This document shows positions 1 to 64,000 of a DNA stretch of 64,000 nucleotides, one piece after another (position 1 is the first letter of the stretch; the number at the start of each line of letters is the position of its first letter). The DNA lies in the NCBI GenBank assembly GCA_038843015.1, contig JAWBSH010000003.1, forward strand, positions 133,343 to 197,342, given 5' to 3'. The translations under genes and the position numbers were made by a program. A model generated the notes under the pieces. The model was not told the DNA's origin, made no database searches, and saw nothing but the letters and a program-made list of their open reading frames with translations. Source of the stretch: Zestosphaera sp. (GTDB lineage: Archaea > Thermoproteota > Thermoprotei_A > Sulfolobales > NBVN01).

Positions 1-1314
1 TGCGGGTACTCTCCAGCTCCTTTAACAGAGGAGAACAAAGAATTTATTGAGTATGGCGAGAGAGAATTTATTAAGGAGTTCGGCAGTATTCCCTGGCGTT
101 CTTTTAGTGAGTATCTTAAGAATCTTGAATTACTTGAGAAAAGCTTAAACGTAGTTACTCTAGTTGGTCACGGGACTCTAAGGAGTGCAGTCCTGGGCGC
201 GGGGGAAGCAAGACCTACGGCGAGACAGCTCGAAGAGATGAAGAATTTATTGATTGAAGCTATGAACGCGGGAGCTTTCGGCATGTCTTCAGGTCTTATC
301 TATGTCCCTGGAATTTTCTCAGACACTATTGAGTTGATTGAATTATCTAGAGTAGTCTCGAGATACGGAGGTGTTTACGCAACTCATATCAGGAATGAGG
401 GTGTTGGACTTATAGACGCAGTCATAGAAGCAACGCAAGTCGCGCTAGCTAGTGGCGTCAGTCTAGAGTTATCACATGTTAAGGCAGCTGGACCGCCTGC
501 TTGGGGAAGTGTTTCTAAGGTTCTAGACTTAATAGAGGAGTATGCTAGGAGAGGTTACGACTTCAGTGCCGATGCATATCCCTACGCGGCCAGTTCTACA
601 AGCCTGGAAGCACTACTACCTGCCTGGGTTAGAGAGGGGGGTTACGAGAAAATGGTTGAGAAGTTGAAGAAGCCAGAGTTACTGAATGAGTTAAAAAGTT
701 TTCTAATGAGGTACGGCATACCTGAAGAAATGCATAGTGACTGGGATAAGATAAGAGTTTCATACTCAGAAAATCATCCAGAGGTTCTAGGGAAGAACAT
801 AGAAGAAATATCAAGAATATGGGGTGTTGAGCCTGTAGACGCTATAGTTAGGTTGCTTGTAGAAGATGAAGGTCTGACAAATGTTGTGATGCACACTATG
901 AATGAAGACGATGTTGTTAAGGCAGTATCACACCCTCTAGTAGCTATAGGAAGCGACGGTAGCGTGATGAGGTTTGGCGAGGGAGTACCACACCCGAGAA
1001 ATTACGGGACATTCCCTAGAGTCATCGCTAAGTATGTGAGAGAGATGAAGGTCTTAAGTCTCCCGGAAGCTATAAGGAAAATGACTTCCTTACCTGCTAG
1101 AAAATTAGGGCTATACGATAGAGGAGTATTAAGGCCTGGTTTCAAAGCTGATATAGTAGTATTTAATTACTACACTATAAGGGATAGAGCGACTTACGAG
1201 AATCCACACACTTATTCGACCGGCGTAGAGTACTTGCTAGTTAACGGCGAGCTCGTAGTAAAAGAGGGTAAACACACAGGAGTTAAGTCGGGGAAGCTAT
1301 TGAGGAAGTCTTAA
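1..1314 (+). CDS. N-acyl-D-amino-acid deacylase (D-aminoacylase), amidohydrolase superfamily; 5' end off-window
   Basis: The reading frame is open from base 1 with no stop before the listed M at 238. Motifs GAFGMSSGLIYVPG, DAYPY, GSDG, HPRNYGTFPRV and ADIVVF are typical of D-aminoacylases. Confidence 0.8.
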   Translation, partial: CGYSPAPLTEENKEFIEYGEREFIKEFGSIPWRSFSEYLKNLELLEKSLNVVTLVGHGTLRSAVLGAGEARPTARQLEEMKNLLIEAMNAGAFGMSSGLIYVPGIFSDTIELIELSRVVSRYGGVYATHIRNEGVGLIDAVIEATQVALASGVSLELSHVKAAGPPAWGSVSKVLDLIEEYARRGYDFSADAYPYAASSTSLEALLPAWVREGGYEKMVEKLKKPELLNELKSFLMRYGIPEEMHSDWDKIRVSYSENHPEVLGKNIEEISRIWGVEPVDAIVRLLVEDEGLTNVVMHTMNEDDVVKAVSHPLVAIGSDGSVMRFGEGVPHPRNYGTFPRVIAKYVREMKVLSLPEAIRKMTSLPARKLGLYDRGVLRPGFKADIVVFNYYTIRDRATYENPHTYSTGVEYLLVNGELVVKEGKHTGVKSGKLLRKS

Positions 1315-1434
1315 GCTAGACTGTTTCCCATCTTCATTACCTCACATCACTCAAAAACCTGACCTACTCTATGAAGGTGGACTCATCCCTAGACGTAAGA
1401 CATTTAATAAATCCTGACTTATATTACACGAGCG

Positions 1435-2091
1435 GTGATTGCGTTGGCGATACTTCAGATAGCACTCGATTCAACAGATCTAAAAAGAGTTCTTAAGCTG
1501 TCTGTAGAAGTAGCTTCAGTGACTAAATGTGAGAGTGTGTGGCTTGAAGCAGGGACTCCCTTAATCAAGTCTTGGGGCACGTTGGCAGTGAAGTCTCTGA
1601 AGGACCTTACGGGCTGCTTCGTCGTAGCTGATACTAAATCTATGGACGTACCTGGTTTAGAGGGTGCAGTAATGTATGAAGCCGGTGCTGACGCGTACAC
1701 GGTCCTGGCTGTTGCTGAAGACGAAATGATTAAAGAAGCTGTAGAGGCCGCACGTAGTTATGGTAAGTCTGTGATAGGAGATTTAATAAGTCATCCTAGA
1801 CCACTTCAGAGAGCACAGGAACTCCACCGATTAGGTGTGGACACGATAGTTTATCATATAGGGATAAGCGTTCAGAGGGCTCGGGGTTTGAGAGCAATAG
1901 ACTTACTGAATGAGGCGGCGAGAATAAAGAGGGAAACATCACTCAGAGTAGCTGTAGCAGGTGGTATCAAACCAGAAGACGTTAAGAAAATAGTAGAAGA
2001 AGGCATAGACATAGTCATAATAGGGGGAGCCATAACTAACTCAGAAAGACCTATAGAAGCGGTTATGAAGACGCTCACGTACATGAAGTAA
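1435..2091 (+). CDS. 3-hexulose-6-phosphate synthase-like protein (OMP-decarboxylase fold, HPS/KGPDC family)
   Basis: LQIALD, EAGTPLIK and ADTKSMD motifs are present. Length is 218 aa with a GTG start. Confidence 0.7.
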   Translation: MIALAILQIALDSTDLKRVLKLSVEVASVTKCESVWLEAGTPLIKSWGTLAVKSLKDLTGCFVVADTKSMDVPGLEGAVMYEAGADAYTVLAVAEDEMIKEAVEAARSYGKSVIGDLISHPRPLQRAQELHRLGVDTIVYHIGISVQRARGLRAIDLLNEAARIKRETSLRVAVAGGIKPEDVKKIVEEGIDIVIIGGAITNSERPIEAVMKTLTYMK

Positions 2092-2148
2092 AACTTAAGC
2101 ACTTTCTTAGAAACATCAAATTTTTGTGATAAAATTTAGTTGAGATAA

Positions 2149-3501
2149 TTATTTATCGCACACTATAGCCTCGTTTAAGAGTTCCCTGCGAAGCTCTAGC
2201 AACTTCTCGTAAAGTTTCTCCGAGTCTATTCTCAAAGGCTTTTTATTAGAGATTATCTTTTTCCCATCCACATATACATCGTTAACGCTTTCATCTCCTA
2301 TGTTATAGACTATGGTAGTGTAAGGGTCTTCTCTCAAACTCGCAATCCTGGTCTTAGGCGGTTTCAGGACCACTATGTCGGCCTTCATGCCAGGTTTTAA
2401 TGCTCCAACTAACTCTCCTATACCTAAGCTTTTGGCAGCTTTGCTAGTAATCATCTCAAGAACTTCTCTTGGTTGGAGCTTGCCAGGCGTTCTATAACGA
2501 CTTGACTGTGCAGCTATAGCTAGCTTTACTTGCTTGAAGAGACTTAAGTCTCCGTCTGTTACGGGCCCGTCCGTAGCTAGAGATACTGTAATACCTCTCT
2601 CTAAAAGCTCTCCTACCCTCGCTATGTCTTGACCCCAACTCATTATAGTGAACGGTGAGTACGCAACGTATATTTCGTGCTTAGACAACACCTTAATATC
2701 TTCGTCTGTAAGATACACTGCGTGAGCCAGTAAAGGTTTGGTTCGCAAGATACCCAGTTTTGCGGCTAGGTCCGTAGGCGTCACTCCATATTTACTCCTA
2801 ACGTAGTCAAGCTCGTGTAGAGACTCAGAGAAGTGCATATGGATTCTTATGCCGCTCTCCTCTGAGAATTCGACAGCCTTAAGTATAGTCTCGGTACTGC
2901 ACGAATACATTGCATGAACTCCTATCATAGTCTTCACTCTGCCGTTTGCGGTCCCGTTGAAGTTTAAAGCGAAGTTTATTGAGTCCTCGATAGTGTGTTT
3001 TGGTGCGTGCTCACTATACTCTACGACACCCTTAGCTAGAACACCCCTAACACCTAACTCCTCAACAGCTCTGACTACTTCTTCTTCATAGAAGTATTGG
3101 TCCGCGAAAGTAGTAATACCGTTTTCCAGCATCAGTAGTATTGAAGCCTTCGTAGACACGTAGATGTGTTCTGGTCTTAACAGACCCTCGACACACCAGA
3201 TTTTCCTCAACCAGTCAAATCCAGTCAAGCCAGCTCCTAAGCCCTGGAGAATTAGCATCGGTGCGTGCGTGTGAGTATTTATTAGTCCGGGCATCACTAT
3301 CGCGTTCTCATCTCCCTCAACGAGATCACACCTTACTGAATCTCTCTTATCCCATCTCGTCACTTCTTCAATCAATCCAGTAGCGTCATCAAACGCAACT
3401 AGCCCGTTACTTATTAGCCCGTATTCTCTACTCATAGATACTATGAGTCCTCTTAAGCACACGATCATTATTATGAACACCCAATATCTCATTAACAACA
3501 A
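2149..3501 (-). CDS. ATZ/TRZ-type amidohydrolase deaminase, MtaD-like (5'-methylthioadenosine/S-adenosylhomocysteine deaminase family)
   Basis: Metal and catalytic motifs are HTHAPM (HxH), HMHFSES (HxxE) and ATDG. The hydrophobic first 22 aa look like an ORF extension. The likely real start is the M at 3435 (MSREYGLISNG). Confidence 0.7.
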   Translation of the reverse strand: MLLMRYWVFIIMIVCLRGLIVSMSREYGLISNGLVAFDDATGLIEEVTRWDKRDSVRCDLVEGDENAIVMPGLINTHTHAPMLILQGLGAGLTGFDWLRKIWCVEGLLRPEHIYVSTKASILLMLENGITTFADQYFYEEEVVRAVEELGVRGVLAKGVVEYSEHAPKHTIEDSINFALNFNGTANGRVKTMIGVHAMYSCSTETILKAVEFSEESGIRIHMHFSESLHELDYVRSKYGVTPTDLAAKLGILRTKPLLAHAVYLTDEDIKVLSKHEIYVAYSPFTIMSWGQDIARVGELLERGITVSLATDGPVTDGDLSLFKQVKLAIAAQSSRYRTPGKLQPREVLEMITSKAAKSLGIGELVGALKPGMKADIVVLKPPKTRIASLREDPYTTIVYNIGDESVNDVYVDGKKIISNKKPLRIDSEKLYEKLLELRRELLNEAIVCDK

Positions 3502-3538
3502 AACTTAAGTACGGAATTATGATTTAATTTAAAAAGAC

Positions 3539-4387
3539 TTACCCTAAGATTTTTATTCTGTCAGCCCAGTAGAGGCCTCGCGCCTTTATTGGGGGATACA
3601 GTATGAAGCCTAATATCGGAGTTATTATGGCTGTTATGAATGCGTTGTTGAATATCACCCAAGGCGCGAAAAAGCCCCATATGAACGCTTTAGGTAATCC
3701 TATAACAGGTTCTGCGAAGTCGAGCCACCAAGAAATATATAGTGAGCACCACACGCTAGATACTAGAACTCCCCATACATAGAACTCGATGATGCTGCGC
3801 GGCGTCCTGAACGAGTGGTCTCTCATTAGCTTGTAAGGTACGTAAGCTATTATGAAGTTCCCCACGAAACCTCCTAAGCTACCTACGCTTAGGTATCCGG
3901 CTAGCGCGTCAGCTATGAAGTTACCTATTGATGTTCCTAAGGCGCCAGGAATGCCGAATAGTATTCCGAAAAGCGGTGCGAGGGCGTTGGCTGGTCTAAC
4001 CCACGTGAAGCCAGGTATTATAGGTATTCCCCCAGTAGCTGCTAACGCGCCACCGTAGACAGCTGCAGACAGCGCGGCCACAGACACGTCAATCGCGTCC
4101 CACTTTATTACTTGCCTCACTATCTTTAAACCCTTGAAAGTCCTGCCACTTAACTCCATGAAGAATATGAGTGTACCCACTAACCACAAGACCCCGCTAA
4201 TTGCGAATAGTCCATCTCTCCCTAAGATGTTGAAAGGTTGTGTTATTATCCATTCACTGGATTTGTCAAGTCCTTTAGCTAGTATGTCAAACCCTATGTA
4301 GAATATGAAGGCTACGAAGATAGCTGCTATTATGAAGGCAATAATCCATAATGCTGATGAGATGGGTCTAGAAGCCATCATGCTCAC
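3539..4387 (-). CDS. polytopic membrane protein, possibly an ECF-type substrate-capture (S) component
   Basis: About 7-8 hydrophobic helices. The Gly-rich stretch GNFIADALAGYLSVGSLGGFVGNF resembles S components. No catalytic motifs were seen. Confidence 0.35.
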   Translation of the reverse strand: MSMMASRPISSALWIIAFIIAAIFVAFIFYIGFDILAKGLDKSSEWIITQPFNILGRDGLFAISGVLWLVGTLIFFMELSGRTFKGLKIVRQVIKWDAIDVSVAALSAAVYGGALAATGGIPIIPGFTWVRPANALAPLFGILFGIPGALGTSIGNFIADALAGYLSVGSLGGFVGNFIIAYVPYKLMRDHSFRTPRSIIEFYVWGVLVSSVWCSLYISWWLDFAEPVIGLPKAFIWGFFAPWVIFNNAFITAIITPILGFILYPPIKARGLYWADRIKILG

Positions 4388-4671
4388 CTCCTTAACACGC
4401 CGGCCCGCATCCAGTAATAGAGTACTGCACCCAGGCCGACAACCAATAATGCCACACCTATTATATTAGCTACTGGGTAAAGACCTGACTCATATACTCC
4501 AGCATAGACGAAAAGATAGTAAATCCCCATAGTGAGAAGCCATAGAAGCCCTATTAGCAAGACTAAAAGTCCCCCCTTAGCCTTACTAACTAACAAGACT
4601 ATGCCGGCAACAAATATTATGATTCCTATAACTGTTAATAGAAGGTACTGATCTATCATTGGATTCACCAC
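4384..4671 (-). CDS. small membrane protein (3 predicted TM helices)
   Basis: The 95 aa product is almost entirely hydrophobic. Its stop overlaps the start of the downstream membrane gene by 4 nt, which suggests coupling. Confidence 0.45.
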   Translation of the reverse strand: MVNPMIDQYLLLTVIGIIIFVAGIVLLVSKAKGGLLVLLIGLLWLLTMGIYYLFVYAGVYESGLYPVANIIGVALLVVGLGAVLYYWMRAGVLRR

Positions 4672-5018
4672 ATGATAATACCTATTATAGTAAATTTAAG
4701 TTTTTTAGCTCTCTGAATTAAAAGAGCATAACAAAGTTGTTGCATCTGAAAGCCTAGTCTCTTGGAACGAGAATGAGTAGAAAGATTTATAATGCTTGTG
4801 TTTACAGTATCTTTTGATGGGATACTTGCTCATGATAGTTACCTCAGAATACTTGAGGAGCGAGCCTCTCATAGATTCGGGAATTACGTCCTCGCCTCAC
4901 ATTATATGGAATAGAGGTGGTGTCTCCAAGACCTGGCACGAGGTTAAATCCCTGATAGAGGAGGGATATAGTCTTAAACTCTCCAGAGTCCTGCTATTCA
5001 TGACGGGGAGGAATTCAA

Positions 5019-5762
5019 GTGAGTGAGACCGTTCACATAAGAGTTAGTAAAAAAGAAGACGTTGCTGAGAGAGTTATTATTGCTGGTGATCCAGCACGCA
5101 TTGATCTATTGAGGGAATTCTTAGAAGAACCCAGACTAGTAAGTAGTGTGAGAGGTTATCACGTCTATACAGGCTCTTATAAGAGTGTGCCAGTCACTCT
5201 TGCTGTTCATGGGATAGGTTCTGGGTCAGCCGCCTTAGTAATAGAGGAATTAATCATGTTGGGTGCTAAAGTCTTGGTTAGATTAGGGACCTGCGGCGCT
5301 ATGATTAAAGAGTTAGATGTGGGTGATGTTGTAATGCCTGCTGGCGCCTCGTACTATTCTGGCGGGATTTTTTATCAGTACTTGGGTGAGTTAGTTTCTC
5401 AGGCAGCGATTCCTGATTTCCAGTTGTTTAAGAACCTCGTTGAGGAAATACACTCGTCTGGTATTAAGTATTTAGTAGCTCCTATAGTAAGTTGTGATGC
5501 TTTCTATACTGAGGAGGGATTTATTAGTAAGTGGGTTAAGAGAGGTGCGGTAGCGGTAGACATGGAGACAGCTATACTGTACGTGTTAGGTCTCTTGAGG
5601 AACGTGAAGACAGCTTCAGTATTAATTGTGAGTAACTCATTAGTTAAACCTAGTAGATTCCTCTTAGCTGATGAGTTAAAGAGCTTCGTTAAGCGAGTAG
5701 CTGTCAGTGTTTTAGAAGCACTTATTAAGACGCCGGCCGACATGAAGCAACTCAATCGCTAA
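5019..5762 (+). CDS. nucleoside phosphorylase, PNP/UDP family (DeoD/Udp/hexameric MTAP-like)
   Basis: Motifs GDPARIDLL, RLGTCGA and VDMETA are present. Length is 247 aa with a GTG start. Confidence 0.75.
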   Translation: MSETVHIRVSKKEDVAERVIIAGDPARIDLLREFLEEPRLVSSVRGYHVYTGSYKSVPVTLAVHGIGSGSAALVIEELIMLGAKVLVRLGTCGAMIKELDVGDVVMPAGASYYSGGIFYQYLGELVSQAAIPDFQLFKNLVEEIHSSGIKYLVAPIVSCDAFYTEEGFISKWVKRGAVAVDMETAILYVLGLLRNVKTASVLIVSNSLVKPSRFLLADELKSFVKRVAVSVLEALIKTPADMKQLNR

Positions 5763-5828
5763 GCATTTTAAGTCTTTAAGTCTTCGTTTTTAATTATTTC
5801 ATGACTACTTAATCGCGGGCGAGTTAAG

Positions 5829-6839
5829 ATGAAAGCTCTACTCCTCTACTCACCAGGTGTTTTGAGATTAACAGATGTTCCTGACCCTGTATTAGGTGAG
5901 AATCAAGTATTGATTAAAGTCGAGAGGTCAGGTATCTGCGGTACTGATAAGGCTTTCTACAAGGGAACCTACAGACCTGGTAAAACACCGATAATACTGG
6001 GTCATGAAGTTTCTGGTAGAGTTGTTGATTTGGGCAAGAACGCCAGTATCGATAAATCTATAATTGGCGCTAGAGTTACTACAGAAATAAACTTCTACTG
6101 CGGTAAGTGCTGGTATTGTAGAAATGGTTTACCCACACACTGTCCTTATAGGGAAACCCTAGGTATATCTGTTGACGGTAGTTTCGCAGAGTACGTAGTG
6201 AGTAGGCATGATTTAATACACGTAGTAAATGATTTAACACCTCTTCAGGCAGCTTTTGTCGAACCCCTCGCAGCTGTAGTTGAAATGGTTGAGTTGGCGC
6301 CACCACAACATAACGCAAACATAGCGGTAATAGGGGTTGGGACTGTAGGGCTTTTAACTTTAGGACTTCTTTCAAGACTCTATGAGCCCAGACTTTTGGT
6401 AGCTGTGGCTAGACCAGACACTCCTAAGAGAAACGTAGCTTTCGACATGGGCGCGCACGAAGTATTATCTGGTGAGGAACTAGCAGAGGTGGTTGCTAGA
6501 AATACTCCTGAAGGAGCTGGGTTTGATTACGTGGTTGAGGCTTCAGGAACTCCTGAGGGACTTCAAAAAGCTGTCGAGATCGTGAGACCACGTGGTGTCG
6601 TAGCAGTCAAGTCTACACACGGCATCCCGACTAAAATTGACGTGACTAAGCTAGTAGTAAAAGAAGCTAGTCTTGTAGGGAGTAGGTGTGGCCCCTTCAA
6701 GAAAGCCATAAAACTGTTGAGAGAGGGGGTCATCCAAGTAGAGAAGCTAGTTACTTCAGAGTTTCCCTTAAGTAGAGGCATTGAAGCGTTTGAGAAAAGC
6801 TTTGAGAGAAGAGAGATAAAAGTTCACATAATCGCTTGA
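5829..6839 (+). CDS. zinc-dependent alcohol/threonine dehydrogenase-like oxidoreductase (MDR family)
   Basis: GICGTD and GHE zinc-ligand motifs, the structural-zinc cysteines CGKCWYCRNGLPTHC, and the GVGTVG Rossmann motif. Confidence 0.8.
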   Translation: MKALLLYSPGVLRLTDVPDPVLGENQVLIKVERSGICGTDKAFYKGTYRPGKTPIILGHEVSGRVVDLGKNASIDKSIIGARVTTEINFYCGKCWYCRNGLPTHCPYRETLGISVDGSFAEYVVSRHDLIHVVNDLTPLQAAFVEPLAAVVEMVELAPPQHNANIAVIGVGTVGLLTLGLLSRLYEPRLLVAVARPDTPKRNVAFDMGAHEVLSGEELAEVVARNTPEGAGFDYVVEASGTPEGLQKAVEIVRPRGVVAVKSTHGIPTKIDVTKLVVKEASLVGSRCGPFKKAIKLLREGVIQVEKLVTSEFPLSRGIEAFEKSFERREIKVHIIA

Positions 6840-6942
6840 TAGGTAATCTCATGCAACTCCACAGCTACGAGGCTTCCTTTTACTCACACGTTGAAACAAT
6901 TTTTAAATCCTAATTTCTACTAGGATTATAAGATGTCAGCAG

Positions 6943-7764
6943 GTGGTTGCAGTGTCTCTTTCGGGACTTTATCTGCCTAGAGATTCTGTGATCCATAAGC
7001 TAGATGCTCGTGTTAAATTAGCTTGGTTTATTTTAGCTTTTGCAGCCTCAATAGCTAGTCAGTGGGATGGTTCTGTTTCGGTATTTGTGTATTTATCACT
7101 TATAGTAGGGTTGGCGCTTGCTAAGATATCTGTGAAGAGAGCTATTCTAACTATAGTGTATAGTGTAGTGTTCTTTCTAGTAACTACTTTAGTGTGGGCG
7201 TCTATGTACCAGGATGTGGGCAACTACATCACTACTTTCCCTCTAATCAATATTAGGTTGACTGACGCAGGACTCTTAGTAGGGACTGGAAAATTCTTCC
7301 TCATAGTAAACCCCATCACAGCTTTTTTGCTACTCATGACCACCACCAGGATGTACGATTTGCACTACATAATCACTAAAGCCGGGTTACCGTATAAAGC
7401 AGGTTTTATGTTTACTCTAGCCTTAGGTTTACTACCCTACACGTTTACTGAGATAAAAAACATAATTGATGTTCAGAAAGCTAGGGGGCTAGAAGTAGAC
7501 TCAAGAAACCCTATTAAGAAAATAGTCTACGTAGTGCCGATTTTCGTCCCTCTAGTAATAAGGATGATGAGTTACGTGTGGGACTTAAGCATAGTTTTAA
7601 GTGTTAGAGGGTTTGGAGCACACCCCAAGAGATCATACTACTTCTCTCTTAAGTGGGGTAAGAAAGATACGATAGCATTGTCATTGCTAACAGCAATGTA
7701 TTTATCGATAATATTCCTCAAGCTAACAGGCTTTTCTACTTACTACTTCTTGAGGGGTGTGTGA
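6943..7764 (+). CDS. ecfT: ECF transporter transmembrane (T) component, EcfT/CbiQ family
   Basis: Polytopic membrane protein with the signature QKARGLEVD loop. Its end overlaps the start of the following fused ECF ATPase gene. Confidence 0.75.
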   Translation: MVAVSLSGLYLPRDSVIHKLDARVKLAWFILAFAASIASQWDGSVSVFVYLSLIVGLALAKISVKRAILTIVYSVVFFLVTTLVWASMYQDVGNYITTFPLINIRLTDAGLLVGTGKFFLIVNPITAFLLLMTTTRMYDLHYIITKAGLPYKAGFMFTLALGLLPYTFTEIKNIIDVQKARGLEVDSRNPIKKIVYVVPIFVPLVIRMMSYVWDLSIVLSVRGFGAHPKRSYYFSLKWGKKDTIALSLLTAMYLSIIFLKLTGFSTYYFLRGV

Positions 7765-9490
7765 AGTGTCTACGGTAATCAGTATTGAGGACTTATGGTT
7801 TAAATATTTAGCTAGTAGCGAGTGGGTTCTAAAGAACATCAACTTTAAAATGAAAGAGGGTGAGACGGTAGTCATCATGGGTCCTTCAGGCTGTGGTAAG
7901 TCGACATTACTGTATGTTCTAGTCGGGATGATACCGCACGTGATAAGGGGGGAATTAAGAGGTAAGGTGAACGTTCTAGGAATGAACGTTGAGGAGGTGA
8001 GGCCTGAAATACTTAGTAGGCACATAGGCTTTGTTTTCCAGAACCCTGAACTCCAGGTCATAATGCCTACTATTCTTGAGGAGTTAGTATTCGGGTTAGA
8101 GAATTTAAACTTAAACAGAGAAGAAATTGAAAGACGAGTGACTGAAGTCCTAGATTTTATTGGATTTAGAGGAAGAGAGTTTGAGGACCCGCACGCCTTG
8201 AGTTCCGGGGAGAAGCAGGTGCTAGCTATCGCGTCAGTACTTGCTTTAAGACCTAAAATCCTCGTTTTAGACGAACCTACTTCTATGTTAGATCACGTAG
8301 GTACCTCTAAGATATTAGGTTTGGTTGAGAAGCTAAAGAGAGAAACGAATCTTTCTCTACTGGTTGTTGAGCATAGGATTGAGTGGATAGCAGAACACGC
8401 TGACAGAGTTATCGTAATGAAGGACGGCGAGTTCGTGAGAGAGGGAACACCCAAAGAGATATTCAATGATAAGGAGTTAATTCAAAAGACTGGTGTGAGA
8501 CCACCTCAAGTCTCTGAAATCTTTTACAAGGTAGCTGAACGCAGACCTCAATTAATTAAGAGTGGGATACCTGTGACGATGAGTGAGGCTCTCAACCTCA
8601 TAAGTGAGGCAGGGCTTAACACGAACACATTATTTCATCTGGTTCCTGTGGAGGGCGGGTCTGAAAAGCCGTGTGAGGACGTTTTAATTAGTGTTAAGGA
8701 TCTCTGGTTCAGGTACAGGAAAGATTCGCCGTGGGTTCTTAAGAACATTAACTTAGACATATGTAGGAGGGAGTTCGTAGCTATCATAGGGCATAGTGGT
8801 GCAGGAAAAACAACTCTAGTAAAACACTTTAATGGCTTGTTAAAGCCTGTGAGAGGTAATGTGATTGTAGCAGGACGAGATACTAGGAGGGTGCCCACAT
8901 CCATGCTAGCAAGAGTTGTTGGTATGGTAATGCAGAACCCGGAAGCTCAGTTCTTCGCGAGCACTATATATGAGGAAATGAGCTTCTCTCTTAAGAGGAT
9001 TGGTTTAAAGAAGGAGGAGATAGAAAGCAGAATTAGAGAGGCTTTTGAAATAGTTGATTTAGTTAAACCATTAGACATATCACCTCACCTCCTCAGTTTT
9101 GGCGAGAAACATAGGTTAGCTATAGCTTCAGTGCTTGTTTTAAAGCCTCAAGTACTAGTCTTAGATGAGCCGTTCTCAGGACTTGACTACAAGAGGAGTC
9201 TCCAGCTCTTACTAGCTTTAAGAAGATTTGTTGAGGATGGAGGTACTGTAGTCTTAGTAGCGCACGACCTCCAGTTAATCAGTGAAGTAGCTGATAAAGT
9301 GGTTGTGTTAGAGAACGGCACTATAAAGCGCATCGGCGCTATGAGAGAAGTCTTAAGTGATGCCGAGTGGCTAAAAACTCAGGGTTTCACACCTCTCCAG
9401 TCAGTGTTGCTAGCTAGGGAGGTAGGTCTGAAATCTTTAGTCAAGACTGGCGAGATCTCAGAAGCGCTTGTTAATGCTCTTAAATCTTAA
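7757..9490 (+). CDS. fused ECF transporter ATPase (EcfA1-EcfA2, two ABC domains)
   Basis: Two complete ABC cassettes are present. The first has GPSGCGKST, LSSGEKQ and LVLDEPTSMLD. The second has GHSGAGKTT, LSFGEKH and LVLDEPFSGLD. Confidence 0.85.
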   Translation: MCEVSTVISIEDLWFKYLASSEWVLKNINFKMKEGETVVIMGPSGCGKSTLLYVLVGMIPHVIRGELRGKVNVLGMNVEEVRPEILSRHIGFVFQNPELQVIMPTILEELVFGLENLNLNREEIERRVTEVLDFIGFRGREFEDPHALSSGEKQVLAIASVLALRPKILVLDEPTSMLDHVGTSKILGLVEKLKRETNLSLLVVEHRIEWIAEHADRVIVMKDGEFVREGTPKEIFNDKELIQKTGVRPPQVSEIFYKVAERRPQLIKSGIPVTMSEALNLISEAGLNTNTLFHLVPVEGGSEKPCEDVLISVKDLWFRYRKDSPWVLKNINLDICRREFVAIIGHSGAGKTTLVKHFNGLLKPVRGNVIVAGRDTRRVPTSMLARVVGMVMQNPEAQFFASTIYEEMSFSLKRIGLKKEEIESRIREAFEIVDLVKPLDISPHLLSFGEKHRLAIASVLVLKPQVLVLDEPFSGLDYKRSLQLLLALRRFVEDGGTVVLVAHDLQLISEVADKVVVLENGTIKRIGAMREVLSDAEWLKTQGFTPLQSVLLAREVGLKSLVKTGEISEALVNALKS

Positions 9491-10148
9491 CCTCTCTACT
9501 ACATGAACTGTCTTAGTTCATGAGTCATAAACAAAACCTGATATAAATGTTTGGCAGTTACATATCATTAAAATAGTCTTGATGACCTGATAGTGGTAAA
9601 GACGAGCTCCTAGTTACCGTGGAGTGATTTGCATGATTATCTTGAAAATATATTAATTAACAAATATATTAACACGGAGACTAGCATTATAGCTAAACCA
9701 ACTATTGAGAGCGCTAATCCGCTCGTAATCGTCTTATGTGTATTAGTGCTGGAACATAGATTAAATAGTATAGTCTCTATAGATGGTGTCCACAGGTAAT
9801 AGGTTTGGCATGGCTACTTCATCCTCGAAGTAGCAGGTAATGTCTGAGGTAACTTTAAAACTCTCTAAAACGTTAGGGGGCTTTTAGGAGCTCGTAGGTA
9901 ACTGCAGTCGAGAGTAAGCGTAAGCAGGTTTGGGTGCGTAATAGTAAGCTAATAGAGACACCTAGTAGACGAGGAGCTAGTTAGCAATATCGAGATAGGA
10001 GAATCGCTGGGTTCGCCACTGACGTGTATGCTCTCACTTTCATCATGTACTTTCGCGTTTTAGTAAACTTGCTAAGCTTTAGATAGAGATATTGTATGGA
10101 GATATGACTAATTTACGGGTTTAGAGTAATTTTTAGTTAGGGACTAGT

Positions 10149-11498
10149 ATGGGGTTTATTCGGAATATTAGTGAATTGAGTGTTTCACTACTTCACGAGA
10201 TTTTATTAGAGGTGGTTGAGGAAGGTTTAGCTAGAGCAGACCCTTACGACGCGGTAATGAGGAATCTTAGTGTAAGGGATGGTAGACTCACTATAGGGGG
10301 GTATGAGGTCTCTATTCCTGAACGTGTGCACGTGGTCGGGTTTGGTAAGGCGTCTATGAAGATGTTGGGGGCTCTTCAGGATTTGCTCGGTAAGGTAATT
10401 TGTGGTGGTGTTGTAATAACGCCGGATGTTGAGGGTTGGGCTGGTTCTGTGAAGATATTGAGAGGCGATCATCCCTTCCCCACAATCAACACTTTAAAGT
10501 CCTCTCTTCACCTACTTGATTATCTAGAAAGAGAGGTTGGAGAGAACGACTTAGTCTTGGTGTTGGTGTCTGGCGGCGGTTCAGCGCTCTTTGAGGTTCC
10601 TGAAGATGAGTTGACTCTTGAGGAAGTCTCTGTAGTTACTAAGGAGCTCATGAAGAGAGGCGCTGATATAGTAGAACTCAATACTGTTAGGAAGAAGCTC
10701 TCGAGAGTTAAGGGAGGTAAGCTACTCAAGTATGTGAAGGCTCAAAAGATCGTCACGTTGATTATGAGTGACGTAGTAGGTGATAGACTAGACGTAATAG
10801 CTTCAGGACCTACAGTACCAGATAACACTTCCTTCAGAGACGCTTACCAAATACTGAAGAAGAAGAATTTATGGGATGATTTACCTCATAAGGTGAGAAT
10901 ATTCATAGAGAGAGGACTAGCTAACGAAGTACCTGACACCCTAAAAGAAGGAGACCCGCTCTTTAATAAGGTTCGTAATTTCATTATAGCTAGTAACCAA
11001 CTAGTTTTAGAATACTTAAGTTCTACCTTGTCGAGGAGAGGCTTCAACACTATACTACTAACGTCTATGCTTGAGGGAGAAGCTCGCGAGGTCGGCAAAG
11101 TTCTTGGTTCTATCGTGAGGAATATCAAGCGTTACTCAAAACCCGTAAGTACGCCGGCCGCAATACTGGCGGGTGGGGAAACCGTAGTCACAGTTAGAGG
11201 GAGCGGTGTTGGTGGGAGAAATCAGGAATTGTGTCTCTCATTTACTGCCTCTATTAGGGGATTACGTGACGTAGTAGCTGCTTGTGTGGGGACTGACGGG
11301 ATAGATGGTGTTAGCCCGGCTGCTGGCGCCGTAGTAGATGGAGAACTCTTCGAGGAAGCTACTAAGAGAGGACTAAGCCCCGAAGAATACTTACTAAATA
11401 ATGATAGCTACACGTTCTTTCAGATGATGAGGAGAGCCATATATACTGGATACACGGGCACTAACGTTAATGACATATTCGTAGCACTCATAAAATAA
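10149..11498 (+). CDS. glycerate 2-kinase (MOFRL family, GckA/TtuD-like)
   Basis: LVSGGGSAL and GGETVVTVRGSGVGGRNQE motifs. Length is 449 aa. Confidence 0.8.
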   Translation: MGFIRNISELSVSLLHEILLEVVEEGLARADPYDAVMRNLSVRDGRLTIGGYEVSIPERVHVVGFGKASMKMLGALQDLLGKVICGGVVITPDVEGWAGSVKILRGDHPFPTINTLKSSLHLLDYLEREVGENDLVLVLVSGGGSALFEVPEDELTLEEVSVVTKELMKRGADIVELNTVRKKLSRVKGGKLLKYVKAQKIVTLIMSDVVGDRLDVIASGPTVPDNTSFRDAYQILKKKNLWDDLPHKVRIFIERGLANEVPDTLKEGDPLFNKVRNFIIASNQLVLEYLSSTLSRRGFNTILLTSMLEGEAREVGKVLGSIVRNIKRYSKPVSTPAAILAGGETVVTVRGSGVGGRNQELCLSFTASIRGLRDVVAACVGTDGIDGVSPAAGAVVDGELFEEATKRGLSPEEYLLNNDSYTFFQMMRRAIYTGYTGTNVNDIFVALIK

Positions 11499-11552
11499 TA
11501 TCCAGCAATTCTTTGACTAAACTTAACTTAAAAAGTAGTTAAGTTATCCAAC

Positions 11553-13022
11553 TTATTTTCTTTTAAGAACAAACCCTATTAAGAACCCAACTAATAATAG
11601 CATTATACCTGCTACAGCGGTAGCTGTGTAGTCGACTACGAGAGTCTCTACTGGAGATGTCTCTGTAACTTTCACGGTAGTTGCTTCTCTTTCAGTAGTT
11701 TTATACGTAAGCACAGATGTAACGGTCTTAGTCTCAGTTTCTGGTGGCAACGTAACTGTTTGTGTTTGAATAGGTGCTGGCGTGATTGTCGTGTACGTAT
11801 ATGTTTCTGTTTGAGTCATTGTGGTGGTGATGGTGGTAGTAATGGTGATAGGCTGAGTCTCGGTAACCGTTACCGTTATTTGCGGGGGCGGGGTTTCTGT
11901 CTCTGTAGTTGTTTCGGTTGGTGTTTCTGTAGTCGTTTCTGTGGTTGTCTCTGTCGGTGTCGGCGTCTCTGCACCTAGCAAATATTCTTGGTGCGGCTTC
12001 ATGAGAGGATACTCATCAATATTATTAGAATCTATTACGTATGGGGTGTCACCAATCCCATTATTATCTAAGTCGCTCCCATTATAATTACTCCAGTAAT
12101 TACCCATATAACTCGTGAAGTACCTGTCTTCATACGCGAACGCGTACTTGTCGGGAGAATACCAGCGATTAGTACCGGGAGTCCCGTAGATGTCGTAATT
12201 ATTTGCATTACTGAAAGTATTCAAGTATATCATGTTATCAGAGAGGATCCCTCCTGAGGTTATGGAGAGGTATATCCCGTATGTGTTATTGACGATCGTG
12301 TTAAGGAATATTCTATTGTATCTTGCCGGGTTTGTCGTGCCGCGGATTCTAATGCCGTTACCATTATCGACTATTGTGTTGTTAGCTATGGTGTTATTGC
12401 TTGCTTCGTTAATGAATATTCCGTATGAGTTAATCCATCCATGTATCTTGTTATACGCGACTGTGACGTTTGACGACCTATACACTCTAATTCCGTAGTA
12501 GCCGGTTATTGAGGAGTTTGTCGTTGTTACTATGTTATAAGCGATCGTCACGTTCTGAGAGCCTGCGTAGACGTCTATGCCGTGCCAGTTACCCTCCTGA
12601 ATTATGATAAATCCTTTAACAACAACGTCATTGGCTTGGATTCTTAAGAGGAAGCCGCTCTTCTTGATGACCACGCTCTCGTCAGGTACTTCAGGTCTCC
12701 CAAGAGCTAGGAGTCTTAAGCCGTTTTTGTTTATGATAGTTCCGTTTACTTCAGTGTAGGTTCCTGGTCTAACGCAGATTGTCTGCCCGGGCTGTGCTGC
12801 CGTGACAGACATATTTATGCTTGGGTAATTATCTGGCACTATGATGTCGCATTCTGTCTCGTTAGGAGGCACATAACTCAAGAGGTTTAAGGACTGACTA
12901 GAGATGCGGGGCTTCCCCACAATGTTTTCGGGGATAGTAGCTGGCGTTGTAACGGATGTTAATACTAGAATAGCTAGCGTTAAAAGCAAAACGTATCTAA
13001 CGTCCATTAAGTACACCTTCAA
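11553..13022 (-). CDS. secreted/surface-anchored right-handed beta-helix (PbH1/NosD-like) protein with Thr-rich stalk and C-terminal TM anchor
   Basis: It has an N-terminal signal-like helix and repeated I/V-x-N-N-T-I and G-I-x-I units typical of parallel beta-helix repeats. Many N-x-S/T sequons are present. A TETTTETPTE stalk is followed by the AGIMLLLVGFLIGFVLKRK anchor. Confidence 0.65.
   Translation of the reverse strand: MKVYLMDVRYVLLLTLAILVLTSVTTPATIPENIVGKPRISSQSLNLLSYVPPNETECDIIVPDNYPSINMSVTAAQPGQTICVRPGTYTEVNGTIINKNGLRLLALGRPEVPDESVVIKKSGFLLRIQANDVVVKGFIIIQEGNWHGIDVYAGSQNVTIAYNIVTTTNSSITGYYGIRVYRSSNVTVAYNKIHGWINSYGIFINEASNNTIANNTIVDNGNGIRIRGTTNPARYNRIFLNTIVNNTYGIYLSITSGGILSDNMIYLNTFSNANNYDIYGTPGTNRWYSPDKYAFAYEDRYFTSYMGNYWSNYNGSDLDNNGIGDTPYVIDSNNIDEYPLMKPHQEYLLGAETPTPTETTTETTTETPTETTTETETPPPQITVTVTETQPITITTTITTTMTQTETYTYTTITPAPIQTQTVTLPPETETKTVTSVLTYKTTEREATTVKVTETSPVETLVVDYTATAVAGIMLLLVGFLIGFVLKRK
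11645..11972 (-). repeat. low-complexity Thr/Glu/Pro/Ile-rich coding repeat (stalk region of the beta-helix protein)
   Basis: The DNA shows degenerate GTTTCTGT/GGTTGT periodicity. The translation is TPTPTETTTETTTETPTETTTETETPPPQITVTVTETQPITITTTITTT. Confidence 0.7.
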
Positions 13023-13105
13023 TATTCCAATTCGCTGGTTAGTTAATAAACGTTTAAGGTATTGATTACCGCGTTTTCTTGAGGACTTGCCAGGATTATC
13101 GTCTT

Positions 13106-14086
13106 TTACGTAATTTCTTTAATGAATTCATCAACTATCTTGAGAAACTCTTCCGGTTTTTCTTCGTGTGGTAGGTGGCCGCACCCACTTATTGTTGCTA
13201 GCGTGTGTTTTGACTCATTACTTAACAGATTCACTAGATCTAAGCTACTGCTTAGCGGCACTATCTCGTCGTTTACTCCGTGTATTACCAAGATTGGTTT
13301 CTTTAAGTTCTTTAATGAGTTACTTATTTCTAGAAATTCCCCATACTTCATCAACCAGTAGAGTCCTTTGTCCCAGTCTCTAGCTTTTAAAGGGTATTTG
13401 TATCCTTCTATGATTTCCTTCGTTAGCATAGACTTATTATACCAAGCTCGATAAAGGATTTGTTCTAGCTGACCTACAAAGCTCCTCACTATTAGAGGTC
13501 CGTATTTGTCAGCTAAAGGCATCGAGTAAAAGATGTTTTCAAGCAAGCTCTTCTGCCTTGCTCTCCACGCTGGAGCAACCAGCACTAGAGCCTCAACGAT
13601 CTCTGGGTGTTCCAGTGTTATGAGGAGAGCCAGCCCCCCGCCTGCAGAGTGCCCTATCAGTACTGCGCTACTGACGTTGAGTTTCTTCAGGAGCTCGTAA
13701 GTTAGTTTTACTTGCCCCTCAGTAGAGTATGGGTTGAAGCTGAGTGAAGCTGGGTCTGCCCTCTCAGTGAGTCCGAATCCAGGCCTGTCAAAAGCTATGA
13801 CTCTACCATACTTAGTCAAATTACTCATTACATCTCTCCAGCTAAAAACGCTTGCTCCGAACCCGTGAAGAAGAACGAAAGTCATGTTACCTTTACCGGG
13901 TACCTCAACGTAATGTACTCTAACCCCCTCGACACTCACGAACTTACTGTACTCTAGAGCTAAAGATTCAACAGGCTCCCCTACAGGGGGTACTGGCAAG
14001 AGATACAAAACTGTCATGATAAGTAGCAAGACCAGAATTATTTTGAAAGATTTCTTCTTAGTGAGAGATCTTAACTTATTCTTCAT
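13106..14086 (-). CDS. alpha/beta-fold hydrolase with N-terminal membrane anchor or signal
   Basis: HGFG oxyanion motif, GHSAGG nucleophile elbow, C-terminal GHLPHEE histidine, and an N-terminal hydrophobic helix. Confidence 0.75.
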   Translation of the reverse strand: MKNKLRSLTKKKSFKIILVLLLIMTVLYLLPVPPVGEPVESLALEYSKFVSVEGVRVHYVEVPGKGNMTFVLLHGFGASVFSWRDVMSNLTKYGRVIAFDRPGFGLTERADPASLSFNPYSTEGQVKLTYELLKKLNVSSAVLIGHSAGGGLALLITLEHPEIVEALVLVAPAWRARQKSLLENIFYSMPLADKYGPLIVRSFVGQLEQILYRAWYNKSMLTKEIIEGYKYPLKARDWDKGLYWLMKYGEFLEISNSLKNLKKPILVIHGVNDEIVPLSSSLDLVNLLSNESKHTLATISGCGHLPHEEKPEEFLKIVDEFIKEIT

Positions 14087-14212
14087 GAGGACACCAAATA
14101 ATACTATACTGTACTCTTAAGAAGTCAGGCCACAGTAAGTAATCGTTTAGGCAAACACACGACTTACGCCTAGGGAAACTAATTAAATACTTAAAAAGCG
14201 CGGTGTTCTAAC

Positions 14213-14839
14213 TTACTTTTCTATAGGTCTGCCGTCAATGTCTAGCAATTGCTTCGGCGGGTCTTTCTTTTGTGTTAGTAGTGAGGTTATAACAAACACT
14301 GCTGCTCCTATAGGTATTACGAAGGGTCCTGGAGCGTATATAGCCAGCCATATGTCTTCAGTTTGCTGGTAGAAGTAGTATATGAAGGGTATCCAGAGAA
14401 CCACATTAGTTACTACACTAGCTATGGCACCCGTTCTGTTGGCTTTCTTCCAGTATATGCCGAAGATGAAAGGTATAGCCTGAACGAAGAGTATTAAGTA
14501 CCAGGCTATCTGTGTGAGGAAGTATATTGTGGCTGCCCATAAAGCAATGGCTAGCGAAACGAAAGCTGAGACTAGAACTAAGACTCTAGTTAGAAGGAGT
14601 TTTGTTTTTTCGCTCATGTTGGGGCGCACCATAGGTATTAAGTTATTCACGATTACTGAAGGAGGTATTATTAGTGAGCTGTCAGCACTACTCATTATGA
14701 GTGCTAGCAAGCCTACCGTGAATAACGCGAAGAGAGGAGCTGGTAACAGATTTAGTGCTAGGGTAGGTATGACTAGATTAGGGTCTTCTATCTCAGTTAT
14801 TATTAGTCTAGCCCAAATACCGATTAGAGGGCCTATCAT
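14213..14839 (-). pseudogene. C-terminal half of a sodium:solute symporter (SSF) gene; 5'-truncated remnant
   Basis: Only 208 aa (about 6 TM helices), including the SSF-type SSADSSLI segment, where full-length SSF proteins have about 13 TM helices. An in-frame stop lies 5 codons upstream of the listed M. The upstream DNA is occupied by a hisD fragment on the other strand. Confidence 0.6.
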
Positions 14840-14862
14840 ACCTAGAGATACTCACCAACAAC

Positions 14863-15165
14863 GTGAGCAAAGCCCTCAACATATTAAGTAGGGTGAGAAA
14901 CGCTGGCTCGATATTCTTAGGTAACAATACTCCAGTAGCAATGGGTGACTACATAACAGGAGCTAATCACACACTACCTACAGGAGGTAACGCCGCTACA
15001 CGAGGTAGTCTAAGCGTTTTTGATTATATAAAAATAATAGACGTTCAGATAGTGAATGAGGAAGGCATTAAGAAGTTAGGTCCTCACGCTATCACGATAG
15101 CTAGTTCTGAGGGGCTCTACAATCACGCCGAATCTATCAAAGTGAGGTTGTCTAAGATTAGCTAG
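14863..15165 (+). pseudogene. hisD: C-terminal ~100 codons of histidinol dehydrogenase (hisD); 5'-truncated remnant
   Basis: NAGSIFLGNNTPVAMGDYITGANHTLPTGGNAATRGSLSVFDY matches the conserved HisD C-terminal region. About 330 N-terminal codons are absent. The frame is closed by a TAG at 14809. Confidence 0.65.
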
Positions 15166-15189
15166 CGGGAAAATAAATCTTTACTTTGT

Positions 15190-16197
15190 TTAAAATCCTG
15201 GAGCCCTCACTTTAGTTACTTCTTTATTCACTAGGTTTGGTGGTATTCTTTTCTCGTAGAAAGCGATAAGGTTCTCAGCAACTGTTTCCGCCATACCGTG
15301 TCTTGCTTCGTACGTGGCGCTGGCCGCGTGTGGTGCTAAGACGACGTTCTTGAACGCTGTTAGTGGGTGGTTTGGTGGTAGTGGTTCTTCTTCGTATACG
15401 TCTAGTCCTGCTCCTGCTATCCATCCTTCATTTAATGCTTTTATTAGTGCTTTAGTGTCTACTACGGCTCCTCTAGAAGTATTTATTAGTATTGCGTTCT
15501 TCTTCATCAACTTCAACAAACCCTCACTAACCAAACCCCTAGTCTCAGAAGTAAGAGGAACATGAACACTAACAACATCAGATTCTCTGAAGAGGTTCTC
15601 TAGCTCTCTATACTCAATATCTAGCTCTCTCTCAGTCTCTATGTCTCTCCTTATATCGTAATACACTACTCTCATACCAAAGCCCTTAACTCCTATCTCA
15701 GCTACTCTCTTCCCGATTCTCCCTAAGCCTACTATGCCTAAAGTCTTGCCTCGTAACTCAGTACCTAAAAGCATTTTAGGATGCCAAGCAGTCTTAAGTC
15801 TCCACCATTCACCAAATCTCACGAAAATATCTCCTTCAACAACTCTCCTAGCAGTGGCTAGTATGAGAGCCCAAGTAAACTCTGCTGTCGCTTCAGTTAA
15901 AACTCCCGGGGTATTTGTCACGTATATGCCGAGTCTAGTAGCACACTCTAGGTCTATGTTATCAAATCCTACAGCTAACTGAGCTACTATCCGTAACTTA
16001 GGAGATGAGGAAAGTAACTCACAGTCTATCTGGTCACTAAGTAGGGAGACTAATGCGTCAACTTCCTTAACCTTATTGAGTAACACTTCACGCGGAGTAG
16101 CTTGATACCTGTCCCAAACTTCAACCTCATAATATTGTGAGATCTTGTGCACAACATCATCAAATAGTTCTCTAGTTATGAAGACTTTAGGTCTCAT
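15190..16197 (-). CDS. gyaR: glyoxylate reductase / D-2-hydroxyacid dehydrogenase
   Basis: Collinear with my recollection of Thermococcales glyoxylate reductase: MRPKVFITRE, GLGRIGKRVA, ARGAVVD, GAGLDVYEEEP, PHAASAT and KVRAPGF. The ORF extends to 16260, but homology begins at the M at 16197. Confidence 0.85.
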   Translation of the reverse strand: MRPKVFITRELFDDVVHKISQYYEVEVWDRYQATPREVLLNKVKEVDALVSLLSDQIDCELLSSSPKLRIVAQLAVGFDNIDLECATRLGIYVTNTPGVLTEATAEFTWALILATARRVVEGDIFVRFGEWWRLKTAWHPKMLLGTELRGKTLGIVGLGRIGKRVAEIGVKGFGMRVVYYDIRRDIETERELDIEYRELENLFRESDVVSVHVPLTSETRGLVSEGLLKLMKKNAILINTSRGAVVDTKALIKALNEGWIAGAGLDVYEEEPLPPNHPLTAFKNVVLAPHAASATYEARHGMAETVAENLIAFYEKRIPPNLVNKEVTKVRAPGF

Positions 16198-16296
16198 TAA
16201 ACACCCCTCAATAAATTTTATACTAAGGAAATACTTTAATATGACGCCCGGGTTAAGCACTACACGACTTCTGTTCTTGTTTTAGAGGGCTGAGAA

Positions 16297-16968
16297 CTAG
16301 TCTGCAACTCTATATATTAAGTGTATTTCATCTCCACACTCGCAGACCTTATGACTAACTAGTTTTAGTCTTAACCACTCACTAGAGTTGCCGAAGCCTT
16401 CTCCCCCAACTAGAGACACTGAATTCCTTCCTCCTATAACGTAGGGAGAGACAGTTATTCTAAACTCATCTACGAGTCTCTGTGAGGTCAGAGACCATAA
16501 TAGGGTGCCTCCCCCCTCAACAAGCAAGTCTCTCAAGTTTTTCTCGTACAGTATCTTCAGCGCTTTACTCATGTCTACTTGTGTTGACTCACTCTCTATG
16601 ATCACTATGTCTACTCCTAATCTCCTCAACTGATCTATTTTTCCTGTGTCGGCTGCGGAAGAAGTTACTATGATTGTCGGTGCTACACTCACATCAAGAA
16701 CTTTCGCGTTAAGAGGTATTTTCAGAGAACCGTCGACAACTACTCTCACAGGATTTCTTCCTTCAACGAGCCTGACAGTGAGTTGAGGGTTATCTCTGAT
16801 GACTGTGTTAGCGCCAACCATTACACCATCAACTATAGACCTCATAGAGTGTAGTCTTAACTTATCATAAGGACAACTAAGTCTTGAGTCACCGGTTTTC
16901 GAAGCTATCTTGCCATCAACCGACATAGTCGCGTAGACTCTCACGTAAGGTCTTCTCAAGCTCATCAC
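16297..16968 (-). CDS. 2,5-diamino-6-ribosylamino-4(3H)-pyrimidinone 5'-phosphate reductase (RibD C-terminal-domain family, archaeal riboflavin pathway)
   Basis: RPYVRVYATMSVDGKIA N-terminus, with LLVEGGGTL and ITVSPYVIGG motifs. Length is 223 aa. Confidence 0.75.
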   Translation of the reverse strand: MMSLRRPYVRVYATMSVDGKIASKTGDSRLSCPYDKLRLHSMRSIVDGVMVGANTVIRDNPQLTVRLVEGRNPVRVVVDGSLKIPLNAKVLDVSVAPTIIVTSSAADTGKIDQLRRLGVDIVIIESESTQVDMSKALKILYEKNLRDLLVEGGGTLLWSLTSQRLVDEFRITVSPYVIGGRNSVSLVGGEGFGNSSEWLRLKLVSHKVCECGDEIHLIYRVAD

Positions 16969-18076
16969 CTACGTACTTAAACCTACCACCAAGCATGAGA
17001 GCAGTAACTAACTCATATCCTCCCCTCTTAACTAAAGCTAGGTGCTTATTATGTGCTCTCTCGAGAGGGGTACCTGAATACTTCAGAAACAATACGTTAG
17101 CGGCACCCCCCTCAACCAAGTAGTTCTGCACGCCCACTGGATTAGTGTTGGTCAGGGCTTTGAGGACCCAGACTGGGTCATTAACTCCTACGTTACGTGC
17201 TAGAAGTAAGAGTAGCTCGCCCTCCCTCCACAAGTCGGGCTTAATCCAGCCTAAGTTGTCTGTGCCTAAAGCTACGTCTACTCCTAACTCATAAATACTC
17301 TTCAACTTAGGTAAGCCAGACATGAACCATAAGTTAGACCTAAGACATAAGACTAACGTAATTCTTAAGTCCTTAAGAAGCTGAAGTTCTTCAGGGTCTA
17401 GCCAGACTCCGTGGATTACTGCGTCAGGCCTGCCAGCACTCAGAAGCTTCTCTAAGTCTCTCTCTTCATGTGTGTCTTTAGTTTCTGAGACATGTGAGTG
17501 AATTAATTTGCCTGAACTTCTAGCTAATCTGAAAATAAATCTCAAATCTTCTAGAGTGAAGTAATGCGGTGATGAGATTCCGACACCGTCCGAGTACGTG
17601 ATTACCTCTCCTACCTCACGACTCACTTCCTCATGTCTTGAAGGCATACTAAGAACGTAGTGAGTCTTGATTTTAGTGTTGCCTAGCTTAAGGTTTTTTA
17701 CCCCCAACTCACGAAACTCAGCTATGTATCCTACGCCTGAACTCAACGTATATTCTATAGCCTCACTCACTACCGAGCTCAATAAGCTGGTTCCTGCTTT
17801 ACTGAGTACCAGGTATTTAAGCCCATAAGGCTCTCCGACAACAGAGTCTATATCTAGGTCCCAGCCAACCTCAGGGCTTACGTGATCTAATATGTGAGTG
17901 TGCATGTTTGCTAGAGGAGGCATGATTACGTGACCACGCATGTCGTAAGCTCCTCCAGCCCCACGAGATACGCTATGGATTCTGTCCCTCTCAATGACTA
18001 GCGTGAGAGGACCCTCAACAAACTCTAGTGAGGGCCCTAAGAATCCTCCAGCTACGGTAATACTGAGTTCTTTCAT
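16916..18076 (-). CDS. deaminase-type metal-dependent amidohydrolase (ATZ/TRZ / cytosine-guanine deaminase-like)
   Basis: ANMHTHILDH (HxH), HSHVSET (HxxE), HGVW and LGTDN motifs. The 3' end overlaps the downstream reductase gene by 53 nt. Confidence 0.65.
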   Translation of the reverse strand: MKELSITVAGGFLGPSLEFVEGPLTLVIERDRIHSVSRGAGGAYDMRGHVIMPPLANMHTHILDHVSPEVGWDLDIDSVVGEPYGLKYLVLSKAGTSLLSSVVSEAIEYTLSSGVGYIAEFRELGVKNLKLGNTKIKTHYVLSMPSRHEEVSREVGEVITYSDGVGISSPHYFTLEDLRFIFRLARSSGKLIHSHVSETKDTHEERDLEKLLSAGRPDAVIHGVWLDPEELQLLKDLRITLVLCLRSNLWFMSGLPKLKSIYELGVDVALGTDNLGWIKPDLWREGELLLLLARNVGVNDPVWVLKALTNTNPVGVQNYLVEGGAANVLFLKYSGTPLERAHNKHLALVKRGGYELVTALMLGGRFKYVGDELEKTLRESLRDYVG

Positions 18077-18165
18077 TTACTAGACCTAAGGATATTGCTT
18101 AACTCAGAGTTATAACTTGTTATACTAAACTTATATTGGTGATGACGCGGGACTGGATGATTTAG

Positions 18166-19158
18166 ATGATTAGTAGCGAACCGTCTGAGGATAGGAGTTT
18201 TCTAGACCATGACTTAGTAGTTGACCGAGATAAGAGGATATATCTAGTCGTCGGAAACACTCACCCTAACGGCTTAGTAGTTGCTTACCTTAAGTACGTC
18301 CCTTCAAAAAAACCCACTATGTGGGGTAAGGGAGGTACTTACTATGAGAGGATTCTTAGAGAATACAGCGTTGAGGAGGTTTTACGAGTTTCTTCGGAAG
18401 TAGGGGCACAGTTTTATGACCCGACACTAGGGGTTTCTATACCTGTAGTCAAGACCTCGGAAGTTAAGGAATGGCTTAAGCCGGAAGAAAAGCTAGAGAG
18501 ATTAAGGAGACGTGCTGATGATCTTATTGAGTTAGTTAGTGTTGAAGTGTCAGACATTATTAGCGACCTCACTGGATTGAGTGCCGGTAGTATGGGTGTT
18601 ACAGGATCTGTTCTCGCAGGGATTCACGGCCCTCACTCAGACGTAGACCTAGTTATTTACGGTTGTAGAGAGGCTTTAGAATTTGTTCAAGCAAGTCTAG
18701 AGATAGGTAAGTTACCTGAGGAAAAAATCGCGGCTAAGGTCTTAGAAAATTCTAGAGTGTTGGGAATAGAGCCTGAAATGTACGTCAGGATAATCCCGCC
18801 TTATAAGTTCACGTGTTTTAAAGGGGTGCCAATAACCTTCGCGTTCGTTGAGAAGAGGAACTACAGGTATGGTGAGTTAGTTTTAAGACCTCTCAAGCCT
18901 GTAAGCCTTGTAGTCGAGGTTATCGGTGGAGACTGTAGGTCTCTTTTTTACCCCTCAAGAACTCGAGTTGACAGGGTTCTTGAGGGGCCTAGAGTTAGGG
19001 AAGTGATTAGCTACGAGGCGGAATACAACTACCTCCTGTATAGAGGAGGACTATTAAAGATTTCCGGAATGCTTGAGGAATCAATGCCGGATAGCGAATA
19101 CTACGTGGTTGTTGGCGGGAGAGAGAATAAGGGTTACGTGGTGCCGTACGGGGTCTAA
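18166..19158 (+). CDS. predicted nucleotidyltransferase (Pol-beta superfamily), archaeal conserved
   Basis: The G-S-x10-D-V-D signature (TGSVLAGIHGPHSDVDLVIYG) is present. Flanking domains are not recognisable by eye. Confidence 0.5.
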   Translation: MISSEPSEDRSFLDHDLVVDRDKRIYLVVGNTHPNGLVVAYLKYVPSKKPTMWGKGGTYYERILREYSVEEVLRVSSEVGAQFYDPTLGVSIPVVKTSEVKEWLKPEEKLERLRRRADDLIELVSVEVSDIISDLTGLSAGSMGVTGSVLAGIHGPHSDVDLVIYGCREALEFVQASLEIGKLPEEKIAAKVLENSRVLGIEPEMYVRIIPPYKFTCFKGVPITFAFVEKRNYRYGELVLRPLKPVSLVVEVIGGDCRSLFYPSRTRVDRVLEGPRVREVISYEAEYNYLLYRGGLLKISGMLEESMPDSEYYVVVGGRENKGYVVPYGV

Positions 19159-19181
19159 GAAGCTCGTGCTCTCCACGAATC

Positions 19182-19658
19182 TTACTTAATTAAAGCTATT
19201 TTATCGCCTACGTTTATCGTGTCTCCCGGTCTCACGTAAATCTTCTCTACTGTCCCGTTCCTCGGAGATTTTATTTCTAGCTCCATCTTCATAGACTCTA
19301 TCGTGACTACAGTATCTCCAACGCCTACTTTAGAGCCTTCTGTGACTAATACTTTAAGTATTCTCCCAGGGATCTCTGAAGAGATTATCGTAGCTCCCGA
19401 AGGAACTTCAGGACCTCTTATCTCGAGTACTTGCTCTAGCCCTGTTTCTACTAACGAGGTTCCTTGTGTGGCCTCACTCCCTGGCGGCGCCTCAACCTCA
19501 CTGATTTTGGGTTCTTGAATAATTTCAGCTTCGCTACTAACTCTAACTATTATGTCTTTGTTATTAACTTTAACTAAGTAAGTGCCATTACTGCCTTCCC
19601 TTATCTCAACCCTGTATTTCTTATCACCAACTTCTACGACATATACTGAGTTGCTCAC
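19182..19658 (-). CDS. biotin carboxyl-carrier protein (biotinyl domain subunit of methylmalonyl-CoA decarboxylase / acyl-CoA carboxylase)
   Basis: C-terminal biotinyl domain with the biotinylation motif IESMKMELEI, preceded by a Pro/Glu-rich linker. Confidence 0.8.
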   Translation of the reverse strand: MSNSVYVVEVGDKKYRVEIREGSNGTYLVKVNNKDIIVRVSSEAEIIQEPKISEVEAPPGSEATQGTSLVETGLEQVLEIRGPEVPSGATIISSEIPGRILKVLVTEGSKVGVGDTVVTIESMKMELEIKSPRNGTVEKIYVRPGDTINVGDKIALIK

Positions 19659-19764
19659 TTCCGCTCAGCCCATTCATATAGTTACATGATACTCCTTAAA
19701 AATAATCAATGAGTCATTATGGATTGTTTTTAATGCCTCCTAACATATATCTGGGAGTTTAAAA

Positions 19765-21342
19765 TTGGTGGAGGAGTCCTTACCTGCTAAGATACTTGAG
19801 TTGAGAAAGCTTAAAGAGGAAGCTAAGTTAGGTGGTGGTTTGAAAGCTATTGAAGCACAACATGCTAAGGGCAAACTAACAGCGCGAGAAAGACTTGAAT
19901 TGCTGTTTGACCCTGGTACTATGCTAGAGTTCGATATGTTAGTGACTCACAGAGCTACGGAGTTCGGCATGGCTGAGAGAAGAGCTTACGGTGATGGGGT
20001 AGTCACTGTGATGGGTAGAGTCAATAATAGGCCCGTAATAGGGATAGCTCAGGACTTCACGTTTATGGGTGGGTCGCTAGGCGAGATGCATGCAGCGAAG
20101 ATAGTTAAAGCGATGCAGTACGCCATGTCTGCCGGCATGCCTGTAGTATTCCTTAACGACTCCGGCGGTGCCAGAATACAAGAAGGTGTAGACTCTCTTA
20201 AGGGTTATGGAGACATATTCTACATGAACGTCATGGCTTCAGGTGTGGTGCCTCAGATAGCTGTCATAATGGGTCCCTGCGCCGGCGGTGCAGTATACTC
20301 TCCAGCACTCATGGACTTCGTGATAATGGTTGATAAGACTTCCTACATGTTCATAACAGGCCCTAGAGTAGTTAAGGCAGCTATAGGAGAGGAAGTCACG
20401 GAGGAGGAGCTAGGCGGCCCCAGAATACACGTGACTAAGAGTGGTGTAGCGCACTTCATAGCCAGAGACGATAAAGAAGCTATAAGCATAGTGAAGAGAC
20501 TACTTAGTTATCTCCCATCAAACAATATGGAAGCACCGCCCAGAATACTCTCGGGCGATCCTCCAGAGAGGACAGAGGAGAGGCTAAATACTCTCGTTCC
20601 TGAAGACCCTCTGAAAGCCTACAACATGTACGAGGTTATTGAGGCAGTCTTTGATAAGGGTTCCTTCTTCGAGGTCTCAAGAGATTACGCTAGAAACGCC
20701 ATAACAGGGTTTGCAAGACTGAACGGGTGGGTAGTCGGCGTAGTAGCTAACCAGCCAATGGTTCTGACAGGAGCTCTCGACATAAACGCGTCAGACAAGA
20801 TAACTAGGTTTGTTAGAATACTTGACGCGTTTAACATACCTATAGTCACGTTCGTAGATGTTCCAGGATATATACCTGGCACATACCAAGAACACAACGG
20901 CATAATAAGACATGGTGCTAAAGTGCTTTACGCTTACAGTGAGGCGACAGTACCTAAGTTAACCGTTATAGTGAGAAAAGCTTACGGAGGTGCTTACATA
21001 GCAATGAGTTCTAGACACTTAGGCGCAGACTTCGTGATAGCCTGGCCCACCGCCGAGATCGCCGTTATGGGTGCTGAAGGAGCTGCCGAGATAATATGGA
21101 GAGCTGAGCTCTCCAAAGCTAAGACGCCTGAAGAGAGACAAGAACTACTCAATAAGTTAGCTAACGAATACAAGAATAAATTCCTCCACCCATATATAGC
21201 GGCAGCAAGAGGCTACATAGATTCTGTCATAGAACCAGCAGAAACTAGGCCTACGCTAGTGAGAGCTCTTGAGTTTCTCCTTACAAAGCGTGAAGTAAGG
21301 TTTAGAATGCCGCCGAAGAAGCACGGCTTGATTCCAATGTAG
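19765..21342 (+). CDS. carboxyltransferase: methylmalonyl-CoA decarboxylase alpha / propionyl-CoA carboxylase beta subunit
   Basis: 525 aa protein with DSGGARIQEG, GPCAGGAVYSPA and RKAYGGAYIAM motifs of the crotonase-fold carboxyltransferase family. Confidence 0.85.
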   Translation: MVEESLPAKILELRKLKEEAKLGGGLKAIEAQHAKGKLTARERLELLFDPGTMLEFDMLVTHRATEFGMAERRAYGDGVVTVMGRVNNRPVIGIAQDFTFMGGSLGEMHAAKIVKAMQYAMSAGMPVVFLNDSGGARIQEGVDSLKGYGDIFYMNVMASGVVPQIAVIMGPCAGGAVYSPALMDFVIMVDKTSYMFITGPRVVKAAIGEEVTEEELGGPRIHVTKSGVAHFIARDDKEAISIVKRLLSYLPSNNMEAPPRILSGDPPERTEERLNTLVPEDPLKAYNMYEVIEAVFDKGSFFEVSRDYARNAITGFARLNGWVVGVVANQPMVLTGALDINASDKITRFVRILDAFNIPIVTFVDVPGYIPGTYQEHNGIIRHGAKVLYAYSEATVPKLTVIVRKAYGGAYIAMSSRHLGADFVIAWPTAEIAVMGAEGAAEIIWRAELSKAKTPEERQELLNKLANEYKNKFLHPYIAAARGYIDSVIEPAETRPTLVRALEFLLTKREVRFRMPPKKHGLIPM

Positions 21343-21541
21343 CGCGAGCTAGATATCAAAGACTACTCGTCATTTTTGTTAATTCTCTTAGTATTGAAAA
21401 CCTGGAGAAGCATGCTAAACTAATTTCAGCATAAAGTCTTCTCAAGAAAGTTTAGTAGTCAATTAGATGTGGCTAGTGAAAAGCCTTAAGTCATTTAGAC
21501 ACTAAGTTATTTAAGTTCGTGAACTCTAATTTGAGTAGGTA

Positions 21542-22849
21542 GTGAGGATGTTTCCTAAGACGCCGGATATAACTGAAGTCTTTGAAAAACTTGATGAAGG
21601 GTCTGAAGTAGTTATTCGTGGCTGGGTCTATAGGATTTTTAAAGTTGGTGGCAAGATTTTCGCGTGGGTTAGGGATCACTCAGGCTACATCCAGGTTGTT
21701 TTTGATAAGAGTTACGTGTCTAGTGACTGGGACTCTGTAGAGAAGCTGACTAGAGAGTCTAGTATTGAGGTTAAGGGTATTGTGAGGGTCGACGCCAGAG
21801 CTCCTGGTGGCAAGGAAATAGTAGCTAACAGCTTAGTCGTTTACGGCTACTCACCTCCTTTCCCTATAAAGGGGGGTGAAGACATAGAGTACTTACTCAA
21901 TGTGAGGCATCTCTGGCTTAGATCTAGGCAGATGATAGCGTTACTTAAGATTAAGCATACGGTGATTCAAGCTTTAAGAGATTGGCTGATAAAGGATGGG
22001 TGGTGGGAGACTACACCACCGATACTTACTGGGTCGGCTGTAGAGGGTGGCGCTACTTTATTTGAAGTTAAGTATTTCGACAAGACCGCCTACCTTTCTC
22101 AGTCAGCCCAGCTATATCTTGAGGTGTTGATATTCCCACTCAATAAGGTTTGGGCTCTAACACCCTCGTTTAGAGCTGAGAAATCAAGGACTAGAAGACA
22201 CCTCAGCGAGTACTGGCACTTAGAGGTTGAGGCTGCCTGGTATGATATGGAGGACATGATGAAGGTCGCGGAAGACATCGTTAGCTATGCAGTAGCTAAG
22301 ACGCTGGAGGAGAGAAAAGAAGAGCTTAAACTCCTCAACAGGGATACTTCTAAGCTTGAGAAAGCTCTTGAGACTCCCTACCCCAAAATAACGTACGACG
22401 ACGCTATCAGGATTCTTCAGAGGAAAGGCTTCAATATCAAGTGGGGTGATGACTACGGCGCTGACGAAGAGAAGACTTTAACAGAAGATTTTGAAACCCC
22501 GTTCTTCGTAACTCACTTTCCTAAACACATAAAAGCCTTCTACATGAAGGAAGATCCTAGCAGGCCTGAAGTAGTGTTAGGATTTGATTTGCTCGCTCCA
22601 GAAGGTTATGGCGAGATCATAGGAGGTTCGCAGAGAGAAGATAGCTATGAGAAATTATACAACAGGATAATAGAGGAGGGACTCAACTACCAAGATTACG
22701 AGTGGTATCTTGATTTAAGAAAGTATGGGAGCGTACCTCACTCAGGATTCGGATTAGGCGTTGAGCGATTAGTTATGTGGGTTTCAGGGATAGACCACAT
22801 AAGGGACGCGATACCCTTCCCTAGATGGAGAGGACGCATCTATCCTTAG
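21542..22849 (+). CDS. asnS: asparaginyl-tRNA synthetase
   Basis: Class IIb motifs are LSQSAQLYLE, FRAEKSRTRRHLSEYWHLEVE, GEIIGGSQRE and GSVPHSGFGLGVERL. The SGFGLG form is the AsnRS type, not the AspRS HGG type. The protein ends FPRWRGRIYP. Confidence 0.85.
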   Translation: MRMFPKTPDITEVFEKLDEGSEVVIRGWVYRIFKVGGKIFAWVRDHSGYIQVVFDKSYVSSDWDSVEKLTRESSIEVKGIVRVDARAPGGKEIVANSLVVYGYSPPFPIKGGEDIEYLLNVRHLWLRSRQMIALLKIKHTVIQALRDWLIKDGWWETTPPILTGSAVEGGATLFEVKYFDKTAYLSQSAQLYLEVLIFPLNKVWALTPSFRAEKSRTRRHLSEYWHLEVEAAWYDMEDMMKVAEDIVSYAVAKTLEERKEELKLLNRDTSKLEKALETPYPKITYDDAIRILQRKGFNIKWGDDYGADEEKTLTEDFETPFFVTHFPKHIKAFYMKEDPSRPEVVLGFDLLAPEGYGEIIGGSQREDSYEKLYNRIIEEGLNYQDYEWYLDLRKYGSVPHSGFGLGVERLVMWVSGIDHIRDAIPFPRWRGRIYP

Positions 22850-22859
22850 TTGGGGTTTG

Positions 22860-23315
22860 TTACTCGTAGACCACGTTAACTATATGTTTCACTTTATTTG
22901 TTCCTTCACTCATTATTAGCCGTATTAACTCCTTAGTAGTGTCTGTCAACTCTAGCTTCAAAGCATCACTAAACTTGAAGAACCCTATGCCGAGAGACTC
23001 TTCGTTTGCTATAGGCTCACCCTCAGCGTCGGTGACTAGATAATCTAGTATTACGTAGTGATACTTGACGCTGTAGTCTCTCTTCAGTCTTATATACTCA
23101 GTTATAGCTAGTAGTGTTGCCTTACTAGCTTTGAGTGAAGTCTCTTCTTCTAACTCCCTAAACAAGGCTACGAGCACCGGTTCTCCTGCCTCTATGTGTC
23201 CACCAGGTATCGACCATAAGTTTGGTGAGGGAGGGTACTTCCTCTTAATAAGGAGGATTTCATCATTATTTCTCAGTACTACTGCCCCGACAGCTACTCT
23301 AGGCCATTCAGTCAT
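22860..23315 (-). CDS. NUDIX hydrolase
   Basis: Nudix box GGHIEAGEPVLVALFRELEEETSL. Confidence 0.85.
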   Translation of the reverse strand: MTEWPRVAVGAVVLRNNDEILLIKRKYPPSPNLWSIPGGHIEAGEPVLVALFRELEEETSLKASKATLLAITEYIRLKRDYSVKYHYVILDYLVTDAEGEPIANEESLGIGFFKFSDALKLELTDTTKELIRLIMSEGTNKVKHIVNVVYE

Positions 23316-23389
23316 CGTGAATACCTACTAAAGAGTTACAGATTAACGTTTTATCTTTTCATTAAATTACGTCTTAGGTGCTGTGAGAG

Positions 23390-24709
23390 TTGGGGGTCAG
23401 GCTCTGTTGTGTCAAGTGTGGTTATGAGGTGAGTGAGGTCAGGTACGTTGATTACTGCCCTAATTGTGGGGGTCTTTTAATTGCTCGTTCTCCCGAGTCT
23501 TTAAGGAGGGGCAGGAGTTCAGGAGTTTGGGCTTGGGGCAGTAGCTTGTACACTTCACGTATGGCGCCAAAAATTACTTTAGGTGAGGGCAACACCCCCC
23601 TCATAAAGTCCGTTAAGATTGGGAGAAGTATTGGCTTAACACTGTATTTAAAAGATGAGTCTAAGAATCCTACAGGCTCTTTCATAGACAGGGGTTCTGC
23701 TACGCTAGCTACTGCCTTAAAGTATTTTAGGGTCAGGTCAGTAGCAGTCCCTTCAACGGGAGACTTAAGTATATCTGTGTCGACGTATCTGAAGCGCGCC
23801 GGGATATCTAGCAGAGCATACATACCGTCTAGTGTCACTTTAAGCAAAGCATACAAAACTCTCTTAGTGAGTGATAAGGTTAGATTTGTTGAGAGCTATG
23901 AGGAGGCATTGCTTAAAGCCTTAAAGAGTGCGCAGTTTTACGGCGCGGTAGTACTGCCTACTAACCCTTTCTTGATTGACGGGTACAGAACGGTAGCTAT
24001 CGAAGTAGTCCACTCGCTAGGTAAGAAAAGACCTCTAGTAATTGTAGTGCCGATAGGAGATGGCGTTCTAGCTATAAGTATTCATTATGTTCTCGAAGAT
24101 CTGCGAGTCCCGCACAAAATCTTAGGAGTCAGAGCATGTAAAGAATCTCCACTACTGAGAGATATTTACGTTGCTAAACCAATGCTCCAGGAATATCTTA
24201 AAAGACTTGAAGACCTGGGCTTCATAGAGGTTGTCAGCGTATGTGATGATGAGGCGCTTGAAGCCAGTGAATTCATAGTTAAGAAGGAAGGCTTCTTAAT
24301 AGGTCCTGTGGGAGCATCATGTATAGCCGCACTTAAGAAAGTACTTTCTGAAGAGATGAAAGACTTCATTACGGTGGCTTTGATGTCAGGCGATCCGCTG
24401 CAAGACCCATACGTTATCAAGGCTCTTCTTGAGAAGACTGTGAAGCCTGAAGAGCACGTAGTAACTCTAGGCTTTACTAAGGTGAAGATCTTAGAGATTC
24501 TTGCTTACAGTAATCCAACTCACCCATACATGCTGTGGAAAGAGCTCAAGCAGAAGCACGGACTCGATCTAAGCAGGAGAAGCATCTATAAACATGTAGA
24601 GGAACTCATCAACTTAGGCCTACTGAGAGTAGTTGGTTATGAGAAGGTTGAGGGGAGAACTAGGAAGATAGTCTCTATAACAGAATCGGGCTTGAAGCAT
24701 CTTATGTAA
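23390..24709 (+). CDS. threonine-synthase-fold (PLP fold type II) protein lacking the PLP lysine, with N-terminal zinc ribbon and C-terminal winged-helix domain
   Basis: CxxC...CxxC zinc ribbon (CVKCG...CPNCGG). The ThrC signature reads NPTGSFIDRG where family members have NPTGSFKDRG. The C-terminal ~75 aa (ILEILAYS...SIYKHVEELINLGLLRV...ITESGLKHL) looks like a wHTH. TTG start. Confidence 0.7.
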   Translation: MGVRLCCVKCGYEVSEVRYVDYCPNCGGLLIARSPESLRRGRSSGVWAWGSSLYTSRMAPKITLGEGNTPLIKSVKIGRSIGLTLYLKDESKNPTGSFIDRGSATLATALKYFRVRSVAVPSTGDLSISVSTYLKRAGISSRAYIPSSVTLSKAYKTLLVSDKVRFVESYEEALLKALKSAQFYGAVVLPTNPFLIDGYRTVAIEVVHSLGKKRPLVIVVPIGDGVLAISIHYVLEDLRVPHKILGVRACKESPLLRDIYVAKPMLQEYLKRLEDLGFIEVVSVCDDEALEASEFIVKKEGFLIGPVGASCIAALKKVLSEEMKDFITVALMSGDPLQDPYVIKALLEKTVKPEEHVVTLGFTKVKILEILAYSNPTHPYMLWKELKQKHGLDLSRRSIYKHVEELINLGLLRVVGYEKVEGRTRKIVSITESGLKHLM

Positions 24710-24780
24710 TATTAAGAGTTTATAGTGAACCTAATAGTGTATTAGTAGCCTAAAAGCATTCTCACATTATCCTACGTGAG

Positions 24781-25527
24781 GTGTGGTCAGTGAGTGTGGT
24801 TAGAGTCTCTCTCTATACTGCGCTAGTCTTAATAGCTACTATAGTACTCCAAGTATACACGCCCGCTACCCGAGGTTATTTCAACCTTGGTGAGGTAGCT
24901 ATATATACTGTTGCTGCACTAACCTCGCCGCTCATAGCAGGTGTTGCGGGGGGCGTGGGTTCAGCTTTAGCAGACTTAGTGACTGGCTACGGGATTTTTG
25001 CGCCCGGCACATTAGTGATTAAGTTTGTTGAGGGCTTCATAGCGTCGTCACTAATTTCCTCTTTTAGGAAGAGATTATCCCCTTCTAGGGCGCGAGTAGC
25101 GTCATTAATTATGGGAGTGCTTTTAGGAGTTCTGATAGCTGGGTTAGGGATAGTTCTTTTCACTGGGGAAGTTGAAGTATACTCTGTACCGCTCAGTGTT
25201 ATGGGCTTTGAAGTTATAGTGCTTTCTACTAAGTTCTCGCTAGCTACTTGGTTCTGGGTCTTAGTCGGCCTGGCTGTCACTGCTTTAGTAATTTATTTCG
25301 TGATCAGAGTTAGGGGTGAAAGCCTGAGTTTCGTAATTCCAGTCTTAATTAGTGGGCTAATAATGGTTACGGGATACTTCCTCTACGAGTACTTCGTTTC
25401 TAACCCCCTCCAAGGAATACCTCCTGAAGAAGCTTTCGTTGAAGTTCCTGTTAACTTGGGTCAGGCTTTGGTAGGTCTAGCACTCTCGTCACCTGTTATA
25501 ACGTTTGTCAATAGAGCTAGAGGGTAG
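24781..25527 (+). CDS. ECF-type substrate-capture (S) component-like membrane protein
   Basis: Six or more TM helices. The GSALADLVTGYGIFAPGTLVIKFVEG segment is typical of S components. The gene directly abuts an ECF-like double ATPase gene. Confidence 0.55.
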   Translation: MWSVSVVRVSLYTALVLIATIVLQVYTPATRGYFNLGEVAIYTVAALTSPLIAGVAGGVGSALADLVTGYGIFAPGTLVIKFVEGFIASSLISSFRKRLSPSRARVASLIMGVLLGVLIAGLGIVLFTGEVEVYSVPLSVMGFEVIVLSTKFSLATWFWVLVGLAVTALVIYFVIRVRGESLSFVIPVLISGLIMVTGYFLYEYFVSNPLQGIPPEEAFVEVPVNLGQALVGLALSSPVITFVNRARG

Positions 25528-26795
25528 TGCTTAATTTGATGGAATTTAAGGATTTCAACGTATGGATAAACGAGCACCACATACTGAAGGACGTTTCCTT
25601 TAGTGTTGGTGAGGACTGCATAGTTTTGTTGATAGGACCTTCAGGTTCTGGGAAATCAACGTTGCTGAAAACATTGAGTGGAGTGATACCATCAGTCATT
25701 AAGGGTTTTGTTAAGGGTTTTTCTAGTCCGCCTCTAGAAGTGCTTAAGAAGAAGACCATGTATGTGCATCAAGAGCCTTGGTTTTTTATTTCAACTCCTT
25801 ATGTTTGGTCAGAGATCGCGGGCTACACCTCGATAAAGTCTCTAAACGACCTCCAAAGAGTTCTCGAAGAGTTCGGACTTGACCGACACGTCAACAGGAC
25901 TACATATACATTAAGTGCTGGCGAGATTCAGAGACTTGCTTTCGTGATGGCTGTAAATTCCGGGAAGGAAGTAATCCTGTTAGATGAGCCTACTTCTTAC
26001 CTAGATAAATACAATTCCGAGAACTTAGTGAGGTTTGTCAGTAAGATTAGTAGAGATTACGGCAAAACGTTCGTTATAGTAGATCATGACTTGACACTTT
26101 GGAGTGATTACGTGAGTAAGGTCTTGTACCTTAGTGAGGGGAGACTCACTGAGACGTCGGAAAATCCTTTTAAGGAAGTCATTGATTACATGACTCACAC
26201 GCTAAGACCTCCGAACTCGGGAAATGATGGGTGTCTGAAGATACGTGTTGAGAGCTTCAAGTTTCCTGACTCGAGAGAGCCTCTACTAACTAACATACGT
26301 TTTGAAGTCTGTAAGGGGGAAGTAGTAGTTGTTAAGGGTTCTTCCGGGTCTGGGAAGACTACATTACTTAAGTTGATAGCGAGTGGGTGTCTAAAAAATA
26401 ACGGGGTAGTCAGTTCTGAGGGGAGTCGCTGTAAGGCTGTTTTAGTTCCTGATAATCCCTTACTTTATTTGAGTTCACCTACTCCTGAGGAAGAGGTCGG
26501 TGTAGACGGCTTGAAGTATCTTGAGTATTTAGGTATCGGCGGTAAGGCTAGAACTCCTATTATGAAGCTCAGTAGCGGTGAGAGGAGGAGATTAGCTATA
26601 GCTTCAGCTCTTTCAAGAGGTTACGAGTATGTCTTTATGGACGAACCTACAGCAGGTCTAGACCCGCTGAATAAGTTAAATGTTATTGAAGCGATTATTA
26701 AGGCTGCCGAAATGGGTATAGGCTTTGTGATAGCTTCTCATGACCCCTTCGTAGAGATGATAGCTAATAAGGTGGTATGTGTTGAGCGTTCTTAG
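25527..26795 (+). CDS. fused double ABC ATPase (compact ECF EcfA-A'-like)
   Basis: The first cassette has GPSGSGKST, LSAGEIQR and LLDEPTSYLD. The second has GSSGSGKTT, LSSGERRR and FMDEPTAGLD. At 422 aa it is much shorter than the 577 aa paralog at 7757. Confidence 0.8.
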   Translation: MLNLMEFKDFNVWINEHHILKDVSFSVGEDCIVLLIGPSGSGKSTLLKTLSGVIPSVIKGFVKGFSSPPLEVLKKKTMYVHQEPWFFISTPYVWSEIAGYTSIKSLNDLQRVLEEFGLDRHVNRTTYTLSAGEIQRLAFVMAVNSGKEVILLDEPTSYLDKYNSENLVRFVSKISRDYGKTFVIVDHDLTLWSDYVSKVLYLSEGRLTETSENPFKEVIDYMTHTLRPPNSGNDGCLKIRVESFKFPDSREPLLTNIRFEVCKGEVVVVKGSSGSGKTTLLKLIASGCLKNNGVVSSEGSRCKAVLVPDNPLLYLSSPTPEEEVGVDGLKYLEYLGIGGKARTPIMKLSSGERRRLAIASALSRGYEYVFMDEPTAGLDPLNKLNVIEAIIKAAEMGIGFVIASHDPFVEMIANKVVCVERS

Positions 26796-27474
26796 GAGAA
26801 TCACTGAACTTTTAAGACTGTTTACCTCGCTACTGTTTAGATCTATCTTCATTTACGGGGATATTGAGGGGAGGCATGTTCCTCTCATTATTAATCTCGC
26901 ACTACTAGTTACTCAAATTTTAGTAGCTAGGGGTGGTAGTGAGCGCTTATTATTTGTGCTTGCATCCATCCTGTTCTTATATGTAGTTCGAGGGTCTAGC
27001 AAAGTAATTATTTATTCGTGTGTTTTAGCTTTAATACCTACTATGTGGTATTTCGTTGTTTCGCTACCTTTCACGATGAGTTTTTCGATATCAGCTTTAA
27101 TAGCTTTGAGGGTATTTACTGTGAGTCTATCTTTTCTTTGTTTCTTTTACTTCTTAAATCCTGTAGAGGTTTCGTTCATACTGAGGTTGCTTCGTCTAGA
27201 GAACCTGTCTTTATATCCAGCCCTTACTTGGAGGGTAGTACCACATATAATGAGAGATGTGGAGACGGCATTGCTTGTAGGCGAGATGAAGAGAGTAGAA
27301 GCTTGGAAGAGTCTAGCTATCGCTGTTTTAACGACTGAAGAGTATGTATCTCTATATGAGGAGGGGTTGTTTAGCAAGCCCGAATATAAGCCTTCCTACA
27401 AGTATAGTGTTAAACACACGCTCGCCACTATAGTAGTCTTAATTGCTTTGAGTCTCGTGTTGTTGCTGGGTTGA
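26779..27474 (+). CDS. membrane protein in the T-component position of the ECF-like operon (divergent; lacks the canonical ARG loop)
   Basis: Polytopic, and overlaps the ATPase stop by 17 nt. The assignment rests on position only. Confidence 0.4.
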   Translation: MLSVLRRITELLRLFTSLLFRSIFIYGDIEGRHVPLIINLALLVTQILVARGGSERLLFVLASILFLYVVRGSSKVIIYSCVLALIPTMWYFVVSLPFTMSFSISALIALRVFTVSLSFLCFFYFLNPVEVSFILRLLRLENLSLYPALTWRVVPHIMRDVETALLVGEMKRVEAWKSLAIAVLTTEEYVSLYEEGLFSKPEYKPSYKYSVKHTLATIVVLIALSLVLLLG

Positions 27475-27538
27475 GTAACGAGGCCACACACATGTTGCTT
27501 ATAAAATACCTAACATGATATTTAGTTAGTGAGTAGTA

Positions 27539-27919
27539 ATGAGTCTTACACCAGGTATGAAGCACGTGAGGAAATACGTCACAACACAGCAGCATTCTGC
27601 AAAGCATGTGGGTTCAGGGAATGTAGAGGTTCTTTCCACTCCTTCTATGATCCTCTTCATGGAGGAGACTTGCCGCATCTTTGCTGATGAACACCTACCC
27701 GAAGGCCAGACTACTGTAGGGGTTCACGTAGACGTATATCACGTACGTCCAGCACCAATAGGTAGTGAGGTAGAGATACACTCAACTCTACTACAATCTG
27801 ATGGCAGGAAACTTATGTTTTGGGTTGAGGCTTGGTGCTCAGGAGCATTAATAGGTTACGGATTTCACGAGAGAGTTGTGGTAGAAAAAGAAAAGTTTTT
27901 ATCAAAGATTAAGAGCTAA
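27539..27919 (+). CDS. hotdog-fold thioesterase (FlK/COG5496-like)
   Basis: 126 aa. VGSGNVEVLSTPSMILFMEE and VGVHVDVYHVRPAPIGS segments are typical of this small thioesterase family. Confidence 0.65.
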   Translation: MSLTPGMKHVRKYVTTQQHSAKHVGSGNVEVLSTPSMILFMEETCRIFADEHLPEGQTTVGVHVDVYHVRPAPIGSEVEIHSTLLQSDGRKLMFWVEAWCSGALIGYGFHERVVVEKEKFLSKIKS

Positions 27920-27953
27920 TGAAACAATAGTCACTCTGCAAACTATCTTACCC

Positions 27954-28240
27954 AAGACTGTTTGTATGTTGTTTAGTTTTGGTTTTTCTGGTTATTTGGG
28001 TTATTTATGTGGGTTTCGGGAGCTGACGTAAAGGTATATAAGCATCCACGTGTTTTAATAGCTGGGAGCCGATGAGCTGATGAGCCGTTGGCGAGGGACG
28101 AGGCTCTGTGAACCGCTCTTCACCGATGGCTCTGGAGACCCCTACGACACCCCTGGAACCGTAGGCAGGGAGAAAAAAGATAAACAGGTGGGATGAACCC
28201 GTACCCAGAAAAACCAAAACAACTAAAACAACCAGAAAAC
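27954..28240 (+). ncRNA. GC-rich structured intergenic element, copy A (unclassified RNA family)
   Basis: AAGACTGT leader. A perfect 15-bp long-range helix (27977-27991 with 28205-28219) encloses a GC-rich core containing nested hairpins. A 50-nt block is 43/50 identical to copy B with compensatory change. Confidence 0.55.
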
Positions 28241-28316
28241 TTAGCTAACGGATACGGGAAACCACTCAATACTCTAACTTATTTTTATTGTTCAGCGTTT
28301 TAGTTAGGTGGTCTGA

Positions 28317-29405
28317 GTGGATATTGAATCAAAGATTAGGTTAGTAACTAGAGACGTGGCTGAGGTAGTTACTGTAGAAGAACTGAGAAGTCTTCTTGAG
28401 ACGGGTGGTGGGTCCGGGTACTTGGGGTTTGAGCCTAGCGGTATCTTTCACGTGGGTTGGTTTGTGTGGGCTCTCAAATTTAAGGACTTGATTGATGCGG
28501 GAGTTAAGATGAATCTCCTTGCTGCTACTTGGCATGCGTGGGTCAACGACAAATTAGGTGGTGATATGTCTTTAATCAAGACGGCTGCTAAGCACGTGGT
28601 TACGGTGATTGACTCGTTAGGTATCGAAGGGAGGTATAGGCTTGTTTATGCTGAGGACTTAGTCAGCAACCCAGATTACTGGGCTACTTTACTTAAAGTA
28701 GCTAAATCAACTAGCTTAGCTAGAGTGAAAAGAGCTCTGACGATACTAGGTAGGAGAGCTGATGAGGGAGAGTCAGACTTTTCTAAGCTGATATACCCGC
28801 TCATGCAGGTGACAGACATTTTTGAGTTAGGAGTTGATATAGCGTTGGGAGGAACTGACCAGAGGAAAGCACACATGCTTCAGAGAGATGTTGCCGAGAA
28901 GCTGAAGAAGCGTAAAGTTGTAGCTGTTCATACCCACTTAATACCGTCGCTTCAGGGACTTGGTAGAATGGACCTAACAGGCCTTACTGAGGAGGCTCTT
29001 GAGGAACTCATAACAGAACATAAGATGAGTAAGTCGAAGCCGGAATCAGCTATTTTCGTGACAGATTCAGACAGTCTCATAAGAGATAAAATACTTAAAG
29101 CTTACTGCCCGCCCAAGGTCATTGAAGGCAATCCCGTGATAGAGATAGCTAAACACATAATATTTAGAGGTGAGGAAAAGAGGTTGACGATAGACAGGCC
29201 ACAGAAGTTCGGAGGCTCTATAGACGTGTGGTCGCAAGAAGAGCTAATTAAGCTGTACACGAGCGGAATGATTCACCCACTTGATCTCAAAAACGCTGTA
29301 GCTGATTACTTAATCAACTTTATAAGACCTATACGTGACAAGCTACTGAGTAGTAGAGAATATAAAGAAATGATTGAAGTGATAACGCAGTCTATCTCTA
29401 GGTAG
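28317..29405 (+). CDS. tyrS: tyrosyl-tRNA synthetase (archaeal type)
   Basis: Collinear with my recollection of M. jannaschii TyrRS: GFEPSG, YPLMQVTDI, GGTDQRK, KMSKS, KAYCPPKVIEGNPVIEIAK, PQKFGG and HPLDLKNAVA. Confidence 0.9.
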   Translation: MDIESKIRLVTRDVAEVVTVEELRSLLETGGGSGYLGFEPSGIFHVGWFVWALKFKDLIDAGVKMNLLAATWHAWVNDKLGGDMSLIKTAAKHVVTVIDSLGIEGRYRLVYAEDLVSNPDYWATLLKVAKSTSLARVKRALTILGRRADEGESDFSKLIYPLMQVTDIFELGVDIALGGTDQRKAHMLQRDVAEKLKKRKVVAVHTHLIPSLQGLGRMDLTGLTEEALEELITEHKMSKSKPESAIFVTDSDSLIRDKILKAYCPPKVIEGNPVIEIAKHIIFRGEEKRLTIDRPQKFGGSIDVWSQEELIKLYTSGMIHPLDLKNAVADYLINFIRPIRDKLLSSREYKEMIEVITQSISR

Positions 29406-29415
29406 TTAGTGAGAA

Positions 29416-29475
29416 GGGCCGGGGGTGGCCCTCCCCGCATCATAATACCCCGAGACTCGGGGAACTTCAGCGGGG
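29416..29475. other. cluster of GC-rich nested hairpins in the convergent intergenic region (possible K-turn-bearing RNA or bidirectional 3'-end structure)
   Basis: GGGCC/GGCCC hairpin (29416-29431). An outer CCCCGC/GCGGGG stem (29433-38 with 29470-75) encloses the CCCCGAG-A-CTCGGGG hairpin (29448-62). Confidence 0.4.
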
Positions 29476-29502
29476 CCAGTAAAATAATATGGTATGAAGT
29501 TA

Positions 29503-29856
29503 TTAAGCTTTAACCTGTTGATTCTTGAGAACCGGTCTTCTAGTTCTGGCCAGAAGATTCGGTGACTCCAGCTCTTCTAACCTTCTCTCTAAAGTGTCTA
29601 ACTTATCTATTAAGTCGTTCATAAGTTTTTCAATCATGTAGATCTTGCCCTTAACGTACGTGAGTTCACCGTCATAATCATTTAGTTTCTGGAGAGTTGG
29701 GTTCTCGACTTGTATGTTTCCATAGAGTCCCTGCTTAATGAATATCTTGATTAAGTCTGTTACTTGAATGCCCATACTATTAGCTAGCTGCCGCAACTCT
29801 TCATAGAGCTTATCCGGGAGTGACAGATGCACTGTTGGAATAGTCTTCATCCTCAA
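29503..29856 (-). CDS. ribbon-helix-helix (CopG-like) protein with C-terminal coiled coil
   Basis: The N-terminal VHLSLPDKLYEELRQLANSMGIQVTDLIKIFIKQGL fits a beta-strand plus two helices RHH pattern. The C-terminal half is heptad-like. Confidence 0.55.
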   Translation of the reverse strand: MRMKTIPTVHLSLPDKLYEELRQLANSMGIQVTDLIKIFIKQGLYGNIQVENPTLQKLNDYDGELTYVKGKIYMIEKLMNDLIDKLDTLERRLEELESPNLLARTRRPVLKNQQVKA

Positions 29857-29982
29857 GAGTAATATTGTAAGAGGAGTATATAAAGTTATCCTACTTCATG
29901 TCTTCTGTTTTAAAGAAGAATCTATATGGTGATTATCTACTGTGTATTGAATACTTCCTAAGAGTAATCATTTAATGGTGGC

Positions 29983-30165
29983 ATGATGAGAATAGTGACT
30001 TTCAAATTAGATGAGATAACGTTGAGGAAGCTTGATGAGTTAGCTTCTAAGTTAGGTATTTCTAGGTCCGAAATAATAAGGCTAGCACTCCTTAGCTACA
30101 TGTCGAAAGAAAACATAAGTCCTAAAAAACAGGGAGTTAAGATAAGGCACGTTGTTCTGACTTAA
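29983..30165 (+). CDS. small ribbon-helix-helix (CopG family) DNA-binding protein
   Basis: RIVTFKLDEITLRKLDELASKLGISRSEIIRLALLSYM is a canonical RHH pattern. Length is 60 aa. Confidence 0.6.
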   Translation: MMRIVTFKLDEITLRKLDELASKLGISRSEIIRLALLSYMSKENISPKKQGVKIRHVVLT

Positions 30166-30189
30166 AGAAAAGTACTGTGTTATGTATTC

Positions 30190-30849
30190 TTATTTCAACG
30201 AAAAGACTATAATCTTCGTTTCTATTCGCTCTTCTAACTCCCTTAACATGAAGTCGTATTCTCTACCTACTCTCAAAGTCTCGTAAGGAGAGAGTTTAAG
30301 GAAGTAGTCAAGAGGTTTGAGAGGTAGTGTCGTGCCTTCAAGCCAGTAATGCATGGGCACTACAACTTTAGGTCTAATACTTTTAATCAATTCTAAAACT
30401 TCCTCAGGTTCTAGAGTGAATGTTCCTCCTACTGGGACGAACGCCACGTGCGGTTCTTTAATTAAATTGATGTCTTGCGGGTCTGGAAGGTCTCCTAAGT
30501 CGCCTGTATGAAGGAACTTGACACCATCTACTTCTATTAAGTAGAGGACGTTCCTACCCCTCCTCCTCCCCTTAAACTTGTCGTGGTATGTCTCAATGCC
30601 AACTACGTTATGCTTACCTACCTTAAACTCCCCTCTGCGCATGCTAAAGACTTTAGTCTCGCTTCCCTTCTTAACTAGCTGGTAAGCATTATGATCAAAA
30701 TGGTCGTGAGTTATCAGTATAGCGTCAGCCTTAACACTAGGTGCGGGAAGCCCTATACTAGCTCCGTCGTGAGGGTCGATAACTATAGTGAAGCCTTCTT
30801 TATCAACTAACTCGAAACATGCATGACCGTGCCACTTAACTAGAACCAT
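30190..30849 (-). CDS. metallo-beta-lactamase-fold hydrolase (UPF0173-like)
   Basis: WHGHACFEL N-terminus and THDHFDH metal motif. Confidence 0.75.
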   Translation of the reverse strand: MVLVKWHGHACFELVDKEGFTIVIDPHDGASIGLPAPSVKADAILITHDHFDHNAYQLVKKGSETKVFSMRRGEFKVGKHNVVGIETYHDKFKGRRRGRNVLYLIEVDGVKFLHTGDLGDLPDPQDINLIKEPHVAFVPVGGTFTLEPEEVLELIKSIRPKVVVPMHYWLEGTTLPLKPLDYFLKLSPYETLRVGREYDFMLRELEERIETKIIVFSLK

Positions 30850-30969
30850 GAAACACCCTCACTAAGACATTCTTCTCGAGAAAAATAAATAGTGACTTGA
30901 AGATCGTAGTTAACATTCTCAACACCACCCATAGTGAGTGGGAAACCCATAAGAGGGCTGTGAGAATAG

Positions 30970-31551
30970 CTAGATTCTACACGTGTTTATAAGTTCCTGT
31001 ATTTGTGTCTCTTCTTCGGGGAATCCTATAGACCTTAATCTCGCAATAAGTGATTCGAGATCGCTTATCTGCTCACGTGTTTTTAACTCTCTTATGAATT
31101 CACATAATTCCCACGGGAATACAACCCACTTCATTGTTTCTTGAGCGAAGAAATCTGGTTTAATGATTGACTTAGGTTTATAGAAGAGAACTGCCGTCTT
31201 AACTGACCTAGCACCTCTTAACCTAACTTGCTCGGTGACTATTTCTAAGGTTCTTCCAGAGTCAACCACGTCATCTACTATCAGTATATTCTTTCCTCTA
31301 ACATCAGCTGTTAGAGGCTGAGTTATTATAGGTCTTTCAGCTCTCTCTTCAATTCCTCTATAAAACTTTACCTCAACTACTCCTATATTGTCAGTCCCGA
31401 GTATGTCGCTGAGTATTCTTGCTACGATATATCCTCCCCTTAATATGCCTACTATTAAGTCTATTTCTAGACCTTCCTTAATTATGTCTAGAGCTAACTT
31501 AAGAACGGCTTCATATATTTTCTTCCAAGTTAGTATAAGAAACTCGCTCAT
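30970..31551 (-). CDS. purine phosphoribosyltransferase (Gpt/Hpt-like)
   Basis: PRPP-binding loop ILIVDDVVDSGRTL. The Gpt-like ends are ILTW...RGG and WVVFPWE. Confidence 0.75.
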   Translation of the reverse strand: MSEFLILTWKKIYEAVLKLALDIIKEGLEIDLIVGILRGGYIVARILSDILGTDNIGVVEVKFYRGIEERAERPIITQPLTADVRGKNILIVDDVVDSGRTLEIVTEQVRLRGARSVKTAVLFYKPKSIIKPDFFAQETMKWVVFPWELCEFIRELKTREQISDLESLIARLRSIGFPEEETQIQELINTCRI

Positions 31552-31675
31552 AGTCTACCCCCTACTCAAGCTTGAAACTCCGTTCTATTACTTAATGTAA
31601 TTATTAAGGTTAAGTAATTAAGTCTTAATATTTCTAAGGTTATATATTATCGATTTAGGAGCGAGTGGAGGTAGT

Positions 31676-33031
31676 ATGAATCTCACTCTAACAGAAGTTT
31701 TTAGATCTCTAGAGTCTGTTGTGGTAGTGGGTGGCTCGCCGGTAAGAGGTAAGGTAGGTAACGTAATACTTGATAATATCCTGCGGTACGGTTTTAATGG
31801 GAGGGTCTACGTAATTAACCCAAAATATGATTCTGTTTTAGGTTTAAAGTCTTATAAGAATCTTAAAGAACTCCCTGAAAAACCCGACATTGTTGTGGTG
31901 GCAGTCCCTGCGGGCGCGGTAGCGCAGGTAGTTGAGGAAGCTGCTAGTGTGGGAGCTAAGCTAGCTATAGTGATTTCATCAGGTTTTAGTGAGGATGAGA
32001 GGCTCAGTCTTCAGAAAAAGTTAGAAAATGTAGTTAAGTCTTATAAGATTAGAGTTATAGGACCTAACTCCGCCGGAATAACTCTTAGTAGCTTATTTCT
32101 TCACGCAAGTATTGAGGTACTGCCTACGAGAGGTAGTGTCGGCATAGCTGCGCAGAGCGGGGCTGTAGGCGGGGTAATAATTAGCGAGTTGAAAAAATAC
32201 TCATCAGGTGTCTCTTTCTTTGTTAGCTTAGGCAACTGTGCTGACGTGTCTCCCGAGGAAGTGTTAGAGTATGCCGCGGAAGACGAAAATACTGACGCAC
32301 TAATACTCTATCTTGAGTGGTTGCGTGACGGGAGGAAATTCGTGGAGAACGGTCTTAAGCTACTGAGTACTGCGAAGCCCTTATGTGTTATTAAGGGGGG
32401 AGTAGGTAAGCAGAGCTCAGAGGCTGTCAAGTCTCATACTGGTGGGTTAACGCCCAGCTACGAAGTCTTTAAAGCAGCGGTTTCAAAGATCAGGGGCTAT
32501 TTAGCTACAGAGATTCAAGACGCTGTAGAAGTCTGTGAGCTTGCGAGACGTCTTAAAAGACTTAATCCTTCAAGAATTATAATAGTCACCAATTCTGGCG
32601 GGTTAGGAGTGCTTGCAGCATCACACCTAGATTTAAGCGGTTTTGAGATACCTAGACCGCCGTCTAAGCTTGTTGAAGCCCTAAGCAAGTTGGGCTTGAG
32701 GAACGCGGCATCTAACCCGCTAGACCTGGGCGGCGACACATACATAGAGACTCTGACAGACATCCTAACGTTGAGAGAACTCAAGGAGTACTATGACCTG
32801 GCAGTACTCGCTTATGTTCCGACAGCCGCAGAAACCCCTGAAAAGATTGCTAAAGTTATTGAAGAGAAACAGTCTAGTTTCACCCTGCCTGTAATAGGGT
32901 ACTTCGCTGGTGAGGGTTCGTACGAGATTGTAGCTAGAATCTCGAAATATCTTCCGGTGATTTCTTCGTCCTGGATTTTAAGTAGAGCATTAATATACAT
33001 GAGGGAATTTAATAGGGGGTTTAGGTCATGA
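31676..33031 (+). CDS. ADP-forming acyl-CoA synthetase alpha subunit (CoA-binding / succinyl-CoA-ligase-like domains)
   Basis: N-terminal CoA-binding Rossmann segment VVVGGSPVRGKVGNV. GPNSAG and KSHTGGL (phospho-His loop) are present. Overlaps iorA by 4 nt. Confidence 0.75.
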   Translation: MNLTLTEVFRSLESVVVVGGSPVRGKVGNVILDNILRYGFNGRVYVINPKYDSVLGLKSYKNLKELPEKPDIVVVAVPAGAVAQVVEEAASVGAKLAIVISSGFSEDERLSLQKKLENVVKSYKIRVIGPNSAGITLSSLFLHASIEVLPTRGSVGIAAQSGAVGGVIISELKKYSSGVSFFVSLGNCADVSPEEVLEYAAEDENTDALILYLEWLRDGRKFVENGLKLLSTAKPLCVIKGGVGKQSSEAVKSHTGGLTPSYEVFKAAVSKIRGYLATEIQDAVEVCELARRLKRLNPSRIIIVTNSGGLGVLAASHLDLSGFEIPRPPSKLVEALSKLGLRNAASNPLDLGGDTYIETLTDILTLRELKEYYDLAVLAYVPTAAETPEKIAKVIEEKQSSFTLPVIGYFAGEGSYEIVARISKYLPVISSSWILSRALIYMREFNRGFRS

Positions 33032-34914
33032 GCGTTTTAAACCCTTTAAAAGCCCCTGCTGGTGTGAGATTAGCTCTCATGGGTAATGAAGCTATAGCTA
33101 GGGGCGTTATTGAGTCAGGAACTTACGTCGTCACTGGATATCCGGGAACCCCGTCTAGTGAAGTCTTAATGACTCTTCACGAGTATAGTGAGGGTCTAGA
33201 CTTATATGCCGAGTGGGCTGTAAACGAAAGAGTAGCTTTTGAGATAGCGTTAGGTGCTTCTTTAGGTGGTGCTAGGTCTCTCGTGACCATGAAGGGGCCG
33301 GGCTTTAACGTCGCTTCAGACCCTATCTTATCAGCAGCTTACTCAGGTGTTAACGGCGGTCTCACCATATTAGTAGCTGACGACCCAGGACCCATAACAA
33401 CACAGACAGAGCAAGACAGCAGGTGGTATGCTAAGCTCTCTAAACTGCCTATGATAACTCCTTCATCCCCTCAAGAAGCGAAAGACTTTACTGTAGTATC
33501 TCAGCTCCTCAGTGAGGACGTCATGTTGCCAGTCATACTGAGAACTACTACCAGAGTTAACCATGCAGTAAGTGAAGTCATAACAGGTGATGTAAGGCCT
33601 CCTAAGAAGTACCGTGAGTTTCGTAAAGACCCTCCGAGGTACGTGAGGGCGGGTATGGCGTGGAATTTAGAGAGGCATAAATGGCTTAATAATCAGCTCA
33701 AAACAGTTGAGGGTCTCGTAAGGAAGTACGGGCTAAACAAAGTATGGGGTGAGGGTTCTAGTTGTGTTGTTGTTGAGGGTGTGAGCTATAATTACGTTAT
33801 GGAAGTGTTAAGTAGGGTAGAGTCGTGGGAGCGCAAGATTAGAGTCGTTAAGGTAGACGTGTTATACCCTATTCCGAGGAACTTCTTGCTGGATTCTCTA
33901 AGCGGATGTAAGGAGATCTTAGTTGTTGAGGAGCTAGACCCCTACTTAGAGGAGTCTATTAAGGCGTTGTTGCAAGACCAAGACCTAAGGATAAAGGTAT
34001 TCGGTAAGTTAAGCGGTTACTTGCCTTTAGAGGGCGAGCTCAATACACGCGTAGTATCTCAAGCAGTCTCAAGGATTCTAGGTCATGAAGTTGCTGAACC
34101 CTATCATGATGGAATGATTAAAGATCTGGAAGTTCCTACACGCCCGCCCCCCTTATGTCCTGGTTGCCCTCACAGAAACTCTTATATTGCGATGCTTCTA
34201 GGTATCGCTAAGGCAGGCTATAAACGTGATGAGATACCTGTCTTCGGAGATATTGGTTGTTATGCGTTAAGCGTTAATCCCCCGCTCAATGCTATATGGA
34301 CCGAACACAGCATGGGAGCTAGTATATCGATGGCTATGGGTCTTAAGGTAGGAGGGTTTGATAAGCCCGTGATAGCAACTATAGGGGACTCAACCTTCTT
34401 TCATGCGGGGATTCAGCCACTAATTGAGGCAGTTAACAAGAGAGTGGACTTGCTAGTCTTAGTACTTGATAATTCAGTTGTTGCTATGACGGGACATCAG
34501 TCAACTCCTGCTTGGGAGACTACAGAATCTGGTAGGGTCACGAAGCCCGTGGAGATAGTTGATGTGCTCAAGTCTATAGGTGTTGATAATCTAGCAGTAG
34601 TTAATCCTTTTGAGATAGATGAGATGATTAATAAAGTGAGTGAGTTTATTAAAAAGCCAGGCGTTAACGTGATAGTTGCTAAGGCTCCCTGTGCGCTCCT
34701 TAAGGTTAGGAGAGAGGGAGTGAAGAAAAAATACACTGTTCTGAGTAGTAAGTGTGTTAGTTGCTTAGCTTGTGTAAGACTAACTGGTTGTCCAGCCCTA
34801 TATATAGGAGACGATAATAAGGTGAAGATCTTGATGGATGACTGTGTGGGGTGTGGTCTATGTGCTAGGTATTGCCCGTATAAAGCTATTGTTGAGGTGA
34901 GTCCTCATGAGTGA
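33028..34914 (+). CDS. iorA: indolepyruvate:ferredoxin oxidoreductase alpha subunit
   Basis: 628 aa. TPP-binding GDIGCY and GDSTFFH motifs, plus the C-terminal double 4Fe-4S motif CVSCLACVRLTGCP...CVGCGLCARYCP. Confidence 0.85.
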   Translation: MSVLNPLKAPAGVRLALMGNEAIARGVIESGTYVVTGYPGTPSSEVLMTLHEYSEGLDLYAEWAVNERVAFEIALGASLGGARSLVTMKGPGFNVASDPILSAAYSGVNGGLTILVADDPGPITTQTEQDSRWYAKLSKLPMITPSSPQEAKDFTVVSQLLSEDVMLPVILRTTTRVNHAVSEVITGDVRPPKKYREFRKDPPRYVRAGMAWNLERHKWLNNQLKTVEGLVRKYGLNKVWGEGSSCVVVEGVSYNYVMEVLSRVESWERKIRVVKVDVLYPIPRNFLLDSLSGCKEILVVEELDPYLEESIKALLQDQDLRIKVFGKLSGYLPLEGELNTRVVSQAVSRILGHEVAEPYHDGMIKDLEVPTRPPPLCPGCPHRNSYIAMLLGIAKAGYKRDEIPVFGDIGCYALSVNPPLNAIWTEHSMGASISMAMGLKVGGFDKPVIATIGDSTFFHAGIQPLIEAVNKRVDLLVLVLDNSVVAMTGHQSTPAWETTESGRVTKPVEIVDVLKSIGVDNLAVVNPFEIDEMINKVSEFIKKPGVNVIVAKAPCALLKVRREGVKKKYTVLSSKCVSCLACVRLTGCPALYIGDDNKVKILMDDCVGCGLCARYCPYKAIVEVSPHE

Positions 34915-35539
34915 GGGCAGAATATTCAATATACTCATATCGTCTGTCGGTGGTCAGGGAGGTCTAACGCTATCTAGAGTTATAGCGTTAAGTGCTGTTA
35001 TTTCAGGGTATTATGTAAGGACTGGCGAGACTCTAGGTATGGCTCAGAGATTCGGTAGCGTGGTTAGTTACGTGAGGGTAGGTATAGGTAGAGAAGTATA
35101 TTCACCTCTGTTTAGTTTTAATGAAGCTCACTACATCGTGTGTATGGAGGTCTTGGAATGTGCTAGAGCACTGAAGTATCTGCGTGATGACGGCATCATA
35201 GTACTAGATAAGACTATAAAGCCTCCGGCATCAATGAGTTTAGCAGGTAAAAACTCTGCTTTTAGAGAGCAGGTAATCAAGCAAATCATAGACGTAGTTG
35301 GTCCTGAGAGAGTTGTTGTTGTTCCAGCAAGGGATATTGCTTCAAGTCTAGGTAATCCTAGAGGAGCTAACATGGTTTTACTAGGTGTTTTGAATAGAAT
35401 CTCAGGACTATTTGATAATGAGAAGATAGAGGAAGCTATATCAAACTTCTTTGAAGGTAGAGCCAGGGAGCTTTCTCTGACTGCTTACAGAGAAGGATAT
35501 AAATACGTGAATCAGCAACGAGCACCAAACACAGTTTAG
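34907..35539 (+). CDS. iorB: indolepyruvate:ferredoxin oxidoreductase beta subunit
   Basis: 210 aa pyruvate/ketoisovalerate oxidoreductase gamma-like domain (GVGGQGGLT). Overlaps iorA. Confidence 0.8.
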   Translation: MSEGRIFNILISSVGGQGGLTLSRVIALSAVISGYYVRTGETLGMAQRFGSVVSYVRVGIGREVYSPLFSFNEAHYIVCMEVLECARALKYLRDDGIIVLDKTIKPPASMSLAGKNSAFREQVIKQIIDVVGPERVVVVPARDIASSLGNPRGANMVLLGVLNRISGLFDNEKIEEAISNFFEGRARELSLTAYREGYKYVNQQRAPNTV

Positions 35540-35577
35540 TACTTAATATCCTGAAGCCCTAAAGAGGTTGAAGTGCT

Positions 35578-36255
35578 TTGCCTTGTAAGGTAAGTGTGGC
35601 GGCTTTTGACTTAGACGGTGTCTTAATAAGGTGGAGATCTTCCTGGAGAGCTCTACACGAGTATTTCGGCTCTTTAAGTTTAATCGTTGAAAGTAATGAC
35701 GCCGAGAAATTCTTGAGAGGCGAAATAACTTATGAGGAATGGATGAGGAGAGATTTAGAAGCTATAATCAAAGCTCTTGGAAAGCCCCCAACTAGAGAAG
35801 AAATAATTAAAGCATTCTCTAGGTATGAGCTAGTTGACGGTGCCAAAGACTTAATCAACTTCTTGAAAGAGAGAGGAGTCTACACCCTCATCGTTAGTGG
35901 GGGGATTGACTTACTAGCTGAGATTATAAAGAGAGAGCTAGGTGTAGACGCGGCATTCGCTAACAGGCTAGTCTTTGACGAGAAGGGATACCTAATACCG
36001 AGAGGTATTGAAGTAGTTAATCCTCTCAAAAAAGGAGAACTGTTGAAGAAGTTATCAATACAGCTTAGAGTACCACTTAGTGAATTTATGTATGTAGGAG
36101 ACACTGAATGGGATTTTGAGGCTTTAAACCTTGTTGGGTATCCCGTCCTCCTCAACTACGGCGACGTAAAGCCTTCAATAGAGTCTAAATACATTATAGT
36201 CAACACCTTATATGAGGTAATAGAGTTTCTCACGAAATGCTTTAACCGTAGTTAA
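35578..36255 (+). CDS. HAD-superfamily phosphatase (phosphoserine phosphatase-like)
   Basis: FDLDGVL motif I, VSGG motif II and GDTEWD motif IV. Confidence 0.7.
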   Translation: MPCKVSVAAFDLDGVLIRWRSSWRALHEYFGSLSLIVESNDAEKFLRGEITYEEWMRRDLEAIIKALGKPPTREEIIKAFSRYELVDGAKDLINFLKERGVYTLIVSGGIDLLAEIIKRELGVDAAFANRLVFDEKGYLIPRGIEVVNPLKKGELLKKLSIQLRVPLSEFMYVGDTEWDFEALNLVGYPVLLNYGDVKPSIESKYIIVNTLYEVIEFLTKCFNRS

Positions 36256-36261
36256 GAACTC

Positions 36262-36548
36262 TTTGAGGGGGTTCGGGTTTCATGCTGTTTGATATCGACC
36301 CTTGGCTTCATTGACCTCAAGGCGCCTTTCATCGGAGACCTTATCATTGGTCTCTACTCTTTCAGGGTAACCCCAACTCGTAGCCCCTCACCAGTTTCAC
36401 GACTGCGGAGAAACCCCCACATACTGGCTTTAGACGCCCCACCCACTCGAGTCTTCACCACACACCCACATCGTGAGCGAGCTCAACCCACAATAAAGCA
36501 ACTTACATCAAACCCCTTACAAACCTTTACAAAACACAAAACAGTTGC
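36262..36548 (-). ncRNA. GC-rich structured intergenic element, copy C (same family as A/B/D)
   Basis: The reverse complement starts GCAACTGTTTTGTGTTTTGTAAAGGTTTGTAAGGGG, homologous to the copy D leader. The closing helix GGGGUUUG/CGAACCCC contains a G.U pair only on the minus-strand reading. Confidence 0.5.
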
Positions 36549-36585
36549 ACTAGGCAAGGCCAGTAATTCAGTGTAGACTACAATA

Positions 36586-37539
36586 TTATGATGTTTGTGA
36601 TGCGTATCTATTTATCTCTTCTTCAAGTATCTCTACCAGTCTTTGAGGCACTTCTTCAGGTCCTCTTGATGTCTGGAGTAGTAGCTCTAGAGCTGACTTA
36701 ATTCTTTCTTTAAGTGTTTCATCAAGTAGACTAAACTTATAGATTTGTTCTTGGACTAGGTGACTAAACTCTACACGAGCTCTCTCAGCTTGAAGTGGTA
36801 GCCCCCAACTCCTAGAGTAGAAGTATACGTACGCGATTAAGGTTAAGTCAACGAGATATGAGAAATCTACATGTTTAATCACTTCTTTCAAGAAAGAATT
36901 GAAGTAAATCGTTAAGAACTTCACGTAGTTCTTCAGAGAGACTACTAACGACGTTACACTTCTTCTTTCTATGGAACTCGTAAATGTCTTCACGTATCTT
37001 GATAGCATCTCACTAAGGTCGTTCATTTTTAACGAGGAGAGCGTGTCGTTGAAGTCTTGTAGCCTCTCGATTAGCTCCTTGTAAAAACCCCATTGAGGGA
37101 TATTGCCTTTAGTGAGTGATTGAAGAATTCTGAAAGCTGGTAAAACTAGGAAAACGTAGTTATGTAGATTCCTCTCAAGGAGGTCTCTAATGATTTGCTG
37201 TTCTCTCATGAAGTAGTAGAGAAACATGAACTGCTCTACATCTTTTTTTACTAGCTCATTAATAGCTATCCTTATTACGTCACCCTCTACAGTCTTTATT
37301 TCGAGTCCTTCGCTGGGGAGTCTTACCATCTCTCTCACACTCTTGAGAGGTATTCTCTTTATCTCGCCTAGCATCTCAAGCTTTTCTACTATTAATGAAG
37401 TGTCGCTAGTTCTCACGACACATTTGTACTCTATTTTGTTTTCATAGCATCTAGTAGACAACCTTAACTCCCTCCCTCCTTCAGACGTATTACGCCTTCG
37501 TAAACTTCTATGTCGCTTCTGCTCATTAAGAGCACCCAA
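36586..37539 (-). CDS. hypothetical protein (third gene of orphan operon); small beta-rich N-domain plus helical domain
   Basis: No recognisable motif. The probable real start is the TTG at 37461, 2 nt after the upstream stop and preceded by GGAGGGAGGGAG. The listed ATG at 37539 would overlap the upstream gene by 76 nt. Confidence 0.5.
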   Translation of the reverse strand: MGALNEQKRHRSLRRRNTSEGGRELRLSTRCYENKIEYKCVVRTSDTSLIVEKLEMLGEIKRIPLKSVREMVRLPSEGLEIKTVEGDVIRIAINELVKKDVEQFMFLYYFMREQQIIRDLLERNLHNYVFLVLPAFRILQSLTKGNIPQWGFYKELIERLQDFNDTLSSLKMNDLSEMLSRYVKTFTSSIERRSVTSLVVSLKNYVKFLTIYFNSFLKEVIKHVDFSYLVDLTLIAYVYFYSRSWGLPLQAERARVEFSHLVQEQIYKFSLLDETLKERIKSALELLLQTSRGPEEVPQRLVEILEEEINRYASQTS

Positions 37540-39668
37540 ATAAGCTGTACTGAGACCTCTGTAGTGAAGGGCAGCTCATTAACGTTGATGGATTTTTTCT
37601 CTGCGAGTTCCTGCAGTATGTAGTCACCGAATAGAGTCAGGTGTTTAGAAAGGTTGTTGAGGACTGCTAACCTTTCTAGAGTTAATGAAGTGTTTTCAAG
37701 TACTGTAGGTAATTCAGCAAGTAAGTTTTCAAAACCTTCCATGAGGTTTGCGGGAGACCGGATAGCGTCTCTGCTGAGCTTGGACCTAACAAGGTCTATA
37801 TTCCTCTTCATTCTTCCCAACAACATGTCTTCTATCTCCACGTCCCCTCCGTAAACAGCTTTTATTTTTAGGCTTACTTTCTCCACGTCCGTGATTAACG
37901 TGTTAATTAACTCGTCTATGATGGTGAGTAAGTTGTTGTACAAGATAGAATATCTTCTCAGGTAAGAAATCACTTCTAACTCACTCACTATTCCGGGGAT
38001 CTCGTCTAGCTCGTTATACAGTTTCTCTAAGACTGCTGAAGCTTCAAGTCCTTCTAGAGGCTTCTTCTTTAATTTCCTCACCTTGTCAGTAACTAGTCCT
38101 TTGGCTTGTATCAACCTATTATGTAGTTCCCTAAGCTTAGGTAGGGTTACGCTGATCATGTTATCATAGCTTTTTAGCATGAAGTATATATCTTCTAATA
38201 AAGATTTGCTAGACATGCAGTCTATCTTCTCTATTTTCTCAGTCTCTATAGGCGTTACAGACAATTGTTCTGACACGCTTATGTAAGTGTTTAGGACTAG
38301 GTTCTTAAGCACGGTGCAGCTCTCTCTCAATGTATTAGCTACTGAACCCACGTACTGAGGTATCTTATCAACTCTCTCTATCTCCTGAAATCTCTGAGCT
38401 CCTTCTCTGAGGCGGTCTCCGTAAGGAGTTGCTAAGACTAAAGCTACTACCTTCGAGTAGGTGATCAGTGCGTGAGCATACATAGACTTCATATGATCTG
38501 AGAGCTCAATCAACTGTTTTTCAGCATTCTTAAGAACGTCACTAACTAGCTGGAGCCTGCTTACGGGAACAAGCTTCTTTAAAATAATGGCTTTAGACAT
38601 CTCTAAGCTCCCCTTTATTACATTCAGTTTATTCTCGACTTCTTTAAGCGCGTCTTCAGACCATAAACCAGTCTTGCCCACTTCGTTATAGACTGTCGTG
38701 AGACTCTGCACCTCGCGTTCTAAGGCCCCCAGAACGGAACTCAAGTGTCTTCTTTTCTCTGACATTATTCTCAGATAAGCTACTGTCGCTGTAACAGAAG
38801 AGATTATTACGGCTACTAAGAAGGCTGAAGTCAAGTTATACTCTAAGTACCGGTAGAAAGGCTCTAGAAAAATTACAGACATAGAGATATAGAAAAGCCC
38901 GACAAACGTTAAGGAAGATATGAAGTATCTTATGACGATTATAGCTAAGTTGACTGTCTCCCTACCTACTAAGCTGTAAGATATTATGTTTATGAAGGAA
39001 GCTACAGTAAAGCTTATCAAGAGAGATACGTAGACTTGTGTGAACTCTGTTGCTGTGCCTATACTCATGTGAGGAACTCCTGTGAGGTCAGGTAACACGT
39101 AATAAAGACCTAAGAAGATTAGGAGCGAGAACATGAGGCTCATAATCCCTGAGAAATATGTTTTGAAGTTCTTGACAGTAACGACAGAGAGTGAGAGTAA
39201 CCATATAAACTCATAGACGCTGAGGCTAACCCCCCATAAGCCGTCTGTCAGAGCAAACGTAACGAAAAAGAATATAGGCAGGTGGACGCTCAACTCCCAA
39301 ATATTCAGTTTCGAGACTAGATTCCACGCAACCACAGCCGATAATAGGAGTGTTGAGAATAGCACGTAGAGACTCCCTAGCAACGGCAGCTTAATGCTGG
39401 GTAGTGAGAAAACTACGTTGAGGAGCAACATGTAGCTCACGAAGAGAGGCGAGAAAGCCAGCGAGTCATAGTAGGGTAAGTCCCTAGGATATATTAGGGG
39501 GGCGAGCAAAGTCAAGGTTATTAAAGCGCCTGCGAGCGGAATCCCTATAGGTTCCTTCATTAGGCCTAGCGCATAATTAGTCAGTACGATCCATAGAGAG
39601 ATTATGAGTGATGCCCAAATAACTTCTAGTCTAGACTTCTTAGCCCCGTCTAACTCCTGCCTGATCAT
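37464..39668 (-). CDS. hypothetical polytopic membrane protein (~10 TM) with ~430 aa cytoplasmic all-helical domain
   Basis: The hydrophobic N-terminal ~300 aa is followed by a long Leu/Glu/Lys-rich helical region. No nucleotide-binding or catalytic motifs were seen. The start overlaps the upstream stop (TAATG). Confidence 0.55.
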   Translation of the reverse strand: MIRQELDGAKKSRLEVIWASLIISLWIVLTNYALGLMKEPIGIPLAGALITLTLLAPLIYPRDLPYYDSLAFSPLFVSYMLLLNVVFSLPSIKLPLLGSLYVLFSTLLLSAVVAWNLVSKLNIWELSVHLPIFFFVTFALTDGLWGVSLSVYEFIWLLSLSVVTVKNFKTYFSGIMSLMFSLLIFLGLYYVLPDLTGVPHMSIGTATEFTQVYVSLLISFTVASFINIISYSLVGRETVNLAIIVIRYFISSLTFVGLFYISMSVIFLEPFYRYLEYNLTSAFLVAVIISSVTATVAYLRIMSEKRRHLSSVLGALEREVQSLTTVYNEVGKTGLWSEDALKEVENKLNVIKGSLEMSKAIILKKLVPVSRLQLVSDVLKNAEKQLIELSDHMKSMYAHALITYSKVVALVLATPYGDRLREGAQRFQEIERVDKIPQYVGSVANTLRESCTVLKNLVLNTYISVSEQLSVTPIETEKIEKIDCMSSKSLLEDIYFMLKSYDNMISVTLPKLRELHNRLIQAKGLVTDKVRKLKKKPLEGLEASAVLEKLYNELDEIPGIVSELEVISYLRRYSILYNNLLTIIDELINTLITDVEKVSLKIKAVYGGDVEIEDMLLGRMKRNIDLVRSKLSRDAIRSPANLMEGFENLLAELPTVLENTSLTLERLAVLNNLSKHLTLFGDYILQELAEKKSINVNELPFTTEVSVQLIWVLLMSRSDIEVYEGVIRLKEGGS

Positions 39669-40744
39669 TAAGACCCCCTCTCCGTCGTAGTCAGGAACTC
39701 TCTAGTCAGCTTCATTAAAGGAATCAATACTCTAAGGTCTTTTTCTTCCTCGCTTAGTATTGATGGAGCGTCCCAAACATCTTTTGACAACTTTATTATC
39801 AAGTCATCACTACTCTCACTAATAAAAATACGCACATAGTCTTCTGTCGTAGTTTTAGGAGTAAATGTTTTGTAGACTGCCCACCCACAGACCTTAACCA
39901 TTTCATTGATATTGACTTGATTTAGTAATTCCGCGTTGCCTTCTAGGTACGCGTATCCCATACTCCCAGCAAATATGGTTCCCCATGTAAGAAACTTAGC
40001 TAGTTGAGAAGCTCCAGCTAGGTTCTTTATTAGTAGTGAAGCCTCCTCGAGACTCAATAACGATACGAAGTATAAGTGTCTCATCTCTCTAGTGTCGGTT
40101 AGTAGGATTTCCTTGCCTAAGTTATCTGAATAAAGTCTTAAACCCCACCTAAGTAGTTCCTCAACTCCTTGAGGACTGAGATATCTATAGAATCTGTCAA
40201 TCCTTAGTACACTCACCCTATTAACTAGTCTTTCTTTCAAGACTTTAGCTAAAAACGTAACTAGGTTAAATCTATTAATGAGAGTTAGCTCTCTATCTAT
40301 TACGATCAAGGCTTCCGCCCTGCTAGCACTACTCTTGAGAGACCTGAAAACCTCAAGAGTCTTGTAAGCTACAGATAATTCCTTAGCTTGAACTCTAGAT
40401 ACCAGGAATAACTCCTCTACATCCTCAGTTATTAATGAGGGAAGAACACTCTCTTCGAAAGTTCCTTCTTGAGAAACTCCTTCTTTTAAGTAGCTTACCC
40501 ACATGCTATACTTATACGAGTCTTCAGAAGGTCTTGAAAGCACGTAACTATTAGGTTTAAAGAACTCTAGAGACTTTTCAGACCCTTCCTTAATTCTAAT
40601 AATTAGGTAACCTCTACTAACTAACGCCTCGCTTAAAATGTGTTCAATAAGTTGTGGCGCCATAATCACGGCTAACTTATTATGGTCTATGAAATCAAGA
40701 GAGCCCATAAAGCTCTCAAATATGTTCACAGACCATATACTCAC
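39668..40744 (-). CDS. hypothetical protein (first gene of orphan operon)
   Basis: 358 aa soluble protein with no recognisable motif. Coding is supported by its length and by coupling to the next gene. Confidence 0.5.
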   Translation of the reverse strand: MSIWSVNIFESFMGSLDFIDHNKLAVIMAPQLIEHILSEALVSRGYLIIRIKEGSEKSLEFFKPNSYVLSRPSEDSYKYSMWVSYLKEGVSQEGTFEESVLPSLITEDVEELFLVSRVQAKELSVAYKTLEVFRSLKSSASRAEALIVIDRELTLINRFNLVTFLAKVLKERLVNRVSVLRIDRFYRYLSPQGVEELLRWGLRLYSDNLGKEILLTDTREMRHLYFVSLLSLEEASLLIKNLAGASQLAKFLTWGTIFAGSMGYAYLEGNAELLNQVNINEMVKVCGWAVYKTFTPKTTTEDYVRIFISESSDDLIIKLSKDVWDAPSILSEEEKDLRVLIPLMKLTREFLTTTERGS

Positions 40745-40877
40745 TAAAACTCACCAACCCTATTAATATACTCGTAATTTCTATAAATAATCTTATTGAA
40801 CTCTTTAGGCCGCGTTGATCGCTACATCTAGGTACTTATTTTTAGTTTTCCTTAACTTGCTAGATTATGCGGAAGAA

Positions 40878-42155
40878 TCAGGTTCCAGTACAAACTTCCT
40901 CGACAGGCTCTCTAGCAAGCCTTTCTCTCAACGATATTATTAACTTTAACGCCTCAACAAACACTTCCACTTCTTCTAATGTGTTGTACACATAATAACT
41001 TGCTCTCACTGAGCCACTGAATCCTAGTCTGTAATGTAGTGGGTGAGCACAGTGCCCTCCAGTCCTTACGGCTATCCCGAAAAGGTCTAGTGCTTTACCC
41101 ACAGTATGGTGATGCAGGTCTTTAACGTTGAACGCTACTAGCCCTGTTCTCATGTGAGGGTCTTTAGGTCCTAGGACTATCACCTCATCACCTAGCTCCT
41201 TAAACTTCTTCAGAGTCTCATGTACTAGAATTACATCGTGCTCTCTCACGTTCTCCATTCCCAACCTCATCAAATACTTAGCCGCTTCCGCAAGTCCTAT
41301 CATGCCAGCAATATTTGGTGTTCCGGCTACGAACCTCCACGGTAGGTCGTGCCACACCACAGAATCTAGCGTCACGTCTTTTATAGTGTCACCACCGACT
41401 CTAAAGGGCTTCATAGACTCCAGAACGTCTTTCCTACCCCAAAGCACGCCGCTCCCAGTAGGTCCGAGCATTTTATGCCCGCTGAACGCGATGAAATCTA
41501 GTTCTAGTTCTCTCACATTTGTTGGAACGTGTGGCACGTACTGAGCTCCATCCCCTACAGCTATAGCTCCTACAGAGTGGGCTAATTTCGCAATTCTCCT
41601 CACGTCGTTTATTGTTCCAACGACGTTGCTTGCCATTGGGAAAGCAACTACTCTAGTCTTCTCACTAACAGCTCTCTCAAGCTCGTCGTAATTGAGTGTT
41701 CCCTCTTCTGTTACATTCACGTACTTAATTCTAGCGCCAGTCTTCTCAGCAACAGCTCTCCACGGGAGCATGTTACTATGGTGGTCCATGACAGTAACTA
41801 CTATCTCGTCGCCAGGCTTTAGATTATCTAGTCCCCAACCCCAAGCAACTAGATTTAATCCATCGGTAGTGTTAGATACGTCAATTATCTCTTCCCAGGA
41901 GTAAGCGTTTATGAACTTAGCTAAGACTTCATGTGCTTCCTCATATGCTTGACTAGCTTCTTGAGAAAGCGTGTGGAAGCCCCTGTGAACGTTGGCATTA
42001 TAATTGAAGTAAAACTTGACTATAGCTGCCACGACTTGCCTTGGTTTCTGAGTTGTGGCTGCATTATCTAGATATATGAGTCTCCTCCCGTTGATTTTGC
42101 GCTTGAGGATTGGGAAGTCTTCCCTAATCTTTTCAACATCTAACACGTTAGGCAC
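40878..42155 (-). CDS. sufS: cysteine desulfurase, SufS/CsdA-type (class V aminotransferase)
   Basis: PLP lysine motif FSGHKMLGPTG and active-site RTGGHCAHP. Length is 425 aa. Confidence 0.85.
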   Translation of the reverse strand: MPNVLDVEKIREDFPILKRKINGRRLIYLDNAATTQKPRQVVAAIVKFYFNYNANVHRGFHTLSQEASQAYEEAHEVLAKFINAYSWEEIIDVSNTTDGLNLVAWGWGLDNLKPGDEIVVTVMDHHSNMLPWRAVAEKTGARIKYVNVTEEGTLNYDELERAVSEKTRVVAFPMASNVVGTINDVRRIAKLAHSVGAIAVGDGAQYVPHVPTNVRELELDFIAFSGHKMLGPTGSGVLWGRKDVLESMKPFRVGGDTIKDVTLDSVVWHDLPWRFVAGTPNIAGMIGLAEAAKYLMRLGMENVREHDVILVHETLKKFKELGDEVIVLGPKDPHMRTGLVAFNVKDLHHHTVGKALDLFGIAVRTGGHCAHPLHYRLGFSGSVRASYYVYNTLEEVEVFVEALKLIISLRERLAREPVEEVCTGT

Positions 42156-42168
42156 CTCTAACTAGAAA

Positions 42169-42720
42169 TCAGCTTTCAGCGCTCTCCTTTCCCTTTAGCA
42201 ACTTACTTAGGAGACTTATGATCGTGTCTTCCTTACTTAATGGGGGCTTCACAGGCTCTCCTTTCAGAAACTTGCTGACTCTCTCTGGGAATGACGGGAC
42301 AATATTTTTTAAGTCTATATCGCTTAAGACTCCATCATATTTCTCTTTATAGGCTACCTTACCGTCAATCCAGCTCAGGAGAAGTGTTGTAGGGGATGAG
42401 TGAACATCAAAATATGTGAAAGTAGCTGAAGCAACTAACGACTCACAATCTCTAGCGAACCAATTACAGAGGACTATATAGAAACTAAACTCATTACTTT
42501 CACTACTTAAGCTCCTGACGAAAGGGAACCAGTATATGTCGTATCTCCTGCACGCGTGACACTTAGCATTATCAAAATACATTACCGCGTACTTATCTCT
42601 AGGTATGAAGGGGTCTATCCCCTCTATATTCAAATAAACCCACGTGTTTTCTCCTCTCAAATATTTATAGATGCCGTGTTTGTTTTCAGGAGTTATCTCT
42701 CTGAACTTCGAGTCACTCAC
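42169..42720 (-). CDS. thioredoxin-fold-like protein with CxxC motif
   Basis: The CHAC motif lies after a beta-strand-like VMYFDNAK segment. The gene is 13 nt downstream of sufS. Confidence 0.4.
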   Translation of the reverse strand: MSDSKFREITPENKHGIYKYLRGENTWVYLNIEGIDPFIPRDKYAVMYFDNAKCHACRRYDIYWFPFVRSLSSESNEFSFYIVLCNWFARDCESLVASATFTYFDVHSSPTTLLLSWIDGKVAYKEKYDGVLSDIDLKNIVPSFPERVSKFLKGEPVKPPLSKEDTIISLLSKLLKGKESAES

Positions 42721-42794
42721 TCAACTCACCAAAATAATAGGGTAAGGATTAGATTAAAATTAAATTAGTTTGAAGTAATTAACTAAGGTGCTTA

Positions 42795-44288
42795 ATGGTG
42801 AGTAAGATAGATAGAGTACTTCAGGAATACCCACCAAGGTATGGTCCTGAATGGGGTAGTGGAGGTATTTTTGGTCTTAAGTATTTTAAGGGAGTGCTTT
42901 ACTATACGCTCGCTTTTGAAGCTTCAGCATACTTCGTTGACGACGAGATATTAGAGTACAGGTTCAGCGAGTTAGGGCCTGGTCCCGCATCTGGTGGAGA
43001 CACTTACAATGCTGTAGACGTTGTTGACGACAAGATATTCTTTGGGGGTTGGGTACATAACCCCGCAGTATTTAAAGGTAAGAGAAATCACGCTGGTGAG
43101 ATAGATTTCAGGAATAAGTATAGTCACGTACACGAATATGACGTCAGAGAAAGAAAAGTGAGACTACTCTGGAAGGAAAGCATTCATGACGAGTTTAGGT
43201 GGGCTGGGGAAGTGTCTCAAATAATTTACGACCCGGTAAAGGACGTCCTGATTATAGGGAGGTCAGACGGCATGGAGAACTTAGGCGTTTATGAGTTAAG
43301 CAGAGACGGGAGAATTTTCAGTAAGTTAAGTGAAGTGCCGGCGCTTAAGGGCTCGCTATATCTTGATTATGCGTGCTTTGATATGCAGCCGGACTGGATG
43401 AGGGGAGTCGAGGGTATTCAGTGCTTAGATTTAGTTAGGAGAGTGTGGGTAAGGCACACTATAGAGGACTGGGCTGAAGTGTCACTAGACGGTTACGGAG
43501 TCTCGTACAGGACGTCTGGTTATGCCGCGAGCGCGTACACTAGGTATTGGCACTTCATGAGAGGAGGTGTTCTAGTCGGTAATCCTGTAGAGCCTGAAGT
43601 CGAGAAACCCACGTTTGTGAGGTTATTTGATTTCGGTATGAATGTTTACGCTCCGCACAGGAGCAACGCACTCAATTTAGGTGGCGGGATATTAGCAGTA
43701 TTTAACGCAAGCACTCACGGATTCCTACATCCGCACGAGAGTAGTTCTGGAGAAGCAGATCTTAGAAAGTATTTTAACACCGTAGTTGCGCCCACAGCAC
43801 TCGTCTACATAACGCCACCTCAAGCAAGAATAGTAGCTACGTTTGGAGCCAGAATAACTAGCATGACTAAGGCAGGGAGTAGAATACTCATAGCGTACAA
43901 CACTACCCCTAATCTCGGAGGTAAAGATTCAACGCCTGTAGACGGCGGTGTGAGAGGTATTATGTCCGTGGACGAGTACACTCTGTTAAGTAGTAGTAAC
44001 CCACCATTAACTATCAGAGTGCCTGGCTGGGCGGTAGGAAACGCTTGCTTTGGAGGCATACCACTTACAGGCTTTAAAGAAGCTGAGTTATTTGTGAGAA
44101 GCAGTAAACATAACGAGATACTCATTAATATCTACGATATTGGCTTGCCACCGCTAAATTACGGTTCTGAGAGACTTAAGTTGAGTGAAGGACTTAACAA
44201 AATAGACCTGAGGAGCTACAGAGATATAGTTTCTTTCAAGCTGGAGAAGCCTGACGAAAACGCATTAATCAACATTTACTTAAGATGA
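42795..44288 (+). CDS. hypothetical protein, probably beta-rich (propeller-like)
   Basis: 497 aa with no signal peptide or catalytic motif recognised. It is rich in G/W/Y beta-strand-like repeats and lies 48 nt upstream of hypD. Confidence 0.45.
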   Translation: MVSKIDRVLQEYPPRYGPEWGSGGIFGLKYFKGVLYYTLAFEASAYFVDDEILEYRFSELGPGPASGGDTYNAVDVVDDKIFFGGWVHNPAVFKGKRNHAGEIDFRNKYSHVHEYDVRERKVRLLWKESIHDEFRWAGEVSQIIYDPVKDVLIIGRSDGMENLGVYELSRDGRIFSKLSEVPALKGSLYLDYACFDMQPDWMRGVEGIQCLDLVRRVWVRHTIEDWAEVSLDGYGVSYRTSGYAASAYTRYWHFMRGGVLVGNPVEPEVEKPTFVRLFDFGMNVYAPHRSNALNLGGGILAVFNASTHGFLHPHESSSGEADLRKYFNTVVAPTALVYITPPQARIVATFGARITSMTKAGSRILIAYNTTPNLGGKDSTPVDGGVRGIMSVDEYTLLSSSNPPLTIRVPGWAVGNACFGGIPLTGFKEAELFVRSSKHNEILINIYDIGLPPLNYGSERLKLSEGLNKIDLRSYRDIVSFKLEKPDENALINIYLR

Positions 44289-44336
44289 AGTGTTATTAGC
44301 TTTTCCACCGAAGATTATCTAGCTAGTGATGAGTAA

Positions 44337-45473
44337 ATGGACTTAAGAACTAAGTTAAGGGAGCTCTTCGTTAAGAACCCTGAAACACCTAAAATAATTG
44401 AGCTAATAAGAGGGTTAGCTCAACGGCTAGGTGGGGAAGTAGTTAAGATAATGGATTTCTGCGGTACTCATGAGTGGACTATAACAAGCTATGGTTTGAG
44501 GAGTCTAATGCCTGAGAACGTGGAGTTGGTTGCGGGTCCTGGCTGTCCAGTATGTGTTACTCCCGGTCACTACGTTGAAGGCCTAGTTAAGCTGTCTCTT
44601 GAGGGAGTTAATGTCTTCACGTACGGTGACTCATTTAGGCTACCCTCACTCAAGGGAGCTAAGCCGAGGAATCTGGCTGAAGCTAAGATGTTAGGAGGTA
44701 AGGTTACGGTGATTTACAGCTTCCTGGATGCGATTAAGGAAGCTAATAAGAGGAGAAGTGAAGAGCATGTCTTCTTTGCTGTAGGGTTCGAGACTACTAT
44801 GCCTGCAGTGGCGGAGCCCGTATACAGTAGGTTACTTCCCGATAACTTAGTAGTCTTAAGCGCGTACAGACTCACGCCGCCAATCATGAGGTACTTGCTA
44901 GAGAACGTGCGTGAGGTGAGGATAGATGGTGTCATAGCACCCGGGCACGTCTCGGCCGTGATAGGATATAACGCGTGGGAATTCTTAGTGAGAGATTTTA
45001 ATATACCTACTGTAATTTCCGGCTTCGAACCTGTTGATGTTCTTCTAGCCATACTTGCGATACTTAAATGTAAGGTTGATGGTAAGCCAGCTCTAATTAA
45101 TGAGTATGCTCGAGTTGTTAAGCCGGGAGGCAATATTAGAGCCAAGAGAATAATTAATGAAGTCTTCGAGGTTGTTGACTCATACTGGAGAGGCATAGGA
45201 GTAGTTCCTTCTAGCGGTGCTTTACTTAAAGATAAGTTTAGAGATTATGATGCGTCATCAAGGTATGGAATAAGAGAAAAACCTGACTTCAGCGATGTCC
45301 TGCCTGGATGCAGGTGTGGTGAGGTGACGCTAGGTAAAGTGAAGCCTACTTCATGCCCTCTCTTCATGAAGTCTTGCACTCCCGAGAACCCCTACGGCCC
45401 CTGCATGGTTAGTTCAGAAGGCACTTGCAAGATATGGGCTGAGAATCTTCACGCCCTACTTACTAAGCTGTGA
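44337..45473 (+). CDS. hypD: [NiFe]-hydrogenase maturation protein HypD
   Basis: Motifs GPGCPVCVTP, GFETT, PGHVS and the C-terminal Cys cluster CRCGEV...CPLF...GPCMVSSEGTC. Confidence 0.9.
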   Translation: MDLRTKLRELFVKNPETPKIIELIRGLAQRLGGEVVKIMDFCGTHEWTITSYGLRSLMPENVELVAGPGCPVCVTPGHYVEGLVKLSLEGVNVFTYGDSFRLPSLKGAKPRNLAEAKMLGGKVTVIYSFLDAIKEANKRRSEEHVFFAVGFETTMPAVAEPVYSRLLPDNLVVLSAYRLTPPIMRYLLENVREVRIDGVIAPGHVSAVIGYNAWEFLVRDFNIPTVISGFEPVDVLLAILAILKCKVDGKPALINEYARVVKPGGNIRAKRIINEVFEVVDSYWRGIGVVPSSGALLKDKFRDYDASSRYGIREKPDFSDVLPGCRCGEVTLGKVKPTSCPLFMKSCTPENPYGPCMVSSEGTCKIWAENLHALLTKL

Positions 45474-45481
45474 GTTGAGGG

Positions 45482-46798
45482 GTGTTTAAGTTCTTGAGTT
45501 CGAAAGGAGAAGTCTCTAGGGTAGCTTTCCCGATACTTGTAGGAATGATCCCAGACTCAGTAATCAGTCTCGTAGGAATGATTACTGCATCAAAAATTGG
45601 TAGGGAAGCCTTAGCAGGTACTGGTCTCGCCTCATACTTGTTCATGATAGTAAATGCTGTGACTTCGGTTTTCATGGTAGGTTTACTAGTAATTACTTCT
45701 CAAGCTTATGGAGGCAATAACCTAAAATTAATTGAGAGAGCTTTCGGCGAAGCTATTACCGCGTCAGTTCTTTTCTCGGTCGCGGCGGTCGTGACCTCAC
45801 CTCTCTGGCTACCTACCTACATAAGCGTACTCTCAGGTGGTCAGGGAGTAGTTAGTGAGGTTGCCGTGACTTACTTAAGCTTAAGAATTCTCTCTATACC
45901 TGCCTTGATGCTTAACTCTGTGATAGCTACTTTATTCAGAGCTGTGGAGGAACCGTGGCCACCAACCTACTCCTCCATTAGTGTTGGCGTGATTAGTTCT
46001 GTTCTCGTGCCTTCCCTTGCCCTAGGTTACTTAGGGTTACCTGAGTTAGGAGTTTCTGGCATGGGTCTAGCCTCGGCAATTTCACAGTATGCTGGTTTGC
46101 TTGTGTATATATTTCTGAGACCCCCGATTAGGGTGAGATTATATGTGCCATCAAAAATAACGACTAAGATATTAGCTGTGGGAGTTCCTGCCTCTATAGA
46201 GAGATTTGTTGGGAGTGCGGGACATAATATATACATAAACGCTGTTGCTAGGTCAGGTATTGACGCTCTAGCGGCTCATAATATAGGGTTAAGTGTGGAG
46301 AACTTAATCATAGGTCCTGTCTTCGCAGTAAACATAGCTGCTTCTACTAAGGCAGGACATCATGTAGGCGCTAATAACGTTGAAGACTTAGACAAGATAA
46401 CCAAGGAAGCGCTAAAGATCGGTGTTGTTTGGATGTCTGCCGCTACGGCAGTACTTATTGGTTTATCGCCGTTCATCGGAAGCTTCTTCACGAGTAGTGA
46501 GGAAGTCGTTAGGTTAGTTATGGCTTACTTAATTATGGCTGCTATATCGGAGGTTGGGCTTGGCGCCTCACAGGCACTCTACGGCATATTCAGGGGTATG
46601 GGGAGTACTTGGGCACCGCTCGTAATAAGTTCTACTACTGTATTGTTATTTAGAGCCATGTTAGCTCAGGTTCTCCAACCAATTTACGGTGTTTATGGCG
46701 TCTGGTTTACTCAGATAACTGATATGTATGGGCGACTCCTCATATCCTACTTTATGTACGTGAGACTTAAGTCAAGACTTCTTGTCAAGGTTGTATAG
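45482..46798 (+). CDS. MATE-family efflux transporter
   Basis: 438 aa with 12 TM helices and the two-fold repeat typical of the MATE/MviN superfamily. GTG start 9 nt after the hypD stop. Confidence 0.7.
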   Translation: MFKFLSSKGEVSRVAFPILVGMIPDSVISLVGMITASKIGREALAGTGLASYLFMIVNAVTSVFMVGLLVITSQAYGGNNLKLIERAFGEAITASVLFSVAAVVTSPLWLPTYISVLSGGQGVVSEVAVTYLSLRILSIPALMLNSVIATLFRAVEEPWPPTYSSISVGVISSVLVPSLALGYLGLPELGVSGMGLASAISQYAGLLVYIFLRPPIRVRLYVPSKITTKILAVGVPASIERFVGSAGHNIYINAVARSGIDALAAHNIGLSVENLIIGPVFAVNIAASTKAGHHVGANNVEDLDKITKEALKIGVVWMSAATAVLIGLSPFIGSFFTSSEEVVRLVMAYLIMAAISEVGLGASQALYGIFRGMGSTWAPLVISSTTVLLFRAMLAQVLQPIYGVYGVWFTQITDMYGRLLISYFMYVRLKSRLLVKVV

Positions 46799-46803
46799 GT
46801 TTT

Positions 46804-47116
46804 AAGACTGTCTATAGGTTGTTTTGGTTGTTTCTATGGATTCCGAGAATTATCTAGGATATAAATGATTAAGTGTTTGAGTGTTTTTGGAGTCTGTGAG
46901 CTGATGAGTCGTTGGTAAGGGACGAGACTCTGTGAATCACTCTTCGCTGTAGGAGTTGGGTGAACTGCTGGCGGTAGCTGGAGACGTGCTCTTGCAGGCG
47001 GGGTGGGAGAAGAATAAGCTGTCGAGAAGTAGAGGGCTGGGAGGCTGAATACGAAATAACATGAAAACCTGTGAAGAGCCGTTCACCGAGAAACGACTTT
47101 AGCAAAACACTTGTTT
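46804..47116 (+). ncRNA. GC-rich structured intergenic element, copy B (same family as A)
   Basis: AAGACTGT leader 6 nt after the MATE stop. The core block at 46898-46947 is 43/50 identical to 28074-28123, with a C:G to U:A compensatory change. 5'/3' closing complementarity runs GTGTTTT...AGTC with GACT...AAAACAC. Confidence 0.55.
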
Positions 47117-47163
47117 GTAGCCTTATTAGTCATTTACTGTATCATTTGTTGGTGACTTGAGTA

Positions 47164-47559
47164 GTGCATGAGTGGGCATTGGCTGAGGGCATTGCTAGGT
47201 ACTTAAGTAGTGTTGTAGGTGTCAAGAGACTTAAGAGTGTTAGGATTGGGTTGGGTGAATTACAGTCTGTTGATGAGGAGATTTTAAGATTTGCGTTAAC
47301 GGAGCTTATGAAAGCTGAAGGTTACGAACTTAGTGAGGATTCTGTAGTTTTTGTTAAGAGGGCTGCTAGGTTTCAGTGCAGGAGGTGCGGGTATTCTTGG
47401 AGTCTCAACAACGTGAGTTTAGGTGATGATGAGAAAGAAGCTATTCACTTCATACCTGAGGTGATACACGCTTATCTTTCATGTCCTAAGTGTGGCTCAA
47501 GAGATTTTGAGGTGGTTGAGGGAAGAGGCGTTGAGGTCCTTGAGGTGATTACTGAATGA
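47164..47559 (+). CDS. hypA: hydrogenase nickel-insertion protein HypA
   Basis: MHEWALAE N-terminus and the zinc site CRRCG...CPKCG. Length is 131 aa with a GTG start. Confidence 0.9.
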   Translation: MHEWALAEGIARYLSSVVGVKRLKSVRIGLGELQSVDEEILRFALTELMKAEGYELSEDSVVFVKRAARFQCRRCGYSWSLNNVSLGDDEKEAIHFIPEVIHAYLSCPKCGSRDFEVVEGRGVEVLEVITE

Positions 47560-48311
47560 ATGCGTTGAGGCACCTTATTGATGACCCGAGGAAAATCCTC
47601 GTTGAAGAGAGACTTAAGAATGTCAGTAATGTTGTTCCTGTGATGAGTCCTAAGGGCGGTGTAGGTAAGACTGTGATCTCAGCTCTCATAGCGCTGGCTA
47701 TGGCTGAGAGCAACTACAGTGTAGGGTTACTGGACCTAGACGTAACTAACCCTTCAATTCACGTAGTTCTAAATCTGGGACTAGATGAGAAGCCACTAGA
47801 GAATAAAGGGGTAATACCTCCTGAAACTCAGGGGGTTAGAGTCATGAGCGTCGCGTACTATACTGAGGGGAGGCCACTGCCGTTAAGAGGCTCTGAAGTA
47901 ACTGAAGTTGTTAGGGAGGTTCTAGCAATAACTATCTGGGGTAATCTAGACTACCTCATAATAGACACACCGCCTGGTATGAGCGACGTACATATGGAGA
48001 TAATCAACAATATAAGGAAAGCAAAACCGTTAGTAGTGACTACACCCCACGTGCTTTCAGTAAGTCCTGTGAAATCTCTCTTAAAAATGCTTAAAGAGGT
48101 AGGGTCCCCCATAATAGGGCTAGTAGAAAATATGAGTGAGAACCCCACAGACCTCGTAATGAGTTTATGTAGAGAGTTTAGAGTCAAGTATTTAGGTAAC
48201 GTACCGCTAGATTCTCTACTGGCATTCAGCGTGGGAAACGCTTCAATCATAAAGAAGACGAAAGCTTATAGTAAGGTAGCTGAGATAATCAAGTATTTAA
48301 GACCTAATTAA
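47556..48311 (+). CDS. Mrp/MinD-family P-loop ATPase, likely the archaeal HypB-substitute partner of HypA
   Basis: Deviant Walker A SPKGGVGKT and the IIDTPPG motif. Overlaps the hypA stop by 4 nt. Thermococcales are known to use an Mrp/MinD-type ATPase in place of HypB. Confidence 0.7.
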   Translation: MNALRHLIDDPRKILVEERLKNVSNVVPVMSPKGGVGKTVISALIALAMAESNYSVGLLDLDVTNPSIHVVLNLGLDEKPLENKGVIPPETQGVRVMSVAYYTEGRPLPLRGSEVTEVVREVLAITIWGNLDYLIIDTPPGMSDVHMEIINNIRKAKPLVVTTPHVLSVSPVKSLLKMLKEVGSPIIGLVENMSENPTDLVMSLCREFRVKYLGNVPLDSLLAFSVGNASIIKKTKAYSKVAEIIKYLRPN

Positions 48312-48319
48312 GCATCACT

Positions 48320-49249
48320 TCACTCTCTGTAGTATGGCTTGCCCAGAGACGCTGGAGGTCTTGCCCCCCTAGATATAGCTAGTAGCGAAAGCAAGACTGC
48401 TAGATACGGCAACATGATCATGAAGTATGTCATCTCAGGCCTACCAATCTTTATGAAGATGTCTTGTAGGCTTATGCCTACAGACCACGTAACACCGAAT
48501 ATTAGACTTCCTACTAAACTGCGTGAGGGGTTCCACTTCCCGAAGTACGCTAAGCCTATAGCGATGAACCCCATGCCGTACGTCAGATTCTCGTAGAAGA
48601 GACCAGTTATTTCTAAGCATAGGATAGCTCCTGCCAAGCCCGCTAGAGCAGAGCCTAGCGCTAACGAGAATAACCTATATAAGGTGACGTTAATGCCCGC
48701 CGCATCACAGGCTCGCGGATTCTCGCCGAGAGCTCTAACCCATAATCCAACCCTAGTATAGTAAAGGATGAAGTGCATTATTCCAGTAAGTATAAACATT
48801 AGGTACACACCTGGATACTGGTTAAAGAGAGCCCCACCAATCAAGGGGATTTCAGAGAGGAGAGGTATTCTTAGAGTAGAAGTCTTTGGTATGAAGACTA
48901 TCTTATCAGCGTATAGTGCCCTGTAGAGGAAGTCGGAAAGACCAAAGCCTAGGAAGTATAATCCCATGCCTGCTACTACTTGATTAAATCTTAGAATCAC
49001 GGTAAAGAACCCTAGTAGGAGTCCTAGCATGATTCCCGTTGCTATGCCTAGCAGGTACCCTACGAAGATATTGCCTGTTAAGAATACTGCGTGAAAACTT
49101 ACAAAGGCTGACATAAGCATTATGCCGTCAATACCCAAATTTATTAAACCTGATCTTTCACTAAATACCTCGCCTAAGCTAGAGATGGCTACAGGAGCTG
49201 ACATAGCTAAGCCTAGACCTATTATAGATTGAACTAATTCTAGACTCAT
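48320..49249 (-). CDS. ABC transporter permease (BMP/nucleoside-type, YufQ-like)
   Basis: Polytopic BPD_transp_2-like protein in an operon with the ATPase and the BMP binding protein. Confidence 0.75.
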   Translation of the reverse strand: MSLELVQSIIGLGLAMSAPVAISSLGEVFSERSGLINLGIDGIMLMSAFVSFHAVFLTGNIFVGYLLGIATGIMLGLLLGFFTVILRFNQVVAGMGLYFLGFGLSDFLYRALYADKIVFIPKTSTLRIPLLSEIPLIGGALFNQYPGVYLMFILTGIMHFILYYTRVGLWVRALGENPRACDAAGINVTLYRLFSLALGSALAGLAGAILCLEITGLFYENLTYGMGFIAIGLAYFGKWNPSRSLVGSLIFGVTWSVGISLQDIFIKIGRPEMTYFMIMLPYLAVLLSLLAISRGARPPASLGKPYYRE

Positions 49250-50322
49250 GACTCCTCCCTCTTAACAACTAATTTTACTTCGTAAAGTATCAATATAGTG
49301 AACAGCATGAAGAATATGTAGATTAATCCCTCAACTGCTTTAGAGAACGTGTATGTTAAGCCTGTAGCTGATTGTAAATAGACGGTCCCGTTATATATCA
49401 TTCCGAAGATTAGCGAAGAACCTATTATTCCTACTGGATTGTTTCTTCCAAGCAATGAGGCGATTATTGAGGTATAGCCTAAGCCGACGGCTATGCCTTC
49501 ATACAAGAAGTGGAAAACTCCGAGAATTTCTATCCCTCCTGCTAAGCCTGCTAACGCACCACTATATGCTAGGCTGAAGACTATGAGTTTCTTAACTGGC
49601 AAGCCAGAGTACTTGGCTGCGTTGGGGTTACTCCCTAACACTCTCACCATGAAACCTGTTTTGGTCTTGAAGAGAATGTAGTGTGTTAAGAGAGCTATCA
49701 CTAGAGCGAGAATAAAGCCTGCGTGAAGTCTTGTTCCCGGTAATATTATGGGTAGCTTAACACCTACGGGTGGTGACATAGGCCACATCTGAGAGAGGGG
49801 ATTCTTTAACGGACCTCTCAATAACCACTGCATAATTTTTAATGCTAGCCAATTCATGATCACCGTGACCACAATTTCGTTAATCTCGAAGTACGCTTTC
49901 ATAAAACCTGCAACAGAGGCCCAGAGAGCTCCTGCGGTTGCTCCCGCAATTACGCTAATTATTAGAACTACCACGGGGTTTATGCCGACACTCTGCAGGT
50001 AGAGTGCGGTGGCAGTTGTTGCTATGGCACCCATTAAATACTGACCCTCTGCACCAACGTTTAGAACTCCTGACCTATTAGAGAACGCTATGCCGACAGC
50101 CATTAAGAGGAAAGGCGTGGTTCTTAAGAGAGTGTCGGTTACTTGCACATATCCTCCTAGAGAGCCGCTAAGAAATGATGCGTAACCAACTAACGGGTCA
50201 ACGTTCGCCCATATCATTAATAACGAACCAGCTAAGAACGCTACTCCTACAGCGAGTAAAGGCAGTATCAGTATGTGTGCTAAGCTAACTTCCCGTTCTC
50301 TAAATACTAAAGTCACGCCCAA
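49246..50322 (-). CDS. ABC transporter permease (BMP/nucleoside-type, YufP-like)
   Basis: Polytopic protein with 4-nt overlaps to both neighbouring genes. Confidence 0.75.
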   Translation of the reverse strand: MGVTLVFREREVSLAHILILPLLAVGVAFLAGSLLMIWANVDPLVGYASFLSGSLGGYVQVTDTLLRTTPFLLMAVGIAFSNRSGVLNVGAEGQYLMGAIATTATALYLQSVGINPVVVLIISVIAGATAGALWASVAGFMKAYFEINEIVVTVIMNWLALKIMQWLLRGPLKNPLSQMWPMSPPVGVKLPIILPGTRLHAGFILALVIALLTHYILFKTKTGFMVRVLGSNPNAAKYSGLPVKKLIVFSLAYSGALAGLAGGIEILGVFHFLYEGIAVGLGYTSIIASLLGRNNPVGIIGSSLIFGMIYNGTVYLQSATGLTYTFSKAVEGLIYIFFMLFTILILYEVKLVVKREES

Positions 50323-51893
50323 TATAAATCAATCCTCTCCCTAAGCATTTTCTTATATCCAGACATCATTAACCCGATGTCGTCTATGTCGAGCTCGCCG
50401 GGTTTAAATGCTCCGACTATCTCGCCATTGTACATTATGGCGATCTTATCACTTAATGACAATAGTTCTGAAAGATCGCTAGATATTAACAATATGCTAC
50501 AGTTGTTGTTCTTTAATTCAATAAGCTTCTCTCTAATGAATTCTGTGGCAGCGATATCGAGCCCGGCTGTAGGCTCTTCAGCTATGAGAAGCTTGGGTTT
50601 CCTGTCAATCTCCCTGCCAACAATTACTCTCTGAATATTTCCGCCCGAGAGATTCCTAACCAACGTTTTATGAGAGGGCGTGACTACGCTGTACCTACTT
50701 ATCAAGTCTGTGGCGAATTTCTCTATAACTTTGATATTCATGGGTCTTAAGCTCGGGGGCACTACCGGGAGACTATTAATGATTTGGTTTTCCGCGATTC
50801 TAGTCAGTATTGCGTTCTCGTAGAGTGGTAAATCTCCCACCACACCGTACTTCAGTCTCTCTGCTGGAATATAGGAAATTCCTAACTGGATCCTGTCGAG
50901 AACGCTACTCTTAGTTATGTCACGTCCTAAGAAGAATATCTTTCCTCGTGTTGGTTTCCTTAACCCGTAAATGGTTTCAGCTAGTTCTTTCTGACCATTA
51001 CCTGAGACTCCTGCAATACCTAAGATTTCACCACTCTTGATTTTCATGCTGACCCCCCTTAGAGCTAGGTTGCCTCTATCTCCTAAGGCTTCTAGCCCTT
51101 GAATTTCTAGAATAACCTCACCTACCTGCGCTTTAGGTGTTGCTTTAACTTCTAGAAGTACTTCTCTGCCTACCATCAATTCAGCTAAGAGTCTAGGTTC
51201 AGCTTCATTTCTGAGTAACTCTCCCACGACTTTACCACGTCTTAAAACTACGATCCTATCTGCTATCTGAAGAACTTCCTCAAGTTTGTGTGATATAAAT
51301 ATTATTGATAAGCCATTCTGTTTCAGTTTTCGTATGGCTTTAAAGAGTTCCTTAGTGTCTTGAGGGGTGAGGACTGAAGTAGGCTCGTCAAGTATTAAGA
51401 TTCTTGGGTTTCTGAAAAGAGCTTTTAATATCTCAACCTTCTGTTTTTCTCCTGCGGAGAGCTGCCACACCTTAACGTTAGGGTTAATCTTTAAACCTAA
51501 CTTACCAGCGAATTCCTCTATCTCTCGCGTTATTTTCTTCATGTCGATAAAGAAACCAAATTCTTTCAAGCCTAAAATTATGTTTTCTGAAATTGTTAAA
51601 TCTTCTACAAGCGTGAAGTGCTGGTGGACCATACCAATACCATTCCTAATAGCGTCGATCGGTGAGTGATGAGAAACTTTCTTGCCCTCTATGTAGATTT
51701 CTCCTTCATCTGGACGTAATAAACCGTAAAGCACGTTCATAAGCGTAGTTTTGCCTGCGCCGTTTTCGCCAAGAATCGCTAACACTTCACTTCTATTGAG
51801 AGTTAAGTCAACGTGATCGACTGCCACTACTCCCGGGAATTTCTTGACTATGTTCTTCATCCTTAGTATGGGTTCCTGAATCACTACATGCAC
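50313..51893 (-). CDS. ABC transporter ATP-binding protein, duplicated cassette (sugar/nucleoside type)
   Basis: GENGAGKTT, LSAGEKQK and LILDEPTSVL in the first cassette. LSGGNIQR and LIAEEPTAGLD in the degenerate second cassette. Confidence 0.85.
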   Translation of the reverse strand: MHVVIQEPILRMKNIVKKFPGVVAVDHVDLTLNRSEVLAILGENGAGKTTLMNVLYGLLRPDEGEIYIEGKKVSHHSPIDAIRNGIGMVHQHFTLVEDLTISENIILGLKEFGFFIDMKKITREIEEFAGKLGLKINPNVKVWQLSAGEKQKVEILKALFRNPRILILDEPTSVLTPQDTKELFKAIRKLKQNGLSIIFISHKLEEVLQIADRIVVLRRGKVVGELLRNEAEPRLLAELMVGREVLLEVKATPKAQVGEVILEIQGLEALGDRGNLALRGVSMKIKSGEILGIAGVSGNGQKELAETIYGLRKPTRGKIFFLGRDITKSSVLDRIQLGISYIPAERLKYGVVGDLPLYENAILTRIAENQIINSLPVVPPSLRPMNIKVIEKFATDLISRYSVVTPSHKTLVRNLSGGNIQRVIVGREIDRKPKLLIAEEPTAGLDIAATEFIREKLIELKNNNCSILLISSDLSELLSLSDKIAIMYNGEIVGAFKPGELDIDDIGLMMSGYKKMLRERIDLYWA

Positions 51894-51961
51894 CTCCAGT
51901 TCTATGGAGAAAATATTTTGAGAGAAAAAGAAGTTTAGTCTTTAATTAAAGTTGTTTGAGC

Positions 51962-52984
51962 TTAAGGAGTAAAACCTGTTGATATTTGCCCGCTAATTAT
52001 CTTATTAATTATTTCCTGCGCGCTTGACCAGATCTCGGAAGGTAAGGCGCCTCCAGACGCTAGCTTTAGACCGCCATTTTCTAAGCTTAGCCAGTATTCC
52101 TGGCCGCCGGCTGTTTTAAGTTTGCCGCTCAGGTAGTCTTGATAGAATTGCTCGAATATGACACTCCAATCCCAGATCTCAGCTAGTAAGAGGCCTTCTG
52201 GGTATATCTCTGGATGATAGGTGCCGCTCATCATAACGTAGACTCCTGCGTCTTTAGCGCCTGAAATCCCGCCTAGCTGACATCCATCACCCATAGTCTT
52301 AACCACATCAACTCTGTACTGCTCAACTAAAGCAGTTGTTGCTAGTTTCGCTTTAGGTACGTCGTGGAAGTCTCCTGTATAAACCACGTGAAGTACTTGG
52401 TCAGGATTCAAACCCACATACTCAAGACCCTTCCTAAGACCGATCTCGCACCTAGAGAGTTCTGCTACCGCCATGCCGGCAACATAGCCTATATGGCCTG
52501 TTTTAGTGACTTTGCTAGCTATATAGGCGGCTACGAAACACGACTGATCTGTTCTCACATCACCCACGCTAACTTTCGGGCCCTTATATTGAGGAGCTCC
52601 AGCAATAGCTAAGAAGTAAACTTCTCGTGTTACCTCTCCGGCAATCTTAGCCATGGGTTCCCCAAATTGGAAACCTACACCTATTATCAGGTTAAATCCT
52701 TGCTCCACGTAACTCCTTATGGTTGATTCAATCTGAGCCGGATCATACACTCCCTGGACCCACGCAATATCTACTTCTGGGTGCCGACCGCGGAAAGCCT
52801 CCATCGCTCTATAGCCTGCTTCATTCCACGCAGTGTCAGTGACGCTGCCGGGGAATATGAAAGCTATCTTAACTCTCTCTGTAATTGGGGGACGTGTTAA
52901 CGTGGCGACGTAGTAACCAGTTAAACCAGCTACAATAGCTATTATGACTACTACGGCTATGACGAATGTTTTTGAAAGAGCCAA
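51962..52984 (-). CDS. BMP-family (PnrA-like) substrate-binding protein, membrane-anchored
   Basis: N-terminal TM anchor followed by a periplasmic-binding fold. The segments IAFIFPGSVTDTAWNEAGY and GYVAG are typical of basic membrane protein/nucleoside binders. Confidence 0.75.
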   Translation of the reverse strand: MALSKTFVIAVVVIIAIVAGLTGYYVATLTRPPITERVKIAFIFPGSVTDTAWNEAGYRAMEAFRGRHPEVDIAWVQGVYDPAQIESTIRSYVEQGFNLIIGVGFQFGEPMAKIAGEVTREVYFLAIAGAPQYKGPKVSVGDVRTDQSCFVAAYIASKVTKTGHIGYVAGMAVAELSRCEIGLRKGLEYVGLNPDQVLHVVYTGDFHDVPKAKLATTALVEQYRVDVVKTMGDGCQLGGISGAKDAGVYVMMSGTYHPEIYPEGLLLAEIWDWSVIFEQFYQDYLSGKLKTAGGQEYWLSLENGGLKLASGGALPSEIWSSAQEIINKIISGQISTGFTP

Positions 52985-53195
52985 CTATGTCACCCCTGCT
53001 TGTAAGTTCTTTTTGAGACTTAAAAATATTTGTATACATATATGATGTTAGTGTTCTTGAAATGTCTTAAACACGTGATAATGAATTCTGATAGTAATTC
53101 ATGTAACTAAACTTAAAATTAGAGATTTTTTAATTTGGTCAGCATGGCTTGACTATTGATTAAGGTAAGGTTCTCTGGTCTTACTGGGAGGTTCG

Positions 53196-53714
53196 TTATC
53201 TTAGGCCTAATTTCTTTCTGCAAGATTCTGTTATTGTCATTAAGTAACTTATTAACTGTAATTTTTCTGATGCTAGTGCTTTAATTAAGTTGGCGTGCTT
53301 CTCTAAGTCTTCTTTAGTGAGTAAGTTGATGCTAGTTGTGTGGCTCCTAAATTTAATCTCTAGCGTCTTGTCTCTTAAAGTAATGCTTAAGTGTTTGTTA
53401 CTTACTGATACCTCGCCTTCCTTGCTGTTGTATGAGACTGTTGCAAGAGGTGATCTATGAATTACTGAAGTTGTTTGGTCGCTACTAACGTAGGTTAGGC
53501 CTTCACACAACTTAAGTATTGCCGGTCTTGAGCTTTCTAAGTTTGCCTCAATCGTGGAGAGTGTGGTCACTAGTGACTTTATCTTAGTGAGTACTTCGCT
53601 TACTATAGTTACGCTAATAAGTCCTACTCTACTAAACTCAGAGAATTCTCTAGTCCTCATATCTTCGTAAGCTCTCAGAGCTTCATCAACTACTTCTAAA
53701 GCATTCTTGAACAT
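53196..53714 (-). CDS. hypothetical protein
   Basis: 172 aa ORF with no recognisable motif. The N-terminal part is helical and the centre is beta-rich. Confidence 0.4.
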   Translation of the reverse strand: MFKNALEVVDEALRAYEDMRTREFSEFSRVGLISVTIVSEVLTKIKSLVTTLSTIEANLESSRPAILKLCEGLTYVSSDQTTSVIHRSPLATVSYNSKEGEVSVSNKHLSITLRDKTLEIKFRSHTTSINLLTKEDLEKHANLIKALASEKLQLISYLMTITESCRKKLGLR

Positions 53715-53822
53715 TCTTTAGCACCACTAAAACTTTCAGGCAGGTTTTTAAAGCTTTAAACTGACGTCTAAGTTGATCTGAGGAGGTTCTGGCATGAAGT
53801 GTTGTGAGATAGTTTAGATTAA

Positions 53823-54101
53823 TTATCGTATCAGGAGTAGTCGTGTATTCTTAATTGGGAGAGACCTAGACTTATTAGTAGTTTTTAATTTCTCGCTACT
53901 TACGTTGATGTTATACGTAGATTTTTTGAGGACTTCGTCTATGTACTCTCTTACAGCTTCTCTTATGAAGTCACTCTTAGTTGAGTAGCCTAAGTCTCTG
54001 TAAGCTCTCTCAAGCAAGTCGTTGATTCCTGCGGGAACTCTTAACGTGAGGGTTTTAGTCCTCTTAACGTCAAGTTCCATAACGAACATTAGTATCACCA
54101 C
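53823..54101 (-). CDS. ribbon-helix-helix (CopG family) protein
   Basis: LTLRVPAGINDLLERAYRDLGYSTKSDFIREAVREYI fits the RHH pattern. Confidence 0.6.
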   Translation of the reverse strand: MVILMFVMELDVKRTKTLTLRVPAGINDLLERAYRDLGYSTKSDFIREAVREYIDEVLKKSTYNINVSSEKLKTTNKSRSLPIKNTRLLLIR

Positions 54102-54461
54102 TATATTATTTACATAGCTTCATAAAAAAGACGGCGACTAGACCTTTTTAAGGTCTAAAGAATATTAGTCATTAGGCATTGAATAATACCTAAGCATTTT
54201 TTCATTATTTGTGAGGCCTGTATTATTAGGGCTAATGAGTATTACTTTTTACGACTTTACGTAGGAATAAAAAAGTTATAATTTCTGGTCTCCCCACCCC
54301 GAATACGTAGTTTAGTAGAGGGTCGGGTAAGGGATCTTGAGTGTGGCTTGCTCGACTTAGTTGTATTGAGAGAGCCTAGCTAGATCGCCGCGAGCGCTTA
54401 GATTTTTAAGCCTCCATACATCTTAGTAGTATTTTAGGATGGGTAGCAAAGGTACAGAGAC

Positions 54462-57400
54462 ATGACTATAGAAGCCGTGTTCAGGGGTTTGTGCCCTAAC
54501 TGTGGTGGTGATGTAGAGTCGAATAGGTTGGCTAAGGGTTTACCTTGCTCGAGTTGTTTGTCTTCTAAGAGAGAATTAGAGCTAATGAGAGACGGGTATC
54601 TCCGCAAGCTTAAAATAATTGAAGAGAAGGTTAAGGAAGTAGATGAGGTGTTTCTTAAAGTAGTTAATTCTAGGATGTGGGGTCTTCAGAGACTCTGGGC
54701 ACGCAGGTTCTTTAACAACGAGAGCTTTGCTATGATAGCGCCTACTGGTAGCGGCAAGACTACGATGCAGATTATGCTGGCCTTATACGCGGCTCGAGAA
54801 GGTAGGAGATCCTTAATATTAGTTCCTACGAGCCTGCTAGCTAGTCAAGTACATAGCAAGACTCTCAGTATTCGCGATAAGTTAGGGTTGAGTGATGTTA
54901 GGGTGGTAGCTTATCACAGCTTAATGACTGAGAAGAATAAGAAAGAAGCTATTATGGAAGTCAGTGAGGCTTCTATAATAATAACGACCCCAGCTTCGCT
55001 GATGAAGAAGCCTGAGTTAAGGCAGCCGGTAAGCATTGCCTTCATAGATGACGTGGATAGCTTCCTCAGGAGGAGTAAGAGTGTTGAGATCGTTTTGAGG
55101 ATGTTAGGTGTGGCAGGCGAGGACGAGGAACTAGCTAACAAGGTACAAGAACTTGAGAGTAAGGCTAGGAAGTTAGCTCTAGAAAATCCTGAGGAGGCTA
55201 GGCGAGTACTTGATGAGGCACACAAGCTGAGGACTTCTCTACAGGAGAGAATTAAGGGAATTATAGTAGTTAGTGGTGCCACACAGACAGCTCGAAGAAC
55301 TAAGAGGATAAAAATGCTTAACACTCTCTACGGGTTCACAGTAGGGGGTAAAACAGAAATAGGGAGAAACATTACTGACTTCTATGTTAGACCGCGTAAC
55401 GAGACTATCGAGGAATTGGTTGCCGAGATTATTAAGAAGGCTGGCGGCGGAGGCCTCATTTACGTACCCATGGATAAAGGAGCTGAGTACGTAAAGAGGT
55501 TAACAGACTTTCTTAAGGGAAGAGGTTTTAGAGTTGAGGCTTACTTAGGTTCTAGAAAGAGAGTGTTTAATAAGTTTGTTGAGGGAGAATTAGATGCTTT
55601 AGTAGGTATTGCATCGTATAGGAGTCCCCTAACTAGAGGTATTGACCTGCCTGAAAGAGTAAGGTATGCTGTGTTCGCGGGAGTTCCTAAGTTTAGGTTA
55701 AGGATAAGTGTAGAGGATTTCCAGCCGAGCAGGTGGTTGATACTACTTAATGAGATTAGAGACGCTGTGTACAGTAAGTATCCGGAAGAATTCGATAAGA
55801 TTCTGGGAGGCTTAATCAAGATCAGAACAGCTAGTAGAGAGACTCTAGAACTAGTGCGTGAGGCTCTGAAAAATGGTAGAGAACTTAGTGATTATCAGGA
55901 GTTCGTGAGGAGAGTTGCTGAAGAGTCGTTGCGGTTCATGAATAAAGTGTTGAAAGACCCTGAAGTAATCAATAAACTTAAAGAGAGTAAGACTATAACG
56001 TTTGGTGGTAGAGAAGGAGAGTATTTCTTTGTAATACCTGACGCAATATCCTATATCCAGGCGAGCGGGAGGACTTCAAGGCTGTACGTTGGGGGACTCA
56101 CGAAGGGTTTAAGCGTTTTAGTAGTTGATGAGGAGAAGGCCTTCAACGCGTTATTAAGAGATCTCAAGTGGTTGTTAGAGACTGTAGAGTTTGTAGAGTA
56201 TGATGAGAAGCTTGTTAGCAGGGTTTTGAAGGAGGTAGATAGAGATAGAGTTAGAGTGAGGCAGGCTCTTGAGGGAAAGTTGAGGGTTAGGGGGAGGGAA
56301 CTCATGAAGACTACCTTATTTGTTGTTGAATCGCCTAATAAGGCTAGAACCATAGCTAGGCTCTTCGGAAGACCTACTAAGAGAGTGATTAGTGGGTTAC
56401 AGACATACGAAGTACTTACTGAGAACAGGTTAATGATAATCACTGCTACTGGAGGTCATATTCTAGACTTAGTTACTGATGAAGGACGCTTCGGAGTATT
56501 GGTGAAGGGTTCTTTATTCAGACCAATCTACAAGCCTATAAGAAGGTGTGTTAAGTGTGGGAGGGACGTGCCTGAAGATGAAGTGAAGTGCCCATCATGT
56601 GGTAGTGAGGTATTCGTCGAGAGTAAGCCTGTCATAGAAGTTCTTAGGAAGCTAGCCTCTCAGGTAGACGAGATTTTAGTTGGTACAGACCCTGACGCCG
56701 AGGGCGAGAAGATAGCCTGGGACATAACCTTACTGCTTAAGCCCCTAAACAACAATATCTACAGAGTTAAGTTTCACGAAGTCACTCGCAGGGGTTTGAC
56801 TGAAGCACTTAATAACTTGACTTCAGTTAGTGAGTCTATGGTTCATGCTCAGATAGTCAGGAGAATTGAGGATAGATGGATTGGTTTTAGCTTAAGTCCT
56901 GTACTGTGGAGGAAATTTAACCTTAACTTCCTATCTGCTGGGAGAGTGCAGACTCCTGTTCTCGGCTGGATTGTTGATCGCACGAACAAACACAAGATAA
57001 AGGCTGAATTAGTGACTTTAAAGCTTGAGGGAGTTGATGCTCCCCTAATTTTTAAGGCTCCTAAAGGGTTCGCTGACGCTGTTAGGAAGGCTGGCAAGGT
57101 TATTTTGACAGATGTTCGGAGAAGTCTTCAGGAGATTTACCCGCCGCCTCCTTATACCACAGACACCATGCTTTCTGAAGCTACTAGAGTCTTGAAAGTC
57201 TCTGCTAGTAAGGTCATGGAGTCTGCTCAGAGGCTTTTTGAAGCCGGACTCATAACTTACCATAGGACAGACAGCACTACTGTTAGTTCTCTAGGTGTTT
57301 CTATAGCTAAAGACTACATACAGAGAGTCTTCGGAGAAGAGTTCTTTCAGGGGAGGAAATGGGAGAGGGAAGGCGCTCACGAGTGTATAAGGCCTACGAG

Positions 57401-58076
57401 ACCTCTTGATTCTAAACAGATTAAGGCTTTGAGAGCTGCCGGCGTGATCTCTTTCGCAGTGCTTTTAAGACCAGATGATTACAGGCTATACGACCTTATC
57501 TTCAAGAGGTTTATAGCTAGTCAAATGAGTCCTTCAAAAGTTGAAAAGACTTCGTTTAAGCTAGTCTTTAACGAATTCGTTAAAGAATTTACTTTCGTGA
57601 CTAAGGTAGTGGAGGAAGGCTTTAGCAAGCTAAACAAGTACTTTAACGTCGTCAGTCTCGGTAACTTGAGGGACGGCGAGTACGTAGTTCTTGAAGTTAG
57701 TTCTAGAGCAGTACCAGAACACCCTCTATACACTTATAGCGATTTAGTAGAGCTCATGAAGGACAGAGGTATAGGGAGGCCGTCAACATACGCTAAAATC
57801 TTAGACATACTTAGGAGGAGAGGCTACGCGATAGAGGTCGGGAAAGGCAAGTTAGTAGCTACTTCTAGGGGTAGGGAAGTATTCAAATTCCTTAACGAAA
57901 AATTCAGTGACTTAATTAATGAAGAAAGGACTAGAAAGCTTCAAGAAAAGATAGATTTGATAGAAGCAGGTAGGGAGAGCCCCGAAAGCGTCTTGAGAGA
58001 ATTTTACAGAGAGATTAAGAATATAAGAGCTTATAGAGCTACTAAACTTATTAGCTCTGTCAAATCAAATAACTAG
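54462..58076 (+). CDS. rgy: reverse gyrase
   Basis: 1204 aa. It has an N-terminal zinc finger (CPNCGG...CSSC), an SF2 helicase module (APTGSGKT, DDVD, SGAT), then a topoisomerase IA module (LFVVESPNKARTIARLFG, DPDAEGEKIAWD, ITYHRTDS). Confidence 0.95.
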   Translation: MTIEAVFRGLCPNCGGDVESNRLAKGLPCSSCLSSKRELELMRDGYLRKLKIIEEKVKEVDEVFLKVVNSRMWGLQRLWARRFFNNESFAMIAPTGSGKTTMQIMLALYAAREGRRSLILVPTSLLASQVHSKTLSIRDKLGLSDVRVVAYHSLMTEKNKKEAIMEVSEASIIITTPASLMKKPELRQPVSIAFIDDVDSFLRRSKSVEIVLRMLGVAGEDEELANKVQELESKARKLALENPEEARRVLDEAHKLRTSLQERIKGIIVVSGATQTARRTKRIKMLNTLYGFTVGGKTEIGRNITDFYVRPRNETIEELVAEIIKKAGGGGLIYVPMDKGAEYVKRLTDFLKGRGFRVEAYLGSRKRVFNKFVEGELDALVGIASYRSPLTRGIDLPERVRYAVFAGVPKFRLRISVEDFQPSRWLILLNEIRDAVYSKYPEEFDKILGGLIKIRTASRETLELVREALKNGRELSDYQEFVRRVAEESLRFMNKVLKDPEVINKLKESKTITFGGREGEYFFVIPDAISYIQASGRTSRLYVGGLTKGLSVLVVDEEKAFNALLRDLKWLLETVEFVEYDEKLVSRVLKEVDRDRVRVRQALEGKLRVRGRELMKTTLFVVESPNKARTIARLFGRPTKRVISGLQTYEVLTENRLMIITATGGHILDLVTDEGRFGVLVKGSLFRPIYKPIRRCVKCGRDVPEDEVKCPSCGSEVFVESKPVIEVLRKLASQVDEILVGTDPDAEGEKIAWDITLLLKPLNNNIYRVKFHEVTRRGLTEALNNLTSVSESMVHAQIVRRIEDRWIGFSLSPVLWRKFNLNFLSAGRVQTPVLGWIVDRTNKHKIKAELVTLKLEGVDAPLIFKAPKGFADAVRKAGKVILTDVRRSLQEIYPPPPYTTDTMLSEATRVLKVSASKVMESAQRLFEAGLITYHRTDSTTVSSLGVSIAKDYIQRVFGEEFFQGRKWEREGAHECIRPTRPLDSKQIKALRAAGVISFAVLLRPDDYRLYDLIFKRFIASQMSPSKVEKTSFKLVFNEFVKEFTFVTKVVEEGFSKLNKYFNVVSLGNLRDGEYVVLEVSSRAVPEHPLYTYSDLVELMKDRGIGRPSTYAKILDILRRRGYAIEVGKGKLVATSRGREVFKFLNEKFSDLINEERTRKLQEKIDLIEAGRESPESVLREFYREIKNIRAYRATKLISSVKSNN

Positions 58077-58086
58077 GTGATTAGAC

Positions 58087-58521
58087 GTGAAAACAGAAAT
58101 GAAAGACATGATAATAAGAGTTAATGGTAAGAGAGTTTCACCGACTAAGATGGTCGTGAAGTGCGGCAACTACGAGGTAGTGACAGATAAGGTGGGGGGT
58201 GAGGCGCCAAGCCCTGTAGAATACGTTTTGGCTGCTCTAGCTGGATGCATAAATATAGTCGGGACTTTAGTAGCTAAAGACTTAGGAATAAATATTGAGA
58301 CTCTAGAAGTGAGTGTAGAGGGAGTGCTCAACCCGAGCAAGTTTACAACAGGTGTTGGAGAGAGAGCAGGCTATAAAGAAATAAGAACTGAAGTTCTAGT
58401 CAAAAGTGACGCAGACTTAGAAACTCTAAGAAAATGGATCAAGTTAGTTGAGGAGCGCTGTCCAGTAGGCGATAACTTATCTAACGTTACTACAGTAATA
58501 ACTAACGTTAAAAATATTTAG
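58087..58521 (+). CDS. OsmC/Ohr-family peroxiredoxin-like protein
   Basis: SPVEYVLAALAGCINI and ERCPV motifs carry the two conserved cysteines. Length is 144 aa. Confidence 0.8.
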   Translation: MKTEMKDMIIRVNGKRVSPTKMVVKCGNYEVVTDKVGGEAPSPVEYVLAALAGCINIVGTLVAKDLGINIETLEVSVEGVLNPSKFTTGVGERAGYKEIRTEVLVKSDADLETLRKWIKLVEERCPVGDNLSNVTTVITNVKNI

Positions 58522-58647
58522 TTTTCGCATAACTGAGGTAGCGTCAAGACAAGAATATAAAAAGAGTTTAGAAATTCTAGCCACGTATTTTTAAGCTCAA
58601 GTAGTTCAAAACCTCTTTTTCTTGAAGAGCTTAAAACTACTGTTAGG

Positions 58648-58721
58648 TGGGGCCGCGGGGATTTGAACCCCGGACCACGGGGACCCAAGCCCCGCATTCT
58701 ACCAAGCTAAACTACGGCCCC
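58648..58721 (-). tRNA. tRNA-Pro (anticodon UGG)
   Basis: The reverse complement folds as a 74-nt cloverleaf. The acceptor stem is GGGGCCG/CGGCCCC. The anticodon stem CGGGG/CCCCG carries the loop CUUGGGU. The T arm is CGGGG-UUCAAAU-CCCCG. The discriminator is A, there is no intron, and CCA is not encoded. Confidence 0.9.
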
Positions 58722-59054
58722 CACCTAACAAAACTAGAAACCCAAATATATAAAGCTAATCACAACAAGTCAAACTTCTTAAGTCTTTAAGATAAACTAT
58801 CAAGAGATAAACCTGCTAACAACCTCCAAGTTTAAGTCTTAGTTTTCTCCTAATCATCCGCTCAAGACTCAGCAGTCAAGAAGACTATAAAACTACTTTA
58901 TTATAGTAAAGTGAATAAAACTAAACTTATGGTCTTAGTTTCTCGAAAATGTCTCAATCTTTAGGAGTTGTAAGTATTAAAAATAATTGCTGGTTGCGAA
59001 TTGTAAGGAGCTAAAATGCTTGTTTTCAGATAGGGCATATTTTAAGTAGGGTTC

Positions 59055-59300
59055 ACAACTGTTTTAGTGTGTTAGGTTTATAAAGGTTTTTGTAGGATTT
59101 TTTTCATGATGATGAGAGATACTTCAAGCCACCTGAAGATGGAACTAGATGTGAGCCCCGTGCCGTTGGGCTTGAAGGGTGCTCATGACCCCCGCGTGGA
59201 GTGGCTAGTAGCCACAGTGAATCGCGGGGTAGAGGCACAACCCGTCCTAGAAAAACCTAGGACGGGAAACGGTAATCTCTGAGAGCTTCTGAAGTGCTAG
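59055..59300 (+). ncRNA. GC-rich structured intergenic element, copy D (leader homologous to C; box C/D-like termini)
   Basis: Leader ACAACTGTTTTAGTGTGTTAGG. The 5' AUGAUGAGAGAU (59109-20) pairs through AGAGAU/AUCUCU with the 3' AUCUCUGAGAG (59275-85). Internal helices are perfect: 7 bp at 59190-96/59223-29 and 10 bp at 59241-50/59257-66. Confidence 0.55.
59077..59084 (+). promoter_or_regulatory. candidate archaeal TATA box (TTTATAAA) for element D
   Basis: It matches the archaeal TATA consensus and lies about 22-28 nt upstream of the AUGAUGAUGAG 5' motif of element D. Confidence 0.35.
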
Positions 59301-59382
59301 CGTTAATCTTTACTTCGTGCTCGTGTTTTTAAGGCATTAAAAGTTTTATCTTGATAACTGTTATATTATATGTGAGTAGTGT

Positions 59383-60834
59383 ATGGTAAAGATCCCACAG
59401 AACTTCTTACTTGGTTTTAGTGAATCAGGCTTTCAATTTGAGATGGGGTTTCCTGAGCAAGTAGACCCTAACACGGACTGGTGGGTGTGGGTCCACGACC
59501 CTAATAATATCATCTCAGGTATTGTGAGTGGTCACCTACCTGAAGAGGGTCCCGGCTATCTAACGCTGTATAAGGCAGACCACGACATAGCTGAGAAATT
59601 AGGTGCCGACACGTTGAGATTAGGAATAGAGTGGAGCAGGATATTTCCTGAATCTACGAAGCAAGTACAAGTGTCTGTGGAGAGAGACGAAGAGGGGGTC
59701 ATAACTCGTGTTGAGGTTAGTGAGAGTGCTTTGAATTCTCTTCGAGAACTAGCTAATAAGAATGCTATAGAGACTTACAAGAAGTTGTTTAAGGACTGGA
59801 GTGATAGGGGGAAGAAACTCATACTTAACTTAAATCACTTTACCCTTCCTTCCTGGATTCACCACCCGATAGAGTTGAGGTTGCGTGGTATTAGTTCAGC
59901 GCCCTCAGGCTGGTTAAGTGACGACTCGATAATAGAATTCGCTAAATATGCTCACTTAGTAGCGAACGAATTCTACGATTTAGCGGATATGTGGAGCACA
60001 CTCAATGAACCAAACGCGTTAGCTACTGCAGGCTACCTAAACGTCAAATCTGGATTTCCTCCAGGACTCGCAAGTCTTGAGTATACTATGATAGCCTTAA
60101 GAAATCAAGTAATAGCCCATGCTAGGGCTTACGATGCTCTAAAAGAAGTTACTAGAAAGCCTGTCGGCCTAATACATAACTTCATGTGTTTCGAGCCCCT
60201 AAACATCGAAAATCCAGACGACCTCTCCGCAGCATCTAACGCCTCATACATGTATAATTACTTATTCATAGACTCTGTTACGCGAGGGTCGTCTATGTTA
60301 ATTTCTTCAGATTCTTTGAAAGACAAGCTTGACTGGATAGGCGTGAATTACTACACTAGAATGGTTGTCACGTCAGATAAGAGAGTAGCTATGGGTTGGA
60401 AGTATGTCCCAGGCTACGGATTTCTCTGCGCCTCTGAGGGGTTGAGTAAGGCTGGCAGACCCTGTAGCGACTTCGGGTGGGAAGTCTACCCTGAAGGTTT
60501 AGAGAAGATATTAGTTGAAACCTACAATAAGTATAAACTACCAATAATAGTCAGCGAAAACGGAATAGCAGACGCCACGGACAAGTACAGGTCCTCCTAC
60601 ATATTAACGCATCTCTTAAGTACTATGAAAGCTATGGAGAAGGGAGTTGATGTCAGGGGTTACCTACACTGGGCTCTGATAGATAATTATGAGTGGGCCG
60701 CCGGCTACAACATGAAGTTTGGATTAGTTAAAGTAGATTTGACAACGAAGAAACGATATTTAAGACCTAGTGCCCTACTCTATAGAGAGATCGCGTCAAG
60801 GCGCGAAATACCTGAGGAACTTCTATTTACGTGA
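59383..60834 (+). CDS. GH1 beta-glycosidase (LacS-like)
   Basis: Acid/base TLNEPN and nucleophile VSENGIAD motifs, plus DNYEWAAGY. Length is 483 aa. Confidence 0.9.
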   Translation: MVKIPQNFLLGFSESGFQFEMGFPEQVDPNTDWWVWVHDPNNIISGIVSGHLPEEGPGYLTLYKADHDIAEKLGADTLRLGIEWSRIFPESTKQVQVSVERDEEGVITRVEVSESALNSLRELANKNAIETYKKLFKDWSDRGKKLILNLNHFTLPSWIHHPIELRLRGISSAPSGWLSDDSIIEFAKYAHLVANEFYDLADMWSTLNEPNALATAGYLNVKSGFPPGLASLEYTMIALRNQVIAHARAYDALKEVTRKPVGLIHNFMCFEPLNIENPDDLSAASNASYMYNYLFIDSVTRGSSMLISSDSLKDKLDWIGVNYYTRMVVTSDKRVAMGWKYVPGYGFLCASEGLSKAGRPCSDFGWEVYPEGLEKILVETYNKYKLPIIVSENGIADATDKYRSSYILTHLLSTMKAMEKGVDVRGYLHWALIDNYEWAAGYNMKFGLVKVDLTTKKRYLRPSALLYREIASRREIPEELLFT

Positions 60835-61074
60835 CATTCTTAGCTAAATAAGGTCTGTTAAACCCTGTTGAGCCAACGCAACGCCTCTAAATTAATGAAC
60901 TTTTGCCTTTAACTTAGTTAATGACCCATGATAGAGTAGCTACATTAGTTAGAAGTATTTTTGCCTCCGCAGGAATAGTGTATTAGTTGCTGAGAGAATT
61001 AGTAAATCTATTTTATTGTAATTGAAGAAAATATTATTAGTGACAAATCTAAGGAAGCATTACCACAGTTTGGG

Positions 61075-62424
61075 GTGTGTAGTATGGTCTCAAAGAAGAT
61101 TATAGTATTATTCTTCATTGCTATGTTAATGATGCTTTACGCAGATCAAAACCTAGTAGCTCCAATGTTGAGGACTTTAAGAAGTGAAGGGATGATAATT
61201 GGTGGCGACGACTGGTATTACTATGCTGGCTTGCTTGGAACTATTCCTGTACTGTCTGGGATCATTACAACGTTCGTATGGGGATATCTCGCAGACAAGT
61301 TAAGCAGGAGGTCACTGTTTGCTACAGCCGTGCTAGTTGGTGAAATTCCGTGCTTTCTGACTGCCTTTGCCAACGATTATTATCAGATATTAATTCTTCG
61401 CGCGTTAACAGGTATCGGGATAAACGGGGCGGCTCCAGTAGCTAGAGCGTTAATCTCTGATTTATACTCTCCGGAGGAAAGAGGAAGAGGTTACGCGTTG
61501 TATAATTTCGGGTCTGGTTTCGGGGTACTTCTTGGAATGTTATTAGCTGGCATAACTCTGAGTTTTGGCCTGAGTTGGAGGGTTCCTTTTATGTTGGCGG
61601 CTGCACCTAACTTTATTTTAGTCCCCCTGTTTCTGTCAGTTGTTAAGGAAGTAAAGCTAGGGTATGCTGAGCCAGAAATTAGGAGACTCTACGAGGCAGG
61701 ACGTGAATACAGGTTCAGGATTAATTTGAGGGACTTCCTTACTGCCTTGATCACTACCCCCACATTAATATTTATGTATCTACAGGGAGTACCTGGAACT
61801 TTCCCTTGGGGCGCTATACCTTACTGGGCACCCACATTCTTCCAGGAGAAGTGGGGTCTGTCTGAAGGGACAGCAACACTCATAGTGTTCGTGGCCGGGA
61901 TGGGGATGATGGTAGGATACTTCATCGGTGGACTACTCTCAGATAAGCTTGTGAGCAAGGGTTTGTCTAATGGGAGATTATTAGTTCCTTTCACGGGGAT
62001 TCTCATAGGAACCTTCACAGTGATATCGCTTCTCTCATACCCCTACCCATACGGGGTAGAATCATTGGCGGCGTTAATGCCGGTATTAATTATTAGTTTG
62101 CTGGGAATGACTTTCGTCACTTTTGCCGCCCCCAACGTGCCTGCAGTCCTCAGTGAGGTCTCATTACCTGAACATAGGGGAACCATTTTTGGAATATTCA
62201 ACATAACAGATAACATAGGCTCGGCTTTCGGTCCGATGGTAGCCAGTGCGTTCATGGTATTCTTTCTCTCTAGTGGTGTTTCAGAACCTGATAACATGCT
62301 ACATGGTTTGGTAGCCGTGAGCCTTCTGTGGATTCCTTGTGCGCTCTTATGGCTTCCTGCATTAAAGACTTACAAGAAGGACAAGGCAAAGTTAAGAAGG
62401 ACTCTGGCTGAGAGAGGTATTTAA
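61075..62424 (+). CDS. MFS transporter
   Basis: 12 TM helices and the MFS loop motif GYLADKLSRRS. The start may be the ATG at 61084. Confidence 0.8.
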   Translation: MCSMVSKKIIVLFFIAMLMMLYADQNLVAPMLRTLRSEGMIIGGDDWYYYAGLLGTIPVLSGIITTFVWGYLADKLSRRSLFATAVLVGEIPCFLTAFANDYYQILILRALTGIGINGAAPVARALISDLYSPEERGRGYALYNFGSGFGVLLGMLLAGITLSFGLSWRVPFMLAAAPNFILVPLFLSVVKEVKLGYAEPEIRRLYEAGREYRFRINLRDFLTALITTPTLIFMYLQGVPGTFPWGAIPYWAPTFFQEKWGLSEGTATLIVFVAGMGMMVGYFIGGLLSDKLVSKGLSNGRLLVPFTGILIGTFTVISLLSYPYPYGVESLAALMPVLIISLLGMTFVTFAAPNVPAVLSEVSLPEHRGTIFGIFNITDNIGSAFGPMVASAFMVFFLSSGVSEPDNMLHGLVAVSLLWIPCALLWLPALKTYKKDKAKLRRTLAERGI

Positions 62425-62434
62425 AAGCTAATTT

Positions 62435-63766
62435 TTATTTCGTTAGCTTATTTTTGTCAACTCTAACACCCTCATCAATTGAGACGACCCACCCTCTCCG
62501 TATAACATCCCTGGTTTGGCGAATTACTTCGAGTCCCTTCTCTCGACTCTCGACTAACGCGAGTAGGGAACCCCCCATGCCTGCACCGGATATTTTTACT
62601 CCTAGAGCGCCTGCCTCCAGGGCCTTATTCCTAATGATTTCTAACTCCGGAGTGCTTACATCATATAAATCTCTCAGCAAGACATGCTGGTAATTGATTA
62701 GTCCGCCGAGGAGTCTCAACATGTTATCGCTTGATTCCGAAGAAGAACTTAAGCAGTGAGGGCATTCCTCTCCTATAACGTCTTCTACTAGTCTACTTAG
62801 CTCTTTAGTCCAGCCCTCTTCTATCAACCTCAACGCTAGCACAGTAGATGAATGCATTTTTAGTGTGAAGAGTATTCTCTTGCTCGAGGCAGGGCTCACG
62901 TTATTTAGTAGTGGTGTGAGATCCTCTAGTTTGAGGTCAGCCCACCTGGTTTCATAGACATCCTCGCTGAGGAGAGCTCTTATATTGTGAGGAGTTTCAG
63001 GACGCTTCAACAAATCACGTAATCCTTCAACAAGCTCGCTTATCCGGGTCGAATGCACGCTTCTAGTAGAGTGCTTAATGCCTGAGTCCAGGACCGCGAA
63101 AGTTAAAGATACTTTATTGTATGTCTTGGTCCTGAAGGGAGGTTTCGTTTCTATTAGAGTCACACCGCCCATCACTGAACCATACTGGTCAAGCCTACCG
63201 CACGGAATTCCCATCAAGTCATGTTCGCTATGATAAGCTAACTCAGCAATTTCTTGTCTAGATAGTCTTAACCCGAATAACTCGCTTAGGCCCGTGACTA
63301 CAGCTACTTGCAACGCAGCACTACTGGCTAGTCCCGACGCTATAGGTACCTCACTAGAGATAAGCATATTGAAGTTTCTTATACTCGCCCCTCTCTCGCG
63401 AAGAGCCATAATGACTGACCTAACGTAGTTACCAAACCACCCCTCCTCCCTAAGTGATGTTGTGTGGGCATCGAATATATCAACGCATTCACTAACCTCC
63501 CCACATAAGTTAACTGAGACAACACGTGAGATTGACTCAGCCCTAGATAATGCAACATAAGTTCTTTTATTGATAGCTACTGAAACGACTGGCAGCCCCT
63601 TATAGTCTTGGTGTGTGTTCAGGAAGTCTAAGCGTCCAGGCGCGGACACAATTAGAGGAGGTAGTGTAGAGAAAAAGTTTTCGTATTCTCTTGAAATTCT
63701 CTCTATGACCTCAGAAGCACTGTCCAAGTACGTCACCCAACATCTTAACACTCTCTCTGCAAGCAT
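62435..63766 (-). CDS. galK: galactokinase-like GHMP kinase
   Basis: GalK signature SAPGRLDFLNTHQDY and GHMP motif PIASGLASSAALQVA, with C-terminal SGAGMGGS. Confidence 0.75.
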   Translation of the reverse strand: MLAERVLRCWVTYLDSASEVIERISREYENFFSTLPPLIVSAPGRLDFLNTHQDYKGLPVVSVAINKRTYVALSRAESISRVVSVNLCGEVSECVDIFDAHTTSLREEGWFGNYVRSVIMALRERGASIRNFNMLISSEVPIASGLASSAALQVAVVTGLSELFGLRLSRQEIAELAYHSEHDLMGIPCGRLDQYGSVMGGVTLIETKPPFRTKTYNKVSLTFAVLDSGIKHSTRSVHSTRISELVEGLRDLLKRPETPHNIRALLSEDVYETRWADLKLEDLTPLLNNVSPASSKRILFTLKMHSSTVLALRLIEEGWTKELSRLVEDVIGEECPHCLSSSSESSDNMLRLLGGLINYQHVLLRDLYDVSTPELEIIRNKALEAGALGVKISGAGMGGSLLALVESREKGLEVIRQTRDVIRRGWVVSIDEGVRVDKNKLTK

Positions 63767-64000
63767 CTTTCAACTCACTAGCTTTCTCTTCAGGCACTCC
63801 GTCATACGTAAAGACCCAGTAACCCCATTCAATCCCTGCCGCATACTTCAGCTTTTCTTCATCTCTGTAGGGTTGATAAAACTCTACGTGAAAATGATAT
63901 ACGTAGCTCCCTTTAGAAGGGTGATTGTGTAGTACCATAATGTATGGAGCATCACGTTTTAGTAGTGTGGCGTAAGTTGCCGTGACTACCCTCAGAGCAT
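63711..64000 (-). CDS. galT: galactose-1-phosphate uridylyltransferase, C-terminal part (5' end off-window)
   Basis: The frame stays open to the window edge. The YHFHVEFYQP segment is typical of the second half of archaeal/Thermotoga-type GalT. The gene overlaps the galK start by 56 nt. Confidence 0.6.
   Translation of the reverse strand, partial: ALRVVTATYATLLKRDAPYIMVLHNHPSKGSYVYHFHVEFYQPYRDEEKLKYAAGIEWGYWVFTYDGVPEEKASELKDACRESVKMLGDVLGQCF

Follow-up and report, generated by a model that had tools for sequence, protein, structure and literature searches.

A conserved three-gene operon of Zestosphaera that probably encodes a membrane-anchored complex unlike characterised protein families

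Results

Organization of the operon

The stretch of DNA analysed here (the window) comprises 64,000 nucleotides from Zestosphaera sp. (GCA_038843015.1 JAWBSH010000003.1:133343-197342). It carries three consecutive genes, here called A, B and C (Table 1), which a preliminary description made from the sequence alone had regarded as a coupled minus-strand operon; the open reading frames and their junctions bear this out. The overlap that had been placed at position 39668 is present, the TAA stop codon of A (39670-39668) sharing base 39668 with the ATG of B (39668-39666) to give TAATG, preceded by GGAGAGGGGG. Two nucleotides separate the TAA of B (37466-37464) from the TTG of C (37461-37459), in front of which lies the Shine-Dalgarno-like GGAGGGAGGGAG (37479-37468). 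This TTG had been preferred as the start of C within a longer frame, and the homologues support it: they all begin M-[ST]-T-[RK]-C there, several of them with ATG at the position of the TTG. A further Shine-Dalgarno-like motif, GGTGA, is found 5-9 nt 5' of the GTG start of A.

Table 1. Genes, promoter-like element and protein domains of the operon
Feature	Position (nt)	Strand	Residues	Remarks
Promoter-like element of gene A	40781-40797	-		lies ~40 nt 5' of the start of A
Gene A	39668-40744	-	358 aa	GTG start; soluble product
A, Rossmann-like alpha/beta domain (predicted)	40115-40684	-	~21-210	without glycine-rich loop or P-loop
Gene B	37464-39668	-	734 aa	ATG start
B, membrane domain with ten TM helices	38778-39668	-	1-297	hydropathy and AlphaFold2 (AF2) model
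B, cytoplasmic helical stalk	37749-38777	-	298-640	AF2, pLDDT mostly 85-95
B, last long helix and C-terminal head	37464-37748	-	641-734	AF2 secondary structure
Gene C	36586-37461	-	291 aa	TTG start; soluble product; enclosing ORF 36586-37539
C, beta-rich N-domain (predicted)	37258-37461	-	1-68	invariant C5 and C14

The element upstream of A consists of a BRE-like AATAAGA followed by the TATA box TTATTTATAG. In an upstream alignment of six lineages, conservation runs from AAGA-TTTATAGA through to the start codon of A and does not reach farther upstream, and within the A-B-C operon such a TATA/BRE-like box is kept only in front of A, where it may work as the promoter.

The housekeeping flanks noted earlier are confirmed as an Aminotran_5 (SufS-like) gene on the one hand and HAD hydrolase and IOR genes on the other. 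The same housekeeping genes are always found near the trio, in all lineages, in a rearranged order: the SufS-like gene lies upstream in the lineage of the window, M29/ribH lie upstream elsewhere, and lipoylation genes have been inserted downstream. The downstream segment 36256-36585, previously termed a structured RNA element, could not be confirmed as RNA; it gave no match in Rfam and is missing from L045, the closest relative with a sequence.

Domain and motif content

That the three proteins hold no recognisable domains is confirmed by searches of Pfam, NCBIfam, PADLOC and PHROGs, which gave nothing above noise for A, B or C. Scans of 10-26 diverse family members returned scattered coiled-coil noise only, PDB sequence profiles nothing specific, and neither profile nor structure assigned any of the three to a characterised family. 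Walker A, tubulin T4, CxxC and HExxH motifs are absent from all 23-26 homologues; G.G..G occurs sporadically (3/23 A and 7/26 B homologues), and one B homologue has a Walker-B-like pattern. Very few residues are invariant among the 23-26 diverse members of A, B and C. Membership of the Cdv/ESCRT systems was rejected, with no Snf7, CdvA, PRC or AAA (Vps4) match in A, B, C or their homologues.

Protein A

The N-terminal half of A is modeled as a three-layer alpha/beta domain with a mostly parallel sheet. Model quality is uneven, with a pLDDT of 56 overall, about 80 at residues 20-70 and 100-150, and below 50 at 213-358. The best-conserved motif, FK[DN]L.G...FAKF..WG...Y..EG, lies in residues 211-358, and W82 and N160 are invariant among the homologues. 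The best PDB folds found by Foldseek are FlhG/MinD, TubZ and FtsZ (E = 1e-4 to 1e-3, about 200-250 aligned columns, TM 0.35-0.41), values that are low partly owing to the unreliable half of the model. SDR, NmrA and flavoprotein Rossmann folds match almost equally well, and the Rossmann-like resemblance of the model is to be read as weak.

The tubulin T4 signature GGGTG[ST]G, also in a loosened form, and the deviant Walker A motif KGGxGK[ST] with Walker B are missing from all 23 A homologues. After strand 1 comes LAVIMAPQLIEH, which holds no glycine and hence no glycine-rich T1 loop. Pfam Tubulin, FtsZ_C, ParA, CbiA and AAA_31 do not match A or its homologues, a PDB sequence-profile search with A gave 0 matches, and hhalign against a manually entered sequence of E. 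coli FtsZ returned a probability of 0.1%. A was thus rejected as a member of the FtsZ/tubulin family (no GTP-loop signature, no sequence-profile similarity) and as a ParA/MinD (SIMIBI) ATPase (no deviant Walker A/B, no Pfam match).

Protein B

About ten TM helices and a cytoplasmic helical domain of about 430 residues had been ascribed to B, and hydropathy and the AF2 model (pLDDT 80 overall, 85-95 in the cytoplasmic part) agree, the latter domain measuring about 435 residues. The helices span residues 8-33, 42-59, 74-88, 91-119, 123-140, 151-164, 168-191, 206-234, 241-266 and 270-297. Counted from the sequence, the inner loops carry about 13 K/R and the outer loops 3; this distribution favours an N-in/C-in topology, which would place the helical domain in the cytoplasm. 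Within the membrane domain, conservation is highest in TM1-7 and in the outward loop that links TM7 to TM8. This loop holds the motif [VL]P[HY] (VPH loop) with P199, the sole invariant membrane-domain residue besides the start Met in an alignment of 26 sequences. Foldseek with the whole B model found no match in PDB or BFVD.

According to the AF2 model, TM10 passes without a break into the stalk, running on into a 64-residue helix, and the stalk consists entirely of helices, long ones of 22-50 residues. Of all parts of B the stalk is conserved least; C451 and C484 within it are invariant. Against PDB and Pfam it gave coiled-coil-type noise only and no PDB fold match; the weak top matches come from helical-bundle scaffold classes and are explained by coiled-coil composition.

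Conservation within B is highest in residues 641-734 (INVNELPFTTEV), where Y683 and P700 are invariant. The AF2 secondary structure of the head (strand 693-695, helix 703-716, strands 720-723 and 726-729, the latter two forming a hairpin at 720-729; pLDDT about 70-80) suggests a winged-helix-like fold, and Foldseek on the whole B chain returned no winged-helix match. The head's recognition helix, judged by sequence, is hydrophobic and not basic, which is also the case in protein-binding winged-helix domains.

Protein C

A beta-rich N-domain followed by helices, as proposed for C earlier, is supported by hydrophobic periodicity alone, which follows a beta pattern at residues 6-67 and an alpha pattern from residue 69. 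In the remainder, predicted to be helical, W124 is invariant and forms part of the motif KGNIPxW. The N-domain is possibly PH-like, judging from the order of its elements; Pfam bPH, PH and GRAM did not match any of 10 diverse C members, nor did a PDB profile search with C give a match.

Distribution, co-conservation and selection

About 20 Desulfurococcaceae lineages keep the A-B-C order, with identities as low as about 15-25%, and the three genes are found together only in one hot-spring/vent archaeal group, the Desulfurococcaceae group with Zestosphaera. In an exhaustive profile search of 1.84 billion representatives, only 9 clusters matched B, and wherever the flanks of a B homologue could be read, an A-like gene lies on one side and a C-like gene on the other. 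The junction gaps range from -14 to +7 nt in eight other lineages. At every junction but one the genes overlap or nearly touch; the exception is in Zestosphaera tikiterensis, where an insert of about 235 bp parts B from C, because of which strict coupling is not universal.

Among 21 Desulfurococcaceae loci with enough flank, fetched via the neighbouring HAD gene, the trio is present in 16 and absent from 5. On an NJ tree, four of the trio-less loci fall in one clade, which can do without the trio, and the fifth on a separate branch. Loci with just one or two of the three genes occur at contig ends alone. Correlations between the distance matrices of the three proteins lie at r = 0.975-0.981, mirror-tree values inflated by shared phylogeny and distance saturation, and at 0.83-0.87 as partial correlations controlling for HAD. 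Taken together, the shared order in about 20 lineages, the tight spacing and the correlated distances bear out the expectation that the genes are co-conserved.

The dN/dS ratios (A 0.074, B 0.097, C 0.155; neighbours 0.04-0.10) show that the trio is under purifying selection and consists of real functional genes. Over long distances it diverges faster than its neighbours (in a comparison of loci L008 and L009, GDH 96% versus 32-35% for A, B and C). A compositional deviation, raised earlier as a point to check, was not found, as codon usage of the trio matches the host, and no viral contig was found to carry it. Vertical inheritance, not mobility, is the best reading of the trio.

Discussion

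In this study, we give about an even chance to the proposal that A, B and C are subunits of one vertically inherited, non-enzymatic, membrane-anchored complex. B would be the scaffold, with a ten-helix membrane module that exposes only one short conserved loop to the outside. A helical stalk, variable and about 340 residues long, would link this module to the conserved, winged-helix-like head in the cytoplasm. A, with a Rossmann-like fold devoid of a nucleotide-binding loop, and C, with its beta-rich, possibly PH-like N-domain and helical domain, would be translated, in coupled fashion, from the message that also encodes B. Both would dock on B, most likely at the conserved head or the membrane-proximal part. 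On the inner side of the membrane, such a complex could serve passively as a tether or organiser, or it could relay a state of the membrane module to the distal head; it would be neither an enzyme nor a primary transporter nor a defence system. The association of the three proteins, the docking sites and the scaffold role are inferred, the last of these essentially because enzymes and motifs are absent. The preliminary description likewise arrived at a membrane scaffold with two soluble partners and no enzymes, and that reading stands because no family could be assigned and co-conservation is strong.

A tentative alternative, and an unlikely one, is that B senses the state of the membrane or envelope, or a small ligand, and signals through its helices to the head, with A and C as output or adaptor proteins. 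It would be functionally analogous to polytopic sensors with helical transmitter domains. Conservation at the two ends of B (TM1-7 with the VPH loop, and the head) with a variable helical connector between them, as well as the continuity of TM10 with the 64-residue helix, are consistent with such a role. Residues 334-635 also give full-length, non-significant alignments with an MCP cytoplasmic domain in a PDB profile search (E = 0.037, without the hairpin-tip motif) and with an NCBIfam histidine-kinase model (E = 0.022), yet these weak matches resemble coiled-coil composition noise. No HAMP, HisKA, HATPase, MCP-signal, PAS or receiver domain is found in B or its neighbours, and a DNA-binding output is made unlikely by the hydrophobic recognition helix. 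B was rejected as a two-component or chemoreceptor protein, since HAMP, HisKA, HATPase_c and MCP-signal are absent from B and its 26 homologues.

It is doubtful that the membrane domain of B is a solute-binding or conducting module, remotely ECF S-component-like, that is gated or regulated by the stalk, A and C. In favour of this idea, Foldseek aligned about 200 residues of the TM domain locally with viral proteins of the 'vitamin uptake transporter'-like kind (prob 0.97-0.98; TM 0.44-0.51, normalised to target) and with ThiT (TMt 0.35), and ribH (DMRL synthase) is found directly upstream of the trio in most of the distant lineages. However, the fold matches are not significant (E-values 0.5-4), ribH is separated from A by 60-260 bp and its adjacency is lost in the lineage of the window itself, and an invariant P199 alone (plus the start Met) is unlike a ligand-binding transporter. 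As EcfT or EcfA genes are also absent near the trio, B was rejected as an ECF S-component.

More doubtful still is a lineage-specific cytoskeletal, positioning or membrane-remodelling system, in which A would be a degenerate FtsZ/TubZ or ParA/MinD pseudo-NTPase, recruited to the membrane by B, and C a PH-like adaptor. The best PDB folds of the A model and the roughly FtsZ-like size of A speak for it. Against it stand the nearly equal matches to other Rossmann folds, the GTP-loop and Walker A signatures missing throughout the A homologues, and the empty Pfam and hhalign comparisons. Furthermore, Makarova and Koonin described FtsZ-like families, every one of which retains the GTP loop (PMC2875224).

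That A, B and C are functionally unrelated neighbours by chance is very hard to credit, given that order, orientation and close spacing persist at such low identity, that flanking genes were rearranged while the trio stayed together, and that partial trios occur at contig ends only. The most improbable reading is a defence module against viruses, or a mobile accessory module of another kind: the narrow, patchy distribution, the absence from one clade and the fast long-distance divergence would fit, but the trio keeps the same chromosomal neighbourhood in all lineages, has typical codon usage and dN/dS ratios like those of its housekeeping neighbours, matches neither PADLOC nor PHROGs, was found on no viral contig and holds no nuclease, NTPase or protease effector. 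A known anti-phage system was rejected (no PADLOC match at E up to 1, stable housekeeping synteny), and the defence-type role that had earlier been listed among the options is unlikely.

Comparison with known systems

With FtsZ/TubZ and ParA/MinD, A has the predicted N-terminal alpha/beta fold in common, and with FtsZ also its overall size, whereas it differs from them by the absence of T1/T4 glycine loops, Walker A/B motifs and profile similarity. Like PH-like and bPH domains (YdbT/bPH_2, GRAM, GLUE), the N-terminus of C would comprise about 68 residues with six to seven beta-type segments and then an amphipathic helix, in the order of the PH fold as far as periodicity tells, although its invariant cysteines C5 and C14 are not a PH feature. 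The stalk of B resembles the alpha-catenin/vinculin M domains, the spectrin-like domain of PRC1, Atg17 and MCP hairpins in being all-helical with helices of 22-50 residues, while its matches to helical-bundle scaffolds are non-significant (Foldseek E >0.6, TM <0.2; Pfam below gathering threshold). A long helical scaffold that ends in a beta-helix-beta-hairpin, as predicted for B, is likewise found in the kleisin C-WHD, cullin WH-B, ESCRT-II and the C-terminal winged helix of CdvB. The B head matches none of these modules by sequence or Foldseek, no SMC, cullin-partner or ESCRT-III genes lie near B, and B, in contrast to the kleisin-, cullin- and ESCRT-type proteins, is an integral membrane protein. 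The trio thus probably represents a hitherto undescribed membrane-anchored complex unlike any characterised protein family.

Gene organization of the trio

As the preliminary description had claimed, A, B and C are three consecutive genes on the minus strand, as seen in both the ORF list and the sequence, and their coupling is tight. The last base of the A stop codon (TAA, 39670-39668) is also the first base of the B start codon, giving a TAATG overlap before which GGAGAGGGGG stands. The stop codon of B (37466-37464) is separated from the TTG of C by 2 nt, with GGAGGGAGGGAG ahead of this start. The 291-aa form of C, preferred from the outset, is the right one because all C homologues begin with M-[ST]-T-[RK]-C at the equivalent point, several of them with ATG. 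The A-B-C junctions overlap or are at most 7 nt apart in eight further lineages. We saw a single departure from tight B-C coupling, in Zestosphaera tikiterensis NZ3, where an insert of ~235 bp (locus L018, 6515-6750) lies between the B stop and the C start. Its GC-rich segment of ~150 nt gives way to an AT-rich, promoter-like stretch, and it has neither an Rfam match nor similarity to the window spacer downstream of C. A BRE/TATA-like AAGA-TTTATAGA box ahead of A and a GGTGA-bearing leader are kept in six lineages, among which the sequence beyond the box, further upstream, is not conserved.

The spacer that had been put forward as 'RNA element C' does follow C directly, but it has no Rfam match, and the 85%-identical lineage L045 lacks it, with a gap of 42 bp instead. 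It is G-rich on the minus strand, has a GC content of 0.49 vs ~0.43 for the window and has only two patches of ~35 nt in common with lineage L005. This spacer looks like a lineage-specific insertion outside the operon.

Coordinates of the trio and of associated features in the window
Feature	Position	Strand	Description
Gene A	39668-40744	-	GTG start, 358 aa; from ORF list and sequence
Gene B	37464-39668	-	ATG start, 734 aa; from ORF list and sequence
Gene C	within ORF 36586-37539	-	TTG start at 37461, 291 aa
'RNA element C'	36256-36585		Spacer of 330 bp on which C and HAD converge
Invariant cysteines C451 and C484 of B	~38215-38317		B stalk
Invariant cysteines C5 and C14 of C	~37420-37449		Probable N-terminal hairpin
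183-aa ORF	42169-42720	-	Adjoins the SufS-like gene

Distribution and genomic context

The clusters recovered by word-based searches, only 10-21 for each protein, all come from Zestosphaera or Desulfurococcaceae MAGs, and an exhaustive profile search with B among 1.84 billion representatives yielded just nine clusters, six of them full-length (716-731 aa, 16-24% identity). Wherever the flanks of a B homologue could be read, it has an A-like gene (~300-350 aa) on one side and a C-like gene (283-300 aa) on the other, and these align with A and C. A genome scan via the neighbouring HAD hydrolase (HAD) gene, followed by HMM searches of the loci, provided 21 Desulfurococcaceae loci with enough flank, and the trio is present in 16. 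Its carriers include Z. tikiterensis NZ3, Ca. Zestomicrobium tamdykulense and MAGs from hot springs and deep-sea vents, some of them highly divergent (B scores of ~100-125 bits). No trio is present near HAD in the other five (L019, L028, L029, L032 and L035), which form one clade of four and one separate branch on the HAD NJ tree. At the syntenic site, which ribH and the radical-SAM gene enclose, L029 (6134-7084) and L035 (6023-7012) contain an ORF of 316-329 aa with no Pfam match; it was rejected as a diverged A or C, having no similarity to either.

The flanks are indeed housekeeping genes, as first described, with a SufS-like gene on one side and HAD on the other. In the window lineage the SufS-like gene lies upstream of the trio and HAD directly adjoins C; GDH, M29 peptidase and ribH are found upstream in other lineages. 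HAD and the indolepyruvate oxidoreductase (IOR) genes are located downstream. In the distant lineages L007-L009, L011 and L023-L027 a gene cluster (radical-SAM, LplA-like, small ORF, HAD, radical-SAM) separates the trio from the IOR genes; it probably comprises the lipoylation genes LipS1, LplA and LipS2. A CHAC (CxxC) motif is present in the product of the 183-aa ORF adjoining the SufS-like gene. This ORF lacks a recorded Pfam family, is conserved in L045 and L005 (dN/dS 0.066) and may encode a thioredoxin-like protein. The closest proteins are labelled 'Zestosphaera sp.' by NCBI. Since the window HAD protein shares 86% identity with that of Ca. Zestomicrobium tamdykulense and only 51% with that of Z. 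tikiterensis NZ3, the window organism is probably not congeneric with type Zestosphaera.

Evolution of the trio

Judged by dN/dS against L045, which is 0.074, 0.097 and 0.155 for A, B and C, respectively, beside 0.04-0.10 for the neighbour genes, the trio consists of real genes and is under purifying selection. Over longer distances the three diverge far faster than their neighbours and at a mutually equal pace. Between L008 and L009, GDH, M29 and IOR-alpha share 96, 81 and 73% identity, and A, B and C share 33, 35 and 32%. The distance matrices of A, B and C correlate with r = 0.975-0.981 (partial correlation controlling for HAD 0.83-0.87), which is no more than suggestive, given shared phylogeny and saturation. 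A foreign composition was considered and rejected: A and C do lie ~2 sd lower than the window mean in GC content, but the codon usage of the trio is typical for the window. A viral origin was likewise rejected, with no trio relatives found on IMG/VR viral contigs.

Absence of characterised relatives

By every test applied, the trio is without a characterised relative. The original statement that it has no recognisable domains holds against Pfam, NCBIfam, PADLOC and PHROGs: A, B and C gave nothing above noise, and 10-26 diverse homologues, scanned individually, gave sub-threshold matches only, mostly of coiled-coil type. In the case of B the recurrent ones are long-helix families only, e.g., ATG17-like and Baculo_PEP_C. 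Searching the PDB by profile, with narrow as well as broad alignments, returned no match for A, noise for C and, equally as noise, coiled coils, designed or natural, for B. None of the 23-26 family members has a Walker A, tubulin T4, CxxC or HExxH motif; G.G..G is only sporadic (3 of 23 A and 7 of 26 B homologues), and one B homologue has a Walker-B-like pattern. No paralogy among A, B and C and no internal repeats in the B stalk were found, and nothing resembling the trio is described in the literature on Zestosphaera or on uncharacterised archaeal membrane proteins.

Structural organization of B and C

Hydropathy and the AlphaFold2 model both give B ten TM helices, the count that had been estimated initially, and place them within residues 8-297. 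The loops contain, as counted from the sequence, ~13 K/R on the inner and 3 on the outer side; both termini, and therefore also the 435-aa helical domain, are thus predicted to be in the cytoplasm. In the model (mean pLDDT 79.9; 85-95 in the cytoplasmic part), TM10 starts at residue 270 and runs on as a single helix to residue 333, long helices span residues 338-363, 369-412, 433-469, 490-534, 563-606, 610-631 and 642-691, and the C-terminal end is a beta-helix-beta-hairpin unit (residues 693-729) that, as modeled, looks like a winged helix. Foldseek gave nothing significant for this model against the PDB (best E = 0.65, TM below 0.2) or BFVD. The invariant residues of B are P199, C451, C484, Y683 and P700, of which P199 sits in the outward TM7-TM8 loop within a [VL]P[HY] motif. 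Conservation peaks in TM1-7, the outward loop and the C-terminal head (INVNELPFTTEV), and is lowest in TM8-10 and the stalk.

Neither A nor C has hydrophobic segments by hydropathy. By hydrophobic periodicity, the C alignment has a beta-type pattern over residues 6-67 and is helical from residue 69 on, with which the PH-like N-terminal fold suggested in the preliminary description is compatible, short of proof. C5, C14 and W124 (within KGNIPxW) are invariant in C. Together with C451 and C484 of B, the two cysteines of C never vary across 24-26 homologues at only 14-25% identity. These four could serve as disulfide staples, which are common in the crenarchaeal cytoplasm, or as a shared metal site.

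Models for the trio

The data fit a membrane scaffold with soluble, non-enzymatic partners, as originally proposed, and we infer their physical association. We give roughly even chances to a vertically inherited, stoichiometric, non-enzymatic complex in which B would provide a membrane-embedded module, a variable helical spacer and a conserved cytoplasmic head, while A and C would be soluble subunits supplied by coupled translation. The role we favour for it, with considerably less confidence, is that of a scaffold or tether at the inner membrane face. The leading alternative is a sensor or relay, which the pattern of conserved ends and a variable connector in B suits equally well, but no signalling domain is present. 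A transporter is less likely: what speaks for it is solely non-significant fold matches, namely a local match (prob 0.97-0.98, E ~0.5) between ~200 residues of the membrane domain of B and S-component-like 'vitamin uptake transporter' models. Less likely, too, is a cytoskeletal role, for which the one argument is the weak fold similarity of modeled A. Defence, among the options proposed at first, is disfavoured by the stable housekeeping context, the lack of matches in PADLOC and on viral contigs, and selection on the trio like that on its neighbours.

If A, B and C truly form one complex, it would be a membrane-associated assembly without a detectable relative among characterised protein families, confined to little-studied hyperthermophilic archaea including Z. 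tikiterensis, described as a host of a nanoarchaeal symbiont. The fairly confident model of B (pLDDT 80) matches nothing in the PDB. This makes B a well-defined object for structural and cell-biological studies of archaeal 'dark matter' and, combined with clean co-conservation, makes the trio a good experimental target. Since conserved lineage-specific hypothetical operons are frequent in archaeal genomes and no specific process is indicated yet, we consider the trio a solid lead rather than a surprise.

Comparison of A with FtsZ- and MinD-like proteins

The model of A is poor overall (pLDDT 56; ~80 in residues 20-70 and 100-150), and its best-modeled part, residues 20-210, is a Rossmann-like alpha/beta domain; W82 and N160 are invariant. 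Its best PDB matches are FlhG/MinD, TubZ and FtsZ, all weak (E = 1e-4 to 1e-3), with SDR and NmrA close behind. It is very improbable, in our view, that the trio is an undescribed tethering or cytoskeletal machine of Desulfurococcaceae with B as transmembrane stalk, A as a pseudo-NTPase derived from an FtsZ/TubZ- or ParA-like ancestor, C as a PH-like adaptor and the four invariant cysteines as disulfide staples or a shared metal site; such a machine would organize a structure at the inner membrane face, for example the envelope, the site of division, the DNA or a zone of contact with nanoarchaeal symbionts. A is not a demonstrable member of either NTPase class (FtsZ/TubZ or MinD-like): glycine-rich loops are missing after strands 1 and 4, as is the tubulin signature, and no profile similarity to FtsZ was detected, so that FtsZ/TubZ membership was rejected. 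The divergent FtsZ-like families in the literature all retain the glycine-rich GTP loop (PMC2875224). A is therefore a nucleotide-loop-less Rossmann-like protein.

What the first reader, a model, noticed from the sequence alone, without database searches (positions are those of the whole stretch)
46804..47116. Copy B of the element: covariation with copy A, inserted between hypD-MATE and hypA-hypB
The same AAGACTGT leader begins 6 nt after the MATE stop. The block at 46898-46947 is 43/50 identical to 28074-28123 of copy A. The differences preserve structure. The GAGCC/GGCTC stem of A becomes GAGTC/GACTC, a C:G to U:A double change. The GTGAA/TTCAC stem of A becomes GTGAA/TTCGC, where U-A becomes U.G. 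That second change is tolerated only if the plus strand is the RNA strand. The ends are complementary (46881-87 GTGTTTT and 46891-94 AGTC with 47095-98 GACT and 47104-10 AAAACAC). Sequence drift with retained pairing is what selection on RNA structure predicts. The element separates hydrogenase-maturation genes that are otherwise adjacent.
Basis: seen in the sequence. Interest (0 to 1): 0.7.

Follow-up and report, generated by a model that had tools for sequence, protein, structure and literature searches.

The report
Orphan guide-RNA copy of archaeal transposon
The flagged stretch is a small, protein-less copy of a mobile element of heat-loving archaea that keeps only the element's left end and its structured RNA gene, and in all nine related loci read here that RNA sits next to a TnpB-type (Cas12-like) nuclease gene, so it is probably that nuclease's guide RNA.

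Summary
The sequence facts hold. Copy B (element 46808-47096) and copy A (27958-28265) share a core that chance does not give. Both are insertions: relatives have 100-120 nt between MatE and HypA (365 here) and 41-89 nt between the thioesterase and TyrRS (397 here).

Neither is a hammerhead or a cis-regulator of the hyp genes. Each is a MITE/PATE-like deletion derivative of a ~1.5 kb element. The full element encodes a ribbon-helix-helix protein, a TnpB-related protein (predicted fold matches Cas12f/TnpB) and a ~200-nt RNA gene with its own TATA promoter. The RNA ends at the element's right boundary.

The RNA was next to the TnpB-related gene in all nine such loci. In RHH-type elements it is divergent. 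In one subfamily it lies 27 nt downstream on the same strand.

Structure is strongly supported: 89.8% of cells paired against 38-47% for slid controls, and 32 of 40 pairs changed on both sides. The GTGAA/TTCRC stem and the terminal pairing are not supported.

Best reading: an orphan omega-RNA-like guide gene, used in trans. This is inferred, not shown. Copy B is a mosaic of two RNA subtypes and partly degraded.

The parts
46804..46807 (+). AAGA: target-derived motif just 5' of the left end. It is a candidate transposon-adjacent motif (TAM).
   Evidence: It is present in the empty site of relative L029 (GGTTTTTAAGA|TCC). Seven of seven A-type left ends follow NRGA: AAGA x4, TAGA, TGGA, CAGA.
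46808..46857 (+). Left end (LE) of the element, T-rich arm, A-type. It starts CTGTCTATAGG.
   Evidence: It aligns with the left end of copy A and of L006, L008 and L010. It also aligns with the left end of the full-length element L007, where this arm overlaps the 3' end of the TnpB-related gene.
46858..46866 (+). TATA box (GATATAAAT) of the RNA gene.
   Evidence: A TATA-like box sits at a conserved distance, about 22-27 nt upstream of the conserved RNA 5' end, in all RNA subtypes. Promoter function is inferred, not measured.
46889..47096 (+). RNA gene (scaffold), about 208 nt, GC 0.52 in a flank of about 0.32-0.40 GC.
   Evidence: Covariance model R1: 65.6 bits, E 2.8e-18, full-length match. 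nhmmer: E 1.1e-37. Composition.
46889..46931 (+). 5' domain. P1 is GGAGTC (46889-94) paired with GACTCT (46926-31). K-turn-like signature: bulge TGT (46895-97), GA (46898-99) and GA (46924-25). It includes the most conserved core, GAGCTGATGAGTCGTTGGTAAGGGAC.
   Evidence: P1 is 6/6 paired and carries the C-G to U-A change relative to A-type. Five of six P1 pairs change on both sides across subtypes. The K-turn is read from the sequence only.
46940..47005 (+). Central long hairpin. The closing helix is CTCTTCGCT / GGCGGGGTG. The inner helix is CTGTAGGAG / CTCTTGCAG.
   Evidence: The closing helix is 8/9 paired and the inner helix 9/9. Homologous hairpins in other subtypes have unrelated inner sequences that still pair.
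47019..47097 (+). 3' hairpin domain, B-type. It has a 4-bp basal stem (GTCG 47021-24 / CGAC 47094-97), a GA-rich internal loop, an upper helix (47028-39 / 47076-87) and an A-rich terminal loop. It ends at the element's right end (RE).
   Evidence: 81-82% identical to L014 and L017. The basal stem covaries across subtypes (GUGG/CCAC, CCGU/ACGG, GUCG/CGAC; 100% paired, 4 of 4 pairs changed on both sides). The upper helix is only 8/12 paired here, against 12/12 in L014 and 10/12 in L017.
47097..47116 (+). Flank just 3' of the right end. If transcription runs through, this would be the guide segment of the RNA.
   Evidence: Conservation among B-type RNAs stops at ...GAGAA(A/G)CG(G/A). This stretch aligns to the spacer of the empty site L029. 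The guide role is inferred.
27958..28265 (+). Copy A: the same kind of gene-less element. LE is 27958-28033, TATA box 28034-28042, RNA 28064-28265. AAGA is at 27954-27957.
   Evidence: R1 gives 227.5 bits. The empty sites L001, L002 and L004 have only 41-89 nt between the FlK thioesterase gene and TyrRS.

Best explanation
Copy B is a non-autonomous, MITE/PATE-like derivative of a ~1.5 kb archaeal insertion element of the TnpB (IS200/IS605-related) world.

The full element carries three genes. Two form an operon: a small ribbon-helix-helix (RHH) gene and a ~360-aa TnpB-related gene. The third is a ~200-nt structured RNA with its own TATA promoter, transcribed away from that operon. Its conserved scaffold stops at the element's right end.

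An internal deletion removed the two protein genes. It left the left end (about 70 bp), the promoter and the RNA gene. This ~290-310 bp unit then spread. It inserted without a target duplication just 3' of an NRGA motif. In this genome it sits between MatE and HypA (copy B) and between a thioesterase gene and TyrRS (copy A).

Proposed function (inferred): the RNA is the omega/reRNA-type guide of the TnpB-related nuclease. Transcription would start near 46889 on the plus strand, run through the scaffold and continue into the flank, which would supply a 3' guide. A nuclease encoded elsewhere in the genome would load this RNA in trans. It would then recognise NRGA plus the flank at an emptied site, as described for IS605 TnpB homing. 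The GAUGA/GA motifs probably form K-turns bound by L7Ae.

How far each step is established:
- Shown: insertion, derivation from the full element, linkage to the TnpB-related gene, and RNA structure.
- Inferred: transcription, guide function, use in trans, and K-turn/L7Ae binding.
For: Insertion:
- Relatives have 100 and 120 nt between MatE and HypA, against 365 nt here.
- They have 41-89 nt between FlK and TyrRS, against 397 nt here.

Parent element:
- In L007 the same left end (AGACTGTCTGTATGTTGTTTAGTTTTTGG...) and the same RNA flank an RHH gene (53 aa) plus a 362-aa gene.
- The gene-less copies winA, L006, L008 and L010, and winB in diverged form, share one deletion joint. So the short form arose once and then spread.
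- The full element is mobile. L015:1637-3126 (1490 bp) splits an EamA gene. Removing it in silico restores a 284-aa ORF with one EamA domain unbroken across the joint, with no target duplication.

The protein is TnpB-like:
- NCBIfam guided_TnpB and TIGR01766 give sub-threshold hits.
- Source databases name it TnpB-related protein or IS605 OrfB.
- The AF2 model has pLDDT 88, and its best PDB fold matches are Cas12f, Cas12k, ISFba1 TnpB, ISDra2 TnpB and Fanzor2 (E 3e-10, TM 0.5-0.58).
- D, E and an LD[KR]H motif are invariant. This fits the RHH/MazE-TnpB branch, where RuvC-III Asp is replaced by His (PMC10691335).

Linkage of RNA and gene:
- The RNA is adjacent in all nine distinct TnpB-related loci read.
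- It is divergent from the RHH gene in L007, L009, L013, L014, L015, L016, L017 and L019-22.
- It lies 27 nt downstream on the same strand in L023-28.

RNA structure:
- Cross-subtype covariance-model alignment: 89.8% of cells paired against 38-47% for slid controls.
- 32 of 40 pairs change on both sides. Covariation score 0.588 against 0.07-0.14. No shuffle out of 500 reached these values.
- Single-sequence MFE folds of every subtype give the same central and 3' hairpins.

Guide-like anatomy:
- Conservation ends at the element boundary, and the flanks differ between insertions.
- NRGA lies 5' of all seven A-type left ends.

Precedent: PATE-like elements that carry only an omega RNA used in trans are described for IS605 (PMC10055086).
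Against: - No expression data. The start, the end and the read-through into the flank are all inferred.
- No TnpB-related ORF lies in the 64-kb window. Whether this genome encodes the nuclease is unknown.
- Both window copies have more broken pairs than the nuclease-linked copies. Copy A has 5 mismatches in 40 bp. Copy B has 4 in the 12-bp upper 3' helix. TnpB-linked A-type copies have 0-2.
- Their MFEs are weaker: -59.8 for B against -84.6 and -89.5, and -53.7 for A against about -78 kcal/mol. They may be decaying relics.
- In RHH-type elements the RNA is on the opposite strand from tnpB and does not overlap its 3' end, unlike every characterised omega RNA.
- No Rfam family matches, including the known IS605/TnpB-associated RNA families.
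- The left end forms no hairpin as single-stranded DNA, so classical TnpA peel-and-paste is doubtful.
- The catalytic Asp-to-His change leaves nuclease activity unproven.
- The cross-subtype alignment was fitted to the model's structure, which inflates the pair counts somewhat.
Confidence: 0.6

Rival explanations
1. The RNA is a regulatory or antitoxin-like partner of an RHH-TnpB toxin-antitoxin-type module, not a guide. It might sequester or silence the nuclease or its mRNA. Orphan copies would act as extra antidote or decoy genes.
For: The RHH/MazE-TnpB clade has been proposed to be a toxin-antitoxin system with TnpB as the toxin (PMC10691335). In RHH-type elements the RNA and RHH promoters are back to back within about 35 nt, which suits co-regulation. 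Orphan RNA genes exist without the nuclease gene.
Against: In the subfamily without RHH, the RNA sits in the canonical omega position, 27 nt downstream and co-oriented. The scaffold ends exactly at the element boundary, which a regulator would not need. The RNA is not antisense to the tnpB coding sequence. The A-rich loop has the same sense as the tnpB mRNA 3' end, so the two cannot pair.
Confidence: 0.15
2. What is conserved is DNA, not RNA. The hairpins would be transposon-end structures recognised by a transposase on single-stranded DNA, as in IS200/IS605. The 'RNA gene' would then be an artefact of that constraint.
For: The right-end hairpin folds well as DNA (-12.1 kcal/mol, z -3.7). Insertions make no target duplication and follow a short motif, as in IS200/IS605. 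In A-type elements the left arm is complementary to the loop of the right-end hairpin.
Against: Many conserved G.U pairs would be A.C on the other strand, and G-T is weak in DNA (UG in 12 of 14 sequences at two positions; six G.U positions). A conserved TATA box sits at a fixed distance. The 5' and central domains are strongly covarying yet lie 90-200 nt from the end. The region is GC-rich in an AT-rich setting. The left end has no hairpin.
Confidence: 0.1
3. A host small RNA or cis-regulatory leader that controls the downstream hydrogenase-maturation genes (hypA and the Mrp-type hypB).
For: It lies 68 nt upstream of hypA on the same strand and has an outward-facing promoter.
Against: It is absent from the same spacer in relatives with 83-88% identical MatE. 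A sister copy sits before an unrelated gene, TyrRS. Homologues sit at unrelated sites and inside a disrupted gene.
Confidence: 0.03
4. A type III hammerhead ribozyme, possibly a retrozyme- or viroid-like element.
For: Copy B gives a sub-threshold Rfam hit to Hammerhead_3: 25.6 bits, E 0.0035, CUGAUGAG...CGAGAC.
Against: The score is far below the gathering threshold of 48.5. Copy A gives no hit. The sequence reads GAGAC where GAAAC is required (A14 is G). There is no stem I, only 6 nt. In the B- and C-type relatives the C of CUGAUGA is absent (CGAUGAGC). The full-length loci give no Rfam hit at E<=1.
Confidence: 0.01

Closest known systems
omega RNA / reRNA of IS200/IS605 TnpB (ISDra2, ISGst and others)
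   Same: It is genetically linked to a TnpB-fold protein. The scaffold is structured and ends at the transposon's right boundary, with variable flank after it. A short conserved motif lies next to the left end. Gene-less copies exist.
   Different: It has its own TATA promoter. In RHH-type elements it lies on the strand opposite tnpB, at the far end of the element. It never overlaps the tnpB 3' coding region. It resembles no known omega RNA family in Rfam in sequence or structure. It carries K-turn-like GAUGA/GA motifs. Function is untested.
PATE-like / MITE derivatives of IS200/IS605 (gene-less elements that keep the ends and an omega RNA; Meers et al. 2023, PMC10055086)
   Same: It is an internal-deletion derivative that keeps both ends and the RNA. 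It depends on proteins encoded elsewhere. It occurs in several copies and makes no target duplication.
   Different: It is archaeal (Desulfurococcales-like). The left end has no palindrome or hairpin. A-type copies have an inverted repeat between the left arm and the loop of the right-end hairpin instead.
RHH/MazE-TnpB clade, branch RIIIr-4 (Altae-Tran et al. 2023, PMC10691335)
   Same: It is an archaeal operon of a small RHH gene followed by tnpB. The RuvC-III motif has His in place of the catalytic Asp (LD[KR]H). The zinc finger is lost.
   Different: That paper treats the clade as non-mobile and toxin-antitoxin-like, and only guesses at a guide RNA in a 3' untranslated region. Here the conserved RNA is upstream and divergent. 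The unit has defined ends, sits at different sites, splits a gene and has spawned gene-less copies. Membership of that exact branch is inferred from motifs and gene order, not from a tree.
Hammerhead ribozyme type III (Rfam RF00008)
   Same: It has a CUGAUGA box followed by a hairpin and a GA-containing strand, flanked by a GGAGUC/GACUC helix.
   Different: A14 is G. There is no stem I. The score is below threshold. The motif is not conserved in relatives.
Archaeal K-turn RNAs bound by L7Ae (box C/D and H/ACA sRNAs, RNase P RNA)
   Same: It has GAUGA-type C-box-like motifs opposite GA. The layout is a canonical stem, a 3-nt bulge and tandem G.A pairs: GCC-NNN-GA ... GA-GGC in A- and D-type RNAs.
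   Different: It has no D box, no guide or antisense elements for rRNA, and no ACA box. It is about 200 nt long with three domains. L7Ae binding is untested.
Arc (RHH) repressors of IS605-family transposons (bioRxiv 10.64898/2026.09.24.754181)
   Same: A small RHH protein is encoded in a TnpB-carrying element next to the element's promoters.
   Different: That work is bacterial and on TnpA-containing elements. Nothing was tested for the archaeal RHH here. Copy B no longer has the RHH gene.

Membership tests
TnpB omega RNA / reRNA | Encoded next to a TnpB-family gene | tested here: met
   The RNA is adjacent in all nine distinct TnpB-related loci read, in two architectures. The window copies themselves are orphans.
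TnpB omega RNA / reRNA | Scaffold ends at the transposon's right end and is followed by non-conserved flank (the guide) | tested here: met
   Conservation stops at ...CAACCAC(Y) in A-type and ...GAGAAACGG in B-type, and the flanks differ between insertions. Excision boundaries were confirmed with an empty site and the EamA joint.
TnpB omega RNA / reRNA | Same strand as tnpB and overlapping or abutting its 3' end | tested here: not met
   It is divergent and at the opposite end in RHH-type elements. It is co-oriented and 27 nt downstream only in the L023-28 subfamily.
TnpB omega RNA / reRNA | Binds TnpB and programmes DNA recognition next to a TAM | not testable with these tools
   Only a candidate TAM is seen: NRGA 5' of seven of seven A-type left ends.
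TnpB omega RNA / reRNA | Match to a described omega RNA or IS605-associated RNA family | tested here: not met
   No Rfam 15 match at gathering score in the window. None at E<=1 in four full-length loci.
PATE/MITE-like non-autonomous IS200/IS605 element | Shares both ends with a longer, protein-coding parent and lacks its genes | tested here: met
   L007 (full length) against winA, L006, L008, L010 and winB: same left end, same RNA end, one shared deletion joint. The minus-strand ORFs over the element are not conserved in frame.
PATE/MITE-like non-autonomous IS200/IS605 element | Presence/absence polymorphism, no target-site duplication, insertion 3' of a short specific motif | tested here: met
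   Empty sites. No duplication at either window copy or at L015. NRGA motif in seven of seven cases.
PATE/MITE-like non-autonomous IS200/IS605 element | Subterminal hairpins at both ends (TnpA recognition) | tested here: not met
   The left ends have MFE of 0 to -3 kcal/mol as DNA, no better than shuffles. Only the right end folds (z -3.7).
PATE/MITE-like non-autonomous IS200/IS605 element | A Y1 TnpA transposase in the same genome to move it | not testable with these tools
   Only 64 kb of the genome is available.
TnpB / Cas12 protein family (for the parent element's 360-aa protein) | RuvC-containing TnpB fold | tested here: met
   AF2 model with pLDDT 88 and pTM 0.81. Foldseek against PDB: Cas12f 3e-10, ISFba1 TnpB 7e-7, ISDra2 TnpB 4e-5, Fanzor2. 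Sequence models alone are sub-threshold (29 bits against a cut-off of 100; no PDB hit by sequence).
RHH/MazE-TnpB clade (RIIIr-4) | tnpB directly downstream of a small RHH/AbrB gene, with RuvC-III Asp replaced by His | tested here: met
   RHH of 48-53 aa overlapping the tnpB start. Invariant D330 and H332 in LD[KR]H[T]ASAY. Placement on a tree was not done.
Hammerhead ribozyme type III | Conserved core CUGAUGA...GAAA, three stems, and an Rfam score at or above the gathering threshold | tested here: not met
   25.6 bits against 48.5. The sequence has GAGAC. There is no stem I. Copy A gives no hit.
K-turn (L7Ae-binding) motif | Canonical stem, 3-nt bulge, tandem G.A/A.G pairs | tested here: inconclusive
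   The sequence fits in the A- and D-type 5' domains (GCC-UGU/GAU/GAG-GA ... GA-GGC). It also fits the 3' hairpin of L011, L019 and L023 (GA opposite GAUGA). Other copies have AA or GG in place of GA.

The most novel reading that the evidence does not exclude
The RNA is the so far unidentified guide RNA of the archaeal RHH-TnpB (Asp-to-His) clade. In this reading the clade is a set of active mobile elements, not a fixed toxin-antitoxin module. The ~360-aa nuclease uses a separately transcribed, promoter-driven, K-turn-containing RNA encoded at the opposite end of the element and on the opposite strand. Gene-less RNA-only copies, such as the two in this window, supply extra guides in trans. This would be a new architecture for OMEGA systems and a source of very small thermostable RNA-guided nucleases.
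Probability: 0.4. Interest if true: 0.75.

Novelty: new variant of a known kind. Interest (0 to 1): 0.6.

Why it matters
TnpB nucleases are the ancestors of Cas12 and are being developed as very small genome editors. For the archaeal RHH-TnpB clade, the only description found in the searchable literature could not place the guide RNA and regarded the genes as immobile.

The family traced from this finding gives that clade four things:
- a concrete, strongly covarying RNA partner
- defined element ends
- a candidate adjacent motif (NRGA)
- direct evidence of mobility: a split EamA gene, empty sites and gene-less derivatives

It also shows that the RNA gene and tnpB can be inverted relative to each other, which a search for RNAs downstream of tnpB would not find. 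Biochemistry becomes directly testable with protein plus this RNA plus an NRGA target library at high temperature.

For the window itself the result is modest. The two copies are orphan, partly eroded insertions that happen to sit between housekeeping genes.

Tried and rejected
- **Rfam.** Nothing but a tRNA in the whole window at gathering score. The two copies at E<=10 gave only a sub-threshold hammerhead hit on B. Four full-length loci gave nothing at E<=1.
- **Hammerhead.** Rejected: A14 is G, there is no stem I, and the motif is not conserved.
- **Protein-coding reading.** The 70-78 aa minus-strand ORFs have no Pfam hit, and their frames are not conserved between copies.
- **RNase P, SRP and C/D sRNA resemblances.** Considered from memory. 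No model support.
Rejected by L015 and by the position of the boundaries.
- **Alternative 13-bp helix GAGCCGUUGGCGA/UCGCCGAUGGCUC.** It is seen in the MFE fold of copy A and supported by one L011 change. It is not kept in B-, C- or D-type RNAs and competes with P1 and the central hairpin. It is left as a possible alternative conformer.
- **Target-site duplications.** None are consistent. An AGAA repeat at L010 and an ACAG repeat at L015 look like chance, since the EamA frame is restored with both copies kept.
- **Left-end hairpin for TnpA.** None found.
- **More copies in the window.** None by pattern, nhmmer or covariance model.
- **PDB by sequence.** No meaningful hit.
- **Viral contigs.** No relatives of the protein.
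- **Phage records.** No relatives of the protein.
- **Plasmid records.** Only 26%-identical Thermus TnpB-related genes.
- **Literature on SSO2105 or on an RHH-TnpB guide RNA.** Nothing beyond PMC10691335.
Full report
**1. The observation**

The region reads as the first-stage reader said.
- The MatE gene ends at 46798 and AAGACTGT begins at 46804.
- 46898-46947 and 28074-28123 are 43/50 identical.
- A 39-nt degenerate core pattern matches only these two places in 64 kb, with 0.00 matches expected from shuffles.
- The flanking genes are confirmed by Pfam. Around copy B they are DUF2139, HypD, MatE, then the element, then HypA and an Mrp/ParA-type ATPase. Copy A lies between a FlK-type thioesterase gene and TyrRS.
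- The best-matching named relatives are Zestosphaera sp. (TyrRS 78%) and 'Desulfurococcaceae archaeon TW002' (MatE 84%). The window therefore comes from an uncultured Desulfurococcales-like archaeon.

**2. Both copies are insertions**

- Contigs of relatives with TyrRS 89, 85 and 78% identical keep the same gene order. They have only 89, 41 and 88 nt between the thioesterase gene and TyrRS, against 397 nt here.
- Relatives with MatE 88 and 83% identical have 100 and 120 nt between MatE and HypA, against 365 nt here.
- An independent assembly of the same organism (L032) has the identical filled site.
- The alignments place the joints after AAGA on the left. L029 reads GGTTTTTAAGA|TCC, so AAGA is target, not element.
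- On the right the joints fall after ...CCAC (copy A) and ...GAGAAACGA (copy B).
- There is no target duplication. The elements are 27958-28265 and 46808-47096.

**3. What the element is**

*Related copies.* One scan of representative genomes and one of JGI metagenomes with a relaxed core pattern found eight more copies, seven of them distinct.
- Some have the same T-rich left arm as the window copies (L006=L012, L008, L010).
- Others (L007, L009, L013) lack it directly upstream. There the RNA region lies back to back with a small ribbon-helix-helix (RHH) gene followed by a 362-377-aa gene.

*The full-length element.* In L007 the missing left arm reappears on the far side of that gene and overlaps its stop codon. 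A 24-nt inverted repeat links it to the RNA region. The full element is therefore about 1.5 kb, in this order:
- left end
- the 362-aa gene and the RHH gene, both on the opposite strand
- promoter
- RNA
- right end

*The short form.* The window copies, L006, L008 and L010 are the same element with the two protein genes deleted. They share one deletion joint, so the short form arose once and then spread.

*Mobility of the full element.* In L015 it splits an EamA transporter gene. Removing L015:1637-3126 in silico restores a 284-aa ORF whose first EamA domain matches the Pfam profile end to end across the joint.

**4. The protein**

- Sequence models only brush the family: guided_TnpB scores 29 bits against a cut-off of 100, and TIGR01766 scores 28.8 against 32.
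- Source annotations call members 'IS200/IS605 family accessory protein TnpB-related protein' or 'IS605 OrfB'. The precomputed Pfam family is PF27229, SSO2105_N.
- An AlphaFold model built on 28 homologues has pLDDT 88 and pTM 0.81.
- Its best PDB fold matches are all RNA-guided nucleases: Cas12f (E 3e-10, TM up to 0.58), Cas12k, ISFba1 TnpB, ISDra2 TnpB and Fanzor2.
- The alignment keeps an invariant Asp region (FDLNSDR), an invariant Glu (VFE[DN]L) and LD[KR]H[T]ASAY. It has no zinc-finger cysteines.
- This matches the archaeal 'RHH/MazE-TnpB' group of Altae-Tran et al. 2023, in which the RuvC-III Asp is replaced by His and tnpB follows a small RHH/AbrB gene.
- That paper regards the group as non-mobile and toxin-antitoxin-like. 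It only suggests that a long 3' untranslated region might encode a guide (PMC10691335).
- I found no later work on its RNA in the searchable library.
- My assignment to that exact branch rests on motif and gene order, not on a tree.

**5. The RNA is linked to the gene in two architectures**

I fetched contigs for progressively more distant homologues of the protein.
- P0167 (L014), P0130 (L015), P0200 (L016), P0161 (L017) and P0219 (L019-22) each have a homologous RNA gene divergent from the RHH gene.
- P0240 (L023-28) has no RHH gene. The covariance model finds the RNA 27 nt downstream of the tnpB stop, on the same strand, again behind its own TATA box.
- In total, nine distinct TnpB-related loci were read and all nine have the RNA adjacent.
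- I call the RNA subtypes A (window copy A, L006-L013, L015), B (L014, L017), C (L016, L019-22) and D (L023-28).

**6. RNA structure**

*A-type sequences alone (9 sequences, MAFFT).*
- A three-domain model is 94.7% paired, against 41-48% for slid controls.
- There is little variation: 4 pairs change on both sides.

*Across subtypes.* This uses an alignment made by a covariance model built from A-type RNAs.
- 89.8% of cells pair, against 38-47% when the partners are slid.
- 32 of 40 pairs show changes on both sides (107 cells).
- The covariation score is 0.588 against 0.07-0.14.
- No shuffle out of 500 reaches these values.
- Caveat: that alignment is fitted to the structure.
- As an independent check, single-sequence MFE folds of every subtype recover the same central hairpin and 3' hairpin. 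A hand table shows unrelated helix sequences that all pair.

*Architecture.*
- 5' helix P1 (GGAGCC/GGCUCU) closes a domain with the most conserved sequence, GAUGAGC..GGCGAGGG(G)AC.
- A long central hairpin is closed by CUCUUCGCC/GGCGGGGAG.
- A purine-rich linker follows.
- The 3' hairpin has a 4-bp basal stem that is GUGG/CCAC, CCGU/ACGG or GUCG/CGAC in different subtypes (100% paired, all four pairs covary).
- The 3' hairpin also has a GA-rich internal loop, a 9-12-bp helix and a variable loop of 6-45 nt.
- The RNA ends at the element's right boundary.

*K-turns.* GCC-NNN-GA...GA-GGC in the 5' domain, and GAUGA opposite GA or AA in the 3' hairpin, look like K-turns. This is read from the sequence only.

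*Strand and promoter.*
- Six conserved G.U positions point to the plus strand.
- A TATA box lies about 25 nt upstream of the conserved 5' end in every subtype.
- GC is 0.52-0.63, against about 0.32-0.40 in the flanks.

**7.

- GAGYC/GRCUC is P1, and the C-G to U-A change in copy B is a real compensated pair.
- GUGAA/UUCRC is not a stem. In L015, GUGA abuts UUCGCC. In all subtypes UUCGCC belongs to the closing helix of the central hairpin.
- The terminal pairing is not supported. GTGTTTT lies between the TATA box and the start, and AAAACAC is flank.

**8. State of the two window copies**

- Copy B is a mosaic. Its left end, promoter and first 60 nt of RNA are A-like (82-87% identical, against 67-73% to B-type). 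Its last ~100 nt are B-like (81-82%, against 54-56% to A-type).
- Its upper 3' helix is only 8/12 paired, against 12/12 in L014 and 10/12 in L017. Its MFE is -59.8, against -84.6 and -89.5 kcal/mol.
- Copy A has five mismatches in 40 model pairs, the most of any A-type copy. Its MFE is -53.7, against about -78 kcal/mol.
- Nuclease-linked A-type copies have 0-2 mismatches and orphan copies have 2-5. The sample is small, but this suggests relaxed constraint on orphans.
- No TnpB-related ORF lies in the window.

**9. How it most likely works**

*Shown.* These are insertions derived from a TnpB-family element, and they carry a conserved structured RNA gene that ends at the element boundary.

*Inferred.* The RNA is an omega/reRNA-type guide.
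- The scaffold abuts variable flank at its 3' end.
- The 5' end is internal and conserved.
- A short motif lies on the other side of the element. It is NRGA at all seven A-type left ends. It is WGGG at four B/C-type ends, if the element starts at CTG.
- In the D subfamily the RNA occupies the canonical position downstream of tnpB.

This is the logic of IS605 TnpB homing. RNA-only PATE-like elements used in trans are already described (PMC10055086). The RHH protein is likely a repressor of the back-to-back promoters, by analogy with Arc in IS605 elements (bioRxiv 10.64898/2026.09.24.754181). That was not tested here.

*Weak points.*
- There are no expression data.
- The nuclease gene was not seen in this window.
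- The RNA orientation is non-canonical in RHH-type elements.
- The Asp-to-His change leaves the catalytic site uncertain.
- The left end has no hairpin, so how the element moves is unknown.

**10. Rivals**

- A regulatory or antitoxin RNA (0.15).
- DNA-level end structures rather than an RNA (0.10). This is contradicted by the G.U pairs, the promoter, and the covarying domains far from the end.
- A hyp-gene regulator (0.03). This is contradicted by the empty sites.
- A hammerhead ribozyme (0.01).

**11. Novelty and verdict**

The kind is known: TnpB elements, omega RNAs and RNA-only derivatives. New here is the variant:
- a promoter-driven, K-turn-like, three-domain RNA with no Rfam family
- an RNA encoded divergently from an RHH-tnpB operon in a clade whose RNA partner had not been located
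- evidence that this clade is mobile

The window copies themselves are ordinary orphan insertions, one of them a mosaic, and both are somewhat eroded. Interest is 0.6. It comes from the family they lead to, not from their effect on the hyp genes.

Noticed in passing
window 27968-28006 with 28200-28240; L007 433-456 with 1835-1858: In A-type elements the T-rich left arm is the reverse complement of the A-rich terminal loop of the RNA's 3' hairpin (19 nt 95%, 23 nt 83%, 24 nt 88%). This inverted repeat sits 25-30 nt inside the right end rather than at it. B-type shows a weaker version. C-type L016 has a 6-nt loop and no repeat. Its role in transposition or RNA function is unexplained.
   Followed up: partly
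L015:1637-3126: A full-length RHH-TnpB-RNA element (1490 bp) interrupts an EamA transporter gene. In-silico excision restores a 284-aa ORF with an unbroken EamA domain and no target duplication. This is direct evidence that the clade is mobile.
   Followed up: yes
L023-L028, 2340-2504 (+): In the subfamily without an RHH gene (protein P0240), the homologous RNA lies 27 nt downstream of the tnpB stop on the same strand, behind its own TATA box. In RHH-type elements the protein genes are therefore inverted relative to the RNA.
   Followed up: partly
L013 170-2286 (-) and 2904-2982 (+): Two tandem TnpB-related genes (377 and 323 aa; phmmer E about 5e-30 between them). There is also a weak second match to the RNA's 3' domain about 250 nt beyond the first RNA (nhmmer E 3e-4). 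This may be nested or adjacent elements.
   Followed up: no
It follows hypA in all relatives read.
   Followed up: no
window 28266-28316 and 47097-47163: Both copies point the same way as the flanking genes. Both lie between a stop codon and the next gene's start, 50 and 68 nt before the TyrRS and HypA starts. An outward-reading RNA promoter now faces those genes. Any effect on their expression is unknown.
   Followed up: no
L014 (RNA-sense) GGGAGC-CGG-GA...GAC-GA-GCUUCC inside the central hairpin: The B-type central hairpin carries an extra K-turn-like motif with a GAUGAACC box. A-type RNAs have that box in the 3' hairpin instead. The RNA looks modular, with GAUGA boxes in different domains in different subtypes.
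   Followed up: no
window 58648-58721 (-): A tRNA gene (64.7 bits, GC 0.66). It is the only Rfam match at gathering score in the window.
   Followed up: no
L007 603-640 region (between the RNA start and the RHH start): Two TATA-like boxes lie back to back within about 35 nt. AAAAGTATATAAGG serves the RNA and ATTTAAATA faces the RHH gene. This layout suits control of both promoters by the RHH protein. The gene-less copies keep only the RNA-side box.
   Followed up: no
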